From: a virus
IMG/VR virus record: IMGVR_UViG_2511231141_000002
Length of the DNA: 64,000 nucleotides
Strand: one strand, 5' to 3'
Below the pieces are notes generated by a model, which was not told where the DNA came from, did not search any database, and saw only the letters and a list, made by a program, of their open reading frames with translations. Numbering within the stretch: the stretch's first letter is position 1; every line of letters begins with the position of its first letter. This document shows, in pieces, positions 1-64,000 of the stretch. The position numbers were made by a program, and so were the translations under genes.

Positions 1-56
1 ACCGAATGTAAATTTTATTTTACACCCTATATCCAAGAACGGAACCCGCTCGTGCA

Positions 57-1364
57 TTACGATTTGACAAGCCTTAACTTCGTATACTGAAGCTCTAAGC
101 TGTTTGCCAAACGCTCCATCGCCATCGCCGCTTGCCGGAGAACCAGGGCCTCAGACTGCCAGGTCTCCGCCTTTTGCGGATACTCGCACATCAACTTCTG
201 GATAAACGCTTCGGCCTCCTCGTCTGAAACAAAGATGAAATCCGCTGCCGCACTGACGATCTTGTGCAGCGTTCGATATGCCTGCATGAGTTCGTGGAAC
301 GATTCTTTCTCGCGCTCGATGCGCTGCCACTCAGGATCCACGGTCTTCGCCGTCGAAGCCACCCGGGGCTGTGCGAGTTCGGCACCTTCCTTGAGCCTTG
401 TGTTCTCCGCTTTGAGTCGTTCGATGCGCTCCTGGTGTTGTTGCAAGACCACCTTCAGCGATTCGTATTTTTCCTCAAGCGCCTGCCGCTCCCGGTCGAT
501 TTCGACCGCTCGGCGTTTCCAGTCCTCGATTTCGCGTAGCACCGCATCGGGCACCACCTCGACACGCTCGGCGGGCCGGTTCTGCAATCGCCGGATCTCT
601 GATTCCAACTCCGCAATGCGCGCCAGATCCTCATCGCGTCCGCGTTCGCGCAGCGTCGCCAATTCCTGCTGCAACCTGGCCGTCTCGCGATCCCGTTGTT
701 CGGCCTCTTCGAGTCGCTTACGCAGTTCCTTCGTCTCCGCCACGGTGCGCGAGGCAATTTCGTCACCCAAGGCCTTGTAGAGGCTGCGCTGAATTTCGGG
801 ACTCAAATAAGCCAATTGCTCAGCGGCGGTGGTGCCGAGTTTGCCGGAAGAGACGAGATACTGTAGCTCTGGGATGAGGTCGTTCAACTTGAGTAACCGT
901 TCTGTCGAACGTTGAGGCTCGCCAATCGCTTCGGCAACATCCTTGATCGTTTTCAAACCGCCATTTTGGCGGTTTGCTCCTTCGGAATCCGAAACGTTCT
1001 TTCTCTCTCCTCCCCGCCTGATCTTCCAATACTCCGCCAAAAACTTCGCCCTTCTGGCCTTTCGCATTGGATCGCGGTCTTCTCCGCGTCGCTCCTCGTT
1101 ATCAGCAATCAACAAGTACTCCGCCTCTTGCTCCGAAATGTCGTAAATCACAACAGGCACGCGCTCCAACCCAAGCTCTTTCGCAACGCGCCAGCGCTGG
1201 TGACCCGCGATAATCGTCCCATCCGGCAACACCTTCAGCGGATCCCGGATCCCGTGGGCCTCAATGCTACGCCTCAGCTCTTCGTACTTCTCACCCGTCA
1301 GGTCCGCGTAGTACTCCGCATTCTTCGGGTGGGGCTTCAGACGGTGGATGCTCATCTCGCTCAT
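57..1364 (-). CDS. ParB/Srx N-terminal domain protein with HTH and coiled-coil tail (paralog 1)
   Basis: HRLKPHPKN...GIRDPLKV...IIAGHQRW motif; GAGGAGG RBS places the start at ATG 1364 rather than 1382. Confidence 0.88.
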   Translation of the reverse strand: MSEMSIHRLKPHPKNAEYYADLTGEKYEELRRSIEAHGIRDPLKVLPDGTIIAGHQRWRVAKELGLERVPVVIYDISEQEAEYLLIADNEERRGEDRDPMRKARRAKFLAEYWKIRRGGERKNVSDSEGANRQNGGLKTIKDVAEAIGEPQRSTERLLKLNDLIPELQYLVSSGKLGTTAAEQLAYLSPEIQRSLYKALGDEIASRTVAETKELRKRLEEAEQRDRETARLQQELATLRERGRDEDLARIAELESEIRRLQNRPAERVEVVPDAVLREIEDWKRRAVEIDRERQALEEKYESLKVVLQQHQERIERLKAENTRLKEGAELAQPRVASTAKTVDPEWQRIEREKESFHELMQAYRTLHKIVSAAADFIFVSDEEAEAFIQKLMCEYPQKAETWQSEALVLRQAAMAMERLANSLELQYTKLRLVKS

Positions 1365-1641
1365 ATCGTTCGACCTCCTCACCTTGAGGGTGGGATGCAG
1401 GACAAAGACCGGACCAAATCAGTAGCGATTGTACAGCCTGCGCCTGGCGAAGGACAAAAACCGCCCTGCATCCTTTGCAGAACGGCGTAGATCATTTAAA
1501 CGAGCGCAGGAATTCGCCTGGCGCAACGTGACCAACCTGTAACCGACGAAAGTGCTTCTGGTTCCAAGTCAAGACCGTCGGACACTTGCTGTGTCGCGCT
1601 TTCGCGGCAATGTATGCGCAGGGGGGGCACCTCTCTCCACA

Positions 1642-1863
1642 TCAACAATTGCCCGAATGAAACGTGCTCAACGGATTCGCTGGATTGAGCGGGCTGAGTG
1701 GACTGGCCGGATTCGCTGGATTGAGCGGGCTGAGTGGACTGGCCGGATTCGTCGGATCAAGCAGGTCAAATCGGTCGCTACGTTTCCGTTGATTATGGGT
1801 ATTTGGCTTGCGCGTGTTTCCGTTGGTCGACTTCCCGTTTGTTGACTTTTGGGTGTTGTCCAT
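1642..1863 (-). CDS. Small protein with NPASPLSPL repeats
   Basis: GAGGAGG RBS; ORF carries 12-aa tandem repeats. Confidence 0.55.
   Translation of the reverse strand: MDNTQKSTNGKSTNGNTRKPNTHNQRKRSDRFDLLDPTNPASPLSPLNPANPASPLSPLNPANPLSTFHSGNC
1672..1751. repeat. 36-bp tandem repeat (2.2 copies), coding
   Basis: CGGATTCGCTGGATTGAGCGGGCTGAGTGGACTGGC at 1672 and 1708, partial third copy. Confidence 0.9.
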
Positions 1864-2007
1864 ATCGAGCATGCCTCCTCACCGGGTTTTGTCCTACGTA
1901 TTAAGAGTGTTTTATGAACCTCCACCGCCTGTCGCTTCGCGCATGGGAAGGAGAATGCGCGGACAGAGTGATAGAATATACCAACGGTGAGATTGTAGAT
2001 ATTCCAC

Positions 2008-3132
2008 CTAATTCCATAGTCGCCATGTCTCTTTCCTGAACAACTGAAAACGGTTATCGCGCGATGCACGCGGCAGTGCCCATCGTTCCTTCCACCAACT
2101 AGCGAGATCTGAGAAAGGAAAATCAAAGAAATCTATAACATCTGTTTCGCCTCGTAGAAACTCAGGTGCGTTCTTGGCTAAGGGAGCCACAAAAATTTCC
2201 CTAGCAACGCCATGATATATTAGAGTCTGTGGTAATTCGAGTATTTTCAGTGCTTTCAGAATCACTTCACGTCTATTTCGAAAACCGGATCCCCAATCTT
2301 TGTGTTTGGCTGTTGGCGCATACGTCTGTTCTACAATCGTTATGATCTCCTTATATAAACCGTTGATGTAAGGAAATTCGCCGGATCCGCTCGTAAATCC
2401 GACCGAGTGCATCACAAGAAGATCTCGGTATTTTACGCGATTATAAATAGACGATTTACCAAGGGCGGATGTAGTCGTGACCAAGACAAGCGGCCCGGTT
2501 AACTTTTTGCTAATACGCGTGATGCGATTTGCATATCGACGCTCGAATACTTCACGTACCTCGTTGCTAACCACTGCTAACGCAACCAATTTGCCTCCTA
2601 AAAGATGGTTGTACGGTGGTACGGCTCCTAACACGAAAGCATCCATCACATTTGCCAGCCGAAGCCGACGCTGTTCTTTCGACCATCCGATCCACTGGTC
2701 TCGGTCAGCTAGTGCAAAGACAGGGTCACATAACCCGAAGATCCCTATCAGTCGGTCGTGTGCTGCATCCCAAACAAGAAATCTCAGTCGCCTGCCATAC
2801 CCAGCAGATACAGGTATACTCCAATGAAGACGCACGTAGCGAAATAGAAGTTCTTCCACTGTATCCGGTTTGACTTCTATCAACGTTGGGGTAATAATGG
2901 CTGGATTTATCTCATTCCCGTTAGCAATCCAGCCAAGCAACTCATCTTCATGTCGCTGAAGATTTCGCTTTGCTCGTTCAATGTTGTAAGCGCAAGCCTT
3001 GGCATGCAATGCACGTAAGGCATTTTTGTCCGACGCACAAAAATAAAGTCTTCTTCCATCCCAGTAAAAGCCCTGTCTTCGAAGAACATCAAGAATTTTT
3101 CGCCTAAGAACTTGTTTCTCAACTTCTGTCAT
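2008..3132 (-). CDS. DUF4338 / Druantia DruA-like protein
   Basis: GRRLRFLVWD...LIGIFGLCDPV...GAVPPYNHLLGGKLVA motifs. Confidence 0.75.
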   Translation of the reverse strand: MTEVEKQVLRRKILDVLRRQGFYWDGRRLYFCASDKNALRALHAKACAYNIERAKRNLQRHEDELLGWIANGNEINPAIITPTLIEVKPDTVEELLFRYVRLHWSIPVSAGYGRRLRFLVWDAAHDRLIGIFGLCDPVFALADRDQWIGWSKEQRRLRLANVMDAFVLGAVPPYNHLLGGKLVALAVVSNEVREVFERRYANRITRISKKLTGPLVLVTTTSALGKSSIYNRVKYRDLLVMHSVGFTSGSGEFPYINGLYKEIITIVEQTYAPTAKHKDWGSGFRNRREVILKALKILELPQTLIYHGVAREIFVAPLAKNAPEFLRGETDVIDFFDFPFSDLASWWKERWALPRASRDNRFQLFRKETWRLWN

Positions 3133-3150
3133 TCTCCAGAAACACCTCCC

Positions 3151-4380
3151 CTAATGGGAAAGGCACTTTTTTATATCTTTGACGATAAAAGTGGCCAACC
3201 TCACCGGAACTGCGTTCCCCAATTGGCGCATGCTTTCCGTCCAGGACCCGCTGAAATGGTATTCGTCCGGGAAAGTCTGTAGGCGTGCGCTCTCACGAAC
3301 CGTAAAGTAACGTACGCTACCATCCGGTTTCACAAGCATGTTTTCTCCTCCGGGAACACCGTGATCCCCGGCTTTAAGTGTTTTCGCTGGCTCGTCGAGC
3401 GGACTCCCGGTGTGACCCGGATAGATGCGAGCTCCTGGGTTGAAGCGATGATCAGGTATGACGTTATCGTATTCGTTTTCCGGGTCTGGAAGATCGGAAA
3501 TGGCATCGCGTACCGTCATCCAAGGTGCCCCCTGTACTAATCCCAACCCTCCTCGAAGACGTTCGATTCTCTTCTTAAGTTTGTCGGGCATTTCAGGGCG
3601 ATGCTTTTTCGCCACTCGATGTCGTTCCCAATAATCTCCAGTGACCCATTGATCGTACAAGAGAGCGTCGAAGGAATGCGTGGGTTCAGGAAAAGACCAT
3701 TCGATATTCAAATCGCTTCGAAAACCGACGATAAACACCCGTTCCCTCTTTTGCGGCACCCCGTAATCGGCAGCGTTAAGCAAGCGAAATACCACATGGT
3801 ATGTAAGACCCTCGTGATGTCCTTTGGTATGATGCCGTTCCAATCGAGATAAGTGATCCGTCCAGTCTTCGTTTTCCTTGGAGGCAATTTCCGGATAAGA
3901 AAGTTGAAGAAGTATGTATTCGAAATACTTTGCGAAGGTATCCCGAAGCAATCCTTTCACATTTTCGATTAAGACGACTTTCGGTTGAATTTCCCGAACG
4001 GCCCTGATCATTTCCGGAAACATATTCCGATGATCCTTAAAGCCACGGTGTTTTCCGCCCAATGAAAACGGCTGACACGGCGGGCCTCCAGCTAGAAGGT
4101 CGATGCCTTGATATTGGGTGAAATCGACATCTCTCACGTCGCATTGATGAATCGGCCAATTTTGTACCTGAGCCACGTTTCTCTCTTTATTGAGACGAAT
4201 GGTGTCACATGCGTCTCGGTCCCACTCGTATAATCCTACATGCCGAAATCCGGCATTAGATATTCCCATCGCTAGGCCACCGGCTCCAGCAAAAAGTTCA
4301 ACTGACCTCTCGCGAAGGTCACCGTAATCCTGGCGGATACGCTCGTCTACGCGAATGTCCTCAATGCGGAGCTTCGTCAT
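3151..4380 (-). CDS. C5 cytosine DNA methyltransferase (M.Eco29kI/SacII-like by recall) with a ParB-like N-terminal 22 aa
   Basis: ELFAGAGG, GGPPCQPFS, ENVKGL, QKRERVF, GNAVPV motifs. Confidence 0.93.
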   Translation of the reverse strand: MTKLRIEDIRVDERIRQDYGDLRERSVELFAGAGGLAMGISNAGFRHVGLYEWDRDACDTIRLNKERNVAQVQNWPIHQCDVRDVDFTQYQGIDLLAGGPPCQPFSLGGKHRGFKDHRNMFPEMIRAVREIQPKVVLIENVKGLLRDTFAKYFEYILLQLSYPEIASKENEDWTDHLSRLERHHTKGHHEGLTYHVVFRLLNAADYGVPQKRERVFIVGFRSDLNIEWSFPEPTHSFDALLYDQWVTGDYWERHRVAKKHRPEMPDKLKKRIERLRGGLGLVQGAPWMTVRDAISDLPDPENEYDNVIPDHRFNPGARIYPGHTGSPLDEPAKTLKAGDHGVPGGENMLVKPDGSVRYFTVRESARLQTFPDEYHFSGSWTESMRQLGNAVPVRLATFIVKDIKKCLSH

Positions 4381-4415
4381 GCAATCGCCTCCTCAACTGA
4401 GAGGCGATTGCATGA

Positions 4416-4451
4416 CAAAAAAGCCGCCCCACCACGCCGGCAGGGCGGCTT
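4416..4451 (-). terminator. Rho-independent terminator
   Basis: AAGCCGCCC/GGGCGGCTT stem followed by a T-run on the minus strand. Confidence 0.7.
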
Positions 4452-4453
4452 CC

Positions 4454-5044
4454 TCATTGCGCTACGCGATGTTGCCCATCGTCCAGATTCGCCAATGTCC
4501 ACATCCGCGCCTCGATTCGTTCTCGAAGGACGCGGCTGATCTCTTCGCGTAACACTACCAGGACGGTCTCTTCGTCGACATTCGAAACTTTCGCCATCAC
4601 CGCTTTGACGGCAGGCACCACCAAACCATAGAGCTCCCGGTCCAACTCGTATCGAATCGTCGCGACGGCAAATCCAATGTCGAAAAAACACCCCCTGGAG
4701 ATTTTCTGCAGCGACATGGCTCGTTCTGCCAACGCCATCACAGCCACCTTGGTCTCGTCCGGGTGTTCGTTCGCAAACTGAGCCGTCTTGGACTTCGATC
4801 CCAGCATCTCGATTCTCCGCAAGACCGCCGGAACAATGTCGCTCTCAACAAACCGAAGGGACGGCTCAACTGCGCCGTCTTCGAGGAACGCGTTGGTCTC
4901 GCGCCAGACCATCTTGGCTAACTGATTAAGAATCCCTTGGGGCACGACACGGCCTGTGAGTTCCGACAACGTACGCATGGCAAATCGTCCCGCAGCTCGC
5001 GCTTCGAGACGACGTTCCTGCTCGTAGAAATCGTAAGCGCCCAT
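4454..5044 (-). CDS. Hypothetical protein
   Basis: Start MGAYDF overlaps the ParB2 stop (TGATG), consistent with translational coupling. Confidence 0.7.
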   Translation of the reverse strand: MGAYDFYEQERRLEARAAGRFAMRTLSELTGRVVPQGILNQLAKMVWRETNAFLEDGAVEPSLRFVESDIVPAVLRRIEMLGSKSKTAQFANEHPDETKVAVMALAERAMSLQKISRGCFFDIGFAVATIRYELDRELYGLVVPAVKAVMAKVSNVDEETVLVVLREEISRVLRERIEARMWTLANLDDGQHRVAQ

Positions 5045-6312
5045 CAGCGGTCCCTCCGGAACATCAGGACATTGTTCGACTTGACGCCTTCGCACTTCTT
5101 CGCAAGGTTCGTCAACGCCTCAGCAGTCACATAGAGCACGGACACAAAGTGATCCCGAACTTCGTCTGAGACGGATTCCGGTTCCCAAACCGCAAGCATG
5201 CCCGCGACGTCTTGACGCACCTCGTACAGCTTGGATTCGAGATTACGCAGCGCGGCATAGCTCGCTTCGGAATTCCCCGCCGACTCGAAGGTCTTCTCCA
5301 ATCGCTGGCGCGCAAGGCGTTCCTTGATCGCCTCGTCCTCCGCCTGACGTTTGGCTTCCAACGCGGCGGCCTTCTCTTTGCGAAGCTTGTCTGCAAGACG
5401 TTCCTGCTCCGCGAGTGACGCTTTCAGTTCGTCATTCTGCTTACGCAGATCGTCGAGCGCCCGCTTGATCTCCTCTGACACAACCTCGATGCGCGGCCGC
5501 TCAGCCAGTTCCCGCCGCGCCTGTTCCAACTCGCGCTGCGTGTCCTCCAGCGCCGCTCGAAGCGCAGCGGGTTCGTCTTTTGCCGCTTCAATTTCGCGGG
5601 TAAGTCGCTGAAGCGAGCCTTCCAGTTCGCGTACCCGCTTTTCTGCAGCTTCCCGCAAACGACGTTCCTCTTCGATCTGACGACGGATCTCCTTTGCTTC
5701 TGCAACCGTGCGCTCGCCAATGGCCTCGCCAAAGGCTTGAAATAACGCGCGTTGCTCATCGGGCGTCAGATGGGCAAGCTGTTCTGCGGCGGTTGTGCCG
5801 AGTTTGCTTGCGGACACGAGAGTTTGGAGTTCTGGAATCAGATCGTTAAGCTTCAGCAATCTCGGTAAGTGCGCAGCATCCGTTCCCACAGCCTCTGCGA
5901 TGTCCTTGCTCGTCTTGGGGGATTCACCATTTTGGTTAACCCTCGAATACTGATTGACGCCGCGGTGTACTCCCCAATACTCCTTGAGGAACTTCGCCCG
6001 CTTCGCCTTCCTGATCGGGTCGTTGTCCTCGCCCCGGCGTTCCTCGTTGTCCGCGATCAGCAGGTATTCGGCCTCCACTTGGCTTACGTCGTAGATCACA
6101 ACGGGCACTTGCTCGATCCCGAGTTCCCTCGCGATTCGGAATCGCTGATGGCCTGCGATGATGGTCCCATCCGGCAAAATTTTGAGTGGATCGCGGATGC
6201 CGTGCGTCGCGATGCTCCGCTTCAACTCCTCATACTTCTCTCCGGCAATGTCGGTGAAGTATTCGGCGTTCCTGGGATGCGGTTTGAGCCTGTCGACATG
6301 GATCGTGCTCAT
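5044..6312 (-). CDS. ParB/Srx N-terminal domain protein with coiled-coil tail (paralog 2)
   Basis: N-terminal half closely similar to 57..1364; GGAGGGG RBS before ATG 6312. Confidence 0.88.
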   Translation of the reverse strand: MSTIHVDRLKPHPRNAEYFTDIAGEKYEELKRSIATHGIRDPLKILPDGTIIAGHQRFRIARELGIEQVPVVIYDVSQVEAEYLLIADNEERRGEDNDPIRKAKRAKFLKEYWGVHRGVNQYSRVNQNGESPKTSKDIAEAVGTDAAHLPRLLKLNDLIPELQTLVSASKLGTTAAEQLAHLTPDEQRALFQAFGEAIGERTVAEAKEIRRQIEEERRLREAAEKRVRELEGSLQRLTREIEAAKDEPAALRAALEDTQRELEQARRELAERPRIEVVSEEIKRALDDLRKQNDELKASLAEQERLADKLRKEKAAALEAKRQAEDEAIKERLARQRLEKTFESAGNSEASYAALRNLESKLYEVRQDVAGMLAVWEPESVSDEVRDHFVSVLYVTAEALTNLAKKCEGVKSNNVLMFRRDR

Positions 6313-6360
6313 AAAAAATCCCCTCCTACTGGAGGGGTGTTTGCAGGGCAAATTGTACTT

Positions 6361-6960
6361 TTACTTCGAAGTCCCGCTGGCAGTTCGCAGATACTCGCCC
6401 GGCGTGATGGAACGCACACCTAATCGCCTGAAATGCTTCTGATTCCAAGTCAGCACATCCGAACTCCCGCTATGCTTTTCCTTGACGGCAATATAAGCGT
6501 CGATATAGTCCACGTGCTGCTCGTCGTAGTCCCGCAGTGCCTCTAATCGGATTCGCACATAGAAAAACCCCCTCTCTACTTGAGGGGGATTGCACGACAA
6601 AACGCCGCGTTGCTGTACCGCGATGACCGTTCGCCAAACTTCCAAGAGCCGGTCATCAACACACCGCGATTCTCCCATGTCGCGACAGGAACAACCGATC
6701 ACGATTGGGAGATTCCGGACACACCAAAACGCCCACCGCAGCGCAAGCACGATACGCTTTCGCCGAGACAAGCTCGTATCACACCATATGAGACGTGCAC
6801 CGACATACGGATACACCACCAACGCCCGGAAGAGCACGGAAGGCACAAGCCTTAAGCTGTAGAACCGTCGCGTCTCCTCGTAGAGTCGTATCATCGTGCC
6901 GACCACAAGGGCGGCAAGTACACACACTGCGCTCCAACACAAGACAAACGCCAAGCCCAT
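6361..6960 (-). CDS. Membrane protein reading through into a PIN-domain C-terminal fragment
   Basis: N-terminus is paralogous to 8284..8634; tail VDYIDAYIA...DVLTWNQKHF resembles a PIN C-terminus. Confidence 0.55.
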   Translation of the reverse strand: MGLAFVLCWSAVCVLAALVVGTMIRLYEETRRFYSLRLVPSVLFRALVVYPYVGARLIWCDTSLSRRKRIVLALRWAFWCVRNLPIVIGCSCRDMGESRCVDDRLLEVWRTVIAVQQRGVLSCNPPQVERGFFYVRIRLEALRDYDEQHVDYIDAYIAVKEKHSGSSDVLTWNQKHFRRLGVRSITPGEYLRTASGTSK

Positions 6961-7088
6961 CGCACCATCGCCCCCTATCTGGGCGGCGCGCGCAGGACAA
7001 AAACCTCAAACTGTTTCCGCCTTGGGCCTGCGCGAGCGTGCGGAAAATTACAACCCCCCGAGTCGTCGGCGACGTATCTGTTGCCCAC

Positions 7089-7475
7089 TTATCTCCGCGC
7101 CACCAACCTGTTCGCCTGATACACCACCCAGTCCCCGCTCTCCACGCGCGCGTTGCCGTTAACCTTCTGCTTTGGCACGCAGTACACCCAACCCCGCAAC
7201 CCATTCGCCAAATCCTTGACGATCACGCGGTCATAAAGCTGTGGGTATCCCTCCAGCCGATCCAGTGCCTTGAGCCCTTCCTCCGTGACCTTCACCCACT
7301 CGCCGACGACCACGCCGTCTTCTTCCAACGTCACCGCAGGAAACGCGCCCCAGTCGTACATCGCGCCGCGAATTTGCCCCATACCAAGTTCGCTGACCAA
7401 ATACGGCTCGACTACCGTGCGATTCGGCTGATCTTTTCGCAAGGTTCCGTACACAAAGAACGTATGCGTGTGCAT
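7089..7475 (-). CDS. Gamma-glutamylcyclotransferase (AIG2/YtfP-like)
   Basis: FVYGTLR...LDRLEGYP..Y.R motif; GGGAGG RBS. Confidence 0.88.
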   Translation of the reverse strand: MHTHTFFVYGTLRKDQPNRTVVEPYLVSELGMGQIRGAMYDWGAFPAVTLEEDGVVVGEWVKVTEEGLKALDRLEGYPQLYDRVIVKDLANGLRGWVYCVPKQKVNGNARVESGDWVVYQANRLVARR

Positions 7476-7863
7476 ATGCACATTCCTCCCCAAACACATT
7501 CTAGCTTAAATTCTAATATAAACCTTTCTATGGGTCAAGAAGACAAGCTATCCAAATTATATTGAAAACATTGAGTGTTCGTGATAGGCTTGTACTGGGA
7601 GGGAAACCTCTCTTGGGCACCCCCTTCGTGGGAAGGGGGTGAGAGGGATGCTGCACGGAATCGCCTGTGTGCTCGGAGTGATTCTGTGGGGCTAGCCCGT
7701 GTGGGTTATGCCATCGCGGACATCATTCGGGTCTTACATGGCGAACCCCGCCTGGGCCGCAATCCAAAGGCGGGGAAGCCACATCGACCTCGCAGGAGGG
7801 GTTAACCCTCCTGCTATGTTCATGATTATCGTACCACACAAATCCATATGCGTCTACAGGCTA

Positions 7864-7936
7864 AGCCCGCGACAGGACTCGAACCTGCAACCGGCCGCTT
7901 ACAAGGCGGCTGCTCTGCCTGTTGAGCTACGTGGGC
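7864..7936 (-). tRNA. tRNA-Thr(UGU), CCA not encoded
   Basis: GCCCACG acceptor with one mismatch, GCTC/GAGC D-stem, GCCGC-CTTGTAA-GCGGC anticodon arm, GGTTCGAGTCC T-arm. Confidence 0.92.
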
Positions 7937-8212
7937 ATGATAAAGGCCCGATGCTCGCGAAACACCGGACCAAAACAAACCGTCCCCTTGCAGGAGATTG
8001 ACCTCGAACGACACGTAGCAGGGTCTGAACATAACTGCGGAAACTCCGAAAGCATGAGCGAAGCCCAGGCGGACGGCCGGCGGAGGTTGGGAGACCGGAG
8101 CCGGCCGGACGCCTGAGCCCAGCCCATCGCAGAGGAATGACCAACGTCGTGCGATGAGCAACGCGCGCGTCTCTGGAAAACTCCAGAGATGATCTTGACC
8201 TAGGCAAACCTA

Positions 8213-8267
8213 ATTATAGCACATCTGTTGGACAGAGACTATAGGGACACTGTGCAATCGATGTCAA
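8213..8267 (-). promoter_or_regulatory. Sigma-A promoter(s) upstream of the tRNA region
   Basis: TTGACA-18-TATAGT and an extended -10 TGCTATAAT on the minus strand. Confidence 0.65.
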
Positions 8268-8283
8268 CTTTTATGGTCCACTC

Positions 8284-8634
8284 TTAGGCACTGATTACCA
8301 ATTGCCTCCATACATCATAAACACGCGCTACACCTTGGGTAGGATCTTGGAGCCAACGACAAGCTGCGTCCACCGTGATCGACAAATATCGATAGCACCA
8401 GAGCACCCATCGCACACACAACGCCCCGCGTTGGCGACGCTGCATGTTTTGCTCCCGCCACAACAACTTGACTCCAACGATCGGATACCAGAAAACCACT
8501 ATTCCAAATACATACGGTGTGTATCTTGTGTATCGTATGTCCTGATACGTCAACTGCAACCGAACCGCGATTCCCACCATCAGCGCGCCGAAAACGAGCG
8601 CTGCGGTCCATGTCGTCACAAAACGAAGTCCCAT
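8284..8634 (-). CDS. Small membrane protein (paralog of the 6960 ORF)
   Basis: MGLRFVTTW vs MGLAFVLCW; shared YP..G..L.W and RW..WC motifs. Confidence 0.7.
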   Translation of the reverse strand: MGLRFVTTWTAALVFGALMVGIAVRLQLTYQDIRYTRYTPYVFGIVVFWYPIVGVKLLWREQNMQRRQRGALCVRWVLWCYRYLSITVDAACRWLQDPTQGVARVYDVWRQLVISA

Positions 8635-8650
8635 AGATCCGTGACCTCTC

Positions 8651-9280
8651 TCAGGCCAGAACTGCATTGGGCTCGCGACTTCTCGCGATTGCCTTTCTCG
8701 CTTTTTTCCGCAACCGCTGCACCGCATTGTCCACCGTTTTATACCCGCACTGTAAGATACGCTGGATCTCCACGTATGAATGCCCCTCGAGCCGCAACCG
8801 CCACACCGCGCGTTCGAGCTCCGTCAATCTCAGCCCCCAATGCCGCTCTGCCCATGCCACGAGTTCCTCTGGACCCGCACTTTGCGGTGGCCCAAACACC
8901 ATATCGTCCACACTCGGTGCCGTACGATCAACGAACACGTCCAGCACCGTGCGCTCCGAGTCCTCGATCCATGGGCACTCCGCGTCGAGCGACAGAGCCG
9001 TCAGATGCCAGAAGTGCTTTTGCCGCCGCGCCATCTTGAGCACGGTGACGAGTTCTCGCTTGACGCACATCTTGGCGAAAGCCAGGAACGGCGTTTGCCC
9101 GTCGTACCCACGCACCGCTTTCCAAAACCCAATCAGAGCGTGCTGCATCACGTCGTCGCGTTCTGCTCCGGGGATCCAATATCCATGCGCCCAGCGGCGC
9201 AGTCTGTCGCGAAATTCTTGATAAAGCGCCATGAAAGCGTCTTGGTCACCGGATTTTGCTGCAAGCACCAACGTGTCCAT
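8651..9280 (-). CDS. sigH: Element-encoded SigH-like sigma factor
   Basis: GAERDDVMQHALIGFWKAVRGY, FAKMCVKRELVTVLKMARRQKH, SYVEI...KTVDNAVQR align with Bacillus SigH regions 2-4. Confidence 0.85.
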   Translation of the reverse strand: MDTLVLAAKSGDQDAFMALYQEFRDRLRRWAHGYWIPGAERDDVMQHALIGFWKAVRGYDGQTPFLAFAKMCVKRELVTVLKMARRQKHFWHLTALSLDAECPWIEDSERTVLDVFVDRTAPSVDDMVFGPPQSAGPEELVAWAERHWGLRLTELERAVWRLRLEGHSYVEIQRILQCGYKTVDNAVQRLRKKARKAIARSREPNAVLA

Positions 9281-9319
9281 AAGAATCGCCCCCAACAGTG
9301 GGGGCGGTGCAGGGCAGTT

Positions 9320-12300
9320 TTATTCTAATGCTGGCGGCAATTGACGAATGACCTTTAGCGTCTCCACCGCCACACGCACTGCTCGTTTCACCAAGTCCAC
9401 AATGTACCGAGGATCTTGAGCCGTCTCACGAGCCCAGGCGTTCGGATCATTCACGATCCCGCTTGCTCGATCTCGCTTGATTTGATACTGCTCCACAATC
9501 CATTCAATCGGCGACCGTCCATTCACCTGATAGTGGAACGCTTCTTCCGGAATTCCACGAAGCGTTATCCACTCGTTGACAACCAAGTCTCTCTTGTCCC
9601 TAGCAAACCTCATCTTTTTTACACGGTAACGTTCCCAAGGATCCTCTGGTGCATTTGATGAAATACTCTCTTCCAATGGAAAAGGGTCAACCTTCTCGTA
9701 GCCTATGTGCAACTCCGCAAGCTTGCGACCAGCTTGACTGAATGCCCAGAAATCTGATGCAAACGGAATTCGCGGTAGTTCACGGCGCAAATCCGAAGCA
9801 AAGCGTTCACGATAGTCTGATGCGTGAAGCACGCCATAGACGTAATAGAAAATATCTTCCTTTGTAATGGAGGTGTCCCCATATTGCTCTTGAAATGCTC
9901 TAAGTGTTTCATCCGTGATTGCATAGTCTTTTGGAGCAATCAAATCAAGCGCAACCTGAACCTCCACATCGCCGTCTTCCCCATCATATACGTAAAGCGG
10001 AAAACATTGAGTGGTCCCTACTACATGAAGATCTGGCAATTCATCCGTCACCAAACATGTGAAGTTCCGATTATCTCCGGGTGCTTGTAGAATAATCACC
10101 TTGTTCTCCGCATCTGGACGCGGGAAAAGACGCAGTTGTTGGTAGATCATATCGTTAAAAGCGCGATCAAAATACAACCAGCGCTTAGAGAACGGACGGT
10201 ACAACGCAATTCGAATCGCATCCGGCCGAAACCCATGAATCGCCCCCCCGTGTAGCATCACGCCGCAAGCCACGGCTCCAACTAATTTGGCTGGGGTCGT
10301 TTAGTTGTTCGTTGATACCTCTCCTAACCTGACTGTTGTATACCGCAATCATTCTCTGCATATTATTCGCGACCGTTTCATGAGAAAAATTGTACACCCA
10401 TGCGTCACGACTGGTTGCCACACCCCTTGAACGAATGTTAAATATTCGATGCTCACTTTCTGCTTGCTCTCCACCAAGCGGCATAAGCGACACGAATTCA
10501 TCTGACCGTTGATGAATCCAATCCCCTGCTTCATTAGGTGTGATGCGAGTCCATGGTACACCTTGTACATCTCCGAACGCCTTGACTTTCGCGAGTTTCT
10601 CTTCACGGCTTAGATAGTCACCAATGTCGTGATAGAAAATCTCTGCGGGCCCAACGTGGGAGTCGTCTTTCACCAGCACAACGAGGCATACGGCAGCACG
10701 ACTCCCTTGAGAAAATACATTATCACCCTCCCGTCTCCTGAGTTCGCCTTGCGTTCTAGCATTTCCGCGAAGATTGATTAGATAAATCGCCGCACACTCG
10801 TTTGCGAGTTCCTTGCGCATCCCGTCCATGGCATTGCCGTCGATCCAGCCAGCGTTGGTCACGAACGCGACCACGCCTTGATTCCCCACTCGGTCCATTG
10901 CCCAGCGAATTGCTCGGATATAAGCGTCATAGAGGCTGTTCCTATTTCTTGAAGACGTTTCAGCCGCAAACGTGCTTCGAATTCTCTCATCCAACCGTTC
11001 GTATTGCAGATTTTGGTTAGCGTCGTTTTCATCTCTTTGTCTTGAACGCCAAGGCGGATTTCCCACCACAACCGTAATCGAAGCATCACGTTGAGTACGC
11101 ATCAACTCAGTGTAATCGTCAGCGAAAAACTGCGTACTCCAAGATCCGTGCTCCTCTTGAAGTTGGAATGAGTCAACCCACAGCACTGGCAGATTCCAGC
11201 CGGGGGTCTTCGCCGGTCATTTCTCGAATCGTCCAACGCAGGTTCGTCAGAAGCATGTAATAGGCAAACAATTGAACATCGTTCGCCCAAAACTCTCTGG
11301 CCTGTAACTTCCGAAGTATCGTCTCCTTATCCCAGCGTTGCAACATCAGAGCAGGGAACGTTCCAGTGCCCGCAAATGGGTCAATGATCGTCACGCCTGA
11401 CGAAGCCGTGGTCTTTCCAAAGTGCTTTTGCAACACGACATCGACGCTCTTCAGAAGAAAATTCACGAGCTCAACCGGCGTGTAAACAATCCCCAAACGA
11501 CTCGCTGCTTTCGGAAAGACGGCCTTGAACAGCATTTCAAATAACAGACGCAAGAAATCTTGTCGTTCCTCGGGAGTGCGAATGCCCTGTGCGCGAATAC
11601 GAACACTTACATAAAACTCCTCTAGCACGTGTCGCTCGCGGTCTAAAAAGGCGCGAAAAGCCTCGGTGACTTGCTCGAAGGACCTCGCGACTGGAGTTTC
11701 CGTGAGATCGTCACCGGGAAACAACGACGAAAACACCGGTGCCATGATCCAATGCTGAACAAGGAAATCCTTAGCATCCTCTTCAGAAATGTTGGGATGT
11801 AGAACTTCCCGCAGTGCCGTAACGTAATTCTGAAAAGCAGCCTGAGCTTCCTGATAATGCTCGATCGGAAGTGCACCCAAAATCGTATCAAGTTGTGTCC
11901 GCAGGCGTCGCGCAACTTCCTCCACAGTCGCAGCAAAGACACCAAATACGAACGGTTGTTAGCCGGTGCCACCAAGCGCGTCGTAATCGTCTTTCGGATC
12001 TGTTCTTCAAGCTCTTGTGGTAACCCAAGGTCAAATCTTATTTGAACCGTATTTGACGGTTCGCGGTTGCTACCCTCATGCGGAGACAACAACTCACGAA
12101 TATATACATCCACCGCAGTATCGATGGCGCGAAGCGCGTTAATGATTTGGACAAGAGTACGGAAGTTCTCTTCTTGCGGCAGCAAGAGTGCTTCAATCTG
12201 CTCTTCAGAAATCGGTGCATTAGGTTCCAACCTATCAACATTCAAAACGATCGGGACCAAAATTGTTCCGACCTTGTTGGGGCGATGCGGCGGCTTACGC

Positions 12301-13975
12301 ACAACTCGACCGATCGCTTGGATCACATCTACCCTGCTCTTCGTGGCTCCAAAAACACCACGGCGTCCAAGTCGGGAACATCGATACCTTCGGTGAGCAC
12401 TCTGGCATTCGTAATAAGAACGTGATCTACAGAATTCCCTTCGCGATCCGTCAGTGTTTCAAGACAGCGAAGCAACTTTGCTCGCTCACGCATGGACATC
12501 GTGCCATCCATGTGTGCGACAAAACTGGGCGTGACATTCCGAAGCGTTTCTCAAGCTTGTTCCAAGTATCCACAATCGCTTGCGATTTCGCTCGCGAATT
12601 GACAAAGTAATGAGCCGTTGTAGAGGCGGCTGAATGTCTTCATCCATGAGCGCTCTGGACAAAGCATACGCCCTGACCAAATCTGGAACTTGAGGAGCGT
12701 CTGTTTCCTGCACCCAATCAACGAACATCTGTTGTACTCTTCGCTCGCTAAAGAACATTACGCGGACGCAATAATTTGCCAAATACCCCTCTTCAACGCC
12801 TCTACGAAAGCTATATCTGAAAAATTCGGGTCCGAACGTTTCAAGATTGTCCATGCCATAAGTCCGCAGTCCTTCACGTTCAAGTCGATTTCGATGGGCT
12901 TCGGTAAAGAGGCGTGGCGTAGCTGTCAAATACAATCGACGATGTGCATGAATCCGATCATCGTCATGGAACATCAAAAGTCAGATGGATCTTCCTCTTC
13001 TTCATACGCCACGCCTGTCGTCCGGTGCGCTTCATCCGCAATGGCCACACGAAACTCAGGCAAACCTTGCTGTTGGGCATCTGCTACGACGTGGAGGGAT
13101 TGATAAGTGCTTACCACAACGATGATTGCGTCATCTACGGGTTGAGCGGCACGAACCAACTCTTCATGATTCGTAGTTGGTGGGATAATCAGCGAAATGT
13201 CTCCTGTGTCCTCGTCGCGCCCCACCCCTCGGTCGGAAGTTACGGCAACAAAACGAAGCTGCACCGTCGCGTCGCGCTTCCAAGCTCGTATCGTCTGATT
13301 GACTAAGGCGATTGAAGGTGCGCAGAAGAGAACAAGGTCTCTTGGTTGTGCGAAACGTTCAACAGTTCGAAGCGCCACTAACGTCTTTCCCGTCCCTGGC
13401 GGCATAATGCACTTTCCACGATCGTTTGCTTCCCAGCCAGAGAGAATGGCTGCAACGGCTTCCTCTTGGTATGGACGCAGACTCACCGGCACATGGCGCG
13501 TCATTGCTTCAGACGCTTGCCAGGTGAACTGTTCCCAATCTATATCGGCAGTTTCAAAATCCTCCCCAGTCCAAACAGCGATACCACGTTCTTGACAGCG
13601 GGCTTCCGCCGTGCGGGTAACGCCACCAACTGCAACTACTAAGAACTTCGTGAACGAAAACCGCGGTGACGTTGCGGACGCAACAAACGTCGAAAGTTCA
13701 CGCCAGTCCACCGGGTCACGATGGTCCTTGGATTGGATTGCCCACAAATGGTGCTCAGTGTCTTCAGCCACCAAATCGATACCTTCGTCTTGCTGAGAAC
13801 GCTCTGGTTGCGTGTCCATAATCCAATCTCGATATGTCTTAACCCACACAAACCGGGCACCTGGGTAATGCCCGTCGCGCAGGAACGCAAGCAAAAATCG
13901 TTCGAATAAGCGCCCGCGCTCTTGTGGAGACGACGCCTCATTCTGCAAGTTTTCGTATTGCTCCCAAAACCCCAT
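9320..13975 (-). CDS. Type ISP (LlaGI/LlaBIII-like) restriction-modification enzyme: Mrr nuclease + SF2 helicase + N6-MTase + TRD, split by ~6 apparent frameshifts
   Basis: MPPGTGKT, IADEAH, QAIGRV, DPFAGTG, VGNPPW motifs across consecutive ORFs; most breaks inspected are 1-nt losses in T runs. Confidence 0.88.
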
Positions 13976-14071
13976 CTTGATCACCCGTTCAACACCTTGG
14001 ATTCCAAGCAAATCTTGTGCTTTCTTCGATATTCGAATGCGAACTTCCTTCTTGATTGGCTAACCTCCGCC

Positions 14072-14131
14072 TCATCCGCGACGCCGGAGTACAAATGCAC
14101 CACGCTTTGCTGCAAACACCAGTGTGTCCAT
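14072..14131 (-). pseudogene. Remnant 5' end of the sigH-like gene (MDTLVFAAKRG)
   Basis: ~45 bp closely similar to 9247-9292. Confidence 0.75.
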
Positions 14132-14366
14132 GAGAATCGCCCCTCCGACATAGAGGGGCGGCGTAAGACAAAATGAAGCCACGGATTGATCCCACACCTT
14201 CTCCGGCAACAAGCATATACATCAATCAGTTAGGCAAAACTGGTGATGGTAAATGATGAGGTGTGGAATGATGAACTTTCACAGGAAGATCGCCAAGAAA
14301 ACATTGCGTCTCGCCAGCAGACGATACTATGATAAGGGCAGCCCTAGCGAAACGGAGGGAAGCGAC

Positions 14367-14537
14367 ATGACGGCGATCCTCAAGGAATTAAATCATCTTG
14401 AACTTCCTCCTTCTGTGGTTCGGGAACTTGGATTGTCGAACGACTGGAAAAGCAAGATCGATCCTTCGTTCGCGAAAAAGGCCATAAAGACAGCTTTGAA
14501 GTACGAGAAGGCTCTCAAGGAGTTGTCGAAGCATTAA
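14367..14537 (+). CDS. Small antitoxin upstream of Doc
   Basis: GGAGGGA RBS; ends ALKYEKALKELSKH; adjacent to Doc. Confidence 0.7.
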   Translation: MTAILKELNHLELPPSVVRELGLSNDWKSKIDPSFAKKAIKTALKYEKALKELSKH

Positions 14538-14538
14538 A

Positions 14539-15006
14539 GCGATACGTTATCTGTCAGTCGAGGAACTTGTATTTCTGCATTTTATTGCCGCTCATTTTTA
14601 TGATAATTACGAATACAGTGGCACACAGGAGCAATTCGGAATCAAGGATCCGAATTTGCTCCTGTCGGCTCTCAATGAGATGCGCCAGACATTCGATGGT
14701 CAGGAATTATATCCGACCATTTATGACAAAGCGGCCTGTCTTGTTCGTTCCATCATCCAAAACCATCCTTTTCATAACGCGAACAAACGAACCGCCGTTC
14801 TGGCCATGATTGTCTTCTTGGATCTCAATCATTATAGAGTGAAAGTCAGTCAGAAAAAACTGGTGGACTTCGCATGCGATATTGCTGTCCATAAGCCACC
14901 TGTCTCGCGAATAGGCCGTACGATTAGAAAATGGATCAGTTATGCCCCGTTAGAAAGAGGGAGATGGAAACAAGTTTTATCTGAGTTCAGAAACACGGAT
15001 GGGTAA
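14539..15006 (+). pseudogene. doc: Doc/Fic toxin, apparently frameshifted and lacking a start codon
   Basis: IRYLSVEELVFLH N-terminus in a different frame from HPFHNANKRTA; GCG where a start codon is expected. Confidence 0.8.
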
Positions 15007-15043
15007 AGATGGACTCACCCTATGGACAGCGTTGGCTCCATCA

Positions 15044-15385
15044 TCACATACGCTCCAGATCCTCGAATAACTCTTGTCGCACCTCTTCTTCGTGCTCCTT
15101 CCAAGCACCAGCCACCGTACGGACATCTCGAAGCGGCTTCCGTCGCCCAACCCGCCTTAGACTTAGCAGTTCTTCCTCCAGATCCACGTCCAGGCCATAC
15201 GCACGAAGGTCAAGGCCAAACGCCTCAAGCGTGTTCCGCAGCGAGTTCAGCATTTCGTAGTACGCAATGACAGCGCCACCTTCGTACTCGTTAGATGGCT
15301 GTCGCACCCGCTTGCGCTGATGCTGTCGTGCATTTTCCAACATCTCTCGAATCCATTCTTGCAGAATAGCTTGCTCGATCGACAT
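15044..15385 (-). CDS. Hypothetical protein
   Basis: AAGGAGG RBS; 113-aa ORF. Confidence 0.65.
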   Translation of the reverse strand: MSIEQAILQEWIREMLENARQHQRKRVRQPSNEYEGGAVIAYYEMLNSLRNTLEAFGLDLRAYGLDVDLEEELLSLRRVGRRKPLRDVRTVAGAWKEHEEEVRQELFEDLERM

Positions 15386-16177
15386 GTGATCGCCTCCCTT
15401 AACAAACTTCTCCCGCCCGGTCGTCGCCTCATCGAACCGTTCGTCGGTGCCGGCGCGGTGTTCCTGAACTTAGATTATCCCGAGCACCTGCTCGGCGACG
15501 TCAACCGCGACCTGATCCTCGCGCACCAGATGCTCCAAGCGCACGGCGAAGCGTTCATTGAGGCCTGCCGTGAGCTGTTCGTGCCCGAGAACAACACTCC
15601 CGAGCGGTACTACGAACTGCGCGATGAGTTCAACAGCACGGCGGATCCGTGGCACAGCACGGCGGATCCGTGGCGCAGAGCGGCGCTCTTCGTCTATCTC
15701 AACCGTCACAGTATCCACGGCTTGATCCGATACAATCGACACGGTCGTTTCAACGCACCGTTCGGGTATCGGAAGAGAATCTACTTTCCTGAAGCGGAGA
15801 TGCGCCACTTCGTCGAGCGGTCGAAGCGAGCGGCATTCGTCCACGCCGACTTTCGCGACCTGATGAAGCAAGCGCGCCCGAATGATGTCGTCTACTGCGA
15901 TCCGCCCTACGTACCGCTCTCCGACACGTCGAACTTCGTGGAGTATTCGCCAGGCGGCTTTTCGTGGTGCGATCACGAGGTGTTGGCCGACTACGCTCGG
16001 GCACTTGCAGAGCGCGGCGTCACCGTTGTGATCTCGAATCATCGAACGCCTGCGGTCGAGTCCTTGTATCGGGGCGCGGAAATCCACGTCGTCGAGGTAC
16101 CAAGAAATATCGGGAGTCAGCATCGGCAGACGGCGCGTGTGGTCGAAGAGTTGATCGCGGTCTTTCGAGCATTGTGA
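15386..16177 (+). pseudogene. dam: Dam-family adenine methyltransferase, 5'-truncated
   Basis: EPFVGAGAVF and YCDPPY present; KWAGGK motif X and RBS missing; internal 21-bp duplication at 15633-15674. Confidence 0.82.
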
Positions 16178-16261
16178 GTTGCAGAGTGCATGGATATGTT
16201 TTACACTCGCGTTCGAGCGCAAGCTCAATTCCCGCCCGCACACGTGCGTATTCGCAGAAAC

Positions 16262-16294
16262 GCCGCGCCAGTCCCCTAAAGAGTGGCGCGGCGG
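16262..16294. terminator. Hairpin between convergent genes
   Basis: GCCGCGCCA/TGGCGCGGC inverted repeat. Confidence 0.55.
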
Positions 16295-16324
16295 AATCGT
16301 TTGATTTAGAACAACGCCTGTCCG

Positions 16325-17752
16325 TCACGGCCTCGCCGAGGAAACTCGTTCGATCTCCTCGATGATTTGTTGTGCCGTCTTCGTGATCCGTTCGAGGCTC
16401 GCACGCAGTTTGCGCTTGTCGCCCCCGGACCACGCCCACACATAGCTGACCGAATAGTCGCGGGTGTCGAACCCAAACGCCGACGCCACGCAGTACGCGA
16501 CCGCCTCCGCCTCGATCTCCATCTGCTGACGCTCGGGCGATGGTCCGCCTCCCTCAACAACCGTGAACCGATCGTCGAAATCGGCATGCATCAGCGCATG
16601 GGCGTATTCGTGGATCAGCGTCTTCGCCTCCTGATCCGGCGACAACCCGTCGGACAGGCTGATCTTTCGGTCCTCTAGGTGGTAGATACCGTTCGCGCCA
16701 TGCAGTCGCTGTCGCGATTCGTAAGAAACCGGGATCCCCTTGCTGCGAATCACACTCATCAGCCGATCCCGGAGCTCCACATGCCGATCGCCTTCGATTC
16801 GCTCATCCAGCACCGGAATCGGTTCGCCATCTGTCTGTGAGATGTCGAACACCGTCACTGTCTTGAACCCAACGAGCTTTTGCTTAAGGACAGGTTCACC
16901 ATTCTCGTCCAACACCGGATTGCCGTGTTCGTCCTCTTCCGGCACCTTCTTGATCAGCGGTGCCAGGATGCTGATGCCCCGCTCGCCGCGCATGACGTGG
17001 CGCCCGAACTCCTGCCACTTCTTGTAGCCCATGACGCACGACGCGTTCGGGCGTTGAGCGTAAATCAGCATGACATTGTGAAAGCTGTACCGCGGCACGC
17101 GCGCCGCAAACTCCAGGTAGCGCTTGAATTGCTCGCTGTCCTGGAACGTGTCCAACAACGCGTTGAGCCGCTCGAACGCCTCCTGCACCTTCGGGTTCCG
17201 GCTGTGCGTCACAAACGCGCGCTGCTCCGTCGCCTCGCCCTGAGCGTCGTCCGGATTGTCCGCCGTCGCAGGCCCACCGAGTGGAACTTCATCCTCCGTC
17301 TCAACGGCTTGAGGCGGCGATCCCGTCTCCGCCCACCGGGCCGCGCTGGACTCATTCAGCCCCAGCGCCCGCGCGCGTTGATAGAGTTCGCGATTCGTAC
17401 CGTCATAGTCCTCGTTTCCGTACTCCGCTGCAAGGTGACTGGGCACCCGAACCACGGCCTTACGCAGTTCCTCCGCCGAATACGACTCCAAGGGCCTGGC
17501 TTTCGGCGCGATCGTCTCAAGCGCACCGTGCGTGCTGATGAGGGGCGCCTGGTCATCCGGAATATCCGGCGACAACAGTGGTCGCTTCAGAAAGCGCTGG
17601 ACGCGCTCGTCCGACATGACGCTCCAGCCTTTGGGCACACGCCCCGTCCAACCGACCTGACGCAGCAACCACTTGGCGCACACCGGGCCGGCACCACGGC
17701 GAATGCTCGGTTCCGCCCGCAGTGTGCGCGTGCAACGAACGCAGTTAGTCAT
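16325..17752 (-). CDS. DUF6011 Zn module + ArdC-like ssDNA-binding domain + HExxH metallopeptidase (anti-restriction ArdC/LtrC-like)
   Basis: CVRC...GAGPVC; YSFHNVMLIYAQRP...GYKKWQEFGR.V..GE; IHEYAH, EIEAEAVAY. Confidence 0.85.
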   Translation of the reverse strand: MTNCVRCTRTLRAEPSIRRGAGPVCAKWLLRQVGWTGRVPKGWSVMSDERVQRFLKRPLLSPDIPDDQAPLISTHGALETIAPKARPLESYSAEELRKAVVRVPSHLAAEYGNEDYDGTNRELYQRARALGLNESSAARWAETGSPPQAVETEDEVPLGGPATADNPDDAQGEATEQRAFVTHSRNPKVQEAFERLNALLDTFQDSEQFKRYLEFAARVPRYSFHNVMLIYAQRPNASCVMGYKKWQEFGRHVMRGERGISILAPLIKKVPEEDEHGNPVLDENGEPVLKQKLVGFKTVTVFDISQTDGEPIPVLDERIEGDRHVELRDRLMSVIRSKGIPVSYESRQRLHGANGIYHLEDRKISLSDGLSPDQEAKTLIHEYAHALMHADFDDRFTVVEGGGPSPERQQMEIEAEAVAYCVASAFGFDTRDYSVSYVWAWSGGDKRKLRASLERITKTAQQIIEEIERVSSARP

Positions 17753-18207
17753 GGAAAAACCCCCTTCGACGAGAAAGTGCTCTCGTGAGAAGGGGGCTTG
17801 CAGGGCAAAATTTGCCCAAAAGTCGTGTCTCCAGTTCCTCGCCTCTATTGCTGAAGCCGTACTCGCGAGTAACGTGAGGCAACCCGGACAGCAGGAATTC
17901 CCGATGCCGAGCAGGAACATCCGCATCCATCATCATTCGCTTGGCCGCCGTGGCGGTAACACGCGCAAACTGCGGCGTGGCAACCACCGCATTGGAAGAC
18001 GGACTGTGAGTCAACGTCGGCGCATCAACTCGATCTCCCGCATTAAAGAGACGCTGCACCCGCTCGTCCAATGACGCGGAACATCCCCGTGGCATCCGCC
18101 CCCCCCCGACCTTGTCGCAACAACAACTTCGCGCACGCAGGCCCAGCACCGCGGCGAATGCTGGACGGTGAACGAAGAGGGCGACCGCAACGCACACACG
18201 TGGACAT
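17745..18207 (-). pseudogene. DUF6011 paralog, frameshifted at or next to a G9 tract
   Basis: MSTCVRCGRPLRSPSSIRRGAGPAC continues in another frame as DERVQRLF, matching the neighbouring gene. Confidence 0.65.
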
Positions 18208-18231
18208 AAAAAATCCCCTCCCACGAGTCGG

Positions 18232-19089
18232 TCATCGATTCATCAACTCCTGCAACACCGTCAGCTTCCACCGAATTGCATACTTCGTCGTCGACACATT
18301 TTTATCAGGACGGAACATCTCTACCGGTAACAGTTTCGCATACGGCTTTCCGGCGTCCGTCAGCACCCACGCCCGCGCCGCCTCGTCCCATCGTTGCAAT
18401 CCGGCTTCGGCGAGCAACCGATTCATGCGTTGCGCCGACACGGGCGGCGACATCCGCTTGCCGAGTTCCGTCGGTGAAAATGTCTCGTCCAGGTCGTCGT
18501 CGCGAATGTGCCGCTTGTACTCGCTGAGATCGACACCGAACTCGCGCTCCGTGTGCGACAACGCCAAGAGCGTTGCGGTGCCGTCGGACAACCCAATTAG
18601 TTTTCCAAGCTTCTTCTTGTAATTTACAGTCGAGTAAACCTCACGCCACGAAATGCGCCTAACCGCTCGATCCACGACCTGCGGTGCCTCGATACGCGCC
18701 TCTTCCTCGACGTTCAGCAAGTACGTGCGAACCGTCTTGGCAACCTGGCTGTCCCGAAGAAGCATACCGATGCGGAGAATGGCGCGGCGGGGTACAATCG
18801 TAAGGGAAGCTGTGTTTTTGGGAACTACACCCATCTCCTTAAAGGAGATCAGTTCAGCGCCCGATATTGTCCGCAATCCGTCCTGTTCGAGTTCGTCACG
18901 ATGGTCTAAAATCAAACTGTCGATCGCCTTCTTCGGTACCTCATAGTAGGAAGCCACCAGCGCTACAGTGGCATGGAGATCGTCCGGCAACAACGTCAAC
19001 GCCTTGACCTTCTCCAGCACATCCGTCCTGTCCGCCAGTCGATCCCGCAGTTCGCGAACCTCCAACAACAGATCCGTGTTCACGTTCAT
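18232..19089 (-). CDS. Phage antirepressor-like protein (C-terminal ANT/KilAC-like domain)
   Basis: RRAILRIGMLLRDSQVAKTVRTYLL and PTELGK...SAQRMNRLL motifs. Confidence 0.75.
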   Translation of the reverse strand: MNVNTDLLLEVRELRDRLADRTDVLEKVKALTLLPDDLHATVALVASYYEVPKKAIDSLILDHRDELEQDGLRTISGAELISFKEMGVVPKNTASLTIVPRRAILRIGMLLRDSQVAKTVRTYLLNVEEEARIEAPQVVDRAVRRISWREVYSTVNYKKKLGKLIGLSDGTATLLALSHTEREFGVDLSEYKRHIRDDDLDETFSPTELGKRMSPPVSAQRMNRLLAEAGLQRWDEAARAWVLTDAGKPYAKLLPVEMFRPDKNVSTTKYAIRWKLTVLQELMNR

Positions 19090-19315
19090 CGCCTCCAAGA
19101 CGAAGATTGGTGTCTTCGTCTATAGGGCGTTTGCAGGACAAAAACGTCATCTGGACCACACGACTGTAACCCGCGTCTCCGAGCCTTGGTCAATCTTGAG
19201 CTCCTTCGGATGTCGGAACGTCTGGAGGCGCTGTTGAGTGCCCGTCAAACACGGTACCGTGCCATAAAATGAACACCGCCGCGCCCTTGCCTTCCTTGGA
19301 AGCGACGCGGCGAAT

Positions 19316-19867
19316 TCAGCCTTCTTGCGTACCTTCAAATCCCGAATCCTCTGTGCATGGCTCAAAACCTTCCGGCAACCGAAAACCGCCGCGAAGCAAT
19401 GCGATCCACGCACCATCCGTCATCGTGCGTTTTTCACGAAAGACAACCACCCGGGTGTTTGCCCAAATCATCATCAGACCGCACAGAACCCACACTGGGT
19501 TCTTGAGCCACAGCAACATCGAAACGCCGTTTGCCAGGATTCCACCCCTGTACACCCACAGCTTGTGTCGGACTGGAATATCCATGCAGTATACACCCGG
19601 CCCCACACTACCACTCGTCGGAATCCATCGCACCTCGAAGCTCTTGATGCGAAACATCAGAGGGCCTGTTCCAATGACCATTCGTTTGGTCGGAACCACG
19701 AAGATCTTGCGAAACACATAGTGTCCGAGTTCGTGAATGAGGATTTGAACATGGAGGATGAAGGGTAACGACACCGCGACGGCAATCCACCCCTGCCATG
19801 TATGAGGAAGCAGATTCCACGCCAGACAAAACAGGCCGACGAGCAACCCTTTCATTCCGCTTAACAT
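19316..19867 (-). CDS. M50 (site-2) metallopeptidase-like membrane protein
   Basis: IHELGH, GGILAN and TDG motifs with TM segments. Confidence 0.75.
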   Translation of the reverse strand: MLSGMKGLLVGLFCLAWNLLPHTWQGWIAVAVSLPFILHVQILIHELGHYVFRKIFVVPTKRMVIGTGPLMFRIKSFEVRWIPTSGSVGPGVYCMDIPVRHKLWVYRGGILANGVSMLLWLKNPVWVLCGLMMIWANTRVVVFREKRTMTDGAWIALLRGGFRLPEGFEPCTEDSGFEGTQEG

Positions 19868-20277
19868 ATGCCTCGTTTCCTCAGCCACCAATCTTCCCAG
19901 ACGACCACATGTGGAAAGATCACCACGGCCAGCATCTCAAGTCGGTTGCCCTCCTTTTTGCGAAACGCAAATCTCCCAGCGTACGAACTGGCCGCCCACG
20001 CCCACAACATGTACCCAACGACGAGCTCCTGAATCGGCACCAACGCTGAAAACGCCAACCCCAGGCACACGGCTGCCGTGTACCCTGCACCCATCAACGC
20101 GCCGAACGGGTCGCTGACTGATGGATCGTTGCGGCGTAGCGACAGATACCAGAGATACGACAAAACCAGATAACCCATCCCGGCCAGCACACGCCATTCG
20201 ACTGCAACATGGAAGTAGTGAGAACCGACGATCACAGCACCAATTACGACGTACCAAGCGATCAGTTCGAGCACCAT
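19861..20277 (-). CDS. Membrane protein
   Basis: Hydrophobic ORF with its own GGGAGGG RBS after the start-associated motif. Confidence 0.7.
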   Translation of the reverse strand: MVLELIAWYVVIGAVIVGSHYFHVAVEWRVLAGMGYLVLSYLWYLSLRRNDPSVSDPFGALMGAGYTAAVCLGLAFSALVPIQELVVGYMLWAWAASSYAGRFAFRKKEGNRLEMLAVVIFPHVVVWEDWWLRKRGIC

Positions 20278-20320
20278 CCAGCAATCCCTCCCTACAAGGA
20301 GGGCGTTTGCAGGGCAAAAA

Positions 20321-20484
20321 TTACCGCGCCCCTGCCACCTTCGGCAAGCTGCGCGGCGACTCTCCGCTTTCTTGTTCGGCACCACTTGCGTCTGCGGCTT
20401 TCTGAACCACGTCCCTCGCGCAATCGTCGGGTCCAGTCCACCTTCGCGAATGCGCTTCGCGCGACCATTGCGGGCCTTGCCCAT
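20321..20484 (-). CDS. Small basic protein (MGKARNGRAKRIREGG...), stop probably lost by a 1-nt shift
   Basis: GGGAGG RBS; an out-of-frame TAA sits directly before the start-associated motif. Confidence 0.5.
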
Positions 20485-20488
20485 GGGA

Positions 20489-20659
20489 TCACGCCTCCCC
20501 TCGAACCCGCCTCAGCACCTCCACGGCCTCCTGCTCCGAAAGCCCCGTCAACTCGACGACGTCTGCGACGGACGCGCCATCGCGGAACATCCGCTCGGCA
20601 ATTTCCTTGCTTCGCTCATCCTTTGCTTCTTCCACAATCTCCTTCAGCAACTCCGTCAT
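20489..20659 (-). CDS. Stand-alone copy of the Rpn C-terminal (RpnS-like) domain
   Basis: MTELLKEIVEEA...VVELTGLSEQEA.EVLRRVRGE nearly identical to 21495-21677. Confidence 0.75.
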   Translation of the reverse strand: MTELLKEIVEEAKDERSKEIAERMFRDGASVADVVELTGLSEQEAVEVLRRVRGEA

Positions 20660-20681
20660 CGCCAAACCACCACTTCGCTTC

Positions 20682-21011
20682 TTACTCATCAATAAGTTCC
20701 AACAATTTCTTCTTCAAATCTGGAACATCTTTGCACACAGTATCCCAAACCAAATGAATATCAACATTCCCATAGTCGTGTATCAGAACGTTTCGCATGC
20801 CCCTTATTTCTTTCCACGGAATATCTCTTCTAAGATGAGCAATCACCCCTAATCGCCCAGCAGCTTCTCCTATAATCTCAATATTCCGAATAACCGCATC
20901 TTGTATCAGGGTAGAGGAGAAGAATGCTTCTCTCCCACCGCGAGTGTATTCTTCGATACGCCGAATGGCTTCCAGCATATCACGAAGATGTTTTTCGTCA
21001 TACTTATTCAC
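20682..21011 (-). CDS. HEPN/DUF86 RNase toxin
   Basis: DAVIRNIEIIGEAA, RGMRNVLIHDY (RxxxxH). Confidence 0.92.
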   Translation of the reverse strand: MNKYDEKHLRDMLEAIRRIEEYTRGGREAFFSSTLIQDAVIRNIEIIGEAAGRLGVIAHLRRDIPWKEIRGMRNVLIHDYGNVDIHLVWDTVCKDVPDLKKKLLELIDE

Positions 21012-21424
21012 AGGCTTTTCGCCTCGCGCATGACATCTTGCAATTCACATTCCGAAAAAGAGCGTTTCGACACGACATGTACGTCACAATCTAGAAGTTC
21101 CGACAACTCTTCGCGAAGAGCACTCAAATCAAGAAGCGTTGCCCCTTCCTGAAATTCGGCCAGAAAATCCACATCGCTGTACTCGTCGGCTTCCCCCCGA
21201 GCGACAGAACCGAACACCCAGAGGTTTTGAACACGATGGCGACGTGCGATATCGAGAATAGAGTCCTTGAGGGGCTTCAGTTTCTTCATTGTCCATACTG
21301 GACATTCGGATTGGAATATGTTTCTTCCTTTCTGTAACGCTTCATAATATCGGCGCGTCTTGAACAGGTCTGAAATTGGAATGACATCTAGAAGACAATG
21401 TATATCCTCTCGAACTGAACTCAT
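21008..21424 (-). CDS. MNT nucleotidyltransferase antitoxin
   Basis: VFGSVARGEADEYSDVDFL motif; start uncertain. Confidence 0.9.
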   Translation of the reverse strand: MSSVREDIHCLLDVIPISDLFKTRRYYEALQKGRNIFQSECPVWTMKKLKPLKDSILDIARRHRVQNLWVFGSVARGEADEYSDVDFLAEFQEGATLLDLSALREELSELLDCDVHVVSKRSFSECELQDVMREAKSL

Positions 21425-21494
21425 AAACTCGACCCCCATGGAATCGTTTAACACCCGCCTGTGCTCGCCAGCAGTTGCGGCCTTTGCGCATCGA

Positions 21495-22322
21495 TCAAGT
21501 CTCCCCTCGGACGCGCCTCAGCACCTCCTGCGCTTCTTGCTCTGAAAGCCCTGTCAACTCCACTACATCCGCGATTGACGCGCCTTTGCGGAACATCCGC
21601 TCGGCGATTTCGCGATCTCTTTCACGCCGAGCACGATTTTGAGCCTCTTCAACAATTTCCTTCAGCAGTTCCGTCATCTCCAACACCCTCCTTAAACGCG
21701 CTTTTTGCTCATCTGCTAAAATTCGTCCGCTGAATCCCAGAATGAGCGCCGCCAAATCGTTCTGCTCATGTCGATCCGGAATGCTCTGCACGGTCTCGAC
21801 AATCTCCTCAAACGCCTCATCCCGCGTCCTTCGCTCAAACCGCATATGGAACGCAAAGGCTAGACGCACGCGGTCTTCCGCCGTCCACTCATGCACGGCC
21901 AAGTGTCGTTTGACCGTATCTAACGCTCCGTCGCCGTCCAGCCGATTCAAATACACGTTTTCCACAGCGTAGCGAAAACTACCCGCATCCAACTCCGACG
22001 GCGCACTCTTGACATCGCCCGTGTAGAGAACGACGGTGCGAATCGGACGCCGATAGCGTTCCGCGATCGCGACGTCGTACGCTGCAAACCGATACAGATT
22101 CGGCTCGCGCGTGGTCTGAAACTCCAGATGCAAGAGCCGACCGTCGGCGAGTTCCAGCATGATATCCGTGAACTCCTGCCGCACTTCGACCTTCGGAATC
22201 TCCGTTGGAACCGCGCGCACGACGTTTGCATGGGTGATACCGATCACCGACAGCACATCGCCTGGCAACGCGTTCGTCAGATGCTTCGCGACAATATCAT
22301 TCGCGTTCCTCGCTAGTTTCAT
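21495..22322 (-). CDS. Rpn/YhgA-like PD-(D/E)XK nuclease
   Basis: TDIMLEL...HLEFQT motif; internal AAGGAGG RBS and ATG at 21677. Confidence 0.85.
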   Translation of the reverse strand: MKLARNANDIVAKHLTNALPGDVLSVIGITHANVVRAVPTEIPKVEVRQEFTDIMLELADGRLLHLEFQTTREPNLYRFAAYDVAIAERYRRPIRTVVLYTGDVKSAPSELDAGSFRYAVENVYLNRLDGDGALDTVKRHLAVHEWTAEDRVRLAFAFHMRFERRTRDEAFEEIVETVQSIPDRHEQNDLAALILGFSGRILADEQKARLRRVLEMTELLKEIVEEAQNRARRERDREIAERMFRKGASIADVVELTGLSEQEAQEVLRRVRGET

Positions 22323-22380
22323 CGTGACCTCCGTTTGTCTTCAGTATACTGCCGCTCTGTGCGAGCGGCCAACTGTTCTT

Positions 22381-23183
22381 TCACCACGGTACTCGCGCTT
22401 CTTGGAGATACGCCCGGATCTTTGGCACCTGCCACTCCCTCTTCGGCGAGTCCACAATCACCACGCGCTCGTCATTGAGACAAAACGCCGCCAGTCCGAT
22501 CTCGTTTGCCGTCCCGAGGTCGATGTGCACGCGGTCTGGACGAATCACAGGTTCTCCAATTCGTCCGAATAAGAACGTCTCACAATGCCCGACCACCAGT
22601 CGTTTGCCCATTCGCGCCACAGTTGGGATTTCACCTGGATAGTCCACAAAGCCGCGAGTGACCCAGGTTAACGTGTCGATGTCCTGCTCTTCGAACGGAC
22701 GATTCGGATCCACGCCTGCATGGACAATCAGATAGTCGCCAATCACAATGGCGTGCGGCAACGACGCCAGGTACTCCAGCCACTCTTGCGCAGGGAACTG
22801 CCCAAACCGAAACTGGCACAAGGTCGCCATCTGCCCATTTTCCCAGAAGGCACAGGTCCTAGTTGGAGAGTCCCATTTAGGATTCAATTCACCGGACTCG
22901 TCGTACGGGAGACCGTGCTCTGCCCAAAAGTTCATCCACATGTCCTCGTGATTGCCTCGGACGGCGTACCCGTTCTTCTCAAACCAGTGCACTACAGCAG
23001 GCGAATTTTCGCCCCGATTGACCAGATCGCCGACGCTCACAATCACATGAGTCTCAGGCCGATAGTCGATTCGCTCCAACAGTTCCGCGAACATGTCCCA
23101 ATAGCCATGGATGTCGCCGACAACCCAAACTTCCTTGTGCCTGCTTGCGATGTAAGGTCGAGAACCCGAAACCTCATGCGCAC
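22381..23183 (-). CDS. Calcineurin-like metallophosphoesterase (PrpA/ApaH-like); 5' end frameshifted
   Basis: GDIHG, GDLVNRG, RGNHE, VHAG, GHC motifs. Confidence 0.88.
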
Positions 23184-23340
23184 GATCACACCTTTCATTT
23201 CACAAAACGTTCACAAATCGACCTCACTGCCCCGTCCGATTCCTTGTTGTCATTGCAATGAAGTCCATAGAAGGACATGGCGGATGATGCCACATTTCGG
23301 CTTCCTCCTACGTCCATCTAGGCAAAGCGAGGCGATCGGC

Positions 23341-23661
23341 ATGACGCCAAACGCTTTCACACCGTCGTCACTTCACACAATTGCAGGGGCGGCAATGGCC
23401 ACCTTGCTTCTGACACAGATGGCTCATCGCCTGCCCGGACTCAAACAGTTGCCTGACTACTGGCTTGACGTCGGTTTTGGAGAGTTGGTCTTTGGTCTCT
23501 CCTCACCGGTGTTGCCATCGGGTGTCGCCGCTTGGGTTGCCCTGTTGCTCAACGGTCTCCTGGTCGCTGCCGTTGCCACCGGCAGTGTACATCTCGTGTC
23601 GTCATCCATTTTATTACAGGAGACGATCCAGCGTGACGATCACAAGTACACGAGCAGATAA
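23341..23661 (+). CDS. Holin-like membrane protein (possibly degenerate)
   Basis: FT..SL.TIAGAAMATLLLTQ...LLNGLLVAAVATG resembles Bacillales phage holins. Confidence 0.45.
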   Translation: MTPNAFTPSSLHTIAGAAMATLLLTQMAHRLPGLKQLPDYWLDVGFGELVFGLSSPVLPSGVAAWVALLLNGLLVAAVATGSVHLVSSSILLQETIQRDDHKYTSR

Positions 23662-24025
23662 CGTTACTTATGCGCTGGTCTTGACTCTGAAGGCGATTGC
23701 GCGTAATCAGGCTCGAAGCCACGCGCGCAGATACCGACGATGGCAACGCGAGCAGTGGTTGCATCCGGAACACAACGAAGACGTCGAAGAAGATTGGATG
23801 GAACGTCAACCTTGTCCTGATGCGCACCGAGCCTTCGATGACGCGGATGTCCGATTGATGATTGATCAGTTGCCGTCGCCGGAACACGAGGTTCTGTTCG
23901 ACCTCATTGTGTTGGGCTGGTCTCAAGCCGAGGTTGCTCGACAACTTCGCCTCACGCCTCGGCGTGTGCGCCAGATTCGACAACGAGGTCTCGACACGCT
24001 ACGAAAAGGCTGGTTGGAACCATGA
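23633..24025 (+). CDS. Sigma-70 region-4-only protein (SigO/YvrI-like subunit)
   Basis: IDQLPSPEHEVL...WSQAEVARQL..TPRRVRQ HTH; no region 2. Confidence 0.7.
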   Translation: MTITSTRADNVTYALVLTLKAIARNQARSHARRYRRWQREQWLHPEHNEDVEEDWMERQPCPDAHRAFDDADVRLMIDQLPSPEHEVLFDLIVLGWSQAEVARQLRLTPRRVRQIRQRGLDTLRKGWLEP

Positions 24026-24216
24026 ATTTACCCGACGACCTCTTGCAACAGTTGCAAGAGATGGATGCCGAAACTTTCGAACGGTTGTTAGCTAGTTTGG
24101 AACCAACCATCCGCGGGGAGAGCCGTGCACGCGCACCTGGCTGGCAAGATGACCTGGCCCAGGACGTTCGCATGGCCCTCTACCGCTGGTGGCTTCGACA
24201 TCGGGGCGAGGCGTGA
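24022..24216 (+). CDS. Sigma region-2-like small protein (RsoA/YvrHa-like)
   Basis: FERLLASLEPTI...QDDLAQDVRMAL. Confidence 0.6.
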   Translation: MNLPDDLLQQLQEMDAETFERLLASLEPTIRGESRARAPGWQDDLAQDVRMALYRWWLRHRGEA

Positions 24217-24255
24217 ACCTCGTCCCGAACCCAATCTGTGAAAGGGTGAATCTTC

Positions 24256-24453
24256 ATGATCTGCAAAGAACGATTGATTGACGCGTTAACTCAAACCCAC
24301 CGCGCACTTCTCGCGTACGTCGAGTGCGTCGACTTGTGTGAGACGGAGGAAGAACGCGAACGCTTGACGGAAATTGCGACTATTCTCGCGGAACAGGCTA
24401 GACGGATTCAGGAGGAATTGCTGGATCACGTCCCGAGCAAATATCAGGCATGA
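24256..24453 (+). CDS. Hypothetical helical protein
   Basis: AAAGGGTG RBS; stop overlaps the next start. Confidence 0.6.
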   Translation: MICKERLIDALTQTHRALLAYVECVDLCETEEERERLTEIATILAEQARRIQEELLDHVPSKYQA

Positions 24454-24842
24454 CAAAAGGAGCGTCACAAGGAATGACAGCTTACACGCCAGAGCAAGAA
24501 ATCGCGTGGATCCGAAAAATCATCCACAACGCGGTCATAGACGAGTATCGACGCTGGAAACGCTGGAACCGAGAGTTGCTGATTCTTAACGCTCCCCGAG
24601 ACTACGAAGAGGATGACGAACTGATCGAGACGATTGCCGCACAGAAAACGTCGGAGGACAACATTGAGCTCCATTGGCTAGTCGAGCAATTGCCAGCAAG
24701 GGAACGTGCCGTGATTCGCGCGTTATACTTTGAAGGTTTGAGTCAGCGAGAAGTGGCGAACCGAATGAACCTGAGTCAGAAAATGGTGAGCAAGCTTCAT
24801 CGATCTGCACTTCGAAACCTTAAGGAGTCGATTAGCACATGA
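24450..24842 (+). CDS. Second sigma-70 region-4-only protein
   Basis: LPARERAVIRALYFEGLSQREVANRMNLSQKMVS. Confidence 0.78.
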   Translation: MTKGASQGMTAYTPEQEIAWIRKIIHNAVIDEYRRWKRWNRELLILNAPRDYEEDDELIETIAAQKTSEDNIELHWLVEQLPARERAVIRALYFEGLSQREVANRMNLSQKMVSKLHRSALRNLKESIST

Positions 24843-25128
24843 GATGCACCAGTGAGTCTGTTCACAACTTTTTAGAAACCGTACGAAAAAGAGACCTCAG
24901 GACTTGGTCTCTACGCATGCTTTTCCGATGAGATAAGGTGTCAGTGCTGAGTATCTCGAGATGACTGGCAACAAGAAGTGTGCCTCCGCTTGCTCGTACG
25001 AGCTACGAAGATAATTTACAACGATGGTACTCAAAATGGCATGTCAGAACGTTATTAAGCAGTAGAGGGATAAATCAGAAGGTCCCTTGCTCGAACAGGG
25101 CATAATCACGGTTTGAGGAGGAATCAGA

Positions 25129-25695
25129 ATGGCATCTACAACACCAGTAATCACAAGGTTGGATTTTACAGAAATCGAACAGATTCAAAGCGCACTGGCT
25201 ATTCAAAAGTTACCAGATGGCACCCAAGATCAGCTGATTAAATATTGCAACCAATGTAAGATCGACTTTTCGCGTCCATTGTACTCCAAATTAGCGTCCG
25301 ACTCAGGCAACATTTACTATGTTTCTTATCCTATTGACGGAGCTCCAGATAGTTACCTTATCCTTACACTCGATTCAGAACTACAGATACAAGGATACCA
25401 GTTAATCTTAACAGAAAAGATCGATTCAGACGAATATCATGTATTGATGATTGACAATGGAAAAGTGATGCTCGACACCAGTATTAGCCGCCCTGAAATA
25501 TCGTCAAGTTCAAAAACTCCGGAACAAGGCCAATTCAAACCCCACATAGACTGGAACTCTGTCTTTTGCAGCCTTGTTATGTATGCAGCAGGAACGTATT
25601 CATGCACCGCGCTGTCTTTAATTAACCCTGCGGTTGGTGTAATTTGTTCCGCGATTTACGGCATCGGTGGTTCATTTGCCTGCGGAACCGTCTAA
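25129..25695 (+). CDS. Halocin C8-like bacteriocin precursor candidate
   Basis: Hydrophilic N-domain plus a 4-Cys Gly/Ala-rich hydrophobic C-terminus (DWNSVFC...ACGTV). Confidence 0.6.
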   Translation: MASTTPVITRLDFTEIEQIQSALAIQKLPDGTQDQLIKYCNQCKIDFSRPLYSKLASDSGNIYYVSYPIDGAPDSYLILTLDSELQIQGYQLILTEKIDSDEYHVLMIDNGKVMLDTSISRPEISSSSKTPEQGQFKPHIDWNSVFCSLVMYAAGTYSCTALSLINPAVGVICSAIYGIGGSFACGTV

Positions 25696-25717
25696 CATTT
25701 AATCCATACTTAGCTCA

Positions 25718-25765
25718 CACGAATGAATCGCGACCATTCTCTTCTCTTGTCGCGATTCATTCGTG
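25718..25765. terminator. Bidirectional terminator
   Basis: 17-bp inverted repeat CACGAATGAATCGCGAC between convergent genes. Confidence 0.7.
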
Positions 25766-25984
25766 TTCTCTATTTTCCCTTTCCTGCCCTGTGTCAACTA
25801 GTAGTCCATAACAAAGCGAAATAATAATCGCAGAAGCACACAGCACTAATGAGACAAATGGAATCACGTGTTTCCACAAAACGTAAACAAACAAAGAAGA
25901 TAATCCATATATTACATTAAGGATCACAAAATACATAACTGCTTTATTTCTAAACGCTCTCACCATTTTCTTCCCTCCAAACAC
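25757..25984 (-). CDS. Small 2-TM membrane protein (possible immunity)
   Basis: GGAGGG RBS; upstream TTGACA...CATAAT promoter-like sequence. Confidence 0.6.
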   Translation of the reverse strand: MFGGKKMVRAFRNKAVMYFVILNVIYGLSSLFVYVLWKHVIPFVSLVLCASAIIISLCYGLLVDTGQERENREHE

Positions 25985-26268
25985 CCGTTTTCTGTTCCAT
26001 ATTATGCATCGAACAGTTGATTGGTTGTCAACAGTGGACAGTACCCAAAAACTCGCGCCAGATTCCCAAAATCATCGCGATTCGTTCCCCGCACATACGT
26101 TCGCTTCGCCTCGTGTTCCCTACAATGCGTGCGCAACGCCAACTCGTAGCCCACATTTCGCGCCCGTTTTTCGGAATTGTGTTCATTTTCGAGCCGGAGC
26201 CTCTGCGGGCATGATTCCGCGTCATTTGGGACGTCATTGCGTTTTTCTACACTTTTATCGGCAATTTG

Positions 26269-26517
26269 CTATTCCCTCTTCGGGGAGTCCACCTTCAATC
26301 CCGCCGTAATGGCTACAATCGCGGCAATCGTCATCCCAAAACTCCCGCTCCAGAGTAGCAAATGAACAGCCGGAGGCAACGAGCGAATCCCCACGGACAC
26401 TATCATCATCGACGAGCCCAACAACAGAAATGAAACTCCGATCTTGCGTCTCTTCGACACGATTCGCACCTTCTTAAACCGCCTTAAGCGAACTGTTATC
26501 GCGTTGAGTTGGTTCAT
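26269..26517 (-). CDS. Small membrane protein
   Basis: Basic N-terminus followed by two TM segments. Confidence 0.55.
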   Translation of the reverse strand: MNQLNAITVRLRRFKKVRIVSKRRKIGVSFLLLGSSMMIVSVGIRSLPPAVHLLLWSGSFGMTIAAIVAITAGLKVDSPKRE

Positions 26518-26538
26518 ATCGCGACAGCTTCCCTGCCG

Positions 26539-27522
26539 TCAGGGGCTTATTTGCTGAATGTTCCTTAGCACGGTTAGAAGGACGCCCTTCTCATTCAATT
26601 GCCACACCGAGGTTCCTTTTTGCCAAACCGCATGGACGTTAAAGATGTTTGTGGATTCATCGTTCTGCGTAATCACGACCAATCCTCTCGTGCGGACATC
26701 GGCTAACGCACTATCCTGAATGTCCATGACGATTGACTTTAACGTGTCTTGCGTAGTCGATGGTGCACTATAGAGTTTAACGATAAAAGTCCAATCTCCT
26801 TCATTCCACTCATAAGCACTCTGCCCAGCTCCACCTTTGAATTGGGCCTTTACACCCGGTGCGATGGAGACTGGAGGATTTTGAGAAGTCCCTCCCCAGT
26901 ATGATGCCTCAAGCTTTTGGATATCAGCAACAGCGGCCGATTCGCTTGAAAATCGCATCTGAGACACGGTATACGATTTCGACTGATTCGAAGAAGACGT
27001 GGGGTTTGGCGCATTCAAGGACAATTGTTCACCATTCCAAGCGACTTCGCCTCCAGCGGCCTGCACTGCCTCCATCACGTAATACACTGGCGCATACGTC
27101 GTTTCTGAATGGCCCCACGGATCCTTCGCCACAAGCTTCGGCGCGATTTCGACTTCTTTGCCGTCGATCACCAACTCCATCTCCGAAGCCGTTGGCATCT
27201 TGTCGATGGTGTTCTTCACGTCGGCGCGCCATGAGCTTGGTGTCGCCATGGTCCACACACGACCGTTCCATGTGCTTTGGACCCCCAATTTGGATAAAGC
27301 TGTTTCCAGGTACCAAATGGGCAACCAACTCGTTTTCTCATGCGAAAACGGATCCACCGCAACGATGTACTCGACGTGACTTACGACTTGTCCATTCGCC
27401 TCAATCACCGTTGGAGACCATATCGATGATGAGGCGTTCGCCCAAACCACAGGGGTTGCTACGAGCGTCCCCAATACGATGCCTACACCCATGGCGCTTC
27501 TCGTCCATGCCTTTCTTGTCAT
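26539..27522 (-). CDS. Secreted/cell-surface protein
   Basis: Signal peptide; internal repeat AVDPFSH..TSWLPIWY / AKDPWGH..TTYAPVYY. Confidence 0.75.
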   Translation of the reverse strand: MTRKAWTRSAMGVGIVLGTLVATPVVWANASSSIWSPTVIEANGQVVSHVEYIVAVDPFSHEKTSWLPIWYLETALSKLGVQSTWNGRVWTMATPSSWRADVKNTIDKMPTASEMELVIDGKEVEIAPKLVAKDPWGHSETTYAPVYYVMEAVQAAGGEVAWNGEQLSLNAPNPTSSSNQSKSYTVSQMRFSSESAAVADIQKLEASYWGGTSQNPPVSIAPGVKAQFKGGAGQSAYEWNEGDWTFIVKLYSAPSTTQDTLKSIVMDIQDSALADVRTRGLVVITQNDESTNIFNVHAVWQKGTSVWQLNEKGVLLTVLRNIQQISP

Positions 27523-27773
27523 CGCTGCTTCATCCCCTTCGTAAAATATGCTTAGTCTTCACAATGAAGACGCATCAGTTCCGTTCTCTGTGACATCCAT
27601 ATTCTGCAATACCGACTTCAAAGAGATCGCAAAGAGCATCATGTGGATACGCCAATTGGCTCATGATTGAGGCGTCAACCTATGCGCAAACGCACCCTAG
27701 GCACATCAATCGGGCATCGGGCGAGGGGGCGCCGGGATTGTCGTCGACCTCCAGACTCGATATACTCTACACA

Positions 27774-27787
27774 GGAACATACGTTCG
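27774..27787 (+). promoter_or_regulatory. LexA (SOS/Cheo) box
   Basis: GGAAC-ATAC-GTTCG directly upstream of the polY operon. Confidence 0.85.
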
Positions 27788-27802
27788 TATCTGAGGTGCC
27801 CT

Positions 27803-28060
27803 ATGAACCGACCGACCGCTCTTCTTCGGCAACTCCTCATCCTTGAACTCATCCAATCGCACATCAACCGCGAACTTTCGCGACTCAAGGCACAGATGCG
27901 CGCGGACGGCTTGCACATCATCGAGCGCCAGGACGGGAACATGGACGTCCGTGTCGAGTTCTGCATCGGTGACCGCTACGACGAAGCGGTCTTCATGCGC
28001 AAGATGCTCGAGGCCGAAGCCGCGAATCGCGCCAGACGGACGGGAATGATCTCGCGATGA
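27803..28060 (+). CDS. Small protein heading the SOS mutagenesis operon
   Basis: GAGGTG RBS; stop overlaps the polymerase start. Confidence 0.75.
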   Translation: MNRPTALLRQLLILELIQSHINRELSRLKAQMRADGLHIIERQDGNMDVRVEFCIGDRYDEAVFMRKMLEAEAANRARRTGMISR

Positions 28061-29313
28061 CTAAGCTCATCTACGGCCTGGTGGATATGCAGAGCTTCTA
28101 CGCCTCGTGTGAGGTGGCGAGCCGCGAGGAGTACGCGGCCCGGCGCAAGGAGTTCGATGACTCCACCGACCCACCGCTTGTCGTATCCGGTGATCCGGCC
28201 AGGCGTTCGGGCATTATCCTCGCCGCGACGCCGACGGCGAAGCGATACGGTGTGGAGAATGCGATGCGCTTGGGAGAAGCGCTCCGGCTGTACCCACGAC
28301 TCATCGTCGTACGACCGCACATGGCCTTTTACCTGCACGTGTCGGTTCGAATTCAGATGCTCATGCAGCAATGCTTCCCATTCCAAGAGCAGTTCTCGGT
28401 CGACGAGGGCTTCATCGCGTTCCCGTACCCATCAAACTTGTTCCCCGACCCGATCGCGGCGGCACGTAACCTCCAAGCGCGCATCTGGGACCAGTTTCGC
28501 ATCCGCGCGCGCAATGGGCTGGCGCCGAACAAGTGGCTCGCGAAGATGGCGAACAAAGCCGCCAAGAAGACGCCTGGTGGCATCGTGTGGTGGCGGGAAG
28601 AGGACATTCCGACGGTGCTCCATCCTTTGCCCGTCGAGGAGATGTGGGGCCTGAAACGGCGGGCGGAAGTCCTACGGCACAAGTTCAAGTGCGAGACAAT
28701 TGGCGACGTCGCGCGCCTGCCCGTCGGGGTGCTCAAGGCTGAGTTTGGCGTGTGGGGCGAAGTCATTCACCGTTGGGCGAACGGGATCGACGTGAGCGAC
28801 ATCAACCCGCATAGTTACCGCACGCCGCACAAGGGCTTCTCCCATCGCACGACGCTGCCGCGGGACTTCTACGAGCGCAGTGACATCGCGGTCGTCATCC
28901 TGGAGTTGCTGGACGAAGTGTGTCATCGTCTCCGGCAGGCGCATCAAGCCGGTCGGCGTGTGGGACTTGGCCTCACCTACGAGGGATTGACAGGCGGGTT
29001 TTACCGTGCAAAGACCTTGCCCCGCGCCACAAACGATCCGGGCGAGCTGTATCCTGTGCTCCTGGCGCTACTGGACCAACACTGGGACGGTTCCGGTGTG
29101 CGCGCCGTGTCGGTGAGCGTGGACATGCTACAGTTCCGTGAGAGCGTCCAGTTGTCACTGTTCGAGAACGTGCCGGCGCAGACACGGTTGTACGAGACGG
29201 TGGACGAGATCCGCGCACGCTTTGGCGAGACGTCGATCATGCGCGCGGTGAGCCTGACACGCGCTGGGCAACTGCGTGAACGGAGTCTGCGAATCGGAGG
29301 TCACTACGCATGA
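28057..29313 (+). CDS. Y-family DNA polymerase (UvrX/YqjW/UmuC-like)
   Basis: VDMQSFYASCE, QFSVDEGF, APNKWLAKMA motifs. Confidence 0.95.
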   Translation: MTKLIYGLVDMQSFYASCEVASREEYAARRKEFDDSTDPPLVVSGDPARRSGIILAATPTAKRYGVENAMRLGEALRLYPRLIVVRPHMAFYLHVSVRIQMLMQQCFPFQEQFSVDEGFIAFPYPSNLFPDPIAAARNLQARIWDQFRIRARNGLAPNKWLAKMANKAAKKTPGGIVWWREEDIPTVLHPLPVEEMWGLKRRAEVLRHKFKCETIGDVARLPVGVLKAEFGVWGEVIHRWANGIDVSDINPHSYRTPHKGFSHRTTLPRDFYERSDIAVVILELLDEVCHRLRQAHQAGRRVGLGLTYEGLTGGFYRAKTLPRATNDPGELYPVLLALLDQHWDGSGVRAVSVSVDMLQFRESVQLSLFENVPAQTRLYETVDEIRARFGETSIMRAVSLTRAGQLRERSLRIGGHYA

Positions 29314-29628
29314 ACATCCGGGACGGAAACATCTTCGAGGCCATGCGACTGGTGCTGCCCGAGCATCGGGAACTTATGGCGAAAATCCAGCGTGAACGAG
29401 CGAAACGCAAGCGCCCGGTGCTCGCCGAGGAACGCTTGGACGAAATGCAGTATGTGCTCAGCGAAGCAATTCGCGAGAGGCGCGCCGTGCGGATGACGGT
29501 ATTCATGCCGGAACGCGATGTGGTGCTGATGGGCCGCGTGTCGGTGTGCGGACGGGAACTTCGTGTGAGAACCACCGACGGCGAGCGAGCAAGTCGTGAG
29601 ATTGGACGACGTGATCGAGATCGAATGA
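29310..29628 (+). CDS. YolD-like protein (UmuD analogue); 3' end shifted by an apparent 4-nt duplication
   Basis: MRLVLPEHRE, LAEERLDEM; VVRLDDVIEIE* lies in another frame after GCGAGCGAG. Confidence 0.8.
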
Positions 29629-29769
29629 GAATTGCTACAGGAAGCGGCGCATGCCTGTGGATAAGTCCGACAAGCCGCGCCGCGATTGGGTTCCAGTTTC
29701 GTCCATGAGTCTACATGCTCGATCCAACTGTCGAAGCCGGGTTTTAATGAACATATATGGATCTCTTCC

Positions 29770-30046
29770 TCACATGCGATCGCCCATATGAAACCCAGCA
29801 ATTCTCGTGCTACCGCAGTGATTGCAACATTGTGAGACTTGCCTCGCTCCGCTGTTCTTCGGCCTGGTATGAATCGTCGTCATCCCTAAGCAATTGAAGA
29901 GATCTCCATCCGGCTTCCCCTGGAAAGACCGCCAGTCCATGAAACTCGCCGAGGGCACCCATCATGGAACAATAGCGGATCTCCGCGGTATCAGGATCCT
30001 CGGCGGCGAACAGGGCATCATCATGCTTCCATTGCCACGGAGCCAA
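29770..30046 (-). pseudogene. Remnant of a conserved hypothetical gene (APWQW...YCSMMG.LGE..GLAV)
   Basis: Recognisable family fragment, broken into pieces. Confidence 0.45.
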
Positions 30047-30184
30047 GTGACGGAGCTAAATAGCGGCAACATAGAGTTCCTGCCATTCGCTCAACGTAGG
30101 TGCGTTTGAAATGATGAAACCCTCCTTGCATATGATTCCTTGACAGAACAACATCACGTTTGGCCTTGGCCACGCCAAAACCAA

Positions 30185-30235
30185 CGATTCTCATGACAAA
30201 AGAGGGCCACACGCCCCCTTTGTCATGAGAATCGT
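30185..30235 (-). terminator. Long hairpin terminator downstream of the peptidase
   Basis: ACGATTCTCATGACAAA / TTTGTCATGAGAATCGT inverted repeat. Confidence 0.7.
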
Positions 30236-31689
30236 CAGTCACAACGATGCCAATAATCTGTGAACGAAGAACTAGTAGTGAGACTGCTGGATGCGGACAT
30301 CACATTCCCGCTGCCGTCATACATATAGATTTGATTATTGGCCAATGCACCGATTGGATTCCAATATCCGTATATGCTGTATGTCTGCGCATTTGTCCAC
30401 GGGTTCTGTTGGTAATTCGCCAGCGCGGAAAGTGAACCATTCACCTTCGGTCGCTCATCGATCCACTCGGCCGTCGTTCCATCGTAGTAATTGGAGTTCA
30501 GATTGACCAAAACCGACTGGGACGTGCCAGTGGTATTGTCAGCCACATAAAAATCCGTTTGACCAGTGGAAGATTCATACGAGACGTACACGTAGATGTT
30601 ATCTCCAGGGTTTACTGTGACGTTTGGCAACAAGATTTCATTCACACCTGATCCGTCTTTTCCGAGGTATTCGTACCATGCGTAAGGCGAATTATAGTTC
30701 AATTCGGTTCCTGCCTGTATTAATCCTCCCGAATTTATTCCCCCTAGACCGGCCCACGCTGATTCATAGGCTGGCGAACATGTGGTGGGGCCCATTGTGG
30801 GTTGGGTATAGCTCCCCTGAACAGCTACCCATTCATTGTAACTAGAATAGTTGTAGTAACCAGACCAGTTACTTGCTGCGAATACACCTTCAGAAATATT
30901 CTCGGCAGTCCCTGTATACGGAATGAGACGATGTGAAATATTTGTCATTACCACCTTGGGCGGAAGCATCCGTTTCCAATGACTCATTTCCTGCTCCCAC
31001 TGTTGAAGGTTCTGGGGATCAGAAGGCCGTGGCGGGAACCCATATTCTCGAAGTTGTGCATCCGTTGCCGTCAGCGGATTAAATCCTTTGGGTGGTACCG
31101 GGAATACATTCTTGACACCATTGATGTAATATATGTACTCCTGACCTCCGTCAGGAAGTGTCTGTACCGAGGAAGCAGTCAATGCCTGGGTTGAAATCGT
31201 AGAGACCTTCGAATGCGTTGCCGCTGAAGCTACGGTTGGTTCCGCGTCAGAAGTGTTCTCGGTAATCCCTTTATACGGAACGAGACGATGTGAAATATTA
31301 TACGGAATGAGACGATGCGAAATATTTGTCATTACCACCTTGGGCGGAAGCATCCGTTTCCAATGACTCATTTCCTGCTCCCACTGTTGAAGGTTCTGGG
31401 GATCAGAAGGCCGTGGCGGGAACCCATATTCTCGAAGTTGTGCATCCGTTGCCGTCAGCGGATTAAATCCTTTGGGTGGTACCGGGAATACATTCTTGAC
31501 ACCATTGATGTAATATATGTACTCCTGACCTCCGTCAGGAAGTGTCTGTACCGAGGAAGCAGTCAATGCCTGGGTTGAAATCGTAGAGACCTTCGAATGC
31601 GTTGCCGCTGAAGCTACGGTTGGTTCCGCCATCGGAATTGCTGCGAAGATCGCCAAAAAACCGCAAAGAGAAATTTTACGCACATCCAT
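30235..31689 (-). CDS. Secreted glutamic peptidase family G1 (PepG1-like) with a duplicated prodomain
   Basis: SNWSGY, SAWAGLGG, LIQAGTE, AWYEY, TAEWIDERP motifs; signal peptide. Confidence 0.9.
   Translation of the reverse strand: MDVRKISLCGFLAIFAAIPMAEPTVASAATHSKVSTISTQALTASSVQTLPDGGQEYIYYINGVKNVFPVPPKGFNPLTATDAQLREYGFPPRPSDPQNLQQWEQEMSHWKRMLPPKVVMTNISHRLIPYNISHRLVPYKGITENTSDAEPTVASAATHSKVSTISTQALTASSVQTLPDGGQEYIYYINGVKNVFPVPPKGFNPLTATDAQLREYGFPPRPSDPQNLQQWEQEMSHWKRMLPPKVVMTNISHRLIPYTGTAENISEGVFAASNWSGYYNYSSYNEWVAVQGSYTQPTMGPTTCSPAYESAWAGLGGINSGGLIQAGTELNYNSPYAWYEYLGKDGSGVNEILLPNVTVNPGDNIYVYVSYESSTGQTDFYVADNTTGTSQSVLVNLNSNYYDGTTAEWIDERPKVNGSLSALANYQQNPWTNAQTYSIYGYWNPIGALANNQIYMYDGSGNVMSASSSLTTSSSFTDYWHRCD
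30915..31629. repeat. 331-bp near-identical direct repeat, 384-bp offset
   Basis: 30915-31245 vs 31299-31629; plus a 27-bp mini-duplication at 31272-31298. Confidence 0.92.
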
Positions 31690-32083
31690 CTGTCTCACCC
31701 TCCTTTTTCATGATCAGACATGTATAATAGAGGTTTTTGCAGAATGACTCCTGCGCGTGGCCTACACACAATGTATAGCGTCTAATTATCATGGAGCCCG
31801 CTACGTATAGTCAGTTAAACGCTTAGAAATTGAATTCTTCAAAACCATCAATCGATATTTTTGCGCCGATTCCTGTTCTAACACTGGTGATACTGGAATG
31901 TTATCACTGACTCTTTGTCAAGATCAAGTCCGAGATTGTGTGGCCGTGTCAAGTCGTCGTAGGGGGCCCACTAGGTAGTTTCATTCGACCATTGTAAACC
32001 ACATCATGGAATATCTCGCGCAAGACGTACTTTCTTTACCCAGGATCGGTCCAGTGGCCGGACACCGAACGTATGCAACGAAA

Positions 32084-32584
32084 TCACGGTAGACCTGAGC
32101 AGTTAGCAGACCACAACCCCAACTGCGCCCCCTCCACCCTCTTCAACTTAGCCCTCGCCCGCTTCAGATGGTTCTGCACCGCGCCGCGTGTGATCCCAAG
32201 CTCCCGCGCGATCGCCGAGTACGTCATACCGGACTCATATGCGAAGAGACACGCCGCTTCCCGCAGGCTCAGGATCGACAGCCACGCCACGGGCAGACGT
32301 TCTTCCTCTTCGCCACCCTCACTCGCGTCGTCCCAGTCCATCCACCGCCTTCGCCGCGCCGCCAGTCTGTCAAGGTCCGCCAGGTCTCCAACGAGGATTT
32401 CACGCCGAGGAGCGCGACACTCGCCCTCCATCACCGCCAGCGCATAGTCAAGTGTCTTCACCATGCTGTCATACAGAGTGGCATCCTGATCATTGGCCTC
32501 TCGCCGCGCTCGGTTCCGAGCTTGGCGGATCGCCTCGCGAGTGGACTCGTACTCCGCGATCAGGTCGTCCAGATCCCGACGCAT
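32084..32584 (-). CDS. Xpf-like positive control factor (sigma region 4; late-gene activator)
   Basis: DLIAEYE..R...YDSMVKTLDYAL...LSLREAACL...TYSAIAREL. Confidence 0.75.
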   Translation of the reverse strand: MRRDLDDLIAEYESTREAIRQARNRARREANDQDATLYDSMVKTLDYALAVMEGECRAPRREILVGDLADLDRLAARRRRWMDWDDASEGGEEEERLPVAWLSILSLREAACLFAYESGMTYSAIARELGITRGAVQNHLKRARAKLKRVEGAQLGLWSANCSGLP

Positions 32585-32591
32585 GGATGTC

Positions 32592-32634
32592 CCCTCCACA
32601 GGTTATCCACACAGAATCCACAGAGTTATCCACA
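32592..32634. promoter_or_regulatory. Cluster of DnaA boxes
   Basis: TTATCCACA at 32603 and 32626; degenerate copies at 32592 and 32614. Confidence 0.7.
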
Positions 32635-33506
32635 GGCGATGTATGCGTCGTCCTTCAGCCAACTGATCTCCTGTGCGAGCGCTGCGTACGCGAGGTCGAG
32701 TGCAATGCCGCTGCCGCTGATGTCGCGCAACGACTTCGGGTGCATTATCCCGTCTATCCAGAACACCGGTATTGCATAATGCGGCGCTGATTCGTCCACG
32801 AGATCGAACGAGAAGACAGGCTCCGTCCCCCAATCCTCGTCGTACAACGTGTCTCGGAAGACATCCCACGCCCGCTCGCGGAGCGTTTCCATGTGTTCGC
32901 CAGCGCGACGTAACGGGACCATAGCTGCAATGGTCTTGATACGTTCGCGCACCTCTTCCGCTAGCCCGGTCGCCAGCCACTTTTGGAACAAGCGGCTATA
33001 CATGTTCCAAGTGGTCTCATCGTCCATCAAAACATCCACACCGTCGCGTCGAGCGACGGGACAAGCGAGGCTCCCCAAAGACCGCTTGGACCGTCAATCA
33101 GCGTCACATCTGGGCAGATGGCAGCTTCCAGCCTTGACGCGAGGTCTGCGAAACGGTCCGCCCACGCCTCATTCGCATGCACCCGCATGAGCTTGGTCAG
33201 ATAATCCTGAGTTTTGTGTCCGTAGGCCGGGACGACATCGATTTTCCCCGGAAGCTTAGCCGTCCATGCCGGCGATGCAACCATGTCCATCTCTATCTCC
33301 GCTGGCTGATCGACCAACCAGTCCACAACCCCATAGCGCGGCAGCTTGTCCGGCTCCACAAACGCAGTCGTAGAACCAGGCGAGTCCAGATCGACATCGA
33401 TCACAAGCACACGGCGACCCCAATTGGCCAGCATGCGTGCGATCGCGTATGTCGTTGTGGTGCGACCCACCCCACCGCTTGCGGAGAACATCAGGATGCG
33501 CTTCAT
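32626..33506 (-). CDS. KGGVGR-variant MinD/ParA-like ATPase (one gene, apparent frameshift near 33030)
   Basis: SGGVGRTT, DVDLDSPG; C-half RERAWDVFRDTLYD...FSFDL..E.APH in the next frame. Confidence 0.7.
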
Positions 33507-33613
33507 GTTTTCCCTTCGTGATAGTATCTTTCTTGGATTATGAAAATAGTTGTCAAAACGTTATGTCCGAACCAACGATGTCAATGTCGTCATCGTTAGC
33601 CATTCGATTTCTC

Positions 33614-34813
33614 TCACGCCATCCATCCAAAATCCCATTTTACCATTGCATTTTGTGTTCTCCCACTGGTTACATCCAAAAAAGCACCTTGATTAGATGC
33701 AATTCGTAATGTCAGTTGGCCGTTACAGTTTGGGCACGGAAGTGTCACAAATTTGCGCCATTCAGGTGGAAACTGATTGAGAGCTAAGACAACGACGGTT
33801 ACTTTTCGGGCTCCCTTTTCCATGATTGTTTTGGCACATTCTAAAGCTGTAGATCCAGTAACGTAAACATCGTCTAGAAGCACAACATGCTTCCCTCTCA
33901 CTTCCTCAGTTGCACGAAATTTATCTTTTACGTTAGCTCTACGTGCTTCTTTGTCGAGACCTTTTTGTTTTGGATACTTCTGTGTACATACTAGCGCAGT
34001 ACTCAAATCGAGTTTGTCCAACCGCGAACATAGCAGTTCCACGATGGGCTTAAAGCGATCCTGCTCGTTTGGACGCGGAGGAACACGAGTGATTCCGTCT
34101 ATTACCTCAAATCTATTTTCTACATCATTAACCAAAACAGAGAACACTTCTGCAAATAATTCATTTTGACTCGTATCACGCTTGCTCTTCCAGATTCGGT
34201 GTGATAGTTGATGCACTGACCAGCGTTCATGCCTTGGGCCAAAGTAACGCCCTCCGCAAAATACCCGAAAGGTATAGCCATCGTATTCACGATTGAAAGA
34301 AAACAATAATCCCCCGTTGCCATACCAGTTCGAGCGATCAATTTTGGTTGTAAGGACCTCTGATAAGTATCCTTTCCATTCATTTCGTACAATTTTCAAC
34401 ACATCTGCTCCATCATGCGCGAGAAAGTCCGGCATGTATCCAAGCAAATCTGGCATATGTCCCCTTACGACAGAATCTAGATCACCAACGAAGATAGTTC
34501 CAATATGTTCTGACATCAGAGCTTGTATTTCATAAAGGTTCGAAGTAGCATATGCAGTTTCATACTTTTGTCCGTCAATCGCGTTTAGTGCGCTTGTGAT
34601 GAGCTTGTTGATGCCAAATAAGACATGCCTAGGTCCTTCAACAAACTCTGCCGACGGGTGTACACGTCCTTGTAATTCTCCAATTTGATTCCAATCCGAA
34701 TAAATGAACACGCATCGAACTTGACGAGATATCTCGGGCCAGCAAGGATCCTCGCTTAGGATATCGTTCAGTTTGATGATGAGGTTACGGAGACTGTTTA
34801 TATCGGTAAACAT
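33614..34813 (-). CDS. Degenerate HAD-like + ComF-type phosphoribosyltransferase + Zn ribbon (ShosT-like toxin)
   Basis: VVLLDDVYVTGST PRPP loop, CPNC; low GC. Confidence 0.78.
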   Translation of the reverse strand: MFTDINSLRNLIIKLNDILSEDPCWPEISRQVRCVFIYSDWNQIGELQGRVHPSAEFVEGPRHVLFGINKLITSALNAIDGQKYETAYATSNLYEIQALMSEHIGTIFVGDLDSVVRGHMPDLLGYMPDFLAHDGADVLKIVRNEWKGYLSEVLTTKIDRSNWYGNGGLLFSFNREYDGYTFRVFCGGRYFGPRHERWSVHQLSHRIWKSKRDTSQNELFAEVFSVLVNDVENRFEVIDGITRVPPRPNEQDRFKPIVELLCSRLDKLDLSTALVCTQKYPKQKGLDKEARRANVKDKFRATEEVRGKHVVLLDDVYVTGSTALECAKTIMEKGARKVTVVVLALNQFPPEWRKFVTLPCPNCNGQLTLRIASNQGAFLDVTSGRTQNAMVKWDFGWMA

Positions 34814-36000
34814 ACACGGAGCCCTCTTCTTTACGCGCCATGTTCAGTGCTTCATCACTTACGTTAATAACTTTCGAATTCCGCAGATATTCTATCAGCT
34901 CGTCGATTCTCCCAAATTTTATTGCCCCCTTTTCTTCAACATATTTTTGGGCCAACGAAGGTGCGGATTTTCGACGGCGCTTTGTGGTATAAAACAAATC
35001 TGTCTTGCTTCAAGGCATAGTCAGCTTGAATCAGTGCACCACTGGTTTCCCCAGCCTCTACAATAACCGTCGCTAGGCAGATACCGCTCATTACTGCATT
35101 TCTCGCAGGGAAATTCCATTTATGAACAGGAGACAACGGAGCAAATTGTGAAATAAGCAACCCGCGTTCCGCAATCTCGGCCTGCAATCTTTCGTGCTCT
35201 TTCGGATACGTTTTTGTAATCGGTGTACCTATAACTGCAATGGTCGGTATGTTATTTCTGAGCGCACCTTCATGTGCAGCACGGTCAATGCCTCTTGCTA
35301 AACCTGACACTACAACAATGCGATATTTACCAAGCAATGCAGCTAAAGCAGAGGCCTTTTTGATACCCTCTTGGGTAGGGTTTCGCGTACCAACAATAGC
35401 CACACAATGCAAATGTGGCAGTCGAATATTACCCCGCATAAAGAGAAACAACGGTGCCTCATGAGTTAAGGCAAGGTATGGTGGATATGTTTCTTGCCCA
35501 AGCCTACTTATGTGAGTATCATTCGGCAAAAGGGAAAAGCCCTTCTGAATCGACGCATACGTTTTTACAATTACAGAGCTGTCTATCTGCAGAATTTGGG
35601 ATACACCGTTCAGGTTCTTAACAATAGGTTCTGACATGTCAAAACAAGCACTGATCCTATCATACAACGACCGAGTTCGTTTCGGTGCCCATTTACATAA
35701 GGACTGGATTGTAAAATAATTTAGTGCATCCTGAACAATCTTGGGGTCATTCTCAAACCTCATGTATTCCCCCCCGGTTCCATTAGGCCTTCTGCCGGCA
35801 TTACGATTCACTTCGTTTTTCCGCTCCTCAACGTCCTTTCTTAAGAACAGGAAACTAGAACGACTTTGCTTCACTGGAATCAACTTCCCAGATTTAACTA
35901 ATTGATGAAGTCTCTGAGGACTAATACCGAGATATTGAACCACTTCATGTGTAAACATCACTTGATCAGCAATGAACTTACGAAGTTCATCCTCACGCAT
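34785..36000 (-). CDS. dprA: DprA/SMF-like protein with an N-terminal MerR-type HTH (ShosA-like)
   Basis: AIVGTRN, VSGLARGIDRAAH, FPARNAVMSG, VEAGETSGALI; 3' end has two 1-nt homopolymer losses. Confidence 0.88.
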
Positions 36001-36204
36001 TCCTCATCATTCATTCCCGTACGTATGTTGTGTGGTATTCATCGTACCACTGCACTTGATAATCATCAAGATCAAAGACTGTAGGCGCCGTGTCAATTCG
36101 TTCCCTTAAATTGTCGTTTAATAAGGAATATGCTCTTAAAAAATTCTTCAATATTATCTTCCGTATTCTGTAGAGCAGAAGTTGGGCGACTGCACTCATC
36201 CCGT

Positions 36205-36909
36205 TCACCCCAAACCCTGCTCCAGCGCCTTCTGCATGCTCCACCGCAAATCCGGTGAAAGGTCCTGTAAATTGCGCAACGCCCAGTCGAGATAGTCCAG
36301 CGGCACGTCTTTCAACGGCATGCCCTTGTGCTTTCCGAACGGCATCGTCTGCACCTCAATGGGCGACTCTGCAAACGCGATCAAGGCTTCCACATCATCC
36401 GGATACCCCGCCTCCAGATACGCTTGAAGCTCCCGTTGGAACACATGCGCCGTCACGATCGCGTCGCCGAGCGCCCGGTGCGGATTTCCCACTTCCACAT
36501 CGATCCCGAGCCAGTACCGCAACACCTGGTTTGAGTGCCGCGGTGCGTCGGGCCATAAGTGCTGCGCCAGACGCTTCGAGCAGATCCACGGTCGACCCGT
36601 CTCCGGCAGCATCCCACGATCGAACTCGGCGTTGTGCGCAACGAGGATCGCTCCCTCGATGTACCGCATCACCTTGGGCCAGATCTGCGACAAGCTCGGC
36701 TTTCCTACGACGTCGCGATCCGTCAGGTGATGCACCGCCGAAGCTTCGGGAGGGATCGGGCAACCGGGATCAACCAGTGCCGAGTACACGATCTGCGGCT
36801 CGCGGTCCAGTCCCACCTCGACCAGCGCAAGTTCGACGACGCGGCCTTCGGGTGGAAGGCCGGTCGTCTCAGTGTCGATTACGACAAAACGCGCTTCACT
36901 CAATCTCAC
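36205..36909 (-). CDS. DEDDh 3'-5' exonuclease (ExoX-like)
   Basis: VIDTETTG, VAHNAEFD, HRALGDA, MPFGKHKG. Confidence 0.92.
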   Translation of the reverse strand: MRLSEARFVVIDTETTGLPPEGRVVELALVEVGLDREPQIVYSALVDPGCPIPPEASAVHHLTDRDVVGKPSLSQIWPKVMRYIEGAILVAHNAEFDRGMLPETGRPWICSKRLAQHLWPDAPRHSNQVLRYWLGIDVEVGNPHRALGDAIVTAHVFQRELQAYLEAGYPDDVEALIAFAESPIEVQTMPFGKHKGMPLKDVPLDYLDWALRNLQDLSPDLRWSMQKALEQGLG

Positions 36910-37121
36910 TTGCTCGCCCTCTTTCGTTGACTTTTTCGTGTCGCAAGCTCTGCTCCCACTGGCGGTTTCTCTGTCGGTTTCGAGAACACCCGCGCGCCGT
37001 ACTTTTCCCGGAGATATCGATCCATCTCAACGGGATCCATACGATAGATCGATAACTCCGACGGACCTGTTGTTCGCTCCTTATGTCGATTTGGCACCGG
37101 CGTGCCGTGCTCATGCCTCAT
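36906..37121 (-). CDS. Hypothetical protein
   Basis: Coupled to both neighbouring genes. Confidence 0.55.
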   Translation of the reverse strand: MRHEHGTPVPNRHKERTTGPSELSIYRMDPVEMDRYLREKYGARVFSKPTEKPPVGAELATRKSQRKRASK

Positions 37122-37698
37122 CGCCATTTGCCGTTCTCTCCTCTCGTTTGCACATCGCCAACCGACGTGCCTCAATCGCGGCACACACCATTTGGCACAT
37201 CTCATCTTCCGTCAGATCACTGGTATCGATCAAAAACCCGCGCGCATGCTGCCACTGCTGTTCGGTCATGTCCTCATGCGTCCGTCCGTCGGGCAGCTCT
37301 CCGTCTCGCGCCAGTATCCGACGCCGCCGAACGAACTCTGAGGCGGTGAGGATGATGACGAGAAACCCGTGCTGGTCCGCCCACACCGCTTCTTCAACCG
37401 TTCGTCCATCGTCGATGACGATCGGACTCACAGTGTGCTTCAACACCTCCTCCGCAGCAAGAAGCAGCGGATTTGGTTTGAACTCACGAAGAAACCGCCC
37501 GACCTTTTGTAGATACGGCCGCCGCACCGCCTTACTTGCGTCCTTCAGCCACGGTGCCGCAATATCAAGCACGGCGTCGACGGGCGTCGCCAGCGAGTAC
37601 CGAACATAGCTCATCTCCCGTCTTAGATACTGCGCCACAGTACTCTTTCCCGCCCCCATAGGTCCCATCAGAAACACGTGTTGGAATCGCCGTTCCAT
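37111..37698 (-). CDS. P-loop nucleotide kinase (dNMP/dephospho-CoA kinase-like)
   Basis: GPMGAGKST, VIDDGR..EE motifs. Confidence 0.8.
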   Translation of the reverse strand: MERRFQHVFLMGPMGAGKSTVAQYLRREMSYVRYSLATPVDAVLDIAAPWLKDASKAVRRPYLQKVGRFLREFKPNPLLLAAEEVLKHTVSPIVIDDGRTVEEAVWADQHGFLVIILTASEFVRRRRILARDGELPDGRTHEDMTEQQWQHARGFLIDTSDLTEDEMCQMVCAAIEARRLAMCKREERTANGDEA

Positions 37699-37713
37699 AG
37701 CCTTTGCCCCTAA

Positions 37714-37727
37714 CGAACATATGTTCT
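37714..37727 (-). promoter_or_regulatory. LexA (SOS/Cheo) box
   Basis: CGAAC-ATAT-GTTCT next to TGGTATAGA (-10-like), upstream of the kinase. Confidence 0.8.
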
Positions 37728-37775
37728 ATACCAAGCATAACTCAACCAGGTTCGCCACGCACGCGGCAAAATCGG

Positions 37776-38168
37776 TTACATCGCGCTTAACTCTTTGTGC
37801 AGCAGGACTTCGACCTCCAGCCTCGGGTTGCTTCGGTCTACGAAAAAGTCCATTTCCTGAACCAGCACCCACCGGTCTTCTGGATACAAGACGCCCTCCA
37901 GAGCATCCAACAGCACCTTTTCTCGATTATGCGTATCCATCCGGCGATTTGACGGCCAGAAGTACCACAAGCGCAAGACCACTTTCGTGCCTGGTTGCGG
38001 CATCTGCCACCCTGTCGCCTGCCGCCAACGAAGCGCAAGATAGGCCGCGTCGCGCCGAAACTTCTGCGCTTTGGCGTTGAGGACCCGCATCCGCTGCCCT
38101 GTCTTCGGATGCACAAAACTTCGATAGGCATGATTGACAGATGGCGGAAGCGGGAGCACCAGACGCAT
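37776..38168 (-). CDS. rusA: RusA Holliday junction resolvase
   Basis: LPLPPSVNHAY, RRMDTHNREKVLLDALEG..Y.ED. Confidence 0.9.
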   Translation of the reverse strand: MRLVLPLPPSVNHAYRSFVHPKTGQRMRVLNAKAQKFRRDAAYLALRWRQATGWQMPQPGTKVVLRLWYFWPSNRRMDTHNREKVLLDALEGVLYPEDRWVLVQEMDFFVDRSNPRLEVEVLLHKELSAM

Positions 38169-38214
38169 GGAATGGCCTCCAATCATTTGGCATGGTTTAG
38201 CGGCGAAACTTGTG

Positions 38215-38565
38215 TTAGCATGCGGTTCGTGGGTTTCCACGCCCACTGCGTTGTGGCGCTGCGATCGCGTCGAGTAGCCGGGCCAGGTACGCTTGCTCGG
38301 CGCGGTACCGCTCATAGAGTTGGTTGGCGCGATCTGTATGGCGATTTTCAAACCAAATCGCCTTCGCGCGAGCAACGCGCTCATCGGCTTGTTGCAATTG
38401 GACTTCGAGTAACGCCAGTCGTTCGTTCATCCTTGTCGTCCCCCCAAACTCACTTCGACAATCCTCGCAAAGAGGACTCCACGGATAGCGGACAAAGTGC
38501 CCGCACAGTCGGCATCTCGGTCTTTCCATCTTGCGCGCCCTTCGTTTGGACATGCTTGAAATCAC
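38215..38565 (-). CDS. Hypothetical protein with a CxxC Zn ribbon (may be two genes)
   Basis: CRLC...CEDC; internal RBS before MNERL. Confidence 0.55.
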   Translation of the reverse strand: MISSMSKRRARKMERPRCRLCGHFVRYPWSPLCEDCRSEFGGTTRMNERLALLEVQLQQADERVARAKAIWFENRHTDRANQLYERYRAEQAYLARLLDAIAAPQRSGRGNPRTAC

Positions 38566-38750
38566 GCCTTTCGTTTGTGTCGAAACGCGCTCTCAGGACG
38601 AAGAATGTACTCCTGCACACGAACCTGACCGTTGACTTCCATCACCACTTCAAGTACCGTCGGCAACCCGCGTCGCCACTTGAGTGGTCGGGCTTCGACG
38701 ACGGTTGCTTGTCTCGACTCATTCCTAGGAGCGTTTTGCATCTTCATCAC
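38562..38750 (-). CDS. Hypothetical protein
   Basis: Lies in the gene-dense operon with overlapping stop/start. Confidence 0.55.
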   Translation of the reverse strand: MMKMQNAPRNESRQATVVEARPLKWRRGLPTVLEVVMEVNGQVRVQEYILRPESAFRHKRKA

Positions 38751-38756
38751 TCACCA

Positions 38757-38897
38757 TCAAAAATCATCCTCCCAAGCTTCCGGCGTCGCAGGCGGTTGTC
38801 GGCGATCAGGCGGATCAACGGGGATCCACACTCGCTCCTTGCGCCACGGCAACAACAATCGGCGCAAGCGTCTGCGCCATGACTGGCGTCGATTCAT
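38757..38897 (-). CDS. Small hypothetical protein
   Basis: GAGGAGG RBS before ATG 38897. Confidence 0.45.
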   Translation of the reverse strand: MNRRQSWRRRLRRLLLPWRKERVWIPVDPPDRRQPPATPEAWEDDF

Positions 38898-39222
38898 CGA
38901 CATCCTCCTCTCGGTCAAAATCCACGGGATACAAGCAGCCCACGACTCGAAACCCAATGCACGGCTCCTGTTCCACGCCGGGCGGCGGAGGCTTCCGCCG
39001 TCGATAACGTTCGCGCCGAGCGTAGAACTCGACGATCTCGCCTGGGCGAAGCGGCGGCTGATGCTGAGGCGAGCGCCGACCGAGTTGGAGCCACGCATGC
39101 TCCCGTAGCAGGTTGCCGTCCCGATCCCGCACATCGTAGACCAGCGCGACCAGGTTGCGCGCGGGCGTGTTCCGACTCCACAAAACAAACTCCGCCGTGT
39201 ACCGATCCAGTGCGGCCCTCAT
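38815..39222 (-). CDS. Hypothetical protein (OB-like beta fold)
   Basis: Start coupled to the DUF669 stop; EHAWLQL...GEIVEFYAR..RY. Confidence 0.6.
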   Translation of the reverse strand: MRAALDRYTAEFVLWSRNTPARNLVALVYDVRDRDGNLLREHAWLQLGRRSPQHQPPLRPGEIVEFYARRERYRRRKPPPPGVEQEPCIGFRVVGCLYPVDFDREEDVDESTPVMAQTLAPIVVAVAQGASVDPR

Positions 39223-39224
39223 GG

Positions 39225-39632
39225 TCAGCGCCCCTTTACCGGATCCAGATAGGCCACTTGCGTCTTCTGCCCCGTGGCCGGGATCGTCACCGTCTTCAGT
39301 TCCACCTTCACCAGGCGTCCGAGGCACTGTGGCAGAAGCTCCGGCAGCCGAGACAGATAATCGGTGTAGCCTATCGCCAGGAGATCCCGCTTGAGCCACG
39401 CCAACGTCTTCTCGTTGTTGTTGATGGGCCGGTGGTGGAAGATGCGCCGCCCCTTGTGAGAACCCTCATCAACCACAAACACCAGCGCGAGGTGCAAGCC
39501 GTCGTTGCCCTTGTTCTGCTTCACTTGCGCTTTCTCCAAGCGACAAACGTACGTGCCGTCTGGCAGCGGCTGATATCCACCCTTGGCAGGTTCGACGTCC
39601 TGATACTTCTTGTCCAGTTCGGTAAGATTCAT
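39225..39632 (-). CDS. DUF669-family phage ssDNA-binding protein
   Basis: YQPLPDGTY...EG.HKGRRIF motif. Confidence 0.8.
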   Translation of the reverse strand: MNLTELDKKYQDVEPAKGGYQPLPDGTYVCRLEKAQVKQNKGNDGLHLALVFVVDEGSHKGRRIFHHRPINNNEKTLAWLKRDLLAIGYTDYLSRLPELLPQCLGRLVKVELKTVTIPATGQKTQVAYLDPVKGR

Positions 39633-39746
39633 TTTTCATCCTCCGTTTCTTCAATGTTCCAGTTACTGGGCGTATGCGGCAGCGGCTCCCGCTCTACTTG
39701 GAGGGGGAGTGGCAGACAACAGATTCACTTCTGAAAATGCCCTCTT

Positions 39747-39938
39747 CTAACTTAACGGCATCGGCCCCCCACCACGCGGCTCGTCTCTCGTCACCAGTTT
39801 GAGACCATCTCGCAACTTCCTCGCTGTCTCTTGGTCGATCACAAGCTCCAGTGGACCGTGTGCATCGGACAAAAGTACCCGAATCTCGCCTCCGTCGACC
39901 ACAACCTGCACCTCTGCTTCCTTGATGCTCAACCGCAA
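39747..39938 (-). CDS. Hypothetical protein
   Basis: Short ORF in the operon. Confidence 0.55.
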   Translation of the reverse strand: MRLSIKEAEVQVVVDGGEIRVLLSDAHGPLELVIDQETARKLRDGLKLVTRDEPRGGGPMPLS

Positions 39939-40417
39939 CTCGCTCGCTCCCCCTCCAACTGCCGCGCCAAACTTGCCAGCGCCATCCGCTCCTCGTTCAG
40001 CGCCAACCGCACCTGCTCCGCCACAAGCTCATGCCCAAGCTCATCGTCCTTCCGCACCCCGAGCAACGCCTGGCTCGCATCGACCCGGCGCTTGACCGCA
40101 CTGTAGAGCATCATCAGCGCCTGATATCGCTCTGTCGGAATCGCGACGACATTGCCTTGGACCGCCGCACTCGCCTGCTGCGCCTCCACACACGCCCTGG
40201 CCAACGACTGTGCCTCCCGCAAATCGTGATAGAGATCCAAGAGCGAATCCAACATCTCGCGGTATGCGTAGGCACGATCCCGAAGCGCCCGGTTGTGACT
40301 GGCCTCGCATTGTGCCCAGTGGCTCTGCAATTCCCGCAGGAAGTGGTCGTAGCACTCACAGACAATGGTCAGTCGGTTGTAGACCTCAGTGACTGACACG
40401 CTCCACGTCGTTTCCAT
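39929..40417 (-). CDS. Hypothetical helical protein
   Basis: GAGGGAGG RBS supports a start at METTW. Confidence 0.6.
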   Translation of the reverse strand: METTWSVSVTEVYNRLTIVCECYDHFLRELQSHWAQCEASHNRALRDRAYAYREMLDSLLDLYHDLREAQSLARACVEAQQASAAVQGNVVAIPTERYQALMMLYSAVKRRVDASQALLGVRKDDELGHELVAEQVRLALNEERMALASLARQLEGERASCG

Positions 40418-40640
40418 TTCGCCATGCCTCCCTCGCTTCGCGTAGAATGGTGGAGACTTCAGCTCGCGCCTTTTGTAGATTTGCAAACGCCAAAGGTTCC
40501 GCAGGATCGTCGGCCCATTCATAAGCCACCTCAGCGGCGCGACAACGTTCGACAGCCTCAAACAGCGCCTCTTGGTAGGCTCGGTAGACCTCGCTTGTCT
40601 CCCACGCCGGGGATCGTCGTCGAGCAATTCGATCAAGCAT
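40386..40640 (-). CDS. YaaL/DUF2508-like small protein
   Basis: AEVAYEWADDP..LAF...Q.AR pattern; GAGGTGG RBS. Confidence 0.55.
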   Translation of the reverse strand: MLDRIARRRSPAWETSEVYRAYQEALFEAVERCRAAEVAYEWADDPAEPLAFANLQKARAEVSTILREAREAWRNGNDVERVSH

Positions 40641-40678
40641 AATCACCACCTCACCATTGCGTGGCTTGCAGGACAAAA

Positions 40679-41788
40679 TCAGTCGTTCGTCAGGATCGCC
40701 GAGATCAAATGCAGGTGATCATCGTCATCATGGAAGGCCACCGGTCGACTCCGCCCAGCAAATCGCATCCTCACCGTCGCGCCTTCCATCGCCTGCAACA
40801 TCTCCAACATGAATCGCGCGTTGAGCGTCACCCGCACTTTCTCACCCGAAGATTCGAGAATCGGCACCTCTTCGCGCGCCTGACCGCGATCTCTCGCTCG
40901 CGATGTCATGTGTAGCGCGCCGTCCGACAAATCCATCGTGACCGAGTGATGTTCGTTCTCAGCGAGAATCATCGCACGTTCGACCGCCTGCTCAAGCCGA
41001 TCACGTTCCACCATGCACTCCGCGATAAACTCCGTCGGGATCACCCGAGTCACGTCATGGTACTCCGCTTGATACAAGAGCGCGTACAACCGGACATTCC
41101 CCCACGCGAACATCACGTAGTTGGCGCTCTGGTACACCTGCACCGTCGTGTCTTCTTCGTCTTCTAATAGTCGCAAGAGCTCTGATAGCCCGCGTCGCGG
41201 AACCGTAAACCGAATTGGCAAATCTCGCCCCAACTTCTGCGCCATTCGCGCCAACCTCAACCCGTCTGTCGCTGTCCAGACCAATCGACCGTCTTCGCAC
41301 CGGACATGAACGCCATCTAAAATCCGCCTCACCTGGTCCTGCTTCGCCGCTGCATAGGCCACAGCCTTAATCGCTTGGACGATGGCCTTCGCCGGGATCT
41401 CCACTGGCTCGATGCCCACCATGTCAGGCAACGTCGGAAATTCCACGGCGTCGCGAGCATTCAACTCCATGTGCGTCGTGCCCGAGTCCAAGCTGGCATT
41501 CAAGTGGTATGGAGGGATCGTTGCGATATCAATCGGGCCTTCCGGAAGCCGTCGCACCAAGTCTGACAGCAGTTTCGCCGGGAGCACGATTTCACCCGAA
41601 TCCACGACGTGCGCTTCAAGTGTCATCCGAAGCGCAACCTCCAAGTCATACGCCGTGAGCGTGACTTGACCGCCATTGGCCTCGATCAGCACGCCCTGGA
41701 GTATGGTCTTGGGTGTTCGCGCCGGCGCGATGCGAGCGAGTGCAGCTAGCGCAGGTTGGAGGATTTTTTGCTCGATTAGGCACCGCAT
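40679..41788 (-). CDS. dnaN: DNA polymerase III beta sliding clamp
   Basis: ILQGVLIEA..GQVTLTAYDLE, ATDGLRLA, LNARFMLE. Confidence 0.93.
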   Translation of the reverse strand: MRCLIEQKILQPALAALARIAPARTPKTILQGVLIEANGGQVTLTAYDLEVALRMTLEAHVVDSGEIVLPAKLLSDLVRRLPEGPIDIATIPPYHLNASLDSGTTHMELNARDAVEFPTLPDMVGIEPVEIPAKAIVQAIKAVAYAAAKQDQVRRILDGVHVRCEDGRLVWTATDGLRLARMAQKLGRDLPIRFTVPRRGLSELLRLLEDEEDTTVQVYQSANYVMFAWGNVRLYALLYQAEYHDVTRVIPTEFIAECMVERDRLEQAVERAMILAENEHHSVTMDLSDGALHMTSRARDRGQAREEVPILESSGEKVRVTLNARFMLEMLQAMEGATVRMRFAGRSRPVAFHDDDDHLHLISAILTND

Positions 41789-42084
41789 ATTGTCTCGGCC
41801 TCCGATGTCGAATTTTGCACGATTGCCTGACGCAATGCCTCGCGATCCTTCGGCGTGACTGCCTGCGGAACAACCAGGTAGATGGTGTGCACCACCGACA
41901 CCTTGCAGAACCTCGGCACTGCCATGAGCAACCGCGTCTCGTCGCATGGCTTGTTCGGATCGTAGGCCATCCGAAACCCGCGGCCCTCGTAGACCGGCGG
42001 GTACTCGCCTTCCTCCACGACGCCCAGACACAAGCCGCGCTTCATGCGAACTCGACCCTGCTCCCAAACAGCAAACTCAAACAT
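41776..42084 (-). CDS. Hypothetical protein
   Basis: RBS inside the hairpin of the start-associated motif. Confidence 0.6.
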   Translation of the reverse strand: MFEFAVWEQGRVRMKRGLCLGVVEEGEYPPVYEGRGFRMAYDPNKPCDETRLLMAVPRFCKVSVVHTIYLVVPQAVTPKDREALRQAIVQNSTSEAETICGA

Positions 42085-42100
42085 TCAACCACCCCTCTCA

Positions 42101-42463
42101 TTAAGTGGATGTTTGCAGGACAAACGGAACAACTTCTCCGTCGCGATACTCGAACATCGGCATCCCCAAGGCCTCCGCGATCGTCCGTTCCAACTGCGCG
42201 CCTCGCGAGGACTCCCAACCCGGCAGGAACACCACGGCGTGGCAGCCGAGCAGGCAGTGCAACGCTGCACGCATCCAGTCGTCCCATTGCCAGTCGTCGT
42301 CACCGCGGATCTCCGCCGGATTCACCACCACCAGCCCCTTCGCCCTAAGCCTCGCCGCGACCTCGTGAAACGCCGGACGATTGAAATCCGGGTAGCCGGA
42401 CATGGGGCCGGCTAAGTACCAGCGACCGTCACGTTTGAGCGTATCCAGGTCTTTCAGTGCCAC
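42101..42463 (-). CDS. DUF4406 family (nucleoside deoxyribosyltransferase-like)
   Basis: YLAGPMSG..DFNRPAF...NPAE...LPGWESSRGA.LE. Confidence 0.88.
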   Translation of the reverse strand: MALKDLDTLKRDGRWYLAGPMSGYPDFNRPAFHEVAARLRAKGLVVVNPAEIRGDDDWQWDDWMRAALHCLLGCHAVVFLPGWESSRGAQLERTIAEALGMPMFEYRDGEVVPFVLQTST

Positions 42464-42765
42464 GCGTTTTGCCGCCCCTCCTCTGCGTATCGGTCAATGA
42501 CTTCAAACCACCGCGCAAACCGCGCCCTTAGTGCCTGACCCGCCCGCAAGTCGTAATCCTCCAGTTCGACAATCAGTTCGTCCGCTTCGCAAGCGATATT
42601 GATGAGCGCGTCCAAGTAGTCTTTCTGAACCAAGATCTCCATCGCATCATCCTTCCTTATAAGATCTTTTGAGATGTTTATTAACTCCAAAACGATGAGC
42701 ATGGAATCCGGCGCTACGACAGATGAATCGAGCATCTTAGGGTTGTCGCTGTTCTCGTCAACCAC
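42454..42765 (-). CDS. Hypothetical protein
   Basis: Overlaps both neighbours. Confidence 0.55.
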   Translation of the reverse strand: MVDENSDNPKMLDSSVVAPDSMLIVLELINISKDLIRKDDAMEILVQKDYLDALINIACEADELIVELEDYDLRAGQALRARFARWFEVIDRYAEEGRQNAWH

Positions 42766-43294
42766 TCACCGTCTGCAAGGCAATCCATCTTCCCCGTGCC
42801 CGCCTCAACGCCCGGCACACCGAAGGCTGGGTTACGCCCAACCTGCGCCCGATCTCGGCCTGCGAATACCCCGCAACCGTCCACCCGACAATCGCGCGGT
42901 CTCGCGGCGTCAACTCCGCCATGAACTCGCGAACCTCAAGCTCGCTCCAGTCAAACTCCTGCCGAAGATCCCGACTCTCCACTTGCTTTTCGCCTTCGTC
43001 TTCGTCTTCAAACTCCAGCAGGATCGACCGTTGCAATTGACGCCTCACCGCACACACAATCAGCTTCTGCATTTCACGTGCGATCACCAGCGCAGCAAAT
43101 CCAGCGAATTTTCCGACTCCAACGCGATAGAACAACGCCGCCCTGCACAACGCAAGCAACCCCGCTGCTACGAGATCGTCGAATTCGATTCCTACCCGTT
43201 CGGCGCGGTAGCGATAACGACGAGCAATGTGGTAGACCAACCCAATGTTCTTCGCAGCTAGTTCGCGTTGAGCGTCGTTCATCCTCATCACCAT
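42758..43294 (-). CDS. Sigma-70 family (SigF/G-like) sigma factor
   Basis: NIGLVYHIARRY...DDLVAAGLLAL...F.GFA; region-4 HTH SQAEIGRRLGVTQ. Confidence 0.85.
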   Translation of the reverse strand: MVMRMNDAQRELAAKNIGLVYHIARRYRYRAERVGIEFDDLVAAGLLALCRAALFYRVGVGKFAGFAALVIAREMQKLIVCAVRRQLQRSILLEFEDEDEGEKQVESRDLRQEFDWSELEVREFMAELTPRDRAIVGWTVAGYSQAEIGRRLGVTQPSVCRALRRARGRWIALQTVSG

Positions 43295-43319
43295 TGCCTC
43301 ACCGCTGCCTTCTACAGCC

Positions 43320-43505
43320 TCACTCTTTGACCCATGTCATGAAGATCCCAACTTGTGAGTGGGGATCGTCGGCTTGTTTGATCCTCGCCTCTTCCGCAGC
43401 GTATTCCGGATCCTTGTACACCTCGATGAGTGGCGGCACATCCACTTCACCCGGCCACCACTGTGCGACCACCCAGACCGGGTTGTTCCCTTTCATCGTT
43501 CTCAT
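43320..43505 (-). CDS. Hypothetical protein
   Basis: GGAGG RBS. Confidence 0.55.
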   Translation of the reverse strand: MRTMKGNNPVWVVAQWWPGEVDVPPLIEVYKDPEYAAEEARIKQADDPHSQVGIFMTWVKE

Positions 43506-43543
43506 TCGCCTCCAATCTCGATTTCCAATAGAGCTTCCCACGT

Positions 43544-43571
43544 GCAGGAATCGAACATCTTCTTCTCGAAT
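43544..43571 (+). promoter_or_regulatory. SigH-type promoter
   Basis: GCAGGA-N18-GAAT, 42 bp upstream of ATG 43613. Confidence 0.7.
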
Positions 43572-43612
43572 GCCTAGGTATCAATACCATCTCCTTTTGT
43601 TCTGGAGGTATC

Positions 43613-44224
43613 ATGAGACCATCAGAACCAAACTCCTGTAAGGAACCAGAGAAAGGCGGAAATCAAGAGACCAAAGATGCTATACGCCAACGCGAAAGCT
43701 CCAGCCTCTTCTTCGAACTCTCTCCGATGGCGTTTCGGTCGCAATTTCAAGATTCCCAAAAGAAAGAAGAATGCCGAAGCGTACAGAACGAACATTCATC
43801 TACTCCTTCCAGCCCTTTTCTATCTTTGCTTTGGTTGTGGTATCGCGATTCGTTATGGGGAATCTTTTGCTGGTTCCATCCACGCTTCAAAAACACGAAT
43901 CCATACAATCGCTCGACGATCGAAATGTTCATGATATGTCTTAGTGGAGCCATACTATTCTTTTTGATGTACTTTCTACTTGAAAATTCAAAATACGCAC
44001 CAAATCTCAGTTGGTCGAATCCCGGGACCTGGTTCTTAAGCCTCGGGTTTACTCTTTTCTCGTTACTCACGTCAATTTTAGGGGCACTTATCATGTCTTT
44101 GATGTTTGTTATCGTTCCCTGGATTGCAAGATGCTTGGTCACTATTTGGCGAATTGTAAAATCCAAATTCAAGTATTCGAAGAAACAATGGCATCCCAAC
44201 AACAAAATATACAAAACTAATTGA
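43613..44224 (+). CDS. Low-GC membrane protein inserted antisense to the operon
   Basis: GGAGG RBS; TM helices. Confidence 0.7.
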   Translation: MRPSEPNSCKEPEKGGNQETKDAIRQRESSSLFFELSPMAFRSQFQDSQKKEECRSVQNEHSSTPSSPFLSLLWLWYRDSLWGIFCWFHPRFKNTNPYNRSTIEMFMICLSGAILFFLMYFLLENSKYAPNLSWSNPGTWFLSLGFTLFSLLTSILGALIMSLMFVIVPWIARCLVTIWRIVKSKFKYSKKQWHPNNKIYKTN

Positions 44225-44398
44225 AATGTCCAAGAAAGCATATGTGCCCTTTGTCAAATGTAGAGAATGATATAAATACGGAATCAGATTCACAGATGTC
44301 CCTCCTCGCGTCATGTTCCTTTCGGGTTTTGGATCATACACCCGCTCTATACAAGCTCTCGTTCACGGACTCATCCCTCTCTATCCATAGGTGAGCCG

Positions 44399-46219
44399 TC
44401 ATACAACACCGATCGCCTCCGCCGCCGCTTTAGACTCCTCATGCCTCTGCACCACATCCCGGAAGATCTCCCACCTATGCGGCAACACCATCGCGTACCG
44501 CACCAGAAACTCCTGTCGCTCCAGCCGTTGCCCAAGCACCGCATTGAGCAGCGCGTTCGCCTCGTCCATCGTCTCGGGCAACAGCGCGTACGGGATGTTG
44601 TTCGCCTTGAAGATCCGCTTAAGCAACTCTTCCTGCCTCGGCGTTGGCTTCGTCAGGAGCTCCGCCGCCTCCCACCGCGTCTGCGGCGCTTGCAGACCTC
44701 GGCGCTCCAGCGCCGCCACTTGCTTCTCCGTCGGCGGCAGATCCATCCACTCCTCCTCGGCCCCCACCGCACTCTTTGACAACCCGATCTGCGCGTACGT
44801 CGCCGCCGCGCCCCAGGCCATCTCGGAGTCCGGCCCGAAGTACACTCGGTGCATCTCGGGCTTATCGCTCGGATCGTCCGTACTGAATCGTCCATAGGCC
44901 ACGTACCAGCCGACCTGCGTCTGCTCGACCCGGACAAAGTTTCCGCGGAAGTCTCGCGCGAGCCACACACGCTCGCGCACCCGCATCCACCGGAACGCGC
45001 TCGCCGTAAGCCGCTTGGCGACCCTCGGCCCGCGCTCGCCGCCGGCCCGCTCGCGCTTCTCGCCGCTTTCGTCCTTGTCCTCGCCCGCGAGCAGCCGATC
45101 CACCGTCATCAGCCGGTGCACGTCCGTGACCCCGACCACATCAAGCACCAAGCAGTCCTGCTTGAAGATGTGCGGCGCGATCCGCAGGCCTCGGCCAACG
45201 CACTGGACGTAAAGGCTGTGAGACAAGGTGGGTCGCGCCATGATGATGCAGGACACTTCGGGCCGATCGAATCCTTCTGTAAGTACGCCATAATTGCATA
45301 GGACTCGAATATTTCCATCTGAGAACGCGTCAAGGGTCTGTCGACGCGCCTCCTTGGGCAAGGCGCCGTGCACCACCGCCACGGGGACTCCCGCCTGCTC
45401 GAACTCCTCCGCCAGGTGATACGCGTGTTCCACACTGGCGCAGAACGCGATCGTCAGCCGGTCGGAGGCCTGCGCCTGCCACGCCGCGACGATCTGTTTG
45501 TTGACACTTGGCGTATCCACCGCGCCCTCGACCTCAGCATCCGACCAATCGCCGTCGTTCTTGTCCTCAAGACCTTCGACGATCTCGAGTTTCACGCTCT
45601 TCGGCGGAACCAGGAACCCCATGTCGATCAGGTCGTGGATCCCGATCGCGTAGGCCACGCCGTCGTAGACCTTGCGGAGGTCGGCCTTGTCGGTTCGATA
45701 CGGCGTCGCCGTGAGTCCCAGATGCACATGACCATCCGGCACCGCGCCGAGGAACCCGAGCGCGTGGTAGATGCGCATGTACGTCCTCGCCGTCGCGTGG
45801 TGGCACTCGTCCGTGATCACGGTGGGTGTCGTCTCATGCGCGTCCATCCAGCGCTCCAAGCGCTCCGACTGCGAGATCGTCTGAACGCTCGCCACCGCGA
45901 AATCCGCCTCGACGTCGTCGTCCGGGCCTTGGATCCGACCGACCTTCACCTCACACCCCTTTGGAGCCAAGGCGTCGAACACCACCGAGAACTTCTCCAG
46001 CGTCTGATCGAGCAACTCGTCGCGGTGGGCTAGGAACAACACCGGCCCGCGTTCAAGCCTCTCCACGGCGAACTGCGACGACATCACGGTCTTGCCTGCG
46101 CCCGTCGCGGCCACGAGGATAGGCCGCGGCTTTGGATATCGTCGAATCGCGTCGACGGCTTCGAGTTGGTAGTCGCGGAGTTTGAGTTCGTTTTGGTGTT
46201 TGGCGGTAATGGTTCTCAA
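44399..46219 (-). CDS. SF2 DEAD/DEAH helicase (Irc3/ResIII-like)
   Basis: ATGAGKT, DECHH, LTATPYR, QCVGRGLR. Confidence 0.95.
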   Translation of the reverse strand: MRTITAKHQNELKLRDYQLEAVDAIRRYPKPRPILVAATGAGKTVMSSQFAVERLERGPVLFLAHRDELLDQTLEKFSVVFDALAPKGCEVKVGRIQGPDDDVEADFAVASVQTISQSERLERWMDAHETTPTVITDECHHATARTYMRIYHALGFLGAVPDGHVHLGLTATPYRTDKADLRKVYDGVAYAIGIHDLIDMGFLVPPKSVKLEIVEGLEDKNDGDWSDAEVEGAVDTPSVNKQIVAAWQAQASDRLTIAFCASVEHAYHLAEEFEQAGVPVAVVHGALPKEARRQTLDAFSDGNIRVLCNYGVLTEGFDRPEVSCIIMARPTLSHSLYVQCVGRGLRIAPHIFKQDCLVLDVVGVTDVHRLMTVDRLLAGEDKDESGEKRERAGGERGPRVAKRLTASAFRWMRVRERVWLARDFRGNFVRVEQTQVGWYVAYGRFSTDDPSDKPEMHRVYFGPDSEMAWGAAATYAQIGLSKSAVGAEEEWMDLPPTEKQVAALERRGLQAPQTRWEAAELLTKPTPRQEELLKRIFKANNIPYALLPETMDEANALLNAVLGQRLERQEFLVRYAMVLPHRWEIFRDVVQRHEESKAAAEAIGVV

Positions 46220-46225
46220 TCTCCA

Positions 46226-46723
46226 TCACCCCGTGAATCGACACATTTCAACTTTGCTGTTCAACGCGCGTAGCCTCGCACTGTCATCTGGAAGCACATT
46301 CAGCACACATGGCGACCAGTGCGGACGCTTGTAGGCACCGAAATGGTTGGAATAGGGAATGGTCAACACGCCTCCGTCGACCACATAATTCAGCACCACC
46401 CATCCCCGCTGCGAACGATCAGGCACGAAAATGAACAACTGACGGCGCTGAATCAAATCCAGCAAATACACTGCAAATGCTTTACTCATGCCGCACCAGA
46501 GAAAATTGTTTGGAGCAATGGTTAGCCCGTACTCTCCATCCACAGGGATGTAAGTACGAAAATGTCGTTGAAGTTCCGCGAACGATGTTCCGACGTGCTT
46601 CAACACATACATCCAAATCGCTTGTCGAAAATCACCTTTTTGAGCGAATTCCATCCATGCGTCCTCGGAATATGGACTGCTCATCTTCTCCCACTTCATG
46701 ATGTTCATCGACATCGTCAACAC
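46226..46723 (-). CDS. Primase-associated protein (SaPI-like family)
   Basis: SFAEL...N.FLW.G...YVVDGGVL.IP...PHW.P pattern. Confidence 0.6.
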   Translation of the reverse strand: MLTMSMNIMKWEKMSSPYSEDAWMEFAQKGDFRQAIWMYVLKHVGTSFAELQRHFRTYIPVDGEYGLTIAPNNFLWCGMSKAFAVYLLDLIQRRQLFIFVPDRSQRGWVVLNYVVDGGVLTIPYSNHFGAYKRPHWSPCVLNVLPDDSARLRALNSKVEMCRFTG

Positions 46724-46733
46724 CTCATTGTTC

Positions 46734-49700
46734 CTATTGGATTACGCCTTTTGGCAAAGAACCAGATTCAAGCATGCTAACATCATCGAACTTGTGCTCT
46801 TCAGCGTACGCCTCCGTGACTGGCATCGAGATGTACTCCAACTTCCTCTGATCCAGATTCACGACTTCGCGACTCACCAACAGCATTCGCCCCGCTTCGC
46901 CCAGGCGAACGCCCGTCCAAACATGAATCGGTTTACCTTTCCAGCGCGGGCGCGAATAGTCGATTTTGTGGGGAGCATAGTTCCGCAACCGTTCGAGCAA
47001 TTTCGCAGCTCCCGGATATTTGCGCCCCGTCTCCTTCGCATAGATCTCCATCGCCTTTTGAAGCAGATCCCGCGGCACGCTGAAATCCTTGCCGAGTTCG
47101 ATAATCCCCTCGTCAATCGCCGCCTTCACCACATCATTTGCACGCCAGTAATAGTCCTTTTCGCGCAGCATCTCTTTGGACTCCGTGATGTTGCGGCCTT
47201 CACGTCGCATCTGCCGATAATGCAGCAACCCGAGGTAGCACATGTACGACAGCGCCTCAGGCGTCCTCAGCCGTTCCACCCACCCCGGCCCTTGCCGCTT
47301 GAAGCGCTCCATCATCGGGTACAGAAGGATCCGTCGGAAGTAGCCATGGGTCGGATCCTTCGTGGGCGGCAACTCATTCGCGCCGTAAATCAACTTCGTC
47401 TGCGGCTTGAATTCGAACGAAGCCTTGAACTTGCGCTCGGCTCGAACCACATCGTTGCCGATCCAGCCTTTCAGGAAGCTCGTGTCCTCGATCCCTGTGC
47501 CCGCCATGTCCGGTACGATGTCGATCGCTGCCCGAGTCAAACACGCTGAAGCAAAGCGATTGCGTTCGAGGCTTTGCACGCTCTCCGTCACTGCGTAAAT
47601 CCCGAAGGCCTTCGCCAGCATACCGAGGAGCGTTGACTTACCGTTCTGGCCTGGCCCGTAGAGAATGGCGTAGCACTCTTCGGACTGATCCCATCTGCAC
47701 AGACAATAACCGAGAAACTCGAGAATTGAACGTCGTGTCTCGTCATCCGGAAACGTCGTACGGAAGAAGTCCAGCACGTCGACTTCCGCGTCCTTCATTG
47801 CAAGCGTCCATGACTTCGGAGTTCGGTGCCAATTTTCAAAGAACGGAATCGTCAGCTTCCAGTTAATCCGATGTCGTGGCGAGAACTCATGGATTCGCCA
47901 ATCGTGGTCAAACGGATCACTCATGTCCAGGAGCCCGTTTTCAAACGGCACCAACGGTTCGGTGTTCCAAACCTCGTGCACCCGAATGGATTCGACGGAA
48001 TGGTCTTTGTCATGCTCGAGGTTGGTAATCAACATCCGCTTGATCTCTTCTGCGCGTGACCACGTCGCCCAGGTCGGCTTGATGGTCTCCAGGGCCTCCA
48101 GGATAAAGTCCCGGATGACTGCCTCGTCTTTTCCATCATCTGTAGGCGTCGTGTAGATCGTCCCGTCGTAGTAGTAACAGGATTGAAAGAAGTACTGTAG
48201 GTTGAAATCCTTTTTGATGAGAGTCGCCATGCGCCGGAACAGCAGGTGTTCTTTCCCCTTTTCCTCATCGACGTAGACGAAATATCCCTTCTTCTCCCGC
48301 GCCCATTTCCGAGCCGTGTGATTCGTAAACGGCTGTTCGCACCAGTTTGTGTTGTCTTCCGGCGCTTCGCTTAGATCCTCGGTCCAAGCGACAGGATCGT
48401 GTACGATCACATCTTCGGGAACTTCCACCAAATCCTCTGCGCCCGCGGCGACCCGAGCTCCTCCGTTAGCATGCAGCGCCTCTTCCGTCGTCTTTGTCGG
48501 AAGCCCGTCCATCTTCGGTCCATCCACTTCATCCGGAGCGCCGTAAAGTCCCGGAAGCCCCAGTTTCGCCGCGTAGGCTCTCCGAACAAACGTGGCCGGA
48601 CTGGATCCCCGTTGAAAGTGCCTGCACGCTGCACAAACACTCATCGGATCGAGTTCTTGGAACGTGGAACACAGAACAGCCATCGGTCGCGACGATCGGA
48701 ACTTTCTCTCAGTCTCGATCGCGTTGTATCGCTTGCCCGGTCCCACGTCATAGCCTTCCGACCATTTGTGAAAGAGGGAAGAGTCAGGAACCATCGATTT
48801 CAGTAGACATGCCATTTTATGCCATATAGGTTCGGTCACAATGTTTGGATCCTGCACATAAGCCTTGAACCTTGCACAGATGGTCGGCAATTGCTCTTCG
48901 ACAAAGTCAGCGGGGACAGGCTTCCAATCGCCCGTGAACTCGCCGCCGTCATCTGTCGCAGACACTGACTCTGTCCGCGTTAAATCAATACCCAACGCCT
49001 CAGCAATCCCGTCAATTGCTGCCTCAAGTTCGTCAGGCTTGTACAGTGCATCCTTGCGCCATTCTTCAACTGTGACCTTGACGATGCGCCCCGATTTCGT
49101 GTGCATGGAGCCTGGAATCCGCATCACTCTCGCAACATCGGCCACGTTGAGATCGCTTGACAGTACCCTTGCGAGCTTCCAAACAATCCGTCGCCCGCGC
49201 TCACAATCCATCTCGGGACGCTCGAACTTGAAGTACAGGTGCCGTCCTCGACCTCCGCCCGACCGCACAACTGCGCTGGGGATGAAGCCCTTGTCCGCCA
49301 ACATAGCCAACACGCGTTCGGCATGCGCCATGCGTTCCTCGTCGTCTTCCCGGCCGTGGTCGTCCACGTCCGCCCAAGCCCCTGGACAGGCCACGACGTC
49401 GTCTGCGCTGCCTCCGATCCATCGCCCCTCCTGCGTCCGCTGCACTGGCTTGTCGCGCAAGCAGGTGCCGAAGTACCATCCGCATCGCGCCATGTCCGGG
49501 CTTCTGTACCCGCGGTCAAAGTAGTCCCGCAACGCCTCAAAGTCCTTCGTGATGAACGACCGCCGCGCCTTAACGGCTTTGAACGCCATCTCCCGATCGT
49601 CCTTCCGGTTCGGGATCGGCCTGATCTCCACGTAGCCTGCCGCCCCCTCGAACCACCATCGCAGGAAGTCGATCGATTCGGCGGGATCACCACAGAACGC

Positions 49701-49865
49701 ATGCTCGATCATGTGCCGCCGAATCGCCGAATCGGAAATCTCTTCTCCGTTCTCTGCACACCACGTTTCGAGCCCCCGGTAGCTTTCTCCAGCCAACCAC
49801 CGAGTTTCGATTTCCTCCCGGATGGCAGAATCACACAGCTTGCAGTCTCGTGGCATCCCTCTCAC
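46734..49865 (-). CDS. Primase-helicase (N-terminal Zn finger, RepB/AEP-type primase, D5N, SF3 helicase)
   Basis: WADVDD, SGGGRGRHLY, RVMRIPGS, GPGQNGKST, GANELP. Confidence 0.93.
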   Translation of the reverse strand: MRGMPRDCKLCDSAIREEIETRWLAGESYRGLETWCAENGEEISDSAIRRHMIEHAFCGDPAESIDFLRWWFEGAAGYVEIRPIPNRKDDREMAFKAVKARRSFITKDFEALRDYFDRGYRSPDMARCGWYFGTCLRDKPVQRTQEGRWIGGSADDVVACPGAWADVDDHGREDDEERMAHAERVLAMLADKGFIPSAVVRSGGGRGRHLYFKFERPEMDCERGRRIVWKLARVLSSDLNVADVARVMRIPGSMHTKSGRIVKVTVEEWRKDALYKPDELEAAIDGIAEALGIDLTRTESVSATDDGGEFTGDWKPVPADFVEEQLPTICARFKAYVQDPNIVTEPIWHKMACLLKSMVPDSSLFHKWSEGYDVGPGKRYNAIETERKFRSSRPMAVLCSTFQELDPMSVCAACRHFQRGSSPATFVRRAYAAKLGLPGLYGAPDEVDGPKMDGLPTKTTEEALHANGGARVAAGAEDLVEVPEDVIVHDPVAWTEDLSEAPEDNTNWCEQPFTNHTARKWAREKKGYFVYVDEEKGKEHLLFRRMATLIKKDFNLQYFFQSCYYYDGTIYTTPTDDGKDEAVIRDFILEALETIKPTWATWSRAEEIKRMLITNLEHDKDHSVESIRVHEVWNTEPLVPFENGLLDMSDPFDHDWRIHEFSPRHRINWKLTIPFFENWHRTPKSWTLAMKDAEVDVLDFFRTTFPDDETRRSILEFLGYCLCRWDQSEECYAILYGPGQNGKSTLLGMLAKAFGIYAVTESVQSLERNRFASACLTRAAIDIVPDMAGTGIEDTSFLKGWIGNDVVRAERKFKASFEFKPQTKLIYGANELPPTKDPTHGYFRRILLYPMMERFKRQGPGWVERLRTPEALSYMCYLGLLHYRQMRREGRNITESKEMLREKDYYWRANDVVKAAIDEGIIELGKDFSVPRDLLQKAMEIYAKETGRKYPGAAKLLERLRNYAPHKIDYSRPRWKGKPIHVWTGVRLGEAGRMLLVSREVVNLDQRKLEYISMPVTEAYAEEHKFDDVSMLESGSLPKGVIQ

Positions 49866-50004
49866 TCCCAGTTCTCGGAATCAAGGCAGAAGGCGGAACA
49901 TGGAAACGAATCAACAGAACACCAATTCCAATGAAAGGTTTTCACTATTCTCTTTCCTTCCTTTTTTCTTTTCTAAGAGAGAAGGAAGTAAGGAGAATAT
50001 AGGA

Positions 50005-50385
50005 GTGATCCGAGGGTGATCCGAGCGTGATCCTAGGATGATCCTAGAGTGATCCGAGTGGTGTTAGTCTAGAATCCCTTGTGCTGTAAGGGATTCTGGA
50101 GTATGATCCGAGTGATCCTAGCCAGATTTACGGTTGAGAAGAAATGAGTGCTTCGATTCGTTTACAAATAGTTACTGTCGTCGAGTCATGGGTTAATATG
50201 GATAAAGTTGCTTGTAAATGGTATCGAAACGAATCGAAGCAGCAATTTTATAGAGATGCGTTTTCGACCCCGGATCACTCGGATCACACCCCGAGATCCC
50301 TTGTGGCACAAGGCTTCTCGGGATTTTGCAGATAGGAGCAATCTAGGAGCAGCCCCGGATCATAGCGCCTGTTGCTCGGATCACG
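50005..50385. repeat. Putative replication origin: RTGATCCKAG iterons
   Basis: Five copies at 11-bp period (50005-50058), two more at 50103-50121, inverted copies at 50270-50385, AT-rich spacer, two flanking hairpins. Confidence 0.75.
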
Positions 50386-50387
50386 TC

Positions 50388-50621
50388 TCATGATGCATCC
50401 TCCAATTTGGTGGCTTGGGCTAGGCGCTTAAGGGCTTGGGTGATCTCCACCTTCATCGGCAGCAGCCACTTCTCTCGGAATTCAAGCCACTCTTCTTCGC
50501 TGTCGAACCCGAGCCTCGGGTCGATGATCGGCACGATGTGGTACATACCGTTTTCCCATCTCAATGTGGCTCCGCCACATCGGGAAGCATTTAGCGTCCA
50601 ACCCAGCGTGTCATCACTCAC
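50388..50621 (-). CDS. Hypothetical protein (frame stays open upstream through WDPRPDL)
   Basis: ORF track; true start uncertain. Confidence 0.55.
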   Translation of the reverse strand: MSDDTLGWTLNASRCGGATLRWENGMYHIVPIIDPRLGFDSEEEWLEFREKWLLPMKVEITQALKRLAQATKLEDAS

Positions 50622-50793
50622 GACCTGAGTCAGTAGGACTTCCCACAGTCTGTGGTCGCTGACGAGATCCGGTCGCGGGTCCCAACGCCAATCATGTGCG
50701 CATGAAGTGATGCTCTCACCACCTGTTATTCGTCGAAATGCGTGTGAATCCTACCACTAAATCTTCCAGCCAGTACGACACATTGTGATGTCC

Positions 50794-50919
50794 GCTGTTT
50801 TCACCCGCTACCACGGCGGGCAGCGCACAGCGGACGAAGCGGCCATGCCTTGCCATAGCTTACCTTACCACACCACGCCTCGCCTGGCCGAACCGCGCCC
50901 AGCCTAGCCTCGCCATGCC
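50794..50919 (-). ncRNA. GGY-NN pentamer RNA C (16 units + structured 3' tail)
   Basis: 15/16 units GGY; NN = AT GA TA TG GC TC CA GA GT GT AA AA AT AA AT CG. Confidence 0.85.
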
Positions 50920-51382
50920 ACGTAAGGAGTTAGGGCAGCGTGAGTTCTCACCCGATGGCGTCCCGACAGGCGCGAACGTGTCTGAAGCGCGGAACACTCG
51001 CTTTTGCCGTGTCCCACGATTTTGCGCCTGCCGAACGCCACGGTCGGGCGGTGCCTCCGCCGCCCGGCGCAGCGCACGAACTGCTTGGGACAACAGCGCG
51101 CATCAGGCGCGTAATGATGCAGCTCGCGCGCCGGGCACGGCGGCGGAGAAAAGGGTTCTGGGATTATTCAGTTGCCAAGGTCCGCTCTGACGCGGCACAT
51201 CGCCTCATGAGTGTTCATATCGTGCTGTCGTGACGGCGATACGACCCGCGCCGGGAACGCGCGCTCGGCGTCCCTGGTGTCATTGGTGTGGGCGTCGTCA
51301 GACACCCGAGAGGGTTCGCCCCTCCACTCTGTACCGAAGACCTTCGGTACAGGGCGCAAGGGCGAGGGCCTTGCGCAAGCCA

Positions 51383-52009
51383 TTAAAACGGCTTCCAGTA
51401 TGGTTTGATGTCAGGGAACCGCGTCCTGCCGTGTTGGCCGCTGTTCATCAAATCCGCCAAACTCGGACCATCGGTCGGAATCCCAATAGCGTCATACCCC
51501 GCCATGAGATTCGCGCTGACGATGAGCAGGCGCTCAATCATCAGGTCAGACAGGCGATCCTGCAGACGGTGAGCGGCATCGATCAGAAGCTTCGCCTGCT
51601 CTGTCCTCACGTTAAGCTCCATGACTTTCAGTTGTTTATCCGCTACCTCGCACTGCTCGCGACGTTCAGGCGTCTCGTACTTGCCGGTCTTGCGGATGGA
51701 GGGCAAGACTTCGTGGGTGACCCAGCGCTTAAAGGCCTTCGCCTCAGGCTTGCGGCTGCCCAAGATCAGTGAATACAAACCGGCTTCGTTGATGATGGTC
51801 ATGTTCTGTTGACCGCCGGGGGTGTGAATTGAACTCACACCCTTTTCATCCTCGTCGATCCGCTCCAAGGCTTTACGATCCAACTCAAGAATCACAAGCA
51901 CGTCAGCAGCCACCCACCACGGTTCATCGTTAATCATGACGACTCGGATTCGATGGCCTTTGAACATCCATTCCATCGTTTGGTTTCCGCTCTTGTCCAC
52001 AGGTTGCAT
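51383..52009 (-). CDS. BRO-N domain antirepressor
   Basis: RIRVVMINDEPWWVAADV...INEAGLYSLI..SRKPEAKAFKRWVTHEVLPSIRKTG. Confidence 0.93.
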   Translation of the reverse strand: MQPVDKSGNQTMEWMFKGHRIRVVMINDEPWWVAADVLVILELDRKALERIDEDEKGVSSIHTPGGQQNMTIINEAGLYSLILGSRKPEAKAFKRWVTHEVLPSIRKTGKYETPERREQCEVADKQLKVMELNVRTEQAKLLIDAAHRLQDRLSDLMIERLLIVSANLMAGYDAIGIPTDGPSLADLMNSGQHGRTRFPDIKPYWKPF

Positions 52010-52096
52010 GGTATCCCTCCTGAAGATCTTGCGATTAGAAGTTGCCATTTCGGTCTGGGCCGAAAAGATTCGACCCATGGCGCAAGGGCGAAACGC

Positions 52097-52303
52097 TCAA
52101 CGCACCAACCTCAGTCGTTCTACGGCTCTGTAGATCCCCCATCCCGCCAGAATGAACGGATATAACGCTATGAGCACAAGCGCCGCGAAGAACACTCTGA
52201 CAAACCACATCAAATCTTCGTTGTCCCAGAGTTTGATCAGAACAAGAGCCAAGACGGCACCTAATAGATCTCCTCCAATAACCGCCAGCAGATATTCCGC
52301 CAT
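52097..52303 (-). CDS. Small 2-TM membrane protein
   Basis: Hydrophobic ORF. Confidence 0.6.
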   Translation of the reverse strand: MAEYLLAVIGGDLLGAVLALVLIKLWDNEDLMWFVRVFFAALVLIALYPFILAGWGIYRAVERLRLVR

Positions 52304-52319
52304 AGATGACCACCAAATC

Positions 52320-52655
52320 CTACACCGGAAGCTGCAACCCCCGACACCCGATCACCCTGCCCTCTTCGTCCAGGATGGCCTCCGCAGGGCTAAACACATC
52401 CGTTCGCCCCGCCCTCGCCGCAGCCTGCGCCACCAGCGTCGAGGCGACGTACACCGTGTCCTCCTCCGGATCCGGCAACTCGACAACTTCACCAAACTCC
52501 GTGCTGAAGACCGGGATACCATCAAGCACATCAATTTGCTTCGATGTGCTCGCCACCCGTGCCACGATGCCAGAAGGCGGGATTCGTGCGATGGTAGTTC
52601 CATCCGAGCCGATGAATGTGAGTTCGTGTGGTGTCAAATTGACAATCCGATGCAT
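52320..52655 (-). CDS. NLTPH-family protein (possible Crn4-like ring nuclease)
   Basis: NLTPH...VARV...LP.P...YVASTLVA...R.D...GRVIGC; AAGGAGG RBS; function from recall only. Confidence 0.5.
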   Translation of the reverse strand: MHRIVNLTPHELTFIGSDGTTIARIPPSGIVARVASTSKQIDVLDGIPVFSTEFGEVVELPDPEEDTVYVASTLVAQAAARAGRTDVFSPAEAILDEEGRVIGCRGLQLPV

Positions 52656-52742
52656 GCTATTGTCCTCCTTGGTCCGATTTCTGTCGCATCCTCAAATTCC
52701 TAATCAACCTCGTAGGAGCCTTCTTTTCGCGCCCCTCCGCGC

Positions 52743-52827
52743 GGCGCTCAAAGTACGGACTCGAACCGCAAGTCTCCACGGGGTGATCAGTCCCGTGTCA
52801 ACCGTGCCGCCTGCACCTTTGAGCGCC
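52743..52827 (-). ncRNA. tRNA-like cloverleaf element (not a canonical tRNA)
   Basis: 11-bp acceptor-like stem, GTGC/GCAC arm, CACGGG/CCCGTG arm, TGCGG-TTCGAGT-CCGTA T-arm. Confidence 0.55.
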
Positions 52828-52908
52828 CGGCGCAGGGGCGCGCCCTGCGCGCTCTCTAGGCGTTGACAAAGGGAGGTTCACCCACTGTAACAGTGGGCTA
52901 TGGTGCCG

Positions 52909-53140
52909 GCTGTTTTCACCCGCTACCACGGCGGGCAGCGCACAACCGGCGAAGCGACCATGCCTTGCCATAGCCTGCCGAACCTGACCACGCCTCAGCC
53001 CGCCTCACCAAGCCATTCCAGACCCTACCCCACCGAGGCTTGCCGTGCCACACCCGGCCATGAACGTTGGAGCGGTTCTTCGCCGCCCCGACCCGCCTCC
53101 GAGACACCTCGGAGACACGTCGCGGAAGCGAAGCTTCCGC
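52909..53140 (-). ncRNA. GGY-NN pentamer RNA B (leader + 21 units at 52955-53059 + tail)
   Basis: 17/21 units GGY; NN = CG GT AC AA TC GG AG CT AT TT GA GG GA GT CA TC AG AT AA AT CG. Confidence 0.87.
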
Positions 53141-53149
53141 TCAAGGCAC

Positions 53150-53770
53150 TCACTCCACGTCGTCCTCCAACACCTTATACTCCACCACCTGAAATCTTCC
53201 AAACATTGGCCTATAATCTCCAATTCCAACCAACCTTCCCGCTTGAACCAGTAGGTCATAGAGCAGTTCCGGACTGATATATTCTGGAAGAAGACACTCA
53301 ACTTGAAATTCAACTTCCCACCCTGGTAACAGCGCTGGACGAACCCTGGTAACTCCCGCTCGTTGAACTAAAACACGGCGTCTATCAAGAAAGTCTGGTT
53401 GTGCTTTTCCCATTGAAGCCAGCCACGGCGTCACGATAAATGCAGCTTTAGATAAATCTGACATTGACTTTCTTGGCGAGCGAGGATCCTGCTTGAACTT
53501 CGCCGCGTTCACGAGCGCCTGATGCAGGTAGACACCGGGAATGCAGATTTCGCCGTCTTCGTTCCGGTAAAGGTACGCTTCCCAGTTGTCCGTCTTCTTC
53601 ATCGCGCTGCCCTTGGCGGCTTGCGCCTTGGCTTCAACATCCTCACAGTCCCATCGATGGAATAATATAGGCGTCGATCCCTTCAGTCGCACAGCCGCCC
53701 GATACGGCGTCGCGAAACGAACATTGTCTCCGTCAACCGTGTAGCCTATAATGGTATTGGCAACCGACAT
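53150..53770 (-). CDS. RAMP/Cas7-like RNA-binding protein (Vipr-like)
   Basis: VRLKGSTPILFH first strand, CIPGVYLHQAL (cf. RAMP YIPGSSLKG), C-terminal G-rich loop GRLVGIGDYRPMFGRF; flanked by GGY-NN tracts. Confidence 0.8.
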   Translation of the reverse strand: MSVANTIIGYTVDGDNVRFATPYRAAVRLKGSTPILFHRWDCEDVEAKAQAAKGSAMKKTDNWEAYLYRNEDGEICIPGVYLHQALVNAAKFKQDPRSPRKSMSDLSKAAFIVTPWLASMGKAQPDFLDRRRVLVQRAGVTRVRPALLPGWEVEFQVECLLPEYISPELLYDLLVQAGRLVGIGDYRPMFGRFQVVEYKVLEDDVE

Positions 53771-53831
53771 TCGTCTTTCACCCTTTCGTTTAGGATGGAG
53801 CGGCGCGAACGCCGCTCTTTTGTTGTTCCCG

Positions 53832-54030
53832 GCTAATTTCAGACACTACCTCGGTGTCCAGCGCTCAACCGGGGAAGCGGCCATGCCACGCTCTACCACG
53901 CCGAACCATGCCACACCATGCCCCGCCTCGCCTGGCCAGGCCACGGCAAGCCATACTTTTGGAGCGACCTTCGCCGCCCCACGCCACCCCCGAAGGATTC
54001 GGAAGTGGTGTGCGGAGGCGAACCCTCCGC
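53832..54030 (-). ncRNA. GGY-NN pentamer RNA A (leader + 15 units at 53878-53952 + tail)
   Basis: 13/15 units GGY; NN = TT GT CT CA GA GG AT GT AT TC GT AG GT AT CG. Confidence 0.87.
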
Positions 54031-54033
54031 TGT

Positions 54034-54861
54034 TCATGCTGTTTGTCCGGCTGTTTCGCCTTGTTGTGTCTCTTCTGTTGACGAACCATTGGAGTTCTCC
54101 ACGTTGACTTGCAGATAATCTTCAATCCCCACCGTGATCGATTTGTGCCGTGCTTCAAGCTCTTTTCCTATCGACACGACGCGGTACTTTTCCGCTGGAG
54201 TCAATTCCCGAAGTATCTTCGGAGGTTGCAATTGACTCCATACGAACGCGCCATTTCGTTTTGTCTCCAGCGAAAGTTCGATTTCATAACTGCTCACCAG
54301 TTGACCACGAAAGCGAAGCGCGCTGACAAATTGATCCCACGCCCGATGACTCGAAGGTGGCAGTCCGAGAATCGCAGGCACTTGCGAATTTTCTTCCAGA
54401 AGATAGATTCGTCGAACGGTTTTGCATGCTTTCCCTCTTCCACCATTCGGATCACTACCAAACTGATCAAACGGACAACCCTGACACTTTCGATATGAAA
54501 TGAGTCCATCGTCCGCAACGTAGCGTCCGATCTTGCCATCGTGACTCGTGCAGAGCGGCGGCGCACTTTCACCTTCGTTCTGAGGCGCAAACAGCACTCG
54601 ACTTGTGTGAAAAAACGGGATTCTGACTCTTAATTTCTGAATAATTTCTCCAGTTGCCTCGTTTTGGAAGGCGGCCGCTTGCGCAACGATCCGATATCTT
54701 ACGGGAAGAATTTCGGCGTTCTCTTCCAGTTGCGCGGCATCTTGCATGGTCTCAGCGTATTGTTCGAGTGAGATTCCTTGAGCTTCGAGCTCCTGCGCCT
54801 GTTCGACCGTCAACCCGAGCTTCTGAAGCAGATTCGGATCGTACTGTGCCAGTGTGGTCAT
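54034..54861 (-). CDS. Phage protein, putative Zn-binding ssDNA-binding/annealing factor
   Basis: C.S.DG...CQGCPFDQFGS...GKACK..RRIY...LPPSS; follows the exonuclease. Confidence 0.6.
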   Translation of the reverse strand: MTTLAQYDPNLLQKLGLTVEQAQELEAQGISLEQYAETMQDAAQLEENAEILPVRYRIVAQAAAFQNEATGEIIQKLRVRIPFFHTSRVLFAPQNEGESAPPLCTSHDGKIGRYVADDGLISYRKCQGCPFDQFGSDPNGGRGKACKTVRRIYLLEENSQVPAILGLPPSSHRAWDQFVSALRFRGQLVSSYEIELSLETKRNGAFVWSQLQPPKILRELTPAEKYRVVSIGKELEARHKSITVGIEDYLQVNVENSNGSSTEETQQGETAGQTA

Positions 54862-54894
54862 GGTTCATTCCTCCTTGAATTCGTTGGTTCGTTG

Positions 54895-55821
54895 TTACGC
54901 TGTCTCAGTGAGTTCGTCATGCGTTGTCGAACTGACGAAGAACATCGACTCTCGTGCACCTTCCACACCTAGGCAGAGTGGAAGGAATGGACAACCACCA
55001 TATTGATGGCAATTACTGGTATTGTGACGAATCACACCCGAACGCGCTTGCCAATTGCGTTCCAAGCACTCCATCCAAAGTTCGCTTTCAAACTGTTTGA
55101 TCTGTTCTGGGGCTCGGATCACCTCGTCTTCTGACAAGTACTTGTCGGGGTTCGACTCGTACTCCGCCAGGAGCCGGTCCCGGAAGTCCTCCCAGGTTTC
55201 CACCACCTCTCCATTGCGCCGTTTGGGTTCCATGCGGCTCTTCTGCACAGCTCTCACGATTGCACCTGCAATCGGCCTGTCGAAGACCCGCGACGCAGCA
55301 TATACATATAATGTTAATTGTTGGGACATACCGTAACTCTGTTTGAACTGTTCGATGGAGGCCGTGGTCTTGTTCTCAAGAATCCACAGGTTTCCATGTT
55401 CATCTTCGCAAATCCCATCGATCTTTCCGCCCAGCGCGTACTTTCTCGACTTGTGCCCGGTGGCGGGATTCAAGATTGGAATTTCAAACTCTCTCTCAAC
55501 CGCTACCAACCGTCGCGGCTTGAAATGTCGAACTGCGAACCGAATCATGCATTCGGTGCGGATGCGCTCAAGCTGGAGTTTGTACCGCTCCTCTTCACTC
55601 TCTGGCCGGATCCAGTCCAGCGTCTCCAAGCCCGTCCTCACCGCACCGTCCTCGTCAACCTCGCCCCGCTGCCACAACTCCAACCCCCGATGCCACGCGC
55701 TTCCAATTGAGAGCGCCCAGGAGACCTCGCGCGGGCGAAGACGTTCCACATAGTGGTAGTGTTCTTTCTGCGGGCACTGCTGCCGCATCGCGATGCGGCT
55801 GTGTGTCAGTAGTTCCACCAT
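54895..55821 (-). CDS. PD-(D/E)XK exonuclease (RecB/Cas4-like fold, recombination)
   Basis: CPQKEHY, GSAWH, GKIDGI...ENKT, C..Y..CPFLPLC. Confidence 0.88.
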   Translation of the reverse strand: MVELLTHSRIAMRQQCPQKEHYHYVERLRPREVSWALSIGSAWHRGLELWQRGEVDEDGAVRTGLETLDWIRPESEEERYKLQLERIRTECMIRFAVRHFKPRRLVAVEREFEIPILNPATGHKSRKYALGGKIDGICEDEHGNLWILENKTTASIEQFKQSYGMSQQLTLYVYAASRVFDRPIAGAIVRAVQKSRMEPKRRNGEVVETWEDFRDRLLAEYESNPDKYLSEDEVIRAPEQIKQFESELWMECLERNWQARSGVIRHNTSNCHQYGGCPFLPLCLGVEGARESMFFVSSTTHDELTETA

Positions 55822-55906
55822 TTTTTACGCCCTCCCCTTGCCAACGCCCGAGCTTCGTGCTAGAATCTGTGGTGCGCTGTGCGTATTGTTCTACTGCCTG
55901 TTCCCA

Positions 55907-56140
55907 TCAGGCGTTCTCTTTTTGCGCATCGACCTCGCTTTCTTCGGTGTTTTCCTCCCAGCATTCCGAACAGAACCAAGATGGCCCGTCCTGAATGGCG
56001 GTGTCCTCATCGAGCACGTCTCCGCAGCACTCGCACTTCAACATCTCGTCTTCGTCGAACCATTCGTTTTCGTCTTCGCCGAGTCCCCAAAGCGCCGCGT
56101 CTTCTTCGGGAGTCATCAGCTTCCACTGGTCGTAGGTCAT
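55907..56140 (-). CDS. Small acidic CxxC protein
   Basis: CECC...CSEC. Confidence 0.65.
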   Translation of the reverse strand: MTYDQWKLMTPEEDAALWGLGEDENEWFDEDEMLKCECCGDVLDEDTAIQDGPSWFCSECWEENTEESEVDAQKENA

Positions 56141-56242
56141 GCCACCTCAACCTCCTGGCACAATGCTTCAAGGTCTGCGATGGTGTACCGCGCGCGATCC
56201 GGATCGTTCCGGTCGGCGTCGACTAAGCGGGCAAGAATTAGT

Positions 56243-56410
56243 TCATACTGCATTGCTGTTCGCCTCCTTCAAAATCCGAATCACGAATCGAAGTGTTCGC
56301 GCCGCCTCCGCTGACCACGGGTCGTTGAAACGTTCGACCAACGAGCATGCCGCGTAGTACTCGGAAATGAGTTCGTCATAAACACTGGCGTCGGGGGTAA
56401 TGACGATCAT
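56243..56410 (-). CDS. Small hypothetical protein (55 aa, translated by hand)
   Basis: AAAGGGG RBS; MIVITPDASVYDEL... Confidence 0.5.
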   Translation of the reverse strand: MIVITPDASVYDELISEYYAACSLVERFNDPWSAEAARTLRFVIRILKEANSNAV

Positions 56411-56424
56411 TCAACTGTCCCCTT

Positions 56425-56595
56425 TCAAATCTTGACTTTGGTTTGTTCCAGGTACTGATCTGCACCCTTCTCGATCAGAGCTCGAAGAGTTTCGGACCAA
56501 CTCTGCGAATAGAAGACCTGTTGCTTCACTGCGTCCAACTTCTCCAAGAGCTCATCGGGGATCGACACGACATATCGCTTCATTTCCGTCGGCAT
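56425..56595 (-). CDS. Ribbon-helix-helix (CopG-like) regulator, 56 aa (translated by hand)
   Basis: MPTEMKRYVVSIPDELLEKLD...SWSETLRALIEKG; GAGGTGA RBS. Confidence 0.75.
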   Translation of the reverse strand: MPTEMKRYVVSIPDELLEKLDAVKQQVFYSQSWSETLRALIEKGADQYLEQTKVKI

Positions 56596-56619
56596 GTTTC
56601 TCACCTCGGTTCTGAACGT

Positions 56620-56680
56620 ATTCTAATGCAAAGGTGCAACACCTGTCAACTGATTTTTTCAATCAAGCGTGCAACACCAT
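56620..56680 (-). promoter_or_regulatory. Leftward sigma-A promoter with GTGCAACACC operators
   Basis: TTGACA-18-TAGAAT; repeat at 56634 and 56669. Confidence 0.7.
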
Positions 56681-56760
56681 GGTGTGTTGTGATTTATCGA
56701 TTCGCTTTGTCCTTTGCATCACTGCTGCACTACTGTACAATGAGAGGCGAGGTGTTGTGA

Positions 56761-57099
56761 GTGCCAACCGATAAACCGAGAATCATGATCACACTGCCCG
56801 AGAAACTTTTTCAGGAAATTGAAGATTTCCGATTTGATTACCGCTATCAATCGCGGTCAGATGCTGTTTTGGCTTTGATTCGCACTGGGTTACGCTTCAA
56901 AGCTTTCGTTCGAGACATTTCGGAATCAGATTTCGAGCACGCAGACTACCAACAGGTTTCCGTGGAATCTGATCCGAATGTCGTCAATGATATGCTTCGG
57001 CGTGGATGGGTGCTGCTCTCGGTTGGGTTCTTGCACAATGCAAACGGCGAAGACGCGCCACGTTTCGTTCTAGGCTTTCCTAAGTCGAAGACTGAATAA
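56761..57099 (+). CDS. RHH regulator with a C-terminal extension
   Basis: MPTDKPRIMITLPEKL...SRSDAVLALIRTG. Confidence 0.8.
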   Translation: MPTDKPRIMITLPEKLFQEIEDFRFDYRYQSRSDAVLALIRTGLRFKAFVRDISESDFEHADYQQVSVESDPNVVNDMLRRGWVLLSVGFLHNANGEDAPRFVLGFPKSKTE

Positions 57100-57222
57100 G
57101 AATCCGCTCGGAGTGGGCTGAACTCCGACCAATTTCCATCCCGACCGTAAGAGGATGTTGGTTACATCAACGCTTGTCGTCTTTGTAATCTCAGTCATGT
57201 ATACCAACCCTTTCATGAAGGA

Positions 57223-57549
57223 GTGATCCCCTTGCCCGAAACCCGCGACCAATCCGTAAACGAGATCTTTTCTCGCTTCGTTGGGCGGCAGGTTCGTGCG
57301 CACTTACAATTCCATGAGGATCATGCAGTCCTTGAATTCGATACAGTTATTGGTCACGTGACTACAGGTGAAGACAGTCTGCACCTCATTCACTTGGATA
57401 AAGGCGTCTTCTGCATACCAAAAGGTGAAATCGTGTCATCATCCCCTGTCCACTTCATGATTCGAGGAAAACATCGGAATTTATTCGTTACATTTTGGCG
57501 AGGTTCTGAGCCTTATCCGGATGTTTCATGCACAACACCGCAAATTTGA
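57223..57549 (+). CDS. Hypothetical protein (paralog of 57682)
   Basis: Shared LPETRD start; probable TTG start after AAGGAG. Confidence 0.65.
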   Translation: MIPLPETRDQSVNEIFSRFVGRQVRAHLQFHEDHAVLEFDTVIGHVTTGEDSLHLIHLDKGVFCIPKGEIVSSSPVHFMIRGKHRNLFVTFWRGSEPYPDVSCTTPQI

Positions 57550-57661
57550 TCGTGTTGATGATCTCCTGAACCTGTGGAAACTCAATGTGCTTGCTCAGGA
57601 GTTGAATGCTGCGTTCGTAGAGGACGATCAAATCCTCGTTTGCTAGGTTCTGTGCAACCAT
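57488..57661 (-). CDS. Small hypothetical protein
   Basis: AAAGGG RBS, back-to-back with 57682. Confidence 0.5.
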   Translation of the reverse strand: MVAQNLANEDLIVLYERSIQLLSKHIEFPQVQEIINTIKFAVLCMKHPDKAQNLAKM

Positions 57662-57681
57662 GAGTCCCATCCCTTTAAGGA

Positions 57682-58041
57682 GTGATTCCCTTGCCCGAAA
57701 CCCGCGACCGCGCCGACGAGATCATCGAACGCTTTGTCGGAGTACCTGTCCGCATGACCTTGACGTGCGGTGGAAAATCGAGTCTCGTGATCGACACCGT
57801 ACTCCACCGCGTCTCCCGCCGCGACGAAGGCGGCCTGATTGCCCTGGACGGCGGCGCGTTCTTCGTCGAATCGGCGATGCTCGTGGAGGTGTCACCGGCC
57901 ATGTTGGTCCTGCGTGACACCGAGCGCCGCTGGTCACTGTCCGTCCTCCGTTGGTCTGACCTGCCCGAGGAGTTCAGGCCGTATCCGCGTGGACGGTGGG
58001 TGGATCCTCGGCCGAGCGATGATGATCCGTTTGCGGATTGA
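57682..58041 (+). CDS. Hypothetical protein (paralog of 57223)
   Basis: Shared LPETRD start. Confidence 0.65.
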   Translation: MIPLPETRDRADEIIERFVGVPVRMTLTCGGKSSLVIDTVLHRVSRRDEGGLIALDGGAFFVESAMLVEVSPAMLVLRDTERRWSLSVLRWSDLPEEFRPYPRGRWVDPRPSDDDPFAD

Positions 58042-58067
58042 GTTTTCAAGGTTCTCAGGCGATGTGA

Positions 58068-58418
58068 TCATTGATCCGTTCGTTTGCGCTCGATGATTCG
58101 TGCGATCGTGTCTGCGATCTCGCGAATCTCGTCCTGGTCGGATTCCTTCAGCCACCTTACGCGTTTCACGCCATACCGCGCGCGAAGGATGGCTGAAAGA
58201 CCGTTTTCAAGTGCGGTCCTGAGATTTATATCGTCAACCAGTGGTCGAATGCGGGCCATAAACTCTTCGCGCACCTGGGCAAACACGCCATCATCGAACC
58301 TGGATTTACGAGCCCGCAGTGCTTCGATCGCTTGCTCTTGTTGTTGCACTCGCTGTTTCAGTTCGTTCAGTTCCTCGAGCAGCGATGTGATGTCTGTTTG
58401 TTCAAGCACTGTGCTCAT
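58068..58418 (-). CDS. Hypothetical coiled-coil protein
   Basis: GAGGTG RBS; coupled to the HTH gene. Confidence 0.7.
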   Translation of the reverse strand: MSTVLEQTDITSLLEELNELKQRVQQQEQAIEALRARKSRFDDGVFAQVREEFMARIRPLVDDINLRTALENGLSAILRARYGVKRVRWLKESDQDEIREIADTIARIIERKRTDQ

Positions 58419-58645
58419 GCGATAGCATCACCTCTGCGCCTTCTGTTCTTTGTGGGCACGTTGTACATCAAGTCTTCATAGCTCAGACCAAACACTTCGT
58501 TGACGCGCTGTACAGTTTCGTGACTTGGATTTCGAGTGCCGTACTCAAGATGACGGTATCCTCGTTCCGTCATTCCAAGGCAGCGGGCCGCTTCGGCCTG
58601 CGTCATTCCGCGTTCTATGCGAGCTTGCCGAAGCCGCTCTCGCAT
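58415..58645 (-). CDS. XRE HTH, Cro-like (switch 1)
   Basis: LRQARIERGMTQAEAA..LG.TERGY..LE.G.RNP. Confidence 0.9.
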   Translation of the reverse strand: MRERLRQARIERGMTQAEAARCLGMTERGYRHLEYGTRNPSHETVQRVNEVFGLSYEDLMYNVPTKNRRRRGDAIA

Positions 58646-58664
58646 TGTCTCACCACCTTATCTA

Positions 58665-58722
58665 AGGTACCCAAGGTACCTTACACACCTTTGATTCTAA
58701 GGTACTAAAAGTACCCTGTCAA
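58665..58722 (-). promoter_or_regulatory. Operator pair AGGTAC-N5-GTACCY and TTGACA-17-TAGAAT promoter
   Basis: Operators at 58665 and 58700; the second fills the promoter spacer. Confidence 0.85.
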
Positions 58723-58736
58723 GAGGATGTTGCTTC

Positions 58737-58985
58737 GTGTTATTGGGAGAACGACTGCGTTTTTTACGGAAAGAGCGCAATCTTCGTCGAGATGATGTCG
58801 CGGCAGCGATTGGAGTTACGCCGCGTCTCATCACGTTTTACGAAACTGGCGACAAGACTCCATCTCTTGAGGCGGCAATGAAACTTGCCGACTTCTTCAA
58901 CGTCAGCCTGGACTACCTCGTGGGTCGCACCGACGACCCCACACCACCGACGCGCAGCTCGTCGTCATCGGAGCGGGATCCGTAG
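58737..58985 (+). CDS. XRE HTH, CI-like (switch 1)
   Basis: LGERLRFLRKERNL...LADFFNVSLDYLVGRTD. Confidence 0.9.
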   Translation: MLLGERLRFLRKERNLRRDDVAAAIGVTPRLITFYETGDKTPSLEAAMKLADFFNVSLDYLVGRTDDPTPPTRSSSSSERDP

Positions 58986-58989
58986 TACG

Positions 58990-59211
58990 TCACGCGCTCC
59001 TCGACTGTCGCTGAGCCAGGTCTCGAACGTCAACGCCGAGAATGTCGGACAGCTTCACCGCCATGTCCAAGGTGAGGCGGCGCTTGCCGCTTTCGTACCG
59101 TTGATACGAGCGGACTGTCACATGCAGCAAATCAGCAACTTGCTTTTGCGTCAGGCCCTTCTTCCGCCGGGCCTCTTGCAGGACTTTTTTGAGTTCCATC
59201 ACCACCGTCAC
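58990..59211 (-). CDS. XRE HTH, Cro-like (switch 2)
   Basis: LQEARRKKGLTQKQVADLL.VT.RSYQRYESG. Confidence 0.9.
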   Translation of the reverse strand: MTVVMELKKVLQEARRKKGLTQKQVADLLHVTVRSYQRYESGKRRLTLDMAVKLSDILGVDVRDLAQRQSRSA

Positions 59212-59221
59212 CTCGTATTAG

Positions 59222-59278
59222 ACGACCATTCGGTCATCTTTCTGATTGCATTCTAACACGACCGTTTGGTCATGTCAA
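59222..59278 (-). promoter_or_regulatory. Operator pair ACGACC-N4-GGTCAT and TTGACA-17-TAGAAT promoter
   Basis: Operators at 59222 and 59258. Confidence 0.85.
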
Positions 59279-59284
59279 TAGGAG

Positions 59285-59542
59285 TTGAGTTTTTTGCTCG
59301 ATTTCGGCAATCGCATGTTGGAGATTCGCAAGGCAAGGAACTTGAAGCAAACTGACATTGCGAACGCGCTTGGCATATCCGTGCGTACGTGGCAGCGATA
59401 TGAGTCCAACGAGCGGGAACCTACGCTGTCATTGCTTGTCCAGCTTGCAGACTATCTGGGTGTCTCGTTGGATTTCTTGGCAGGTCGCACCGACGACCCC
59501 ACACCTCCACCCCGCACGTCCTCATCCTCGCGGGATCCGTAG
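59285..59542 (+). CDS. XRE HTH, CI-like (switch 2)
   Basis: EIRKARNLKQTDIANALGISVRTWQRYESNEREP. Confidence 0.9.
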   Translation: MSFLLDFGNRMLEIRKARNLKQTDIANALGISVRTWQRYESNEREPTLSLLVQLADYLGVSLDFLAGRTDDPTPPPRTSSSSRDP

Positions 59543-59544
59543 GA

Positions 59545-59904
59545 CTACGCGCTCATCGCGTCGTACTCTTCCCCGAGGATCACCGATGCGCAGAGCCTCA
59601 TGACCGCATCCGGATTCGTTGCCCGCGCGTAGCCCCGCAACACACACAGCGTCGGCTGGCGCGTCCCGAGCTCCACCCGTGCGATCTGCGCCTGTGTCGT
59701 CCTTGCGCAGTAAGCGACGTACTCCTGCGTCACGCCGGCGCGAAGACGCAGCACACGGAGAGCTTGTCCAAGCCACATCGAGTCCGCTGTCATCACCTCC
59801 TCATTAGGAATATTCCTAGATATTGTTGTGTTTGATGATTGCCTGTATTCTGAGCATGTCGGCCCCATCTTCCCCACCTCAGCGCCTCGCCCCGCCGCTC
59901 CCAA
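59545..59904 (-). CDS. XRE HTH protein (true start probably MTADS)
   Basis: LRVLRLRAGVTQEYVA...QAQIARVELG.RQP. Confidence 0.8.
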   Translation of the reverse strand: MGAAGRGAEVGKMGPTCSEYRQSSNTTISRNIPNEEVMTADSMWLGQALRVLRLRAGVTQEYVAYCARTTQAQIARVELGTRQPTLCVLRGYARATNPDAVMRLCASVILGEEYDAMSA

Positions 59905-59918
59905 GGCGGGCGGGTGGG

Positions 59919-60176
59919 TTAACCACTTAGACTTTCTGGAGTATTCTGCTGTTTGAATTTCTTCACTACTTCAGTCCACAGACACGCTGGGTAGCGGTCC
60001 TGCTCCACATCATCTTTCCATTTTCGTTCGCGTTCTTCTTGACTCAGAAGAGCATACGAATTGGGTGAGACGAACCATCGGGTATTGGATTGTCGACTTG
60101 GAATCTCAATCCACTCGTTTTCCACGTTGCTCACCTCAGTAATTCGTATGCTTTCAAGGTTTGTACCAAACACCAT
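59919..60176 (-). CDS. Hypothetical protein
   Basis: Abuts the Cro stop. Confidence 0.6.
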   Translation of the reverse strand: MVFGTNLESIRITEVSNVENEWIEIPSRQSNTRWFVSPNSYALLSQEERERKWKDDVEQDRYPACLWTEVVKKFKQQNTPESLSG

Positions 60177-60395
60177 TCATTTCTTGTCATCTTTCGGAAC
60201 ATCATCTCCAAAGAGATCGTCGATAGTTGTGTTGAGTTCCTTGGCAAGTTTCTTTGCAATTCTGAGACCAGAAATCTTGCGTCCCGCCTCGATGTTGGCC
60301 AAATGAGGCCGAGAAATTCCAACTTTCATGGCGAGTTCACGTTGTGTCATGTTCATCTGCCTTCTTCTCTCAGCAAGGCGAGAGCCCAATCCCAC
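60177..60395 (-). CDS. Cro-like XRE HTH (main switch)
   Basis: LAERRRQMNMTQRELA..VGISRPHLANIEAG. Confidence 0.92.
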   Translation of the reverse strand: MGLGSRLAERRRQMNMTQRELAMKVGISRPHLANIEAGRKISGLRIAKKLAKELNTTIDDLFGDDVPKDDKK

Positions 60396-60401
60396 ATCAC
60401 C

Positions 60402-60494
60402 GTTCCTTAACGGAACAATCTACGCTTTGATTGTAGTTCCTTATAGGAACTATGTCAACAGCATGTTCCTAAAGTCGATGTTTCTTTTAGGAAC
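60402..60494. promoter_or_regulatory. Main immunity operators GTTCCT-N3-AGGAAC and TTGACA-17-TACAAT leftward promoter
   Basis: Palindrome AGTTCCT-TAT-AGGAACT at 60435-60451; variants at 60402 and 60480. Confidence 0.85.
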
Positions 60495-60529
60495 ATCGCG
60501 GTTACAATAGATACAAGGAGGAGGGGGAC

Positions 60530-61066
60530 GTGCATCTGAGCAACTTTGCCCAGCGACTTAAATGGCTGCGTGAAAGGCGTGGATGGACGCAGGAAGAACT
60601 GGCACAAGCTCTTGGGGTCTCTCGTGCGACAATTGCTGGGTATGAATCGGAGAGCAAAGGACGCATACCCCGGGAGGAAATATTGATCAAGATTGCAACC
60701 ATATTCGACTGCACAATCGATTTTCTGCTCGGGCGCACTGAAGCCCCACATCTCTTTGCTTCAAAGGACGAGTTTCCACTAGACAGTGAAGAAACGCAAT
60801 TGATAACCACTATACAAAAACTTTCTTCCGAACAGCGTAAACAAGTTCAACGATTTGCAGATTACTTGTTGTCAATTCAAGAAAGTGACGATCAGCATTC
60901 ACGTACTGACAGTGAGACTAAGTCGCAGTCGCTGAACATCACTGAACTTGCGGCTCATATGGAAAATGAATATGGTGTGATCGACCCCAATTTTGCCATT
61001 GGAATCCGCAAAGTGATCGAAGAAGTGCTCAAGGAGTATGATATAACCAAAAAGAGCAACAGGTGA
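60530..61066 (+). CDS. ImmR/CI-like repressor
   Basis: XRE HTH upstream of immA and the integrase. Confidence 0.92.
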   Translation: MHLSNFAQRLKWLRERRGWTQEELAQALGVSRATIAGYESESKGRIPREEILIKIATIFDCTIDFLLGRTEAPHLFASKDEFPLDSEETQLITTIQKLSSEQRKQVQRFADYLLSIQESDDQHSRTDSETKSQSLNITELAAHMENEYGVIDPNFAIGIRKVIEEVLKEYDITKKSNR

Positions 61067-61070
61067 GACT

Positions 61071-61547
61071 ATGAATGAATTGTTTGACATCCTTAATAGA
61101 GAGGGCATATTTATCTCCTACAAAAGATTAGAACATTTGGCAAACGGAAATTTGCTAGGATTCTATTTCTATGATGCCGAAAGAGAACAGCCATTTATTG
61201 TTCTCGAAAAGAAAATAGAACGTTCAGCAATCCTACATCGATGCGTATTAGCAGAAGAGATTGGACACTACTTCACTGTACCGAAGAGTAAGTTCATTCT
61301 TCCCTATACTTCGTACAGAGATAGACTATTTCTCAGTATTGATGAAAGAAAAGCCTTGACATGGGCCGCTAAGTTTCTTATTAGTTTGAGGGATTTGAAC
61401 GCAGCCCTACGTGCAGGGTGCGAAACCCTGGATGATTTTGCGGATTACTTGAATGTCACTCATGAAATCGCAAAAATCCGTTTACAACTAGGTGACGCCC
61501 GTGAATGCCTTTCCAGTTGGATTAGATCACGTAGCGATTTATCTTAG
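61071..61547 (+). CDS. ImmA/IrrE-family metallopeptidase (anti-repressor)
   Basis: RCVLAEEIGHYF, E.KA..WAAKFLI. Confidence 0.92.
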   Translation: MNELFDILNREGIFISYKRLEHLANGNLLGFYFYDAEREQPFIVLEKKIERSAILHRCVLAEEIGHYFTVPKSKFILPYTSYRDRLFLSIDERKALTWAAKFLISLRDLNAALRAGCETLDDFADYLNVTHEIAKIRLQLGDARECLSSWIRSRSDLS

Positions 61548-63036
61548 GAAATCTCGTGCAGATTTAGAAGCTGAGGCTCGTGGCGAAGGAGAAACTTTGA
61601 CTAAACATCGTCGAGCCCTTCTTGAACTAGCCAAACAGTATCAATATAGCATTGACCACATTTATGAAGAAATTGTCTCTGGAGAACTTATTGTCGATCG
61701 GCCGGAAGTACAGAGACTGCTACATGCTGTACGAGAGGGAAAGTACAGCGCTGTATTAGTTATGGATATTGATCGACTTGGACGTGGAAACCAGATTGAC
61801 CAAGGCATTATTCAACAAGCCTTCAAGCAATCCGGAACACTCATTATAACTCCTAGAAAAGTTTACAATCTCGAAGATGAGATAGACGAGGAATTCTCCG
61901 AGTTTGAGCAGTTCATGGCCCGCCGTGAACTCAAAATCATTACTCGTCGTATGCAACGCGGAAGAAAGCTTTCGGCAAAAGAAGGGAAGTCGATTACCCC
62001 TTATGTTCCTTTTGGTTACAAGAGGGATGAAAACCTCAAATTATATCCAGACCCCGAAACTGCACCGATCGTCCGTCAAATTTTTGAGTGGAGTGCCGAA
62101 GGATTAGGCATCATCAAAATTGCAAAGAAACTGAACGAGATGGGGGTTCCAGCTCCACGCTCGAGTGGTTGGCAGAGAACTACCGTTCAGCATATTTTGA
62201 AGAACGAAGTCTATCTTGGACGGATTGTTTGGGATAAGAAGAGGGATGTAAAAACACCTCAGGGGAAATACCGTTCTATCAAACGTCCGCGTGAGGAATG
62301 GATTGTTCACGAGAATGCTCACGAGCCTATTATCTCTCAAGAATTGTGGGATAGAGTTGTGCAAGTCCGTAAGATGAATGATCATCGAACAAAGGATAAC
62401 TATGACTTGAAAAACCCCTTTGCAGGGATTTTGAAGTGCAAACAATGTGGACGAGTTATGAAGAGGCAACCTCGCCCAAATCGTAAGGGCGATACTTTTC
62501 AGTGCTATACGGTTGGTTGTCCGACGCGAGAGGTCCTCATTTCCAAACTTGAAGATCGCGTTTTGAAATCAATTGAAGAGTTTGTTCAGTCATATGCTGC
62601 TCAATCTAGCGTTAAGAAACGTGCTGACAATCGACAAAAGCGACTGGAGACTCTACAGAGACATAAAAGATCAATTCAATCAAAAATCAGCAAACTTGAG
62701 ACGCAAAAGAACAGACTGTTTGATTTCCTTGAGCAAGGTGTTTACGACATCCAAACTTTTCTTGAAAGAAGTAAATTGGTGGGTGAACAGCTCGATCAAG
62801 CAAGAGAGGAACTCAGAACTTGTGAGCAAGCTATTGAACGTGAAACGGTTCAACAACAGCATGAGGAAGAATTGATTCCAGCGATCAGCGAGGCTATCGA
62901 GATGTATAGGTCCGCTTCCAATGCAGAAATTAAAAATATGGCGTTGAAATCAGTTATAAAGGAAATACATTATTACAGACCTCGTTCGTGGCCAAGATCC
63001 AAGGAATTTGAAATAGATATATATTTCCGCATCTGA
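61501..63036 (+). CDS. Large serine recombinase (integrase, SpoIVCA-like)
   Basis: YLRKS, DIDRLGRG, recombinase domain, CKQC/CYTVGC Zn ribbon, coiled coil. Confidence 0.96.
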   Translation: MNAFPVGLDHVAIYLRKSRADLEAEARGEGETLTKHRRALLELAKQYQYSIDHIYEEIVSGELIVDRPEVQRLLHAVREGKYSAVLVMDIDRLGRGNQIDQGIIQQAFKQSGTLIITPRKVYNLEDEIDEEFSEFEQFMARRELKIITRRMQRGRKLSAKEGKSITPYVPFGYKRDENLKLYPDPETAPIVRQIFEWSAEGLGIIKIAKKLNEMGVPAPRSSGWQRTTVQHILKNEVYLGRIVWDKKRDVKTPQGKYRSIKRPREEWIVHENAHEPIISQELWDRVVQVRKMNDHRTKDNYDLKNPFAGILKCKQCGRVMKRQPRPNRKGDTFQCYTVGCPTREVLISKLEDRVLKSIEEFVQSYAAQSSVKKRADNRQKRLETLQRHKRSIQSKISKLETQKNRLFDFLEQGVYDIQTFLERSKLVGEQLDQAREELRTCEQAIERETVQQQHEEELIPAISEAIEMYRSASNAEIKNMALKSVIKEIHYYRPRSWPRSKEFEIDIYFRI

Positions 63037-63049
63037 GCACTTGATAGTC

Positions 63050-63100
63050 AAGGAACATCATCGACGACTTAAACCGTAAAGTGACATACCCATCAGGATT
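63050..63100. other. Hybrid attachment site; predicted crossover dinucleotide at 63074-63075
   Basis: Host reading frame switches from LYG to the unrelated LSRR* here. Confidence 0.7.
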
Positions 63101-64000
63101 TTCTTCGGGTCGATTGCGCCCGTGGCGTACTCGAGCACCGATTCCACGCGGTCGGCCGGGGCCACGGGCATGGGCGGTCCGCCGACCCATCCCCACTCGT
63201 ACGTCATGAGCATGACAAAGTCCACTTCGTCGCCGAGTGCCGCGTAGTCGAAGGCGCCCATCCACGGCGCGTCCGGTTCGTCCGACGACTTGGGGCCGAG
63301 CGCCACGGAAAGGCTCCATCCTCGCGGGCGCAACGCATTGCCCAGCGCGCGGATAAATGACGTGTAGGCGGCGCGATCGCCCGGGTGCATGTGCTCGAAG
63401 TCGACATTCACGCCGCGGTAGCCCTTCTCTTCGCAGACGCGCACCGCTTGGTCGATCACGCGCTTTATGAGCGCGGGAGAATGGAGAATCGCATGCGCGA
63501 GATCGGGGTTAAAGCGATTGCCGTTGAAATTCGTGAGAGTCGCGAGCGGCGCAATGCGGAATTTGGCTGCGGCTTCGAGCATGGGCTTGTCGTTTGGCGC
63601 GTCGAGATCGCCCGTAGCCTGCACGCGGTAACTGAATGCGCAGACATAGGTGAGTTCGGACACATCCTGCAAGAGGGCGGCGTCGTTCTCGTTCCCGGCC
63701 GGCATCAGATATGCGTTCACCTCGATGGTGCGCCTTTGGGGCCGCGTGCCGGGGATGTTTACCGTAACGCCAATAGGCCATGGTCCATCCTTCGGGAGTC
63801 CCGGGTTCCAATTGGCGATGGCTGCGGGCTCAACGCCATACCGGTGTGCCAGGCGGTCCAGCGTATCACCCGCTCTCACAGCGTGGCGGATAACCCGAAG
63901 TGGCGGGCCTTTGGGAATCAGGAGCGCGATGCCCGGTACGATCACGTCCTTCGACGCGAGCTCGTTGTATCGCAGCAGGTCCCGGAGGGACACCCCGTAC
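63058..64000 (-). CDS. Host spore LysM + GH18 glycosyl hydrolase (YaaH/YdhD-like), 5' part, interrupted by the element and cut by the window edge
   Basis: LysM repeats, GYRGVNVDFE, LMTYEWGW.GGPPMPVAP, KILMGMSLYG. Confidence 0.92.
   Translation of the reverse strand, partial: YGVSLRDLLRYNELASKDVIVPGIALLIPKGPPLRVIRHAVRAGDTLDRLAHRYGVEPAAIANWNPGLPKDGPWPIGVTVNIPGTRPQRRTIEVNAYLMPAGNENDAALLQDVSELTYVCAFSYRVQATGDLDAPNDKPMLEAAAKFRIAPLATLTNFNGNRFNPDLAHAILHSPALIKRVIDQAVRVCEEKGYRGVNVDFEHMHPGDRAAYTSFIRALGNALRPRGWSLSVALGPKSSDEPDAPWMGAFDYAALGDEVDFVMLMTYEWGWVGGPPMPVAPADRVESVLEYATGAIDPKKILMGMSLYGLSRR

What the first reader, a model, noticed from the sequence alone, without database searches (positions are those of the whole stretch)
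50794..54030. RAMP/Cas7-like gene flanked by three GGY-NN pentamer RNAs: candidate RNA-guided (VIPR-type) system
Seen in sequence: three minus-strand non-coding tracts keep an unbroken 5-nt register of a constant triplet plus a variable dinucleotide. A = 15 units (53878-53952), B = 21 units (52955-53059), C = 16 units (50840-50919). 45 of 52 triplets are GGY; the exceptions are GCY, GGA or AGC. A lies directly upstream and B directly downstream of a 206-aa ORF carrying RAMP-like motifs (first strand VRLKGSTPILFH, CIPGVYLHQAL, terminal G-rich loop GIGDYRPMFGRF). No cas1/cas2, CRISPR repeats or dedicated effector nuclease are nearby. Inference: the protein oligomerises along each RNA, holds GGY and presents NN for gapped base-pairing with DNA. 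This matches my recollection of recently reported phage VIPR systems (vrRNA with alternating GGY/NN, every third target base skipped, used against competing phages); I cannot verify that citation here.
Basis: partly seen in the sequence, partly recalled or inferred. Interest (0 to 1): 0.96.

Follow-up and report, generated by a model that had tools for sequence, protein, structure and literature searches.

The report
VIPR RNA-guided silencing locus, Alicyclobacillus
This is a real member of the recently described VIPR family (a small Cas7-like protein plus guide RNAs made of GGY-NN pentamers), so the kind of system is not new, but it appears to sit on a conjugative element and to aim at rival mobile DNA, not at phages.

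Summary

**Tracts.** The three minus-strand GGY-NN tracts are exactly as described (45 of 52 triplets are GGY). No such tract appears in shuffled sequence. The 3.1-Mb genome has only five, and all flank the two copies of the 206-aa gene.

**Protein.** It is a Vipr.
- Its only PDB sequence match is 'SUSP1 Vipr protein' (profile E 6.6e-19).
- The MSA-based AlphaFold model (pLDDT 92.9) has a Cas7/Csm3 fold (Z 12.4).
- Its five best AlphaFold-DB clusters are the five founding Vipr entries of the discovery preprint.
- The residues that read GGY in SUSP1 Vipr are conserved.

**Family and RNA.** 75 of 82 homologous loci carry same-strand GGY-NN tracts. Each tract here ends in a conserved 3' tail of two helices (99% paired, 11 of 15 pairs compensatory).

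**Targets.** Only the published rule of skipping every third target base gives significant matches.
- Guides B and A hit, in frame, one small gene of a 5.6-kb integrative element in the same chromosome.
- Guides of sister elements hit this element's 275-aa gene.

**What differs.** There is no conserved vap gene. The carrier looks like a conjugative element, not a prophage.

Expression and binding are untested. Verdict: a new member of a known kind.

The parts
53150..53770 (-). vipr gene: 206-aa minimal Cas7-like RAMP (Vipr homolog)
   Evidence: phmmer against PDB gives one hit, 36pp_D 'SUSP1 Vipr protein', E 1.6e-7. The profile gives E 6.6e-19. hhalign gives probability 99.1. The AF2 model has pLDDT 92.9. 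Top fold hits are Cas7/Csm3/Cmr4, Z up to 12.4. Top AFDB cluster is X1U2U4, E 1.1e-18.
53828..53952 (-). vrRNA A (predicted): 14-15 GGY-NN units (53878-53952) plus structured 3' tail (about 53828-53879)
   Evidence: Tail helices shown by covariation. The guide matches 20/28 NN in frame in the 85-aa ORF of the 352-kb element. A near-identical guide occurs in A. fructus locus L004.
52905..53059 (-). vrRNA B (predicted): 20-21 GGY-NN units (52955-53059) plus structured 3' tail (about 52905-52956)
   Evidence: The guide matches 30/40 NN (28/32 over units 1-16) in the same 85-aa ORF. None of 60 unit-order shuffles reaches this. An identical copy lies beside the second vipr gene.
50790..50919 (-). 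vrRNA C (predicted): 15-16 GGY-NN units (50840-50919) plus structured 3' tail (about 50790-50841). It lies 2.2 kb from vipr, beyond three small genes.
   Evidence: No target was found.
53961..53980 (-). Conserved 5' stem-loop (GGGGCG...CGCTCC) 8 nt before the first unit of vrRNA A. Its role is unknown (processing site or promoter-linked).
   Evidence: Read from the sequence. The same element precedes vrRNA B, the sister element's vrRNA, and four of six vrRNAs in L003/L004.
53069..53089 (-). Conserved 5' stem-loop before vrRNA B
54289..54342 (-). Predicted target site in this element's 275-aa gene for a vrRNA of the A. sendaiensis sister element (L003, second vrRNA)
   Evidence: 26/36 NN match, 24/28 over the first 14 units. 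The match is in frame with the skipped base at the codon's third position. It is the best hit in the whole genome, and the second best is the paralogous site.
54508..54552 (-). Predicted target site in the same 275-aa gene for a vrRNA of the A. fructus sister element (L004, first vrRNA)
   Evidence: 17/18 NN over units 3-11 of the 15-unit reading (21/30); the trimmed 13-unit reading scores 20/26. In frame and the best hit in the whole genome.

Best explanation
The locus is a VIPR (Viral Interference Programmable Repeat) system. It has one vipr gene (53150-53770, minus strand) and three vrRNA genes on the same strand: A just upstream, B just downstream, and C 2.2 kb further on.

Each vrRNA has 14-20 GGY-NN pentamers followed by a conserved 3' tail of about 50 nt. 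The tail folds into a 9-bp helix that encloses a 6-bp hairpin.

By homology with the solved SUSP1 complex, one Vipr protomer binds each pentamer. It buries GGY using His38, Arg144, Asp185, Tyr186 and Arg187, and it presents NN. The filament then pairs with double-stranded DNA that reads NN-x-NN-x and blocks transcription without cutting.

Guides B and A point to the first small gene of the Rep_trans/FtsK-like operon of a 5.6-kb integrative element at 352 kb in the same chromosome. Guides of sister elements in other Alicyclobacillus species point to early genes of this element. The system therefore most likely serves competition between mobile elements.

The carrier is most likely a large integrative conjugative element present in two diverged copies.

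Shown here: sequence anatomy, homology, fold, tail covariation, linkage of tracts to the gene family, and in silico targets. Inferred: transcription, RNP assembly, silencing, and the ecological role.
For: - **Tracts.** They are real and non-random. The genome holds five, all beside the two vipr copies.
- **Protein homology.** The only PDB sequence match is SUSP1 Vipr, E 1.6e-7 for the single sequence and 6.6e-19 for the profile over the full length. hhalign gives probability 99.1.
- **Fold.** The model has pLDDT 92.9 and a Cas7/Csm3/Cmr4 fold, Foldseek E 3e-7 and VIA Z 12.4.
- **Founding entries.** AFDB ranks 1-5 are X1U2U4, A0A661D0E2, A0A0F9A1L0, A0A1F4YLN4 and A0A2D6XG06. These are the five founding Vipr hits named in the discovery paper.
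- **GGY-reading residues.** SUSP1 H17, R138, D177, W178 and R179 align to H38, R144, D185, Y186 and R187. All of these except Tyr186 are invariant or nearly invariant in one of the two family alignments.
- **Family linkage.** 75 of 82 homolog loci carry GGY-NN tracts, 201 on the gene's strand against 3 on the other. Only 1 of 84 shuffled loci has one.
- **Tail.** 99.3% of cells are paired and 11 of 15 pairs show compensatory changes. Slid controls give 29-48%.
- **Targets.** Guide B scores 30/40 in the genome, against a maximum of 27 in 60 shuffles. Guide A's best hit lies 186 bp away in the same ORF, strand and frame, with the skipped base at the wobble position.
- **Skip rule.** 6 of 10 Alicyclobacillus guides exceed all controls under the 1-nt skip. 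None does under skip 0, skip 2 or the reversed guide.
- **Target element.** It carries a tyrosine integrase, an XRE repressor, Rep_trans and FtsK/SpoIIIE.
Against: - No RNA-seq run exists for this organism, so transcription, ends and processing of the three RNAs are unknown.
- No sigma-70-like promoter was found on the minus strand of the locus.
- The full-length NN matches of guides B (75%) and A (71%) are below the 80% threshold used in the paper. B passes at 88% only if the semi-constant last units are set aside, which is my own assumption.
- Guide A's score alone is at chance level.
- Guide C has no target.
- No near-perfect target of guide B exists in 64 genomes of the order.
- No conserved vap gene is present, whereas SUSP1 needs vap1 in natural infection.
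- SUSP1 residues K33, E71 and M72 are not conserved in the alignment.
Confidence: 0.88

Rival explanations
1. It is a VIPR system, but it works as host-benefiting anti-phage immunity (as proposed for VIPR types III and V) and not in competition between mobile elements. The matches to integrated elements would be incidental.
For: Guide C has no target in any sequence searched, so a phage target remains possible. The paper reports defence-type VIPRs in cellular genomes.
Against: Six of ten guides in this clade hit integrated elements or sister elements, in frame and above all controls. No nuclease or helicase vap of the type III-V kind is linked to the gene across 83 loci. The locus lies inside a mobile element, next to its replication and recombination genes.
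Confidence: 0.08
2. The carrier is a prophage or phage-like element whose structural genes belong to families I did not test, so this is an ordinary proviral VIPR. The core VIPR reading would be unchanged.
For: The neighbours are phage-like: a Bro-N/Ant antirepressor, a PD-(D/E)XK exonuclease, a D5-type primase, a helicase, a repressor and an integrase. All 80 distant homolog loci came from a viral contig collection. Most published VIPRs are proviral.
Against: The whole genome has no match to Phage_capsid, Phage_portal, TerL_ATPase or Terminase_6N. A VirB4-like AAA_10 ATPase occurs exactly twice, each 15-19 kb left of the collinear part of one of the two paralogous elements. A TrwB-type coupling-protein domain, a weak CD3337/EF1877 membrane-protein match, ParA, ParB-nuclease/methyltransferases and an ArdC-like anti-restriction gene lie alongside.
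Confidence: 0.3
3. The locus is an inactive relic: the gene and tracts persist but are no longer expressed or functional.
For: There is no expression data and no recognisable promoter. Several GGY positions are degenerate: 7 of 52, including 4 of 21 in B.
Against: The ORF is intact in both copies, at 91% identity. All GGY-reading residues are kept. Tail helices are maintained by compensatory changes. Guides differ between copies and species while keeping significant targets. The paper notes that internal degeneracy is frequent in working vrRNAs.
Confidence: 0.06
4. The pentamer tracts act at the DNA level (G-rich iterons, G-quadruplex or recombination sites) or are short coding repeats, and their adjacency to a RAMP-like gene is unrelated to RNA guidance.
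For: GG every 5 nt could form G-quadruplexes. Short ORFs overlap the tracts.
Against: A 5-nt period is incompatible with a reading frame. The tracts show a 201:3 strand bias relative to the gene. RNA-type covariation occurs in the attached tail. The NN letters match codon positions 1-2 of other elements' genes only under the 1-nt skip. The protein is homologous to a protein solved in complex with such RNA.
Confidence: 0.02

Closest known systems
SUSP1 / Pseudomonas fulva VIPR systems (type II VIPR; bioRxiv 10.64898/2026.04.26.720920 and .720927)
   Same: - Homologous Vipr protein (29% identity, hhalign probability 99.1).
- Conserved G-loop GxGD(W/Y)RPxFGRF, and the His/Arg/Asp/aromatic/Arg set that reads GGY.
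- vrRNAs on both sides of vipr, on its strand.
- GGY-NN repeats followed by an invariant structured 3' tail.
- Targets in competing mobile elements, with the skipped base at codon position 3.
- No cas genes or CRISPR array.
   Different: - No vap1-like conserved neighbour.
- Longer guides: 14-20 units against 9-16.
- The tail is two nested helices; a pseudoknot is neither shown nor excluded.
- A conserved 5' stem-loop precedes two of the three vrRNAs.
- The host is a Gram-positive thermoacidophile genus.
- The carrier looks conjugative, not viral.
- The targets are an integrative element and sister elements, not a phage satellite or prophage.
- The VIPR type (I-VII) could not be assigned without the authors' tree.
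Class 1 CRISPR backbone RAMPs (Csm3/Cmr4, type VII Cas7, type IV Csf2)
   Same: RRM-based Cas7 fold (Z 10-12.4, Foldseek E down to 3e-7), with a glycine-rich loop and a thumb. They share the logic of one protomer per fixed RNA step with periodic base flipping.
   Different: Sequence identity is 9-17%. The system has no crRNA repeat-spacer array, no Cas5, Cas6, Cas10 or Cas11 partners and no adaptation genes. The step is 5 nt with three bases hidden, against 6 nt with one flipped. Guides are hard-wired genes, not acquired spacers.
Type IV CRISPR-Cas on plasmids (from my own knowledge of the literature, not checked here)
   Same: A nuclease-free, RNA-guided, DNA-binding system carried by conjugative elements and aimed at competing plasmids or mobile elements. 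It acts by transcriptional interference.
   Different: Type IV uses crRNAs from CRISPR arrays, a multi-protein Csf complex and often a DinG helicase. This locus has a single protein and pentamer guides.

Membership tests
VIPR system | Protein homologous to the Vipr family (founding entries X1U2U4 and others; SUSP1 Vipr) | tested here: met
   PDB phmmer gives one hit, SUSP1 Vipr, E 1.6e-7. The profile gives E 6.6e-19. hhalign gives probability 99.1 and E 8e-19. AFDB ranks 1-5 are the five founding Vipr accessions listed in the paper.
VIPR system | Minimal RAMP architecture: a single RRM core, a glycine-rich loop and a thumb, with no second RRM | tested here: met
   A 206-aa single-domain model, pLDDT 92.9. 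It aligns over residues 18-206 to Csm3, Cmr4 and Cas7. The G-loop G182-F193 is nearly invariant in the family. The thumb Arg144-Pro145 aligns to SUSP1 R138-P139.
VIPR system | Residues that read G1, G2 and Y3 of the repeat (SUSP1 H17, R138, D177, W178, R179) | tested here: met
   They align to H38, R144, D185, Y186 (aromatic for Trp) and R187. K33, E71 and M72 are not conserved in the alignment.
VIPR system | vrRNA genes: at least 4 tandem YNNGG (GGY-NN) units beside vipr, on its strand | tested here: met
   Three tracts of 15, 21 and 16 units. Genome-wide, tracts occur only beside vipr copies. 75 of 82 homolog loci have them.
VIPR system | Invariant, structured 3' tail after the repeat tract (a pseudoknot in the SUSP1 clade) | tested here: met
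   The conserved tail has two helices supported by covariation. The pseudoknot itself is inconclusive: a possible CGC/GCG stem never varies, so it cannot be tested.
VIPR system | Targets obey the 1-nt skip (NN-x) rule, with the skip base at the wobble position, in competing mobile elements | tested here: met
   In silico only. Under skip 1, 6 of 10 guides exceed the skip-0, skip-2, reversed and shuffled controls. The full-length match of B is 75%, or 88% over units 1-16.
VIPR system | Accessory vap gene in the operon (typical, with six known kinds) | tested here: not met
   No neighbour of this locus recurs beside vipr in 83 loci. The only recurrent real neighbour elsewhere is a RusA-like resolvase, in 35 loci, and it is absent beside vipr here; only a weak partial RusA-type match lies about 11 kb away, inside the protein at window 40679-42067. 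The paper calls vap 'typical', not universal.
VIPR system | vrRNAs are transcribed and co-purify with Vipr; binding silences the target | not testable with these tools
   No RNA run holds the locus.
VIPR system | Carried by a virus or provirus (about 71% of published systems) | tested here: inconclusive
   Neighbours are phage-like. However, no capsid, portal or terminase family is found in the genome, and VirB4-like and coupling-protein-like genes lie in both paralogous elements. The paper also reports chromosomal (25.5%) and plasmid (3.8%) loci.
CRISPR-Cas (class 1) | CRISPR repeat-spacer array and further cas genes (cas5/6/10/11, cas1/2) | tested here: not met
   No array appears in the tandem-repeat scan. 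No Cas model hits the protein or its neighbours, apart from a chance-level Cas4_II match (E 0.004) to the exonuclease. Rfam finds no match to any family, CRISPR direct repeats included.

The most novel reading that the evidence does not exclude
A conjugative element, not a phage, uses VIPR as an RNA-guided exclusion system. Its hard-wired guides silence the relaxase/coupling-protein operon of a small mobilizable element that may parasitise its transfer machinery. The two share a 96-bp inverted-repeat stretch next to the target, which could be a copied oriT. Sister conjugative elements in other Alicyclobacillus species aim their guides at each other's early genes. This would extend VIPR from phage-satellite conflict to conflict between a conjugative element (ICE) and a mobilizable element (IME), and between ICEs. 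It would also show the system working without any vap gene.
Probability: 0.4. Interest if true: 0.6.

Novelty: new member of a known kind. Interest (0 to 1): 0.4.

Why it matters
VIPR was described only in 2026, and the experiments so far are on E. coli and Pseudomonas phage systems. This locus is an independent check of its rules from sequence alone, in a distant Gram-positive lineage. The GGY-NN guides, the structured tail, the conserved GGY-reading residues and the rule of skipping every third base all hold.

The locus also offers a compact natural test case. It has one protein, three guides and no vap gene. A candidate resident target sits in the same chromosome, and sister elements cross-target each other. 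If the carrier is indeed conjugative, this points to VIPR use outside phage biology.

Pfam, NCBIfam and PADLOC have no model for the protein, and the homologs whose source names are listed are all called hypothetical. More than 5,000 homologs at 90% clustering and about 1,800 clusters at 50% are therefore probably annotated the same way.

Tried and rejected
- **Single-sequence AlphaFold** gave a useless model (pLDDT 35). I refolded with a 70-sequence alignment.
- **Rfam**, at a permissive threshold, found nothing real in 50500-54300. No hammerhead or known RNA family matched.
- **Promoter and terminator scan** found no minus-strand promoter. The one terminator-like hairpin reads on the plus strand.
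- **The search for related loci on genome contigs** with the single protein reached only two close relatives. The broad alignment A1 had no stretch conserved enough for pattern search, so I used A2 instead.
- **Guide B**, at 3 or fewer mismatches over 17 units, had no match in 64 genomes of the order.
- **DNA of the 85-aa target gene** has no full-length homolog in 45 genomes of the family.
- **Guide C**, as an exact 10-unit pattern, had no match in viral contigs or metagenome contigs.
- **The paper's held supplement** has no entry for Alicyclobacillus, so the type could not be assigned.
- **RNA runs:** none holds the locus.
- **The 111-aa ORF as a vap candidate** was rejected. It is absent from the sister element, from L004 and from all 80 viral loci.
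- **PD-(D/E)XK nuclease, 275-aa protein and Bro-N/Ant as vap candidates** were rejected. They are kept only in the closest relatives.


Full report
**1. Observation**

The minus strand of 53878-53952, 52955-53059 and 50840-50919 is an unbroken series of 15, 21 and 16 pentamers. Of the 52 leading triplets, 45 are GGY.

A register scan (at least 7 of 10 GGY) finds only these three places in the 64-kb window and none in 50 shuffles. The window is G000:C1:2317664-2381663 of a complete 3.12-Mb genome. The closest homologs carry Alicyclobacillus names.

Genome-wide there are five strong tracts. Three are in the window. Two flank a second copy of the 206-aa gene at 1801284-1801901, which is 91% identical. 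The downstream tract of that copy is identical to B, and the upstream one is a different guide.

**2. The protein**

Pfam, NCBIfam and PADLOC give nothing. PHROGs gives only an unnamed family, phrog_4652. The family is large: 5,497 clusters at 90% identity and 1,799 at 50% reach E of 0.001 or better.

Several results tie the protein to Vipr:
- Against all PDB sequences the only match is 36pp_D, 'SUSP1 Vipr protein'. E is 1.6e-7 for the single sequence and 6.6e-19 for a 70-member profile over the full length.
- hhalign of the profile against the SUSP1 gene product, fetched from KT454805, gives probability 99.1 over 164 columns at 29% identity.
- The alignment-based AlphaFold model is confident (pLDDT 92.9, pTM 0.85).
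- All top Foldseek hits in the PDB are Cas7-type subunits: type VII Cas7, Csm3, Cmr4 and gRAMP, E down to 3e-7.
- VIA-align puts Csm3 (6ae2_B) first at Z 12.4, rmsd 2.9 over 150 residues.
- In AlphaFold-DB clusters, ranks 1-5 are X1U2U4 (E 1.1e-18, TM 0.76/0.88), A0A661D0E2, A0A0F9A1L0, A0A1F4YLN4 and A0A2D6XG06. These are the five entries the discovery paper names as the founding Vipr hits, and X1U2U4 was its PSI-BLAST seed.

The cryo-EM paper assigns reading of G1, G2 and Y3 to H17, D177, R138, W178 and R179. These align to H38, D185, R144, Y186 and R187 here. All of these except Tyr186 are invariant or nearly invariant in one of the two family alignments. K33, E71 and M72 are not conserved in the alignment.

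**3. The RNAs**

Each tract runs into a conserved tail that starts with CGCTTC. I aligned ten tails: three from the window, one from the sister element, and three each from A. sendaiensis (L003) and A. fructus (L004). A 9-bp helix enclosing a 6-bp hairpin with a CNNGGUA loop is 99.3% paired. Eleven of 15 pairs show changes on both sides. No shuffle of 500 reaches the observed values, and slid registers give 29-48%.

This matches the published two-part vrRNA plan of a variable repeat tract followed by an invariant structured tail. A pseudoknot, as in SUSP1, is possible but untestable because the candidate stem never varies.

The last one or two units (GGCAA GGCAT) are semi-constant among vrRNAs that have different guides. 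My inference is that they belong to the handle.

A conserved stem-loop (GGGGCG...CGCTCC) lies 8-12 nt upstream of A, of B and of most relatives' vrRNAs. It is absent before C and before vrRNAs that come second in an array. Its role is unknown. No minus-strand sigma-70-like promoter was found, and no RNA-seq run holds the locus. Transcription is therefore inferred, not shown.

**4. Linkage in relatives**

In 82 homolog loci (80 from IMG/VR, 2 from Alicyclobacillus), 75 carry GGY-NN tracts at 6 or more of 8 units. Of these tracts, 201 lie on the gene's strand and 3 on the other, nearly all within about 1 kb of the gene. Only 1 of 84 shuffled loci has a tract.

**5. Accessory genes**

None of this locus's neighbours recurs beside vipr outside the closest relatives. 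The neighbours are a 111-aa ORF, a 68-aa membrane ORF, Bro-N/Ant, the 275-aa protein, the PD-(D/E)XK exonuclease and a primase. Unsupervised clustering finds only a RusA-like resolvase (35 loci) and replication genes as recurrent neighbours elsewhere. The system here appears to be vipr plus vrRNAs without a vap gene. In SUSP1, vap1 is needed in natural infection, so this is a real difference.

**6. Targets**

I used the published rule, in which each GGY corresponds to one skipped target base.

*Guide B.* It scores 30/40 at G000:352491 (-). The next best hit is 26, and 60 unit-order shuffles reach at most 27.

*Guide A.* Its score of 20/28 is at chance level by itself. But the hit lies 186 bp away, in the same ORF, strand and reading frame. 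In both matches the skipped base is the codon's third position, as the paper reports for natural targets. Over units 1-16, B matches 28/32.

*The target gene.* The 85-aa ORF is the first gene of an operon that also holds a Rep_trans-like protein and an FtsK/SpoIIIE ATPase. A divergent XRE repressor and a tyrosine integrase lie beside it. Together they form a 5.6-kb integrative element.

*Cross-targeting between sister elements:*
- The sister element's upstream guide matches 28/34 at L003:327, starting at the ATG of a small ORF of the A. sendaiensis element. Its own elements score 18-19/34.
- The second L003 guide has its two best genome-wide hits in the 275-aa gene of this window (54289-54342, 26/36) and in the paralogous gene of the sister element.
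- The first L004 guide has its best genome-wide hit in the same gene (54508-54552). Both L003 and L004 guides score lower on their own alleles.

*Controls.* Across ten guides and 39 kb of such sequence, six guides score 13-22 under skip 1. Skip 0, skip 2 and reversed guides give 12 or less, and shuffles give 14 or less.

*No result.* Guide C has no target. No near-perfect B target exists in 64 genomes of the order.

**7. Carrier**

The locus lies among early-type genes (exonuclease, primase, helicase), next to a repressor and a serine integrase at 61492-63036. The window is collinear with a second element at 1.706-1.808 Mb.

Evidence against a prophage: the genome has no match to Phage_capsid, Phage_portal, TerL_ATPase or Terminase_6N.

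Evidence for a conjugative element:
- A VirB4-like AAA_10 ATPase occurs exactly twice, each 15-19 kb left of the collinear part of one of the two elements.
- A protein with a TrwB-type coupling domain and a ParA lie nearby, and a large protein there gives a weak match to a CD3337/EF1877 mobilome membrane family.
- ParB-nuclease/methyltransferases and an ArdC-like gene lie in the window's left part.

I read the carrier as an integrative conjugative element, with confidence about 0.65. The VIPR papers do not use the words 'conjugative' or 'integrative'.

A 96-bp inverted-repeat stretch, 92% identical, is shared between the small element and both large elements. In the small element it lies next to the B target and upstream of the Rep_trans gene. 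In the window it lies at about 8044-8139. It could be a shared oriT, which would make the small element a mobilizable parasite. This is a lead only.

**8. Comparison and verdict**

The locus meets every sequence-level defining feature of VIPR that I could test. The exceptions are the presence of a vap gene (not met) and a viral carrier (inconclusive). It is not a CRISPR-Cas system, since it has no array and no other cas genes. The VIPR type could not be assigned.

The kind of system is already described, so this is a new member of a known kind. What is worth following up:
- the conjugative carrier;
- the architecture without a vap gene;
- the long guides;
- the resident partial target;
- the cross-targeting between sister elements.

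Noticed in passing
G000:C1:349600-355200 (outside the window; locus L086:6600-12200): A compact 5.6-kb integrative element: FtsK/SpoIIIE ATPase, Rep_trans-like protein, 85-aa ORF, XRE repressor and tyrosine integrase. Its 85-aa ORF carries the best genome-wide matches of guides A and B.
   Followed up: partly
window 8044-8139; G000:C1:352392-352486; G000:C1:about 1718331-1718410: A 96-bp GC-rich stretch with long inverted repeats is 92% identical between the small integrative element and the large element of the window. In the small element it lies just upstream of the Rep_trans gene. A 76-bp version is in the sister element. It may be a shared oriT or regulatory site. No relaxase gene was recognised beside it in the window.
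   Followed up: partly
window 600-59918 versus G000:C1:1705815-1807542: Two collinear, diverged copies (71-95% identity in blocks) of a large integrated element. Each has a VirB4-like ATPase to its left, and each has its own vipr and vrRNAs. vrRNA B is identical in both, while the upstream guides differ.
   Followed up: partly
window 52320-52655 (-): The 111-aa ORF just downstream of vrRNA B matches the PADLOC model Unk_01, 'unknown small protein, sometimes fused to CARF' (E 3.6e-23), and phrog_30542. It is not conserved beside vipr in other loci. Atlas look-alikes are viral hypothetical proteins.
   Followed up: partly
L004:3705-3789 versus window 53878-53952: The A. fructus element carries almost the same guide as vrRNA A (three NN dinucleotides differ, each by one letter). 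There it sits downstream of vipr and is joined to a B-type tail. Guide and tail modules therefore seem to be reshuffled between positions.
   Followed up: no
window 53797-53818: A strong 9-bp hairpin lies between the vrRNA A tail and the vipr start codon. It is followed by a T-run only on the plus strand, so it is terminator-like for antisense transcription. It is conserved in L003, L004 and the sister element.
   Followed up: no
window 50003-50063: An 11-nt unit (GTGATCCGAGG) is repeated 5.3 times just upstream of the 1043-aa primase gene. These could be iterons or an operator array.
   Followed up: no
window 30915-31629: A 384-bp tandem duplication (1.9 copies, 99% identical) lies inside the 487-aa ORF 30235-31698, which has no PHROG match.
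   Followed up: no
window 10185-14011 (-): Pieces of a Type ISP restriction-modification enzyme lie in three consecutive ORFs plus a short unassigned one: helicase part, coupler domain, and Eco57I methylase with Type_ISP_C. The gene is possibly split or frameshifted.
   Followed up: no
G000:C1:2292303-2293694 (-): An IS605 OrfB/TnpB-type gene (OrfB_IS605 plus Cas12f1-like TNB domain) is inserted near the VirB4-like gene of the large element.
   Followed up: no

Follow-up and report, generated by a model that had tools for sequence, protein, structure and literature searches.

A covarying two-helix fold in the probable 3′ tails of three VIPR guide RNAs from an Alicyclobacillus prophage

VIPR is a CRISPR-like gene-silencing system of phages that was first described in 2026. 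Its guide RNAs, the vrRNAs, possess an invariable structured 3′ tail (10.64898/2026.04.26.720920), and in coliphage SUSP1 a pseudoknot closes off the RNA at its 3′ end, where the nearby protomers are the best ordered (10.64898/2026.04.26.720927). Through a common tail, a solo vrRNA also gains competence for Vipr loading (10.64898/2026.10.15.759431). What might the tail look like outside the coliphage SUSP1 clade, the only one in which VIPR tails have so far been described structurally? Although vrRNA 3′ tails are known already, the tails reported here form a second class, unrelated in sequence and strongly covarying, in prophages of thermo-acidophilic Firmicutes.

The window is a 64,000-nt stretch of viral DNA (IMG/VR record IMGVR_UViG_2511231141_000002). 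On its minus strand, three tracts of GGY-NN pentamers, A, B and C, all end in a common 59-nt tail, which comprises an outer helix (P1) and an inner helix (P2). The features are these:

53879..53958, minus strand: vrRNA A repeat tract, 14 variable GGY-NN units and constant last units (pentamer scan, units in register)
53824..53882, minus strand: tail A (coordinates, model match of 84.6 bits, fold); last unit GGCCG 53878-53882, CTTC 53874-53877, P1 5′ strand 53865-53873, GCGCT 53860-53864, P2 53854-53859 with 53841-53846, loop CGAGGTA 53847-53853, GAAA 53837-53840, P1 3′ strand 53828-53836, flank AACA 53824-53827
53150..53770, minus strand: vipr gene, encoding a 206-aa Cas7-like RAMP protein, between tracts A and B
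52956..53060, minus strand: vrRNA B repeat tract, 20 units and a constant last unit (pentamer scan, register layout, target match)
52901..52959, minus strand: tail B (coordinates, model match of 94.6 bits, fold); GGTCG 52955-52959, CTTC 52951-52954, P1 5′ strand 52942-52950, GCGCT 52937-52941, P2 52931-52936 with 52918-52923, loop CGTGGTA 52924-52930, GAAA 52914-52917, P1 3′ strand 52905-52913, flank ACCA 52901-52904
50841..50920, minus strand: vrRNA C repeat tract, 15 units and a constant last unit (pentamer scan, register layout)
50786..50844, minus strand: tail C (coordinates, model match of 90.5 bits, fold); GGCCG 50840-50844, CTTC 50836-50839, P1 5′ strand 50827-50835, GCGCT 50822-50826, P2 50816-50821 with 50803-50808, loop CGTGGTA 50809-50815, GAAA 50799-50802, P1 3′ strand 50790-50798, flank ATCA 50786-50789

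The 206-aa protein encoded beside the pentamer RNAs matches PDB 36pp_D, "SUSP1 Vipr protein", at E 1.6e-7 as a single sequence and at 5e-11 as a profile (residues 5-187 of 202), and the best Foldseek matches to its AF2 model (pLDDT 72.6) are type VII Cas7 and Csm3, with probability 1.00. The Vipr homology and Cas7-like fold therefore place the locus among VIPR systems and make the three elements, very probably, the constant 3′ tails of three vrRNAs of an Alicyclobacillus prophage. An earlier sequence-only reading had proposed that the pentamer RNAs are guides, and the adjoining Vipr homologue bears this out; readings of the pentamers as sigma-54 promoters or a TRAP-like attenuator were abandoned when the Vipr homology was found. 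The locus is a new example of the known VIPR kind with a tail fold of its own, and it may be among the 667 published systems. It lies within a viral or proviral genome, in a phage early/replication module with an exonuclease, a Bro-N anti-repressor, and a primase, and an SNF2 helicase is also among its neighbours. Directly after vipr comes vrRNA B, and a search beside vipr recognised no vap1 homologue, the 111-aa and 275-aa neighbouring proteins being unlike Felixounavirus vap1 and matching no Pfam family. In the mechanism that we propose, the minus strand would be read into each vrRNA, with transcription and RNA ends that we infer; Vipr protomers would each bind one GGY-NN pentamer, the NN dinucleotides would read double-stranded DNA with one base skipped per unit, and the tail would be bound by Vipr as a cap or anchor.

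To describe the tail, the sequence-only reading had given a shared ending, GGCAT-GGYCG-CTTC-15 nt (ending GCGCTG)-hairpin-TGAAAWYAGC, and this ending is present with equal spacing on the minus strand of all three tracts. The hairpin, which had been taken for the structure, is a real inner helix, P2 (5-7 bp, loop C-N-N-G-G-U-A), but the description was incomplete, because the larger outer helix P1 (9-10 bp) had been overlooked. The supposed 15-nt spacer and the TGAAAWYAGC segment hold the two strands of P1, in which the first 9 nt of the spacer pair with 9 nt starting inside WYAGC and beyond: CCCGGTTGA/TTAGCCGGG in tail A, GCCGGTTGT/ACAGCCGGC in tail B, and GTCCGCTGT/ACAGCGGAC in tail C. P1 covaries too. 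The left boundary formerly set at 50794 cuts through this helix and had to be moved, tail C extending to 50786. The tail module stands directly 3′ of the last repeat, and P1 encloses an internal loop (GCGC-N on the 5′ side, AAA on the 3′ side) and the P2 hairpin. The inner stem is GACAC/GTGTC in tail A and CCCGC/GCGGG in tails B and C, with loops CGAGGTA or CGTGGTA; it does still pair, as had been claimed, but it does not differ completely, since A and B/C are distinct at three of the five pairs. P2 lengthens to 6-7 bp through G-U pairs. RNAfold returns the same two-helix fold for tails A, B, and C, at -21.9 to -28.7 kcal/mol (z -1.9 to -2.7).

A covariance model (R1) trained on 9 tails recovered 23 copies with E values of 1e-7 to 3e-19, and the 22 distinct ones belong to five genomes of Alicyclobacillaceae and a single metagenome contig. 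Among these, 99.1% of cells are paired and 14 of the 20 pairs are altered on both sides. None of 500 shuffles scored as high as the observed tails and slid controls pair at 27-54%; the tails are close kin, so that the shuffle statistics overstate independence, whereas the slid controls preserve relatedness. A MAFFT alignment, which is not fitted to the model, gave 97.9% paired with two-sided changes in 11 of 16 pairs, and the column pairs of highest mutual information are the helix pairs. The tail is thereby supported as a selected RNA structure. Could the element instead be a feature of the DNA, for instance the flank of a decaying microsatellite, a recombination site, or an origin iteron, with the pairing a by-product of duplication? 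Such a feature would allow the paralogy of the three copies and the recombination seen between guides and tails, but compensatory change at 14 of 20 pairs over 22 distinct copies, where slid controls fail, argues for functional RNA structure rather than microsatellite decay, just as had been suggested from the three tails. Moreover, G-U pairs fill about 40 of the 423 helix cells, and on the opposite strand these would become A-C mismatches; the minus strand is therefore the functional RNA strand. Such frequent pairs are functional on one strand only, and a cognate RNA-binding RAMP protein is predicted to be encoded alongside, so that a DNA-level origin is extremely improbable. Rfam has no curated family that reaches gathering score on the tails, the sole gathering match being a tRNA-Thr elsewhere, and its search of 50600-54100 gave nothing better than E 0.69.

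The tail class co-occurs with Vipr proteins of 67-100% identity and was not found beside 31 Vipr relatives that are 48-58% identical, 8 of them at viral and 23 at metagenome loci; these 31 loci and phage DSL-LC04 have GGY-NN tracts with other tails. No tail was found in those searched of about 140 other genomes of the class. In IMG/VR, 82 matches to a degenerate pattern were obtained, and the 80 loci searched were all rejected by the model as chance. This distribution shows a tail class that tracks the Vipr clade.

A scan of the minus strand around the three RNAs found no sigma-70-like promoter or intrinsic terminator. The vrRNAs would therefore need to be released by cleavage of a longer early transcript. 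The tail might be mainly a processing or stability signal and not a protein scaffold, its helices and conserved ACCA flank setting host RNase cut sites and blocking 3′ exonucleases while Vipr touches GGY only. Besides the missing promoter and terminator, this accords with the ACCA that follows P1 in most tails, with what lies 3′ of B-type tails, a hairpin that covaries and then a conserved cloverleaf resembling tRNA, a typical RNase P/Z substrate, and with the hammerhead ribozymes that process published VIPR arrays (10.64898/2026.04.26.720920). However, the tail class follows the Vipr clade, the mature SUSP1 RNA keeps its tail, which is visible in the complex (10.64898/2026.04.26.720927), and A-type tails keep P1 and P2 without ACCA or the tRNA-like element, and we regard a mainly processing role as unlikely. 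Processing and scaffold roles of the tail are compatible with each other. It is considerably less likely still that the tails are cis-regulatory leaders of downstream genes, tail A for example controlling vipr translation or read-through. Each RNA does lie immediately upstream of a minus-strand ORF, and the start codon of vipr comes 53 nt after tail A, with a further hairpin and the ribosome-binding site of vipr following the tail, but the same tail precedes unrelated genes, and in one relative (G027) five tails form a head-to-tail array with no genes between them. A U-run terminator is absent, and every copy of the fold is joined to a GGY-NN tract.

How far does the reading of the tail as a vrRNA scaffold extend to the SUSP1 pseudoknot? 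In the Felixounavirus VpaE1 reference, five tails have an S1 of 4 bp, an S2 of 6 bp, and an A-rich loop. Here, the CGC after the last GG is invariant, as is the GCG that immediately follows the 5′ strand of P1, and the two could pair, a candidate pairing that we consider plausible but somewhat short of an even chance. With the same reservation, it would give an H-type pseudoknot of SUSP1-tail topology, with P2 inserted in the A-rich third loop. All 66 cells (100%) are compatible with the CGC/GCG pairing, and they include one U-A double change and one U-G wobble in three near-invariant pairs. The predicted pseudoknot is sterically tight, as a 3-nt loop would cross a 9-10 bp helix. Two other contacts were rejected: a loop-to-flank pseudoknot (UGGU with ACCA), in which the flank shows no covariation with the loop variants and which A-type tails, having no ACCA, could not form, and kissing of the leader hairpin loop (GCGAAG) with the tail CTTC, the leaders of relatives reading GCGAAC or GCGAAT by eye.

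The guides themselves have 14-20 units per RNA, and conformity to GGY is 77-100% per position. Across the 22 distinct guides, NN entropy is 1.18, 2.11, and 2.52 bits at units -1, -2, and -3, and reaches 2.9-3.7 bits at unit -4 and further 5′, where the NN are hypervariable; next to the tail, three units are semi-constant in all of the guides, with AA-AT the commonest ending. Tracts B and C do share their last units GCTAT GGCAA GGCAT, but the origin of new guides by tail duplication that had been drawn from this is weak: because tail-proximal units are semi-constant everywhere, the sharing mostly reflects a family-wide constraint. Guide and tail modules do recombine. The A. fructus locus L010 has the leader and 12 of the 14 NN units of guide A, yet these stand downstream of vipr and run into a B-type tail. 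The genome that contains the window has a second locus; its vrRNA B is identical, and its vrRNA A has another guide and a tail with one base changed.

Under the published 1-nt-skip (xNN) target rule, vrRNA B matches genome G000 at 352491-352550 (minus strand) in 30 of 40 positions, and its first 16 units in 28 of 32, whereas the maxima in 150 shuffled-order trials were at most 28 of 40 and 24 of 32. This is the sole match among 45 family genomes, and skip lengths of 0, 2, and 3 gave no comparable match except the vrRNA genes themselves. The target lies in frame, the skipped base x falling at the wobble position, and its ORF heads the Rep_trans/FtsK operon of a co-resident, integrase-bearing integrative element. 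Through vrRNA B, the locus thus has a natural target of the 1-nt-skip kind in a competing mobile element. The small ORF with this target also contains, 186 nt away and in the same frame, a joint-best match of vrRNA A, again with the skipped base at wobble, which is suggestive only. In the 45 family genomes there were no vrRNA A targets at three or fewer mismatches and no vrRNA C targets, and in their own genome neither vrRNA C nor the second-locus vrRNA A has a target above background.

These observations do not overturn the published VIPR picture. A tail class that tracks the Vipr clade is how an orthogonal loading handle would be expected to look, and would be useful for running VIPR systems side by side. 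That the tail-adjacent repeats are apparently constant suggests that they are not programmable, which matters for target prediction, and the prophage vrRNA and the replication/transfer operon of the co-resident integrative element make a testable natural pairing. A joint reading, which we offer tentatively and think doubtful as a whole, would be a separate orthogonal vrRNA handle in which an H-type pseudoknot of SUSP1 topology carries an inserted hairpin with the conserved C-N-N-G-G-U-A loop, at which a second factor might bind, the last three or four repeats before the tail serve as a constant, non-reading anchor, and host tRNA-processing enzymes carry out maturation; the hints of this last element are the ACCA flank and, following B-type tails, the tRNA-like module.

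The arrangement is reminiscent of the repeat-derived handle of CRISPR crRNAs (bound by Cas5, Cas6, or Cas7), where a variable guide likewise has a constant structured end that a RAMP-family complex uses for loading and register, and Vipr here folds like Cas7/Csm3. Unlike in CRISPR, the locus has no array, spacers, or cas genes, the pentamer code is non-contiguous, and no palindromic repeat forms the tail. Felix O1-like phages and F5 satellites are known to carry solo or orphan vrRNAs, and a shared tail has been proposed to let such a guide use the Vipr of another element (10.64898/2026.10.15.759431); one relative (G002), with four tails of the present class and no Vipr detected with this protein as query, fits that idea, whereas the window encodes Vipr and its three RNAs are not solo. 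Also close is the type II VIPR of SUSP1/Felixounavirus. The tail sequence is unrelated (model R1, with filters off, gives at most 7.8 bits and E 0.73 on VpaE1), Vipr is about 28% identical, and vap1 was not found after vipr. The tail is about 59 nt here instead of about 40, its long-range helix has 9-10 bp where that of SUSP1 has 6, it has an extra hairpin with the conserved C-N-N-G-G-U-A loop, and its first stem, the 3-bp CGC/GCG, is a candidate, whereas the SUSP1 pseudoknot was seen by cryo-EM. In both, nevertheless, a structured invariable module comes directly after the final GG of the GGY-NN tract, AU or RU is almost fixed in the last variable unit, the helices covary as the sequence drifts, an A-rich strand precedes the 3′ pairing segment, and one tail is common to several vrRNAs per locus, beside the gene for a RAMP-type Vipr of about 200 aa in a phage.

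What structure ends the three vrRNAs, the guide RNAs A, B and C of this Alicyclobacillus prophage? Read on the minus strand, each tract comprises 14-20 N-GG-Y-N pentamers.

53879-53958, minus strand: pentamer tract of vrRNA A, N-GG-Y-N units
52956-53060, minus strand: pentamer tract of vrRNA B, N-GG-Y-N units
50841-50920, minus strand: pentamer tract of vrRNA C, N-GG-Y-N units

All three tracts run into a common 59-nt frame consisting of the last unit GGNCG, CTTC, a 9-nt stretch, GCGCT, a hairpin, GAAA, a second 9-nt stretch and a flank of 4 nt. The consensus and spacing given by the sequence-only reading are correct, as are the last units that it found common to B and C. In each tail, the 9 nt that follow CTTC are fully complementary, with G-U allowed, to the 9 nt that follow GAAA.

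P1 strands, tail A: CCCGGTTGA with TTAGCCGGG
P1 strands, tail B: GCCGGTTGT with ACAGCCGGC
P1 strands, tail C: GTCCGCTGT with ACAGCGGAC

These strands form an outer helix (P1) around an internal loop and the inner hairpin (P2), which makes the tail a larger structure than the hairpin first described. The internal loop is asymmetric, with GCGC-N on the 5' side and AAA on the 3' side, and P2 reaches 6-7 bp through G-U pairs and is closed by a C-N-N-G-G-U-A loop. RNAfold recovers the P1 and P2 fold for all three tails. The P2 stem of A had been thought completely different from that of B and C; the stems do differ, but only at three of five pairs, and the original left coordinate, 50794, cuts P1 of tail C, which extends to 50786. 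The flank 3' of P1 is ACCA in most tails (B-, C- and upstream-type; 52901-52904 in the window), ATCA in tail C (50786-50789) and AACA in A-type tails. The ACCA resembles the discriminator base and CCA that stand 3' of an acceptor stem.

The Vipr-like protein pointed to two Alicyclobacillus genomes, that of A. sendaiensis, at 93% identity, and that of A. fructus, at 86%; each has three RNAs with the window's tail. A covariance model built from their tails and the window's, nine in all, detected further copies. Two belong to a second locus, near 1.80 Mb in the genome that carries the window; a third Alicyclobacillus genome also has tails, a different genus of the family has five in an array, and two are on one metagenome contig. 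In the resulting set of 23 tails, 22 of them distinct, standard pairs occupy 99.1% of helix cells and both sides have changed at 14 of 20 pairs. None of 500 shuffles reached the observed pairing and covariation values, a figure that overstates independence, the 22 tails being close kin. Unaffected by kinship are the variety of pairs, with as many as six types at a single position, and the slid controls, in which moving the 3' partners by 1-3 columns reduced pairing to 27-54%. The pairing picture is unchanged in a MAFFT alignment predating any model, and the top mutual-information column pairs are helix pairs. G-U pairs are frequent in the tail helices, which shows that the RNA strand is the minus strand. 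The original observation is confirmed and extended.

The proposal that the tail is a functional RNA scaffold was right, and is already accounted for by the literature on VIPR, a CRISPR-like phage gene-silencing system described in three 2026 preprints. A phage-encoded RAMP protein, Vipr, polymerises on vrRNAs of GGY/NN repeats leading into an invariable 3' extension, "the tail", of conserved secondary structure, with a pseudoknot in the SUSP1 clade (10.64898/2026.04.26.720920). In the cryo-EM complex the RNA 3' end is capped by the pseudoknot (10.64898/2026.04.26.720927), and a solo vrRNA becomes competent for Vipr loading through the shared tail (10.64898/2026.10.15.759431). The window encodes a matching protein among phage early and replication genes.

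53150-53770, minus strand: vipr, 206-aa ORF between vrRNAs A and B, matching PDB 36pp_D, "SUSP1 Vipr protein"

The match to chain 36pp_D has an E-value of 1.6e-7 for the sequence alone; with a profile of 11 sequences it reaches 5e-11 and spans almost the whole length. An AlphaFold model (pLDDT 72.6) is most similar to type VII Cas7 and Csm3. Given the Vipr match and the published tails, the window element is a vrRNA tail. The RNA class is a known one; the host group is new and the fold clade-specific. By analogy with SUSP1, the tail would act as a cap or anchor.

This tail class goes with Vipr proteins at 67-100% identity. It was not found at 31 loci with Vipr at 48-58% identity, which have GGY-NN tracts with other tails, at 80 IMG/VR loci matching a degenerate pattern, or in about 140 further genomes of the class. 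One Alicyclobacillus genome, G002, has four such tails (L018, L021, L028) and no Vipr detectable with the window's Vipr as query; its vrRNAs may be solo vrRNAs. At L018:2313-2389 almost all repeat units have been lost. In G027, from another genus of Alicyclobacillaceae, five vrRNAs spaced about 165-190 nt apart lie head to tail (G027:C1:2461150-2461951, L019) directly upstream of a vipr whose product is 67% identical; the most divergent tails are on the two RNAs nearest vipr, one with a different P2 loop.

Do new guides arise by duplication or recombination of the tail, as the ending shared by B and C had suggested? Across 22 distinct guides, the entropy of the variable dinucleotide is 1.18 bits at unit -1 (AT or GT), 2.11 at -2 (AA in 10) and 2.52 at -3, against 2.9-3.7 bits farther 5', so GGCAA-GGCAT is the commonest ending of the family and not private to B and C; five Felixounavirus tails, too, have AT fixed in the last unit. 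The duplication idea has partial support only. Module exchange is real: in A. fructus, a B-type tail downstream of vipr carries the leader of the window's guide A together with 12 of its 14 NN units. On the window's chromosome, a second VIPR locus (G000:C1:1799520-1802596, L011; Vipr 91% identical), probably marking a second, related prophage, has vrRNA B unchanged and a vrRNA A with a different guide and a tail differing by one base. Judging from one or two targets, the units nearest the tail seem to belong to the constant region: the last four units of vrRNA B match its one clear target at 2 of 8 positions, which is chance level, and the last two of vrRNA A match its site at 1 of 4.

That target of vrRNA B (G000 352491-352550, minus strand), read with one skipped base per unit, is matched at 30 of 40 positions overall and at 28 of 32 by the 16 units at the 5' end, compared with at most 28 and 24, respectively, for shuffled unit orders in 150 trials. 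Skips of 0, 2 or 3 gave no vrRNA B match beyond the vrRNA genes themselves. Allowing up to three mismatches, the first 12 units match this site alone in 45 family genomes, in which patterns of equal size from vrRNAs A and C have no match. A joint-best site for vrRNA A (20/28) lies 186 nt away inside the same small ORF (352473-352823, minus strand, own genome), and the skipped base is the codon wobble position at both sites. The ORF is first in a Rep_trans/FtsK operon adjoined by an XRE regulator and an integrase, and the target is therefore a resident integrative element, consistent with the published role of VIPR in mobile-element conflicts. The element (G000:C1:~349600-355200; L032 6616-12189) encodes FtsK/SpoIIIE, a Rep_trans-like initiator, an XRE regulator and a tyrosine integrase.

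We infer the vrRNA ends, because no promoter or terminator was detected on the minus strand. Downstream of tail B (52729-52900, minus strand), a covarying hairpin precedes a tRNA-like cloverleaf. The cloverleaf has a long stem resembling an acceptor stem, arms resembling the D and anticodon arms, and a T-arm containing GGTTCGAGTCC. Four relatives keep the element after their B-type tails, and 15 of its pairs have changed on both sides. Neither ARAGORN nor Rfam calls the cloverleaf a tRNA; it may direct processing of vrRNA B by RNase P/Z. Similar hairpin sets ending GGGGCG-GCGAAxxx-CGCTCC lie 5' of RNAs A and B (53960-54035 and 53062-53135, minus strand). This leader is kept in relatives, travelled together with guide A in A. 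fructus, and may mark a 5' processing site or transcript start. Elsewhere in the window, Tandem Repeats Finder reports 1.9 copies, 99% identical, of a 384-bp unit that has a 27-bp repeat inside it (30915-31629).

How does this tail compare with that of Felixounavirus VpaE1, whose Vipr is 28% identical? In the five VpaE1 tails checked, a 4-bp stem stands immediately 3' of the last GG, and six nucleotides of its loop pair, across an A-rich linker, with a segment farther 3'; 98% of cells pair and both sides have changed at 8 of 10 pairs. In the Alicyclobacillus tail, a short stem would form between the invariant CGC that follows GGN and an equally invariant GCG immediately 3' of the P1 5' strand. 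Pairing in this stem is compatible in 66 of 66 cells (one U-A double change, one U-G), and the first loop, 3 nt over a 9-10 bp helix, is tight. This is too little covariation to call a pseudoknot of VpaE1-like topology, to which we give somewhat less than an even chance. The two tails have no sequence in common, and the Alicyclobacillus tail can be drawn in the VpaE1 topology, in which P1 would be the second stem of the pseudoknot, with P2 and the AAA lying within its third loop.

What the first reader, a model, noticed from the sequence alone, without database searches (positions are those of the whole stretch)
50840..53952. Predicted gapped DNA targets encoded by the NN dinucleotides
If every third base is skipped, the predicted target patterns (RNA sense, excluding the constant final CG) are as follows. 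A: TTnGTnCTnCAnGAnGGnATnGTnATnTCnGTnAGnGTnAT. B: CGnGTnACnAAnTCnGGnAGnCTnATnTTnGAnGGnGAnGTnCAnTCnAGnATnAAnAT. C: ATnGAnTAnTGnGCnTCnCAnGAnGTnGTnAAnAAnATnAAnAT. A 2+1 code would tolerate codon wobble changes in a rival phage. I found no full match by eye in this window.
Basis: inference. Interest (0 to 1): 0.75.

Follow-up and report, generated by a model that had tools for sequence, protein, structure and literature searches.

The report
Prophage VIPR guide RNAs, targets decoded
The three five-base repeat arrays are guide RNAs of a prophage VIPR system (a CRISPR-related DNA silencer published in 2026); read with its skip-every-third-base rule, two guides point at one small gene of a mobile element in the same chromosome and the third at the replication gene of a rival prophage.

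Summary
Observation confirmed. They belong to vrRNA arrays A (53954-53878), B (53061-52955) and C (50921-50840), around a 206-aa Vipr gene (53770-53150).

The "2+1 code" is the published VIPR 1-nt-skip rule (bioRxiv 10.64898/2026.04.26.720920). This scan has already met VIPR in at least 8 other genomes.

I tested gaps 0-3 against shuffled-order nulls; only gap 1 gives signal.
- **Guide B:** matches 31/36 (86%) over its 18 targeting units at G000:C1:352501-352553(-). The next best site scores 23 and the best shuffle 25.
- **Guide A:** matches 22/28 in the same 85-aa ORF (3000 shuffles reach at most 19).
- **Guide C:** has 9 consecutive perfect units in the primase-helicase gene of an Alicyclobacillus fructus prophage (0 of 400 shuffles reach this).

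In all 9 coding-sequence hits of this clade's guides the skipped base is codon position 3.

The A/B target is the first gene of an OB-fold/Rep_trans/FtsK operon in a small integrase-bearing element, not a phage.

No full-length near-perfect target was found in any collection searched. The three repeats nearest the 3' tail match targets only at about chance level.

Verdict: a well-supported new member of a known kind.

The parts
53878..53954 (-). vrRNA array A: 15 NN-GGY units (AT TT GT CT CA GA GG AT GT AT TC GT AG GT AT), then the constant CG
   Evidence: Parsed. The best gap-1 site in the genome is G000:C1:352681-352721(-), 22/28.
53815..53879 (-). 3' tail of vrRNA A: a two-tier stem-loop
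   Evidence: In an alignment of 17 tails, 12 of 15 pairs show compensatory changes.
53150..53770 (-). vipr gene: 206-aa RAMP (Cas7-like) protein
   Evidence: The family profile hits PDB 36pp_D 'SUSP1 Vipr protein' at E 7e-12. The AF2 model has pLDDT 84.8 and its best Foldseek matches are type VII Cas7, Csm3 and Cas7-11. The family holds 5497 proteins.
52955..53061 (-). vrRNA array B: 21 units plus CG, of which units 1-18 target
   Evidence: It matches 31/36 at G000:C1:352501-352553(-). An identical copy lies in the second prophage at C1:1801081-1801195.
52892..52956 (-). 3' tail of vrRNA B
50840..50921 (-). vrRNA array C: 16 units plus CG. It lacks the 5' leader shared by A and B.
   Evidence: Units 4-12 match 18/18 in G009:C50:52902-52927(+), the A. 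fructus prophage primase gene.
50777..50841 (-). 3' tail of vrRNA C
54509..54549 (-). Site in this prophage's own 275-aa gene hit by a foreign guide (the A. fructus prophage array at L014:4639)
   Evidence: 21/28 overall and 18/20 on units 1-10, in frame, with the skip at the wobble position. This is modest on its own (z about 2.4).

Best explanation
The three arrays are vrRNA genes of a prophage-borne VIPR system.

**Mechanism (taken from the preprints, not shown here).** They are transcribed from the minus strand. Each GGY is gripped by one protomer of the 206-aa Vipr protein, which polymerises along the RNA. The free NN dinucleotides pair with one strand of double-stranded DNA while every third target base is flipped out. 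Binding forms an R-loop and blocks transcription.

**What the guides specify (shown here).**
- Guides A and B specify codons 3-16 and 60-77 of one small gene. It encodes an 85-aa protein with a predicted OB fold and is the first gene of an OB-fold/Rep_trans/FtsK-type operon. The operon sits in a small integrase-bearing element at about 349.6-355.2 kb of the same chromosome.
- Guide C specifies codons about 933-941 of the DUF5906 primase-helicase of a related prophage with a different replication module, seen in A. fructus.

**What I infer.** The system silences replication and transfer genes of competing mobile elements. The skipped base falls on the codon wobble position, so synonymous changes do not give escape.
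For: **System identity.**
- Profile match to the solved SUSP1 Vipr protein (E 7e-12), with the GGY-contact residues aligned: H17/R138/D177/W178/R179 to H38/R144/D185/F186/R187 (residues from 10.64898/2026.04.26.720927).
- Cas7-type fold.
- GGY/NN arrays followed by a covarying 3' tail.
- Prophage setting.

**Code.** Only gap 1 gives hits above the shuffled-order nulls.

**Guide B.**
- It scores 31/36. The next best site in 3.1 Mb scores 23, and the null is 23.4 +/- 0.7 with a maximum of 25.
- Units 1-13 with up to 3 mismatches occur in only 1 of 64 genomes of the order, the window's own.

**Guide A.** It scores 22/28 in the same ORF, strand and frame. None of 3000 shuffles exceeds 19 within that gene.

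**A second allele.** A 70%-identical allele of the gene, in another assembly, is hit at the homologous codons (L010). The guides read as a mosaic of the two alleles at the protein level.

**Guide C.** It has a run of 9 perfect units; 0 of 400 shuffles reach this.

**Sister guides behave the same way.**
- A2, from the second prophage, scores 26/28 over units 2-15 on a 38-aa gene of an A. sendaiensis prophage.
- The L013 guide scores 25/26 antisense in a 272-aa gene.

**Frame.** The skipped base is codon position 3 in all 9 coding hits.
Against: - No full-length near-perfect target was found. A reaches 79% and C 77% over their presumed targeting units, below the 0.8 threshold the preprints use. 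B passes (86%) only after the three non-matching 3' units are dropped. That choice is justified by the shared constant units and by 9 pairs, but it was made after seeing the data.
- It is unknown whether 5 mismatches in 36 still allow binding.
- Expression of the RNAs, their ends, the RNP and any repression are not shown for this organism.
- The function of the target gene is not established; only a predicted OB fold supports it.
Confidence: 0.85

Rival explanations
1. The guides are real VIPR guides, but the resident element and the A. fructus prophage are only diverged relatives of the true targets. The real targets would be unsequenced alleles that match nearly perfectly. On this view the resident element coexists with the two prophages because its allele has escaped through non-synonymous changes.
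For: - Every mismatch lies in codon positions 1-2. All but possibly one (unit 18: AGn against CGT, both of which can encode Arg) imply an amino-acid difference.
- Guides A and B read as a mosaic of the two known alleles.
- An A-like guide in A. fructus differs at one unit (CG for CA) and fits that position of the element better.
- Only two alleles exist among 5.8 billion proteins.
Against: B's 86% is above the 0.8 identity the preprints accept for natural targets. Nothing better was found in the order's 64 genomes, in the protein-homologue searches of genome contigs, metagenome contigs, plasmids and phages, or in the exact A/B pattern scans of viral contigs.
Confidence: 0.4
2. The gap-1 matches are chance, and the NN positions are merely unconstrained spacers of a protein-binding repeat RNA. 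Examples would be a TRAP-like triplet-repeat leader or a G-rich structure with no targeting role.
For: - Taken alone and genome-wide, A's hit (22/28) is reached by a few per cent of shuffles.
- C's total score (20/26) equals the null maximum.
- One gap-0 outlier (24/32) occurs for a foreign guide.
Against: - B lies about 10 sd above its null.
- A's top hit falls in the same 258-nt ORF, strand and frame as B's. The chance of that location alone is about 1e-5, and none of 3000 shuffles reaches it within the gene.
- C's run of 9 perfect units is never reached in 400 shuffles.
- Four sister guides have gap-1-only hits, and all coding hits are in wobble phase.
- The adjacent protein is a Vipr homologue.
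Confidence: 0.03
3. Array C is not an active guide of this locus. It would be a decaying or 'solo-like' copy: a partial duplicate of B's 3' end without the normal 5' leader. Its match to the A. fructus primase would then be historical or fortuitous.
For: - C lacks the leader shared by A, B and A2 and follows a 460-nt structured region.
- Its tail and last units resemble those of B (88% over 92 nt).
- Its first three units do not match the target.
- The sister prophage has no C array.
Against: - Its GGY scaffold is intact in 15 of 16 units, and its tail keeps the covarying structure.
- An L013 array has the same tail.
- The 9-unit perfect run in frame is unlikely by chance.
Confidence: 0.25

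Closest known systems
Type II VIPR systems of Escherichia phage SUSP1 and the Pseudomonas fulva prophage (bioRxiv 10.64898/2026.04.26.720920, .720927 and 10.64898/2026.10.15.759431; PDB 36pp)
   Same: - A small lone RAMP protein with the same GGY-contact residues.
- vrRNAs made of GGY/NN pentamers with a structured constant 3' tail, placed both upstream and downstream of vipr.
- The 1-nt-skip rule, with the skipped base on the codon wobble position.
- Targets on either strand.
- Targets in competing mobile elements and in relatives' VIPR neighbourhoods.
- No self-target.
   Different: - The host is a Gram-positive thermoacidophile (Alicyclobacillus), and sequence similarity to SUSP1 Vipr shows only at profile level.
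- Arrays have up to 21 repeats (18 targeting), against the 9-16 reported.
- The tail is a two-tier stem-loop; no pseudoknot was tested.
- The three repeats next to the tail do not match targets here, whereas all 12 SUSP1 units pair in the cryo-EM structure.
- No clear vap gene was identified.
- Two guides aim at a Rep_trans/FtsK integrative element rather than a phage or satellite.
- The VIPR type (I-VII) could not be assigned because the preprint's tables are not held.
Class 1 CRISPR Cas7 backbone filaments (types I, III and VII)
   Same: The RRM, thumb and G-loop fold (Foldseek E 1e-7 to 1e-5). One protomer binds per RNA period, with periodic base flipping that interrupts the guide-target duplex.
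   Different: No CRISPR repeats or spacers, no Cas1/Cas2 and no other cas genes. The guide period is 5 nt with only 2 pairing bases, against 6 nt with 5 pairing bases. The guide is encoded directly rather than acquired.

Membership tests
VIPR system (Vipr + vrRNA) | A Vipr protein: a minimal RAMP homologous to the published Vipr proteins | tested here: met
   - The profile of the 206-aa family hits PDB 36pp_D 'SUSP1 Vipr protein' at E 7.1e-12 over residues 30-200 of the query and 5-188 of the chain.
- The model has a Cas7-like fold.
- H, R-P and D-aromatic-R align with SUSP1 H17, R138 and D177-W178-R179.
VIPR system (Vipr + vrRNA) | vrRNA arrays of tandem YNNGG/GGYNN pentamers with a conserved GGY and hypervariable NN | tested here: met
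   Three arrays of 15-21 units lie in the window. Fourteen further arrays lie in five related loci, including the genome's second prophage. Apart from its identical copy of B they carry different NN, while the flanks stay about 90% identical.
VIPR system (Vipr + vrRNA) | An invariable, structured 3' tail after the repeats | tested here: met
   In 17 tails the consensus has 15 pairs, 12 of them with compensatory changes. A pseudoknot like that of SUSP1 was not tested.
VIPR system (Vipr + vrRNA) | Targets follow the 1-nt-skip rule and not gaps of 0, 2 or 3 | tested here: met
   Significant hits occur only at gap 1, and the wobble phase holds in all 9 coding hits.
VIPR system (Vipr + vrRNA) | vrRNAs are expressed, co-purify with Vipr, and repress targets | not testable with these tools
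This needs sRNA-seq, a pull-down and a reporter assay.
VIPR system (Vipr + vrRNA) | An accessory vap gene next to vipr | tested here: inconclusive
   The conserved neighbours are a PD-(D/E)XK nuclease (54895-55821) and a 275-aa phage protein (phrog_23155, Pam3 gp34-like lead). They may equally be the phage's own recombination module. A 111-aa gene lies downstream, and none can be matched to vap1-6.
CRISPR-Cas | A repeat-spacer array plus an adaptation module or multi-subunit effector | tested here: not met
   There are no CRISPR-type repeats and no Rfam match. No cas families appear among the neighbours.

The most novel reading that the evidence does not exclude
In this Alicyclobacillus clade VIPR may work in a way not yet described, in three respects:
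1. The three repeats next to the tail act as a non-targeting spacer or handle, so guide length cannot be read from repeat number.
2. Two co-resident prophages share one guide and use imperfect (about 86%) matches to keep a conjugative-type Rep_trans/FtsK integrative element in the same chromosome permanently silenced. This would be domestication of a neighbour rather than exclusion of an invader.
3. The prophages of the genus form a reciprocal targeting network aimed at each other's early genes next to the VIPR locus.
Probability: 0.3. Interest if true: 0.55.

Novelty: new member of a known kind. Interest (0 to 1): 0.4.

Why it matters
The result independently confirms the published gapped code from sequence alone.

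It also gives concrete, testable natural targets:
- a small OB-fold gene at the head of the replication/transfer operon of an integrative element;
- a rival prophage's primase.

This widens the known target range of VIPR from phages and satellites to a conjugative-type element living in the same chromosome.

It also suggests a practical rule for decoding guides of this clade: ignore the three repeats next to the tail. The kind of system itself is already known.

Tried and rejected
**Initial checks.**
- Rfam gave no family over the arrays.
- Before finding the preprint I considered TRAP-like triplet-repeat leaders, G-quadruplexes, iterons and pentapeptide coding. I dropped these once the Vipr homology and the gap-1 targets appeared.

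**Searches for better A/B targets, by protein homology of the target gene.**
- The 45 family genomes hold only 26-32% homologues with no guide match.
- The 5.8-billion-protein search gave only the own gene and one 70% allele.
- Genome contigs, metagenome contigs, plasmids and phages gave none.

**Exact pattern scans.**
- C[1-10], A2[1-10], C[3-11] and A[5-14] in viral contigs: 0 hits.
- C[2-12] in genome contigs and in metagenome contigs: 0 hits.
- B[7-16] in viral contigs: one hit, in a PolA gene. Its flanks match 5/22, so I rejected it as chance.
- C with up to 3 mismatches in the order's 64 genomes: 0 hits.

**Other hits rejected as chance.**
- A gap-3 22/28 hit for A at C1:2288738 is ordinary coding DNA.
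- A gap-0 24/32 hit for the A-like A. fructus guide at C1:548812 lies in a housekeeping-like gene. It is an outlier among 56 tests.

**Steps that could not be run or gave nothing.**
- No supplementary tables of the preprint are held, so the VIPR type was not assigned.
- Pfam, NCBIfam and PHROGs gave no family for the target protein.
Full report
**1. What is in the sequence**

The + strand of 50840-53954 carries RCCNN pentamers in strict 5-nt phase at three places and nowhere else in the window. A 6-unit pattern gives 32 overlapping matches against 0 in 100 shuffles.

Read on the minus strand these are NN-GGY units:
- Array A: 53954-53878.
- Array B: 53061-52955.
- Array C: 50921-50840.

Each array is followed on the minus strand by a conserved tail. 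In an alignment of 17 tails from this genome and its relatives, the tail folds as a two-tier stem-loop. Twelve of its 15 pairs keep pairing through changes on both sides.

The surroundings are a prophage early/replication region:
- Bro-N protein.
- PD-(D/E)XK nuclease.
- DUF5906 primase-helicase.
- ResIII helicase.

**2. What it is**

A full-text search found the preprint describing VIPR systems (10.64898/2026.04.26.720920). These consist of a lone RAMP protein (Vipr) plus vrRNAs of alternating GGY/NN motifs with a constant 3' tail. Double-stranded DNA is recognised by a "1-nt skip rule".

Two companion preprints add:
- the cryo-EM mechanism, with one protomer per repeat, GGY sequestered, NN paired, the third target base flipped out and an R-loop triplex formed (10.64898/2026.04.26.720927);
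- the biology of satellite competition (10.64898/2026.10.15.759431).

The gene between arrays A and B (53770-53150, 206 aa) has no Pfam, NCBIfam or PHROG name. It belongs to a family of 5497 proteins. Evidence that it is a Vipr protein:
- A profile of 39 members hits PDB 36pp chain D, "SUSP1 Vipr protein", at E 7e-12.
- In that alignment the SUSP1 residues reported to hold the GGY bases (H17, R138, D177, W178, R179) align with H38, R144, D185, F186 and R187 here. All of these except F186 are invariant or nearly so in the family.
- The AlphaFold model has pLDDT 84.8. Its best structural matches are Cas7 proteins of type VII, Csm3 and Cas7-11.

The locus is therefore a VIPR system. The scan's own records show VIPR loci followed up in at least eight other genomes.

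**3. Test of the predicted targets in the window's own genome**

The window lies in a 3.12-Mb single-contig genome. I scored every position on both strands for each guide. Units were joined by 0, 1, 2 or 3 free bases, and guides with shuffled unit order served as the null.

*Gap 3.* This finds only the arrays themselves. It also finds a second VIPR locus at C1:1801081-1802103, in a mosaic relative of this prophage. That locus has an identical array B and a different upstream array, "A2".

*Gaps 0 and 2.* Nothing rises above the null.

*Gap 1, guide B.*
The next best site scores 26; shuffles have mean 25.2 and maximum 27.
- With the leading YNNGG unit added and the three constant 3' units removed, B scores 31/36 (86%). 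The next best is 23, and the null is 23.4 +/- 0.7 with a maximum of 25.

*Gap 1, guide A.*
- Its best site in the genome, 22/28, lies 130 bp upstream of B's site, in the same 85-aa ORF, on the same strand and in the same frame.
- Within that gene no shuffle of A out of 3000 exceeds 19.

*Frame.* In both sites the guide sense equals the coding strand and the skipped base is codon position 3.

*Specificity.* B units 1-13 with up to 3 mismatches occur in only one of the 64 genomes of the order, this one.

*Self-targeting.* The window itself holds no match above 0.68 identity.

**4. The A/B target**

The ORF is C1:352473-352730(-), protein P0001. It is the first gene of a minus-strand row:
- the 85-aa protein;
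- a Rep_trans-like protein (414 aa);
- an FtsK/SpoIIIE ATPase (491 aa).

A tyrosine integrase lies next to this row. This is a small integrative element of the replicating/conjugative type, not a phage.

The Atlas model of the 85-aa protein resembles the OB domain of RecJ (TM 0.78 by the query). This is a lead only. From my own knowledge, a small OB-fold protein ahead of a Rep_trans relaxase recalls the helicase processivity factor HelP of ICEBs1. I did not test this.

Only one other allele exists in the 5.8-billion-protein collection. It is 70% identical and sits in the same int/xre/X/rep/ftsK arrangement in assembly GCA_030555575.1. Guides A and B hit it at the homologous codons: 31/44 and 20/32 over all units.

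At the protein level the guides read as a mosaic of the two alleles. This suggests either that they were selected on a third, unsequenced allele, or that the resident allele carries escape changes. No search found a third allele.

**5. Guide C and the sister guides**

Related VIPR loci were fetched from two A. sendaiensis assemblies, from A. fructus and from A. macrosporangiidus. They gave 13 more guides. I built a 3.3-Mb universe from the own genome plus these prophage contigs, with all arrays masked.

*Guide C.*
- It has nine consecutive perfect units (units 4-12, 18/18) at G009:C50:52902-52927(+), and 20/22 over units 3-13.
- The site is in frame in the 1070-codon ORF of the DUF5906 primase-helicase gene of the A. 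fructus prophage (protein P0124, 1060 aa).
- None of 400 unit-order shuffles reaches a run of 9; the maximum is 8, seen twice.
- The window's own primase is only 42% identical to that protein. C therefore aims at a different replication module.
- C's first three units do not match.

*Guide A2, from the second prophage in this genome.*
- It matches 26/28 over units 2-15 at the start of a 38-aa gene of an A. sendaiensis prophage.

*Foreign guides.*
- They hit the 272-275-aa gene and the PD-(D/E)XK gene next to relatives' VIPR loci. One hit scores 25/26 over units 1-13 in antisense orientation.
- One A. fructus guide hits this window's own 275-aa gene at 54509-54549: 18/20 over units 1-10 and 21/28 overall (z about 2.4, modest on its own).

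*Pooled over 14 guides.*

| Gap | Mean z | Guides beating all 20 shuffles by 2 or more |
|---|---|---|
| 0 | 0.43 | 1 |
| 1 | 2.57 | 4 |
| 2 | -0.24 | 0 |
| 3 | 0.04 | 0 |

All 9 coding hits, sense or antisense, place the skipped base on codon position 3. One further hit, z 3.5, lies in the intergenic stretch just downstream of the target gene's homologue, ahead of rep, in L010.

**6. A clade-specific detail**

In nine guide-target pairs the last three units before the terminal CG match at 0.67-0.78 of 2 bases; chance is 0.5. Units -5 to -8 match at 1.7-2.0.

These last units are also partly constant between guides. The final unit is AT or GT in all 14 guides of the Alicyclobacillus loci, 16 of 17 once the three G027 guides are counted (one ends AC), and the one before it is often AA.

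I therefore treat them as non-targeting. This was decided after seeing the data and is a hypothesis for the bench. In the SUSP1 cryo-EM structure all twelve units pair.

**7. How it most likely works here**

*Shown by sequence.*
- The system is a VIPR.
- Its guides have gap-1, wobble-phased matches in replication/transfer genes of other mobile elements.

*Inferred from the preprints.*
- Vipr polymerises on each vrRNA.
- The filament binds the target DNA as a gapped R-loop and blocks transcription.
- Guide A sits at codons 3-16 of the first gene of the element's operon, and B at its last third. Binding there would shut off the OB-fold/rep/ftsK operon.

*Open.* It is not known whether 79-86% identity suffices for binding. 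The resident element may be silenced, or it may be an escaped allele.

**8. Verdict**

The system is a new member of a known kind: VIPR, first described in 2026 preprints and seen repeatedly by this scan.

New here:
- the specific natural targets;
- arrays longer than reported;
- the apparent non-targeting 3' units;
- the cross-targeting among Alicyclobacillus prophages.

Noticed in passing
window 50003-50063, and inverted copies around 50270-50390: Eleven-base iteron-like repeats (GTGATCCGAGG and variants) lie in direct and inverted orientation just downstream of the DUF5906 primase-helicase gene. They are a probable prophage replication origin.
   Followed up: no
G000:C1:1775000-1807000 (L002 and L020; outside the window): A second, mosaic-related prophage in the same genome carries its own VIPR locus, 91% identical over 1.2 kb. 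It has an identical guide B and a different guide A2, and no C array. A2 matches 26/28 over units 2-15 at the start of a 38-aa gene in an A. sendaiensis prophage (L012:2327-2368).
   Followed up: yes
window 54509-54549 (-), in the 275-aa gene at 54034-54861: This prophage is itself a candidate target. An A. fructus prophage guide matches 18/20 over its first 10 units here, in frame. The homologous 272-aa genes of relatives are hit by two A. sendaiensis guides.
   Followed up: partly
G000:C1:324829-324881 (+): An A. fructus guide (array at L014:4802) matches 27/36 in frame in a 449-aa ORF, about 25 kb from the rep/ftsK element (z about 4). I did not look at the gene or its context.
   Followed up: no
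L013:5715-5805: One A. sendaiensis array has a single extra T, making one 6-nt unit that shifts the pentamer register in mid-array. It is otherwise related to the array at L012:5725.
   Followed up: no
window 50920-51377: The roughly 460-nt non-coding stretch ahead of array C is conserved in pieces (about 90% identity) in the second prophage, at C1:1799514-1799705 and 1800004-1800095, although that prophage has no C array.
   Followed up: no
G000:C1:548812 (-): The concatenated (gap 0) NN string of the A-like A. fructus guide matches 24/32 in a housekeeping-like gene. No shuffle of 300 reaches this. I treated it as a chance outlier among 56 tests, but it is not explained.
   Followed up: partly
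L027:1526-1942 (-), G027 = A. macrosporangiidus by the name given: Three tandem vrRNA arrays lie upstream of a 67%-identical vipr gene in another genus of the family. None of their guides had a significant hit in the sequence held.
   Followed up: partly

Follow-up and report, generated by a model that had tools for sequence, protein, structure and literature searches.

A cloverleaf-shaped RNA is encoded on the minus strand of a prophage early operon, at positions 52728-52842 of the window (the whole stretch of viral DNA that was analysed, 64,000 nucleotides of the IMG/VR record IMGVR_UViG_2511231141_000002), between guide RNA B of a VIPR locus and the gene for a predicted Crn4-type ring nuclease. 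The cloverleaf is a real RNA structure, conserved in evolution and under selection, and with its homologues it forms a well-supported family of structured RNAs from thermoacidophiles, which is absent from Rfam. It stands on a generic boundary helix, where it is exchangeable with a plain hairpin. As for its role, we favour that of a tRNA-mimic punctuation module, which host RNases would excise from a longer transcript and which would leave a stable small RNA; the probability that we assign to this reading is about 0.45.

VIPR was described only in 2026; for the excision of guides from long transcripts, the preprints mention hammerhead ribozymes in one VIPR type. The present genome provides a natural internal comparison: downstream of the same guide, one prophage has the cloverleaf and another has a plain hairpin. 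This comparison makes it testable whether host tRNA-processing enzymes take part in the maturation of VIPR RNAs, and what the tRNA shape adds. Moreover, the element adjoins a predicted anti-CRISPR ring nuclease and its conserved loop is a candidate partner site.

Fold of the cloverleaf and of its base helix

The whole element is taken as 52728-52842, because its acceptor-like stem does not end freely: beyond a 2x2 internal loop it is continued by a base helix of 12 bp, which is conserved and contains one G.G mismatch. The cloverleaf is the minimum-energy fold of 52729-52851 (-74.6 kcal/mol, z = -4.65), none of 200 shuffled sequences being as good; the same fold remains the optimum at 60 C, and also with 140 nt of flanking sequence included. 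All the arms that the earlier note on this DNA had described are present in this fold of the minus strand. The parts, from 5' to 3' along the RNA, are the following:

52843-52850, minus strand: segment 1 (GCGCAGGG), the upstream partner of segment 2 in an alternative hairpin of 8 bp (-16.1 kcal/mol)
52829-52842, minus strand: segment 2 (CGCGCCCCUGCGCC), the 5' strand of the base helix, a sequence on which plain hairpins stand elsewhere
52817-52827, minus strand: 5' strand of the acceptor-like stem, 11 nt (GGCGCUCAAAG); seven pairs of this helix (helix 1) change on both sides
52804-52816, minus strand: D-like arm GUGC-AGGCG-GCAC, with a stem of 4 bp and a loop of 5 nt that contains GG
52771-52803, minus strand: long anticodon-like arm, made of GGUU/GACU, a GA/GA internal loop, CACGGG/CCCGUG and the loop A-CUGAUCA-C
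52754-52770, minus strand: T arm UGCGG-UUCGAGU-CCGUA, with a covarying stem and a loop that is canonical for tRNA
52743-52753, minus strand: 3' strand of the acceptor-like stem (CUUUGAGCGCC), forming 11 bp with 52827-52817 and not followed by CCA
52728-52742, minus strand: segment 3 (GCGCGGAGGGGCGCG), the 3' strand of the base helix, with an internal, Shine-Dalgarno-like GGAG

In the long arm, CACGGG/CCCGUG and its loop occupy 52797-52777, and CUGAUCA lies at 52784-52790. As an anticodon loop this would be non-canonical, with C in place of the purine of position 37; the non-canonical loop and the lack of CCA after the acceptor 3' strand had both been pointed out beforehand, and correctly so. 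The two alternative folds that had also been proposed are found as well: 52829-52842 can pair with 52728-52742, giving the base helix, or with 52843-52850, in which case GCGCAGGG pairs with CCCUGCGC inside the 5' strand of the base helix.

Conservation and relation to tRNA

Fourteen copies of the element are available, nine in six Alicyclobacillaceae genomes and five on metagenome contigs. The genome copies were collected by BLAST over 101 related genomes and then with a covariance model, named R1; they are full copies, present in 6 of 45 Alicyclobacillaceae genomes and in three genera, and a search of these 45 genomes with the covariance model gave no full copies beyond the nine. The five metagenome copies score 108-122 bits and are all of the A. 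acidocaldarius type. A pattern scan of 185,579 species, each represented by one genome, returned 19 stretches, of which 16 are coding-sequence noise and three are true copies, all from Alicyclobacillaceae (A. fructus, A. macrosporangiidus and a MAG). The strict pattern had zero matches in IMG/VR, and no similar DNA was found in the phage collection.

When the nine sequences are aligned, 93.9% of the cells are paired, vs 36-49% after the partners are slid. Both sides change in 17 of the 38 pairs, a count that overstates independence, the family being narrow and the copies related, while the slid-partner control is clean; none of 500 shuffles equals the observed score. RNAalifold was also applied to the alignment of the copies. 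The covariance in homologues that the earlier note had named as a check is thus present in the form of these compensatory changes, and the element is conserved. Changes on both sides affect 6 of 8 pairs of the long arm (helix 4); the D-like arm (helix 3) is without covariation because its sequence is nearly invariant. The many G.U pairs, together with scores of 133 bits on the sense strand and 44 on the antisense strand, assign the structure to the transcribed strand.

The loops are near-constant, namely RGGYG for the D loop, UUCGAGU for the T loop and YUGAUCA for the "anticodon" loop; in particular, little or no variation is found in the T loop GGUUCGAGUCC and in the GG of the D loop. All nine aligned genome copies share TGATCA, and so do the five metagenome copies, which were retrieved with a search pattern that demanded this motif. 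The long arm is built in two ways, either with 4 bp, a 2x2 loop and 6 bp or with 10 bp and a small closing stem; it measures about 12-14 layers in both clades, its length being roughly kept despite the different build.

G-UUCGAGU-C is the canonical T-loop sequence of tRNAs. Like a tRNA, the element has a T arm of 5 bp with a UUCRANY loop, and GG in the D loop AGGCG. The notion of a tRNA mimic, put forward earlier, therefore stands for the elbow, i.e. the T loop, the D-loop GG and a four-way junction with covarying stems, and fails for the molecule taken as a tRNA. Indeed, in place of a free 7-bp acceptor with CCA there is an acceptor of 11 bp (14 bp in genus 10) that continues into the 12-bp helix, and in place of an anticodon stem of 5 bp, with U before and a purine after the anticodon, there are 4 bp, a 2x2 loop and 6 bp. 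Taken as an anticodon loop, the invariant loop would present GAU, with C at tRNA position 37, on an arm of about twice the tRNA length. ARAGORN labels three homologues as tRNA-Ile(gat), using odd registers, and the element can for this reason be mis-annotated as tRNA-Ile.

In the window, the element is called by neither ARAGORN nor Rfam, and the sole tRNA is a tRNA-Thr at 7864-7936. RF00005, whose gathering score is 29 bits, gave no match even at E <= 10, both in 52300-53400 and in 52715-52860; more generally, the Infernal scoring suggested beforehand, performed with the Rfam covariance models, produced no match from the tRNA clan, consistent with a non-tRNA. Below threshold, the copy of genome G023 scores 17.1 bits with mascRNA (threshold 42.5) and 16.6 bits with tRNA-Sec (threshold 47); the window copy has no match to RF01684.

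A working tRNA is rejected on the basis of the missing ARAGORN and Rfam calls, the acceptor of 11-14 bp, the missing CCA and the long arm, and a tmRNA because ARAGORN and Rfam find none here. Descent from the host tRNA-Ile(GAU), or from another host tRNA, is rejected too: when the 65 host tRNAs were aligned locally, only the universal T loop was matched. No known Rfam ribozyme family matches at the element. Nor is it a VIPR vrRNA unit, as it is without the 5-nt repeat and is a neighbour of the guide, not a part of it.

Bacterial Y RNAs of the YrlA type consist of a tRNA-like domain on a long stem and bind Rsr/Ro60; YrlA-type RNAs are also said to occur in some phages, reportedly in work by Chen et al. 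of 2014. The element resembles them in that a long stem, made of the 5' and 3' flanks, carries a module with tRNA-type D and T arms; unlike in YrlA, however, its long stem continues from the acceptor arm. A Y RNA is rejected by the absence of a TROVE/Rsr gene and of Rfam Y RNA matches: PF05731 (TROVE) is absent from the 99.99%-complete genome, while control genomes gave matches.

The VIPR locus and the boundary helix

The region is a prophage early operon with all its genes on the minus strand. A PD-(D/E)XK exonuclease (54895-55821) is followed by a 275-aa protein, guide A, the 206-aa product of vipr, guide B and the element; after the element there are a 111-aa protein, a 68-aa membrane-type ORF, a BRO-N anti-repressor, guide C, a small conserved gene, and the primase and helicase. 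The features closest to the element, with a plain hairpin located further downstream, are:

53150-53770, minus strand: vipr gene, 206 aa, matching SUSP1 Vipr PDB chain 36pp_D with E = 1.6e-7 (phrog_4652)
52905-53059, minus strand: VIPR guide RNA B, with 21 GGY-NN units (52955-53059), 17 of the 21 being GGY, and a structured tail
52861-52897, minus strand: spacer from the guide tail to the element, with the hairpin CCCACUG-UUA-CAGUGGG and then the conserved ACCUCCCUUUGUCA
52320-52655, minus strand: crn4, the next gene downstream, coding for a predicted Crn4-type ring nuclease of 111 aa (model pLDDT 96.9)
51317-51364, minus strand: plain 48-nt boundary hairpin on the same base helix, just past the BRO gene (35 bits vs R1)

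The locus is identified as VIPR by the match to Vipr, by the GGY-NN arrays and by an architecture as in the 2026 preprints, in which guides with GGY-NN repeats and structured tails accompany a Vipr gene (10.64898/2026.04.26.720920). The element lies about 75 nt past the tail of guide B, with two more hairpins in between. On the minus strand of 50200-54200 no sigma-70-type promoter or intrinsic terminator is predicted, and none in the locus of the G024a copy; therefore, guides and mRNAs probably derive from one precursor and are separated by processing.

The predicted 111-aa protein matches 9r7b in Foldseek (E = 8.5e-11, TM 0.73, 34% identity), so that its model has the Crn4 ring-nuclease fold, and it is a predicted anti-CRISPR ring nuclease. 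Its gene has a Shine-Dalgarno sequence of its own (AAGGAGGA), about 60 nt downstream of the element. As a dedicated partner of the RNA this gene is rejected, because of the Crn4 fold and because the family is widespread outside the range of the element. For the neighbouring small genes, Pfam and PHROGs gave nothing bearing on the element.

In all nine genomic copies the element is on the gene strand, between recombination genes and the primase, and the synteny is constant: the exonuclease and the 275-aa gene come first, in some cases with vipr after them, then the element; past it there are variable small genes, a conserved gene of about 100 aa and finally the primase. One copy is carried by the 7,907-bp plasmid of genome G002, which is a circularised piece of the same prophage type.

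The association with guide RNAs is partial. Eight of the 14 copies are located about 135 nt downstream of a GGY-NN array, and an intact guide array is missing upstream of four of the nine genomic copies. The G023 element comes after a small ORF, and those named G042, G024a and G024b are preceded by an AT-rich stretch and a DUF669 (SSB-like) gene instead of an intact array. Sequences that look like remnants of a tail (CAGCCGGYACC and CCUCCYUUU) can be seen in G023 and, in G024b, next to an additional, degenerate copy; they are weak in G024a and G042; the CCUCC(C)UUU motif is also found ahead of the copies in G023 and G024b. In the window, guides A and C are not accompanied by such an element; eight IMG/VR loci (52-57% identity) and three genome loci with relatives of Vipr are likewise devoid of it and of any tRNA. 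A tRNA-like element as a general feature near Vipr genes is rejected by its absence from all these 11 loci.

The most direct comparison is with a sibling prophage, the second one in the same genome (G000:C1, at about 1.80 Mb). Across guide B, the tail of this guide and the spacer it is 100% identical, the identity ending at window position 52823; past this point, a plain hairpin stands on the same base and the BRO gene follows directly, so that the sibling has neither the cloverleaf nor crn4. The cloverleaf is thus not needed for the release of the guide, since the identical guide is followed there by a plain hairpin; together with guides A and C and the other Vipr loci, all without the element, the sibling indicates that guide release does not require a tRNA shape. 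The proposal of a processing tag for the guide transcript is accordingly retained as possible and given up as an essential role; the 75 nt and two hairpins that separate the element from the guide tail, and the genomic copies that lack an intact array, also speak against it.

The plain hairpins are not limited to the sibling. The strands of the base helix, CGCCCYUGCGCC (5') and GYGGAGGGGCG (3'), also enclose plain 25-nt hairpins, which occur at equivalent sites in the sibling prophage, the plasmid, G011 and G023; in G010 a third kind of insert is found on the base helix. Of the 21 instances listed, 20 have GYGGAG in segment 3 and the remaining one has GCGGAA; this retention of GGAG accounts for the G.G mismatch of the base helix; segment 1 keeps a C able to pair opposite the mismatch position of segment 3. 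The conserved boundary hairpin formed by segments 1, 2 and 3 may mark the junctions between the units of the operon, a proposal to which we give nearly even chances.

Possible roles of the element

As a punctuation module, the element would be a boundary hairpin that, at the junction between guide B and the crn4 mRNA, carries a four-way junction and an elbow of the tRNA type in place of its tip; in this elbow, the GG of the D loop would dock on the canonical T loop. Structure-specific RNases of the host would excise it from the precursor: RNase P or RNase Z might use the elbow and the acceptor/T stack as a guide, and RNase III might act on the rod of about 25 bp made of base helix and acceptor. 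After cleavage, segment 1 would fold back on segment 2, capping the 3' end of the upstream RNA, the purine-rich segment 3 (GGAGG) would become the 5' end of the downstream mRNA, and a heat-stable tRNA-like RNA of about 85-115 nt would be set free. We infer every one of these cuts, and the stability of the product, from the observed structure, conservation, strand, context and interchange.

Transcripts divided by tRNA shapes are known. In mitochondria, tRNAs and 't-elements' located between transcript units are the cutting marks for RNase P and RNase Z; the element is likewise a tRNA shape between functional units of one long transcript, and differs in belonging to a bacterial prophage, where one junction has the tRNA shape and others have plain hairpins on the same base helix. 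Another similar case is mascRNA (RF01684), from the 3' end of MALAT1 / MEN-beta, a tRNA-like cloverleaf inside a longer transcript and, like the element, directly downstream of a structured non-coding RNA. In both, the anticodon arm is degenerate and the acceptor is extended by pairing of leader and trailer; in mascRNA, this extended acceptor stem is compatible with processing by RNase P (PMC8457004). Conversely, mascRNA is eukaryotic and its cleavage by RNase P and RNase Z is demonstrated, whereas that of the element is putative; unlike mascRNA, the element has an acceptor of 11-14 bp leading into a 12-bp helix, and a long anticodon-like arm with an invariant loop.

In VIPR itself, arrays interspersed with hammerhead ribozymes have been reported (10.64898/2026.04.26.720920), and built-in RNA structures that release guides are therefore precedented. 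The element resembles these arrays, being a structured RNA beside a guide which it could release, but it is no Rfam ribozyme and is absent from the Vipr relatives examined. The word tRNA does not appear in the main text of the three 2026 VIPR preprints. The helix of about 22-25 bp, with its mismatches, its repeated occurrence between early-operon genes and the structured RNA that it encloses, also recalls the RNase III stems of rRNA flanks and of T7 and SP82 early mRNAs: the 12-bp base, the 2x2 loop and the 11-bp acceptor fit the geometry of a helix of at least about 20 bp, and RNase III cleavage is here putative. To our knowledge, a conserved G.G mismatch and an alternative partner such as segment 1 are not features of known RNase III sites.

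Several features weigh against the punctuation module. The normal cut site of RNase P is 7 bp from the junction, and in genus 1 the acceptor helix is continuous through this position, with no single-stranded leader and no RCCA. The elements of G042, G024a and G024b follow an AT-rich stretch and not an intact array. Furthermore, a mere tag would have no use for a loop that never varies on an arm whose length is conserved. This loop is the main unexplained feature; its invariance, and the constant spacing that separates it from the junction, hint at a further function in trans. The reading as a decoy or a dimer, which we regard as unlikely, is retained on account of this loop.

According to the explanation that survives best after the preferred one, and that we consider improbable by a clear measure, punctuation is due to the base helix alone and the cloverleaf is an accessory trans-acting small RNA of a conflict island that includes VIPR, Crn4 and BRO. 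It could be a decoy or sponge for a factor that recognises the elbow or the anticodon loop, such as an anticodon nuclease, RNase P or a modification enzyme of the host or of a rival, or it could dimerise through the palindromic UGAUCA loop. Consistent with this are the invariance of YUGAUCA above a stem that covaries, the similar arm length of two differently built arms, and the replacement of the element by a plain hairpin while the guide is kept. A Crn4-like gene is found within about 0.7 kb downstream in 5 of the 9 genomic copies, the sibling being without both, and the decayed or replaced versions of G024b and G010 are what accessory cargo would show. However, TGATCA is not enriched in the window (17 found vs 22.5 expected); the arm is far longer than the anticodon arm of a tRNA, which would make it a poor mimic for enzymes measuring from the elbow; the Crn4 link is partial; and Crn4-like proteins are widespread in bacteria without the element. 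That temperate phages of thermoacidophilic Firmicutes code for a dedicated small RNA with a tRNA elbow, which is excised from a generic inter-cistronic processing helix and acts in trans via the invariant UGAUCA loop, either by decoying or sponging a defence or processing factor that recognises tRNA or as a kissing-loop dimer, is, likewise, rather improbable; if true, it would be an RNA member of the phage conflict arsenal, beside the VIPR guides and the Crn4 anti-CRISPR ring nuclease.

Distinctly less probable is a cis-acting riboregulator or kinetic switch, in which the choice between the pairings of segments 1:2 and 2:3, influenced by folding of the cloverleaf, would expose or hide the GGAGG of segment 3 and set the stability or the translation of the downstream mRNA. 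The alternative 1:2 hairpin can form in 6 of the 7 variants tested (-12 to -20 kcal/mol), with compensatory changes from CAGGG/CCCUG to CAAGG/CCUUG in plain-hairpin copies; GGAG is kept in segment 3 despite the G.G mismatch, segment 1 keeps its pairing C, and the anti-Shine-Dalgarno-like CCUCC(C)UUU is conserved upstream. On the other hand, the G023 cloverleaf is without the alternative hairpin, and the base helix is much more stable and belongs to the minimum-energy fold in all the contexts tried. The Shine-Dalgarno of crn4 lies outside the switch, segment 3 has no start codon at a workable distance, and a switch has no need for a tRNA elbow. Control of the next gene, which had been among the first proposals for this element, keeps in its favour an alternative hairpin retained in most copies, and is opposed by its loss in one copy and by the separate Shine-Dalgarno of crn4.

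A role in replication is very improbable. The RNA, or ssDNA of the same strand, would be part of the origin or priming apparatus of the primase-helicase module downstream; the element is always 1.1-4 kb upstream of the primase gene (about 1040 aa), it directly precedes the conserved small gene 'fam6' in G024a and G024b, it has an AT-rich stretch just upstream in genus 10, and it is kept on the 7,907-bp plasmid, which is essentially just the replication module. Yet the plasmid keeps the whole contiguous segment, so that retention is not specific to the element, and the sibling has the same primase module without it; moreover, we know of no role of canonical tRNA T-loop and D-loop sequences in DNA origins.

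Phages often carry tRNA genes, and the loop can be read as C-U-GAU-C-A, as ARAGORN does for the three homologues; still, a decaying tRNA gene, formerly tRNA-Ile-GAU and now without function, is scarcely credible, since 17 compensatory pairs across three genera and the invariant loops point to continuing selection on a shape that is not that of a tRNA, host tRNAs are resembled only in the universal T loop, and the extended acceptor and the long arm are common to both clades.

Divergence point within the base helix

The second prophage of the same genome (G000:C1:1799454-1802501) carries the Vipr-proximal guide RNA B, its tail and the spacer in a form identical to that of the window (compare 52823-53300), and the point where the two prophages part ways lies exactly within the boundary hairpin, the conserved helix at the base of the tRNA-like element; the helix thus coincides with a junction of phage modules, a mosaic (recombination) boundary. 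Upstream of the helix, at a distance of about 25 nt, a conserved anti-Shine-Dalgarno-like stretch, ACCUCCCUUU or CCAUCUCCUU, is found at window 52871-52880 and in the upstream flanks of loci L052 and L055; base pairing between this stretch and the segment 3 GGAGG would be possible.

Degenerate and replaced versions of the element are also found. Genome copy G024b (L055) contains a degenerate second copy approximately 700 nt upstream of the intact one, behind the vipr gene and after a guide tail devoid of an array; in G010 (L070 14-109) the same base helix carries a different 63-nt insert, also with UUGAUCAAG. Three homologues of the element (L049 6030-6102, L051 6029-6102 and L052 2929-3012) are labelled tRNA-Ile(gat) by ARAGORN, and for this reason Alicyclobacillus genome annotations may hold false tRNA genes at this site.

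Genes around the element

Three minus-strand genes of the window are considered here:
53150-53770, minus strand, 206-aa Vipr homologue
52320-52655, minus strand, 111-aa protein just downstream of the tRNA-like element
52097-52303, minus strand, 68-aa hydrophobic ORF (MAEYLLAVIGGDLLGAVLALVLIKLW...), with crn4 and BRO on either side

The first product matches PDB 36pp_D (SUSP1 Vipr, E = 1.6e-7) and is assigned to phrog_4652; its relatives, with 52-57% identity, are present on 8 IMG/VR contigs. The predicted model of the 111-aa protein (pLDDT 96.9) displays a Crn4 ring-nuclease fold, with 9r7b as a Foldseek match (E = 8.5e-11, 34% identity), and the protein is probably a phage anti-type-III-CRISPR enzyme; the family has about 300 members and is devoid of a Pfam model. 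The 68-aa ORF probably encodes a small membrane protein.

A circularised segment of the same prophage family constitutes a 7,907-bp plasmid (L050; G002:C4, whole contig), on which the 275-aa gene is truncated and the guide RNA stands alone, vipr being absent; the plasmid also has the tRNA-like element, a fusion gene of Crn4-like type, BRO, small genes and the primase.

A recurrent inter-cistronic hairpin

An inter-cistronic hairpin of 48-53 nt is repeated across loci; its base is conserved, GGAG (G.G mismatch) is always located in the 3' strand, and a partner segment lying upstream allows the formation of an alternative hairpin. Its instances are:
window 51317-51364, inter-cistronic hairpin
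window 52079-52095, inter-cistronic hairpin
L052 2588-2640, inter-cistronic hairpin
L051 6714-6761, inter-cistronic hairpin
L050 5245-5292, inter-cistronic hairpin

This hairpin may represent a phage-specific signal for processing or stability.
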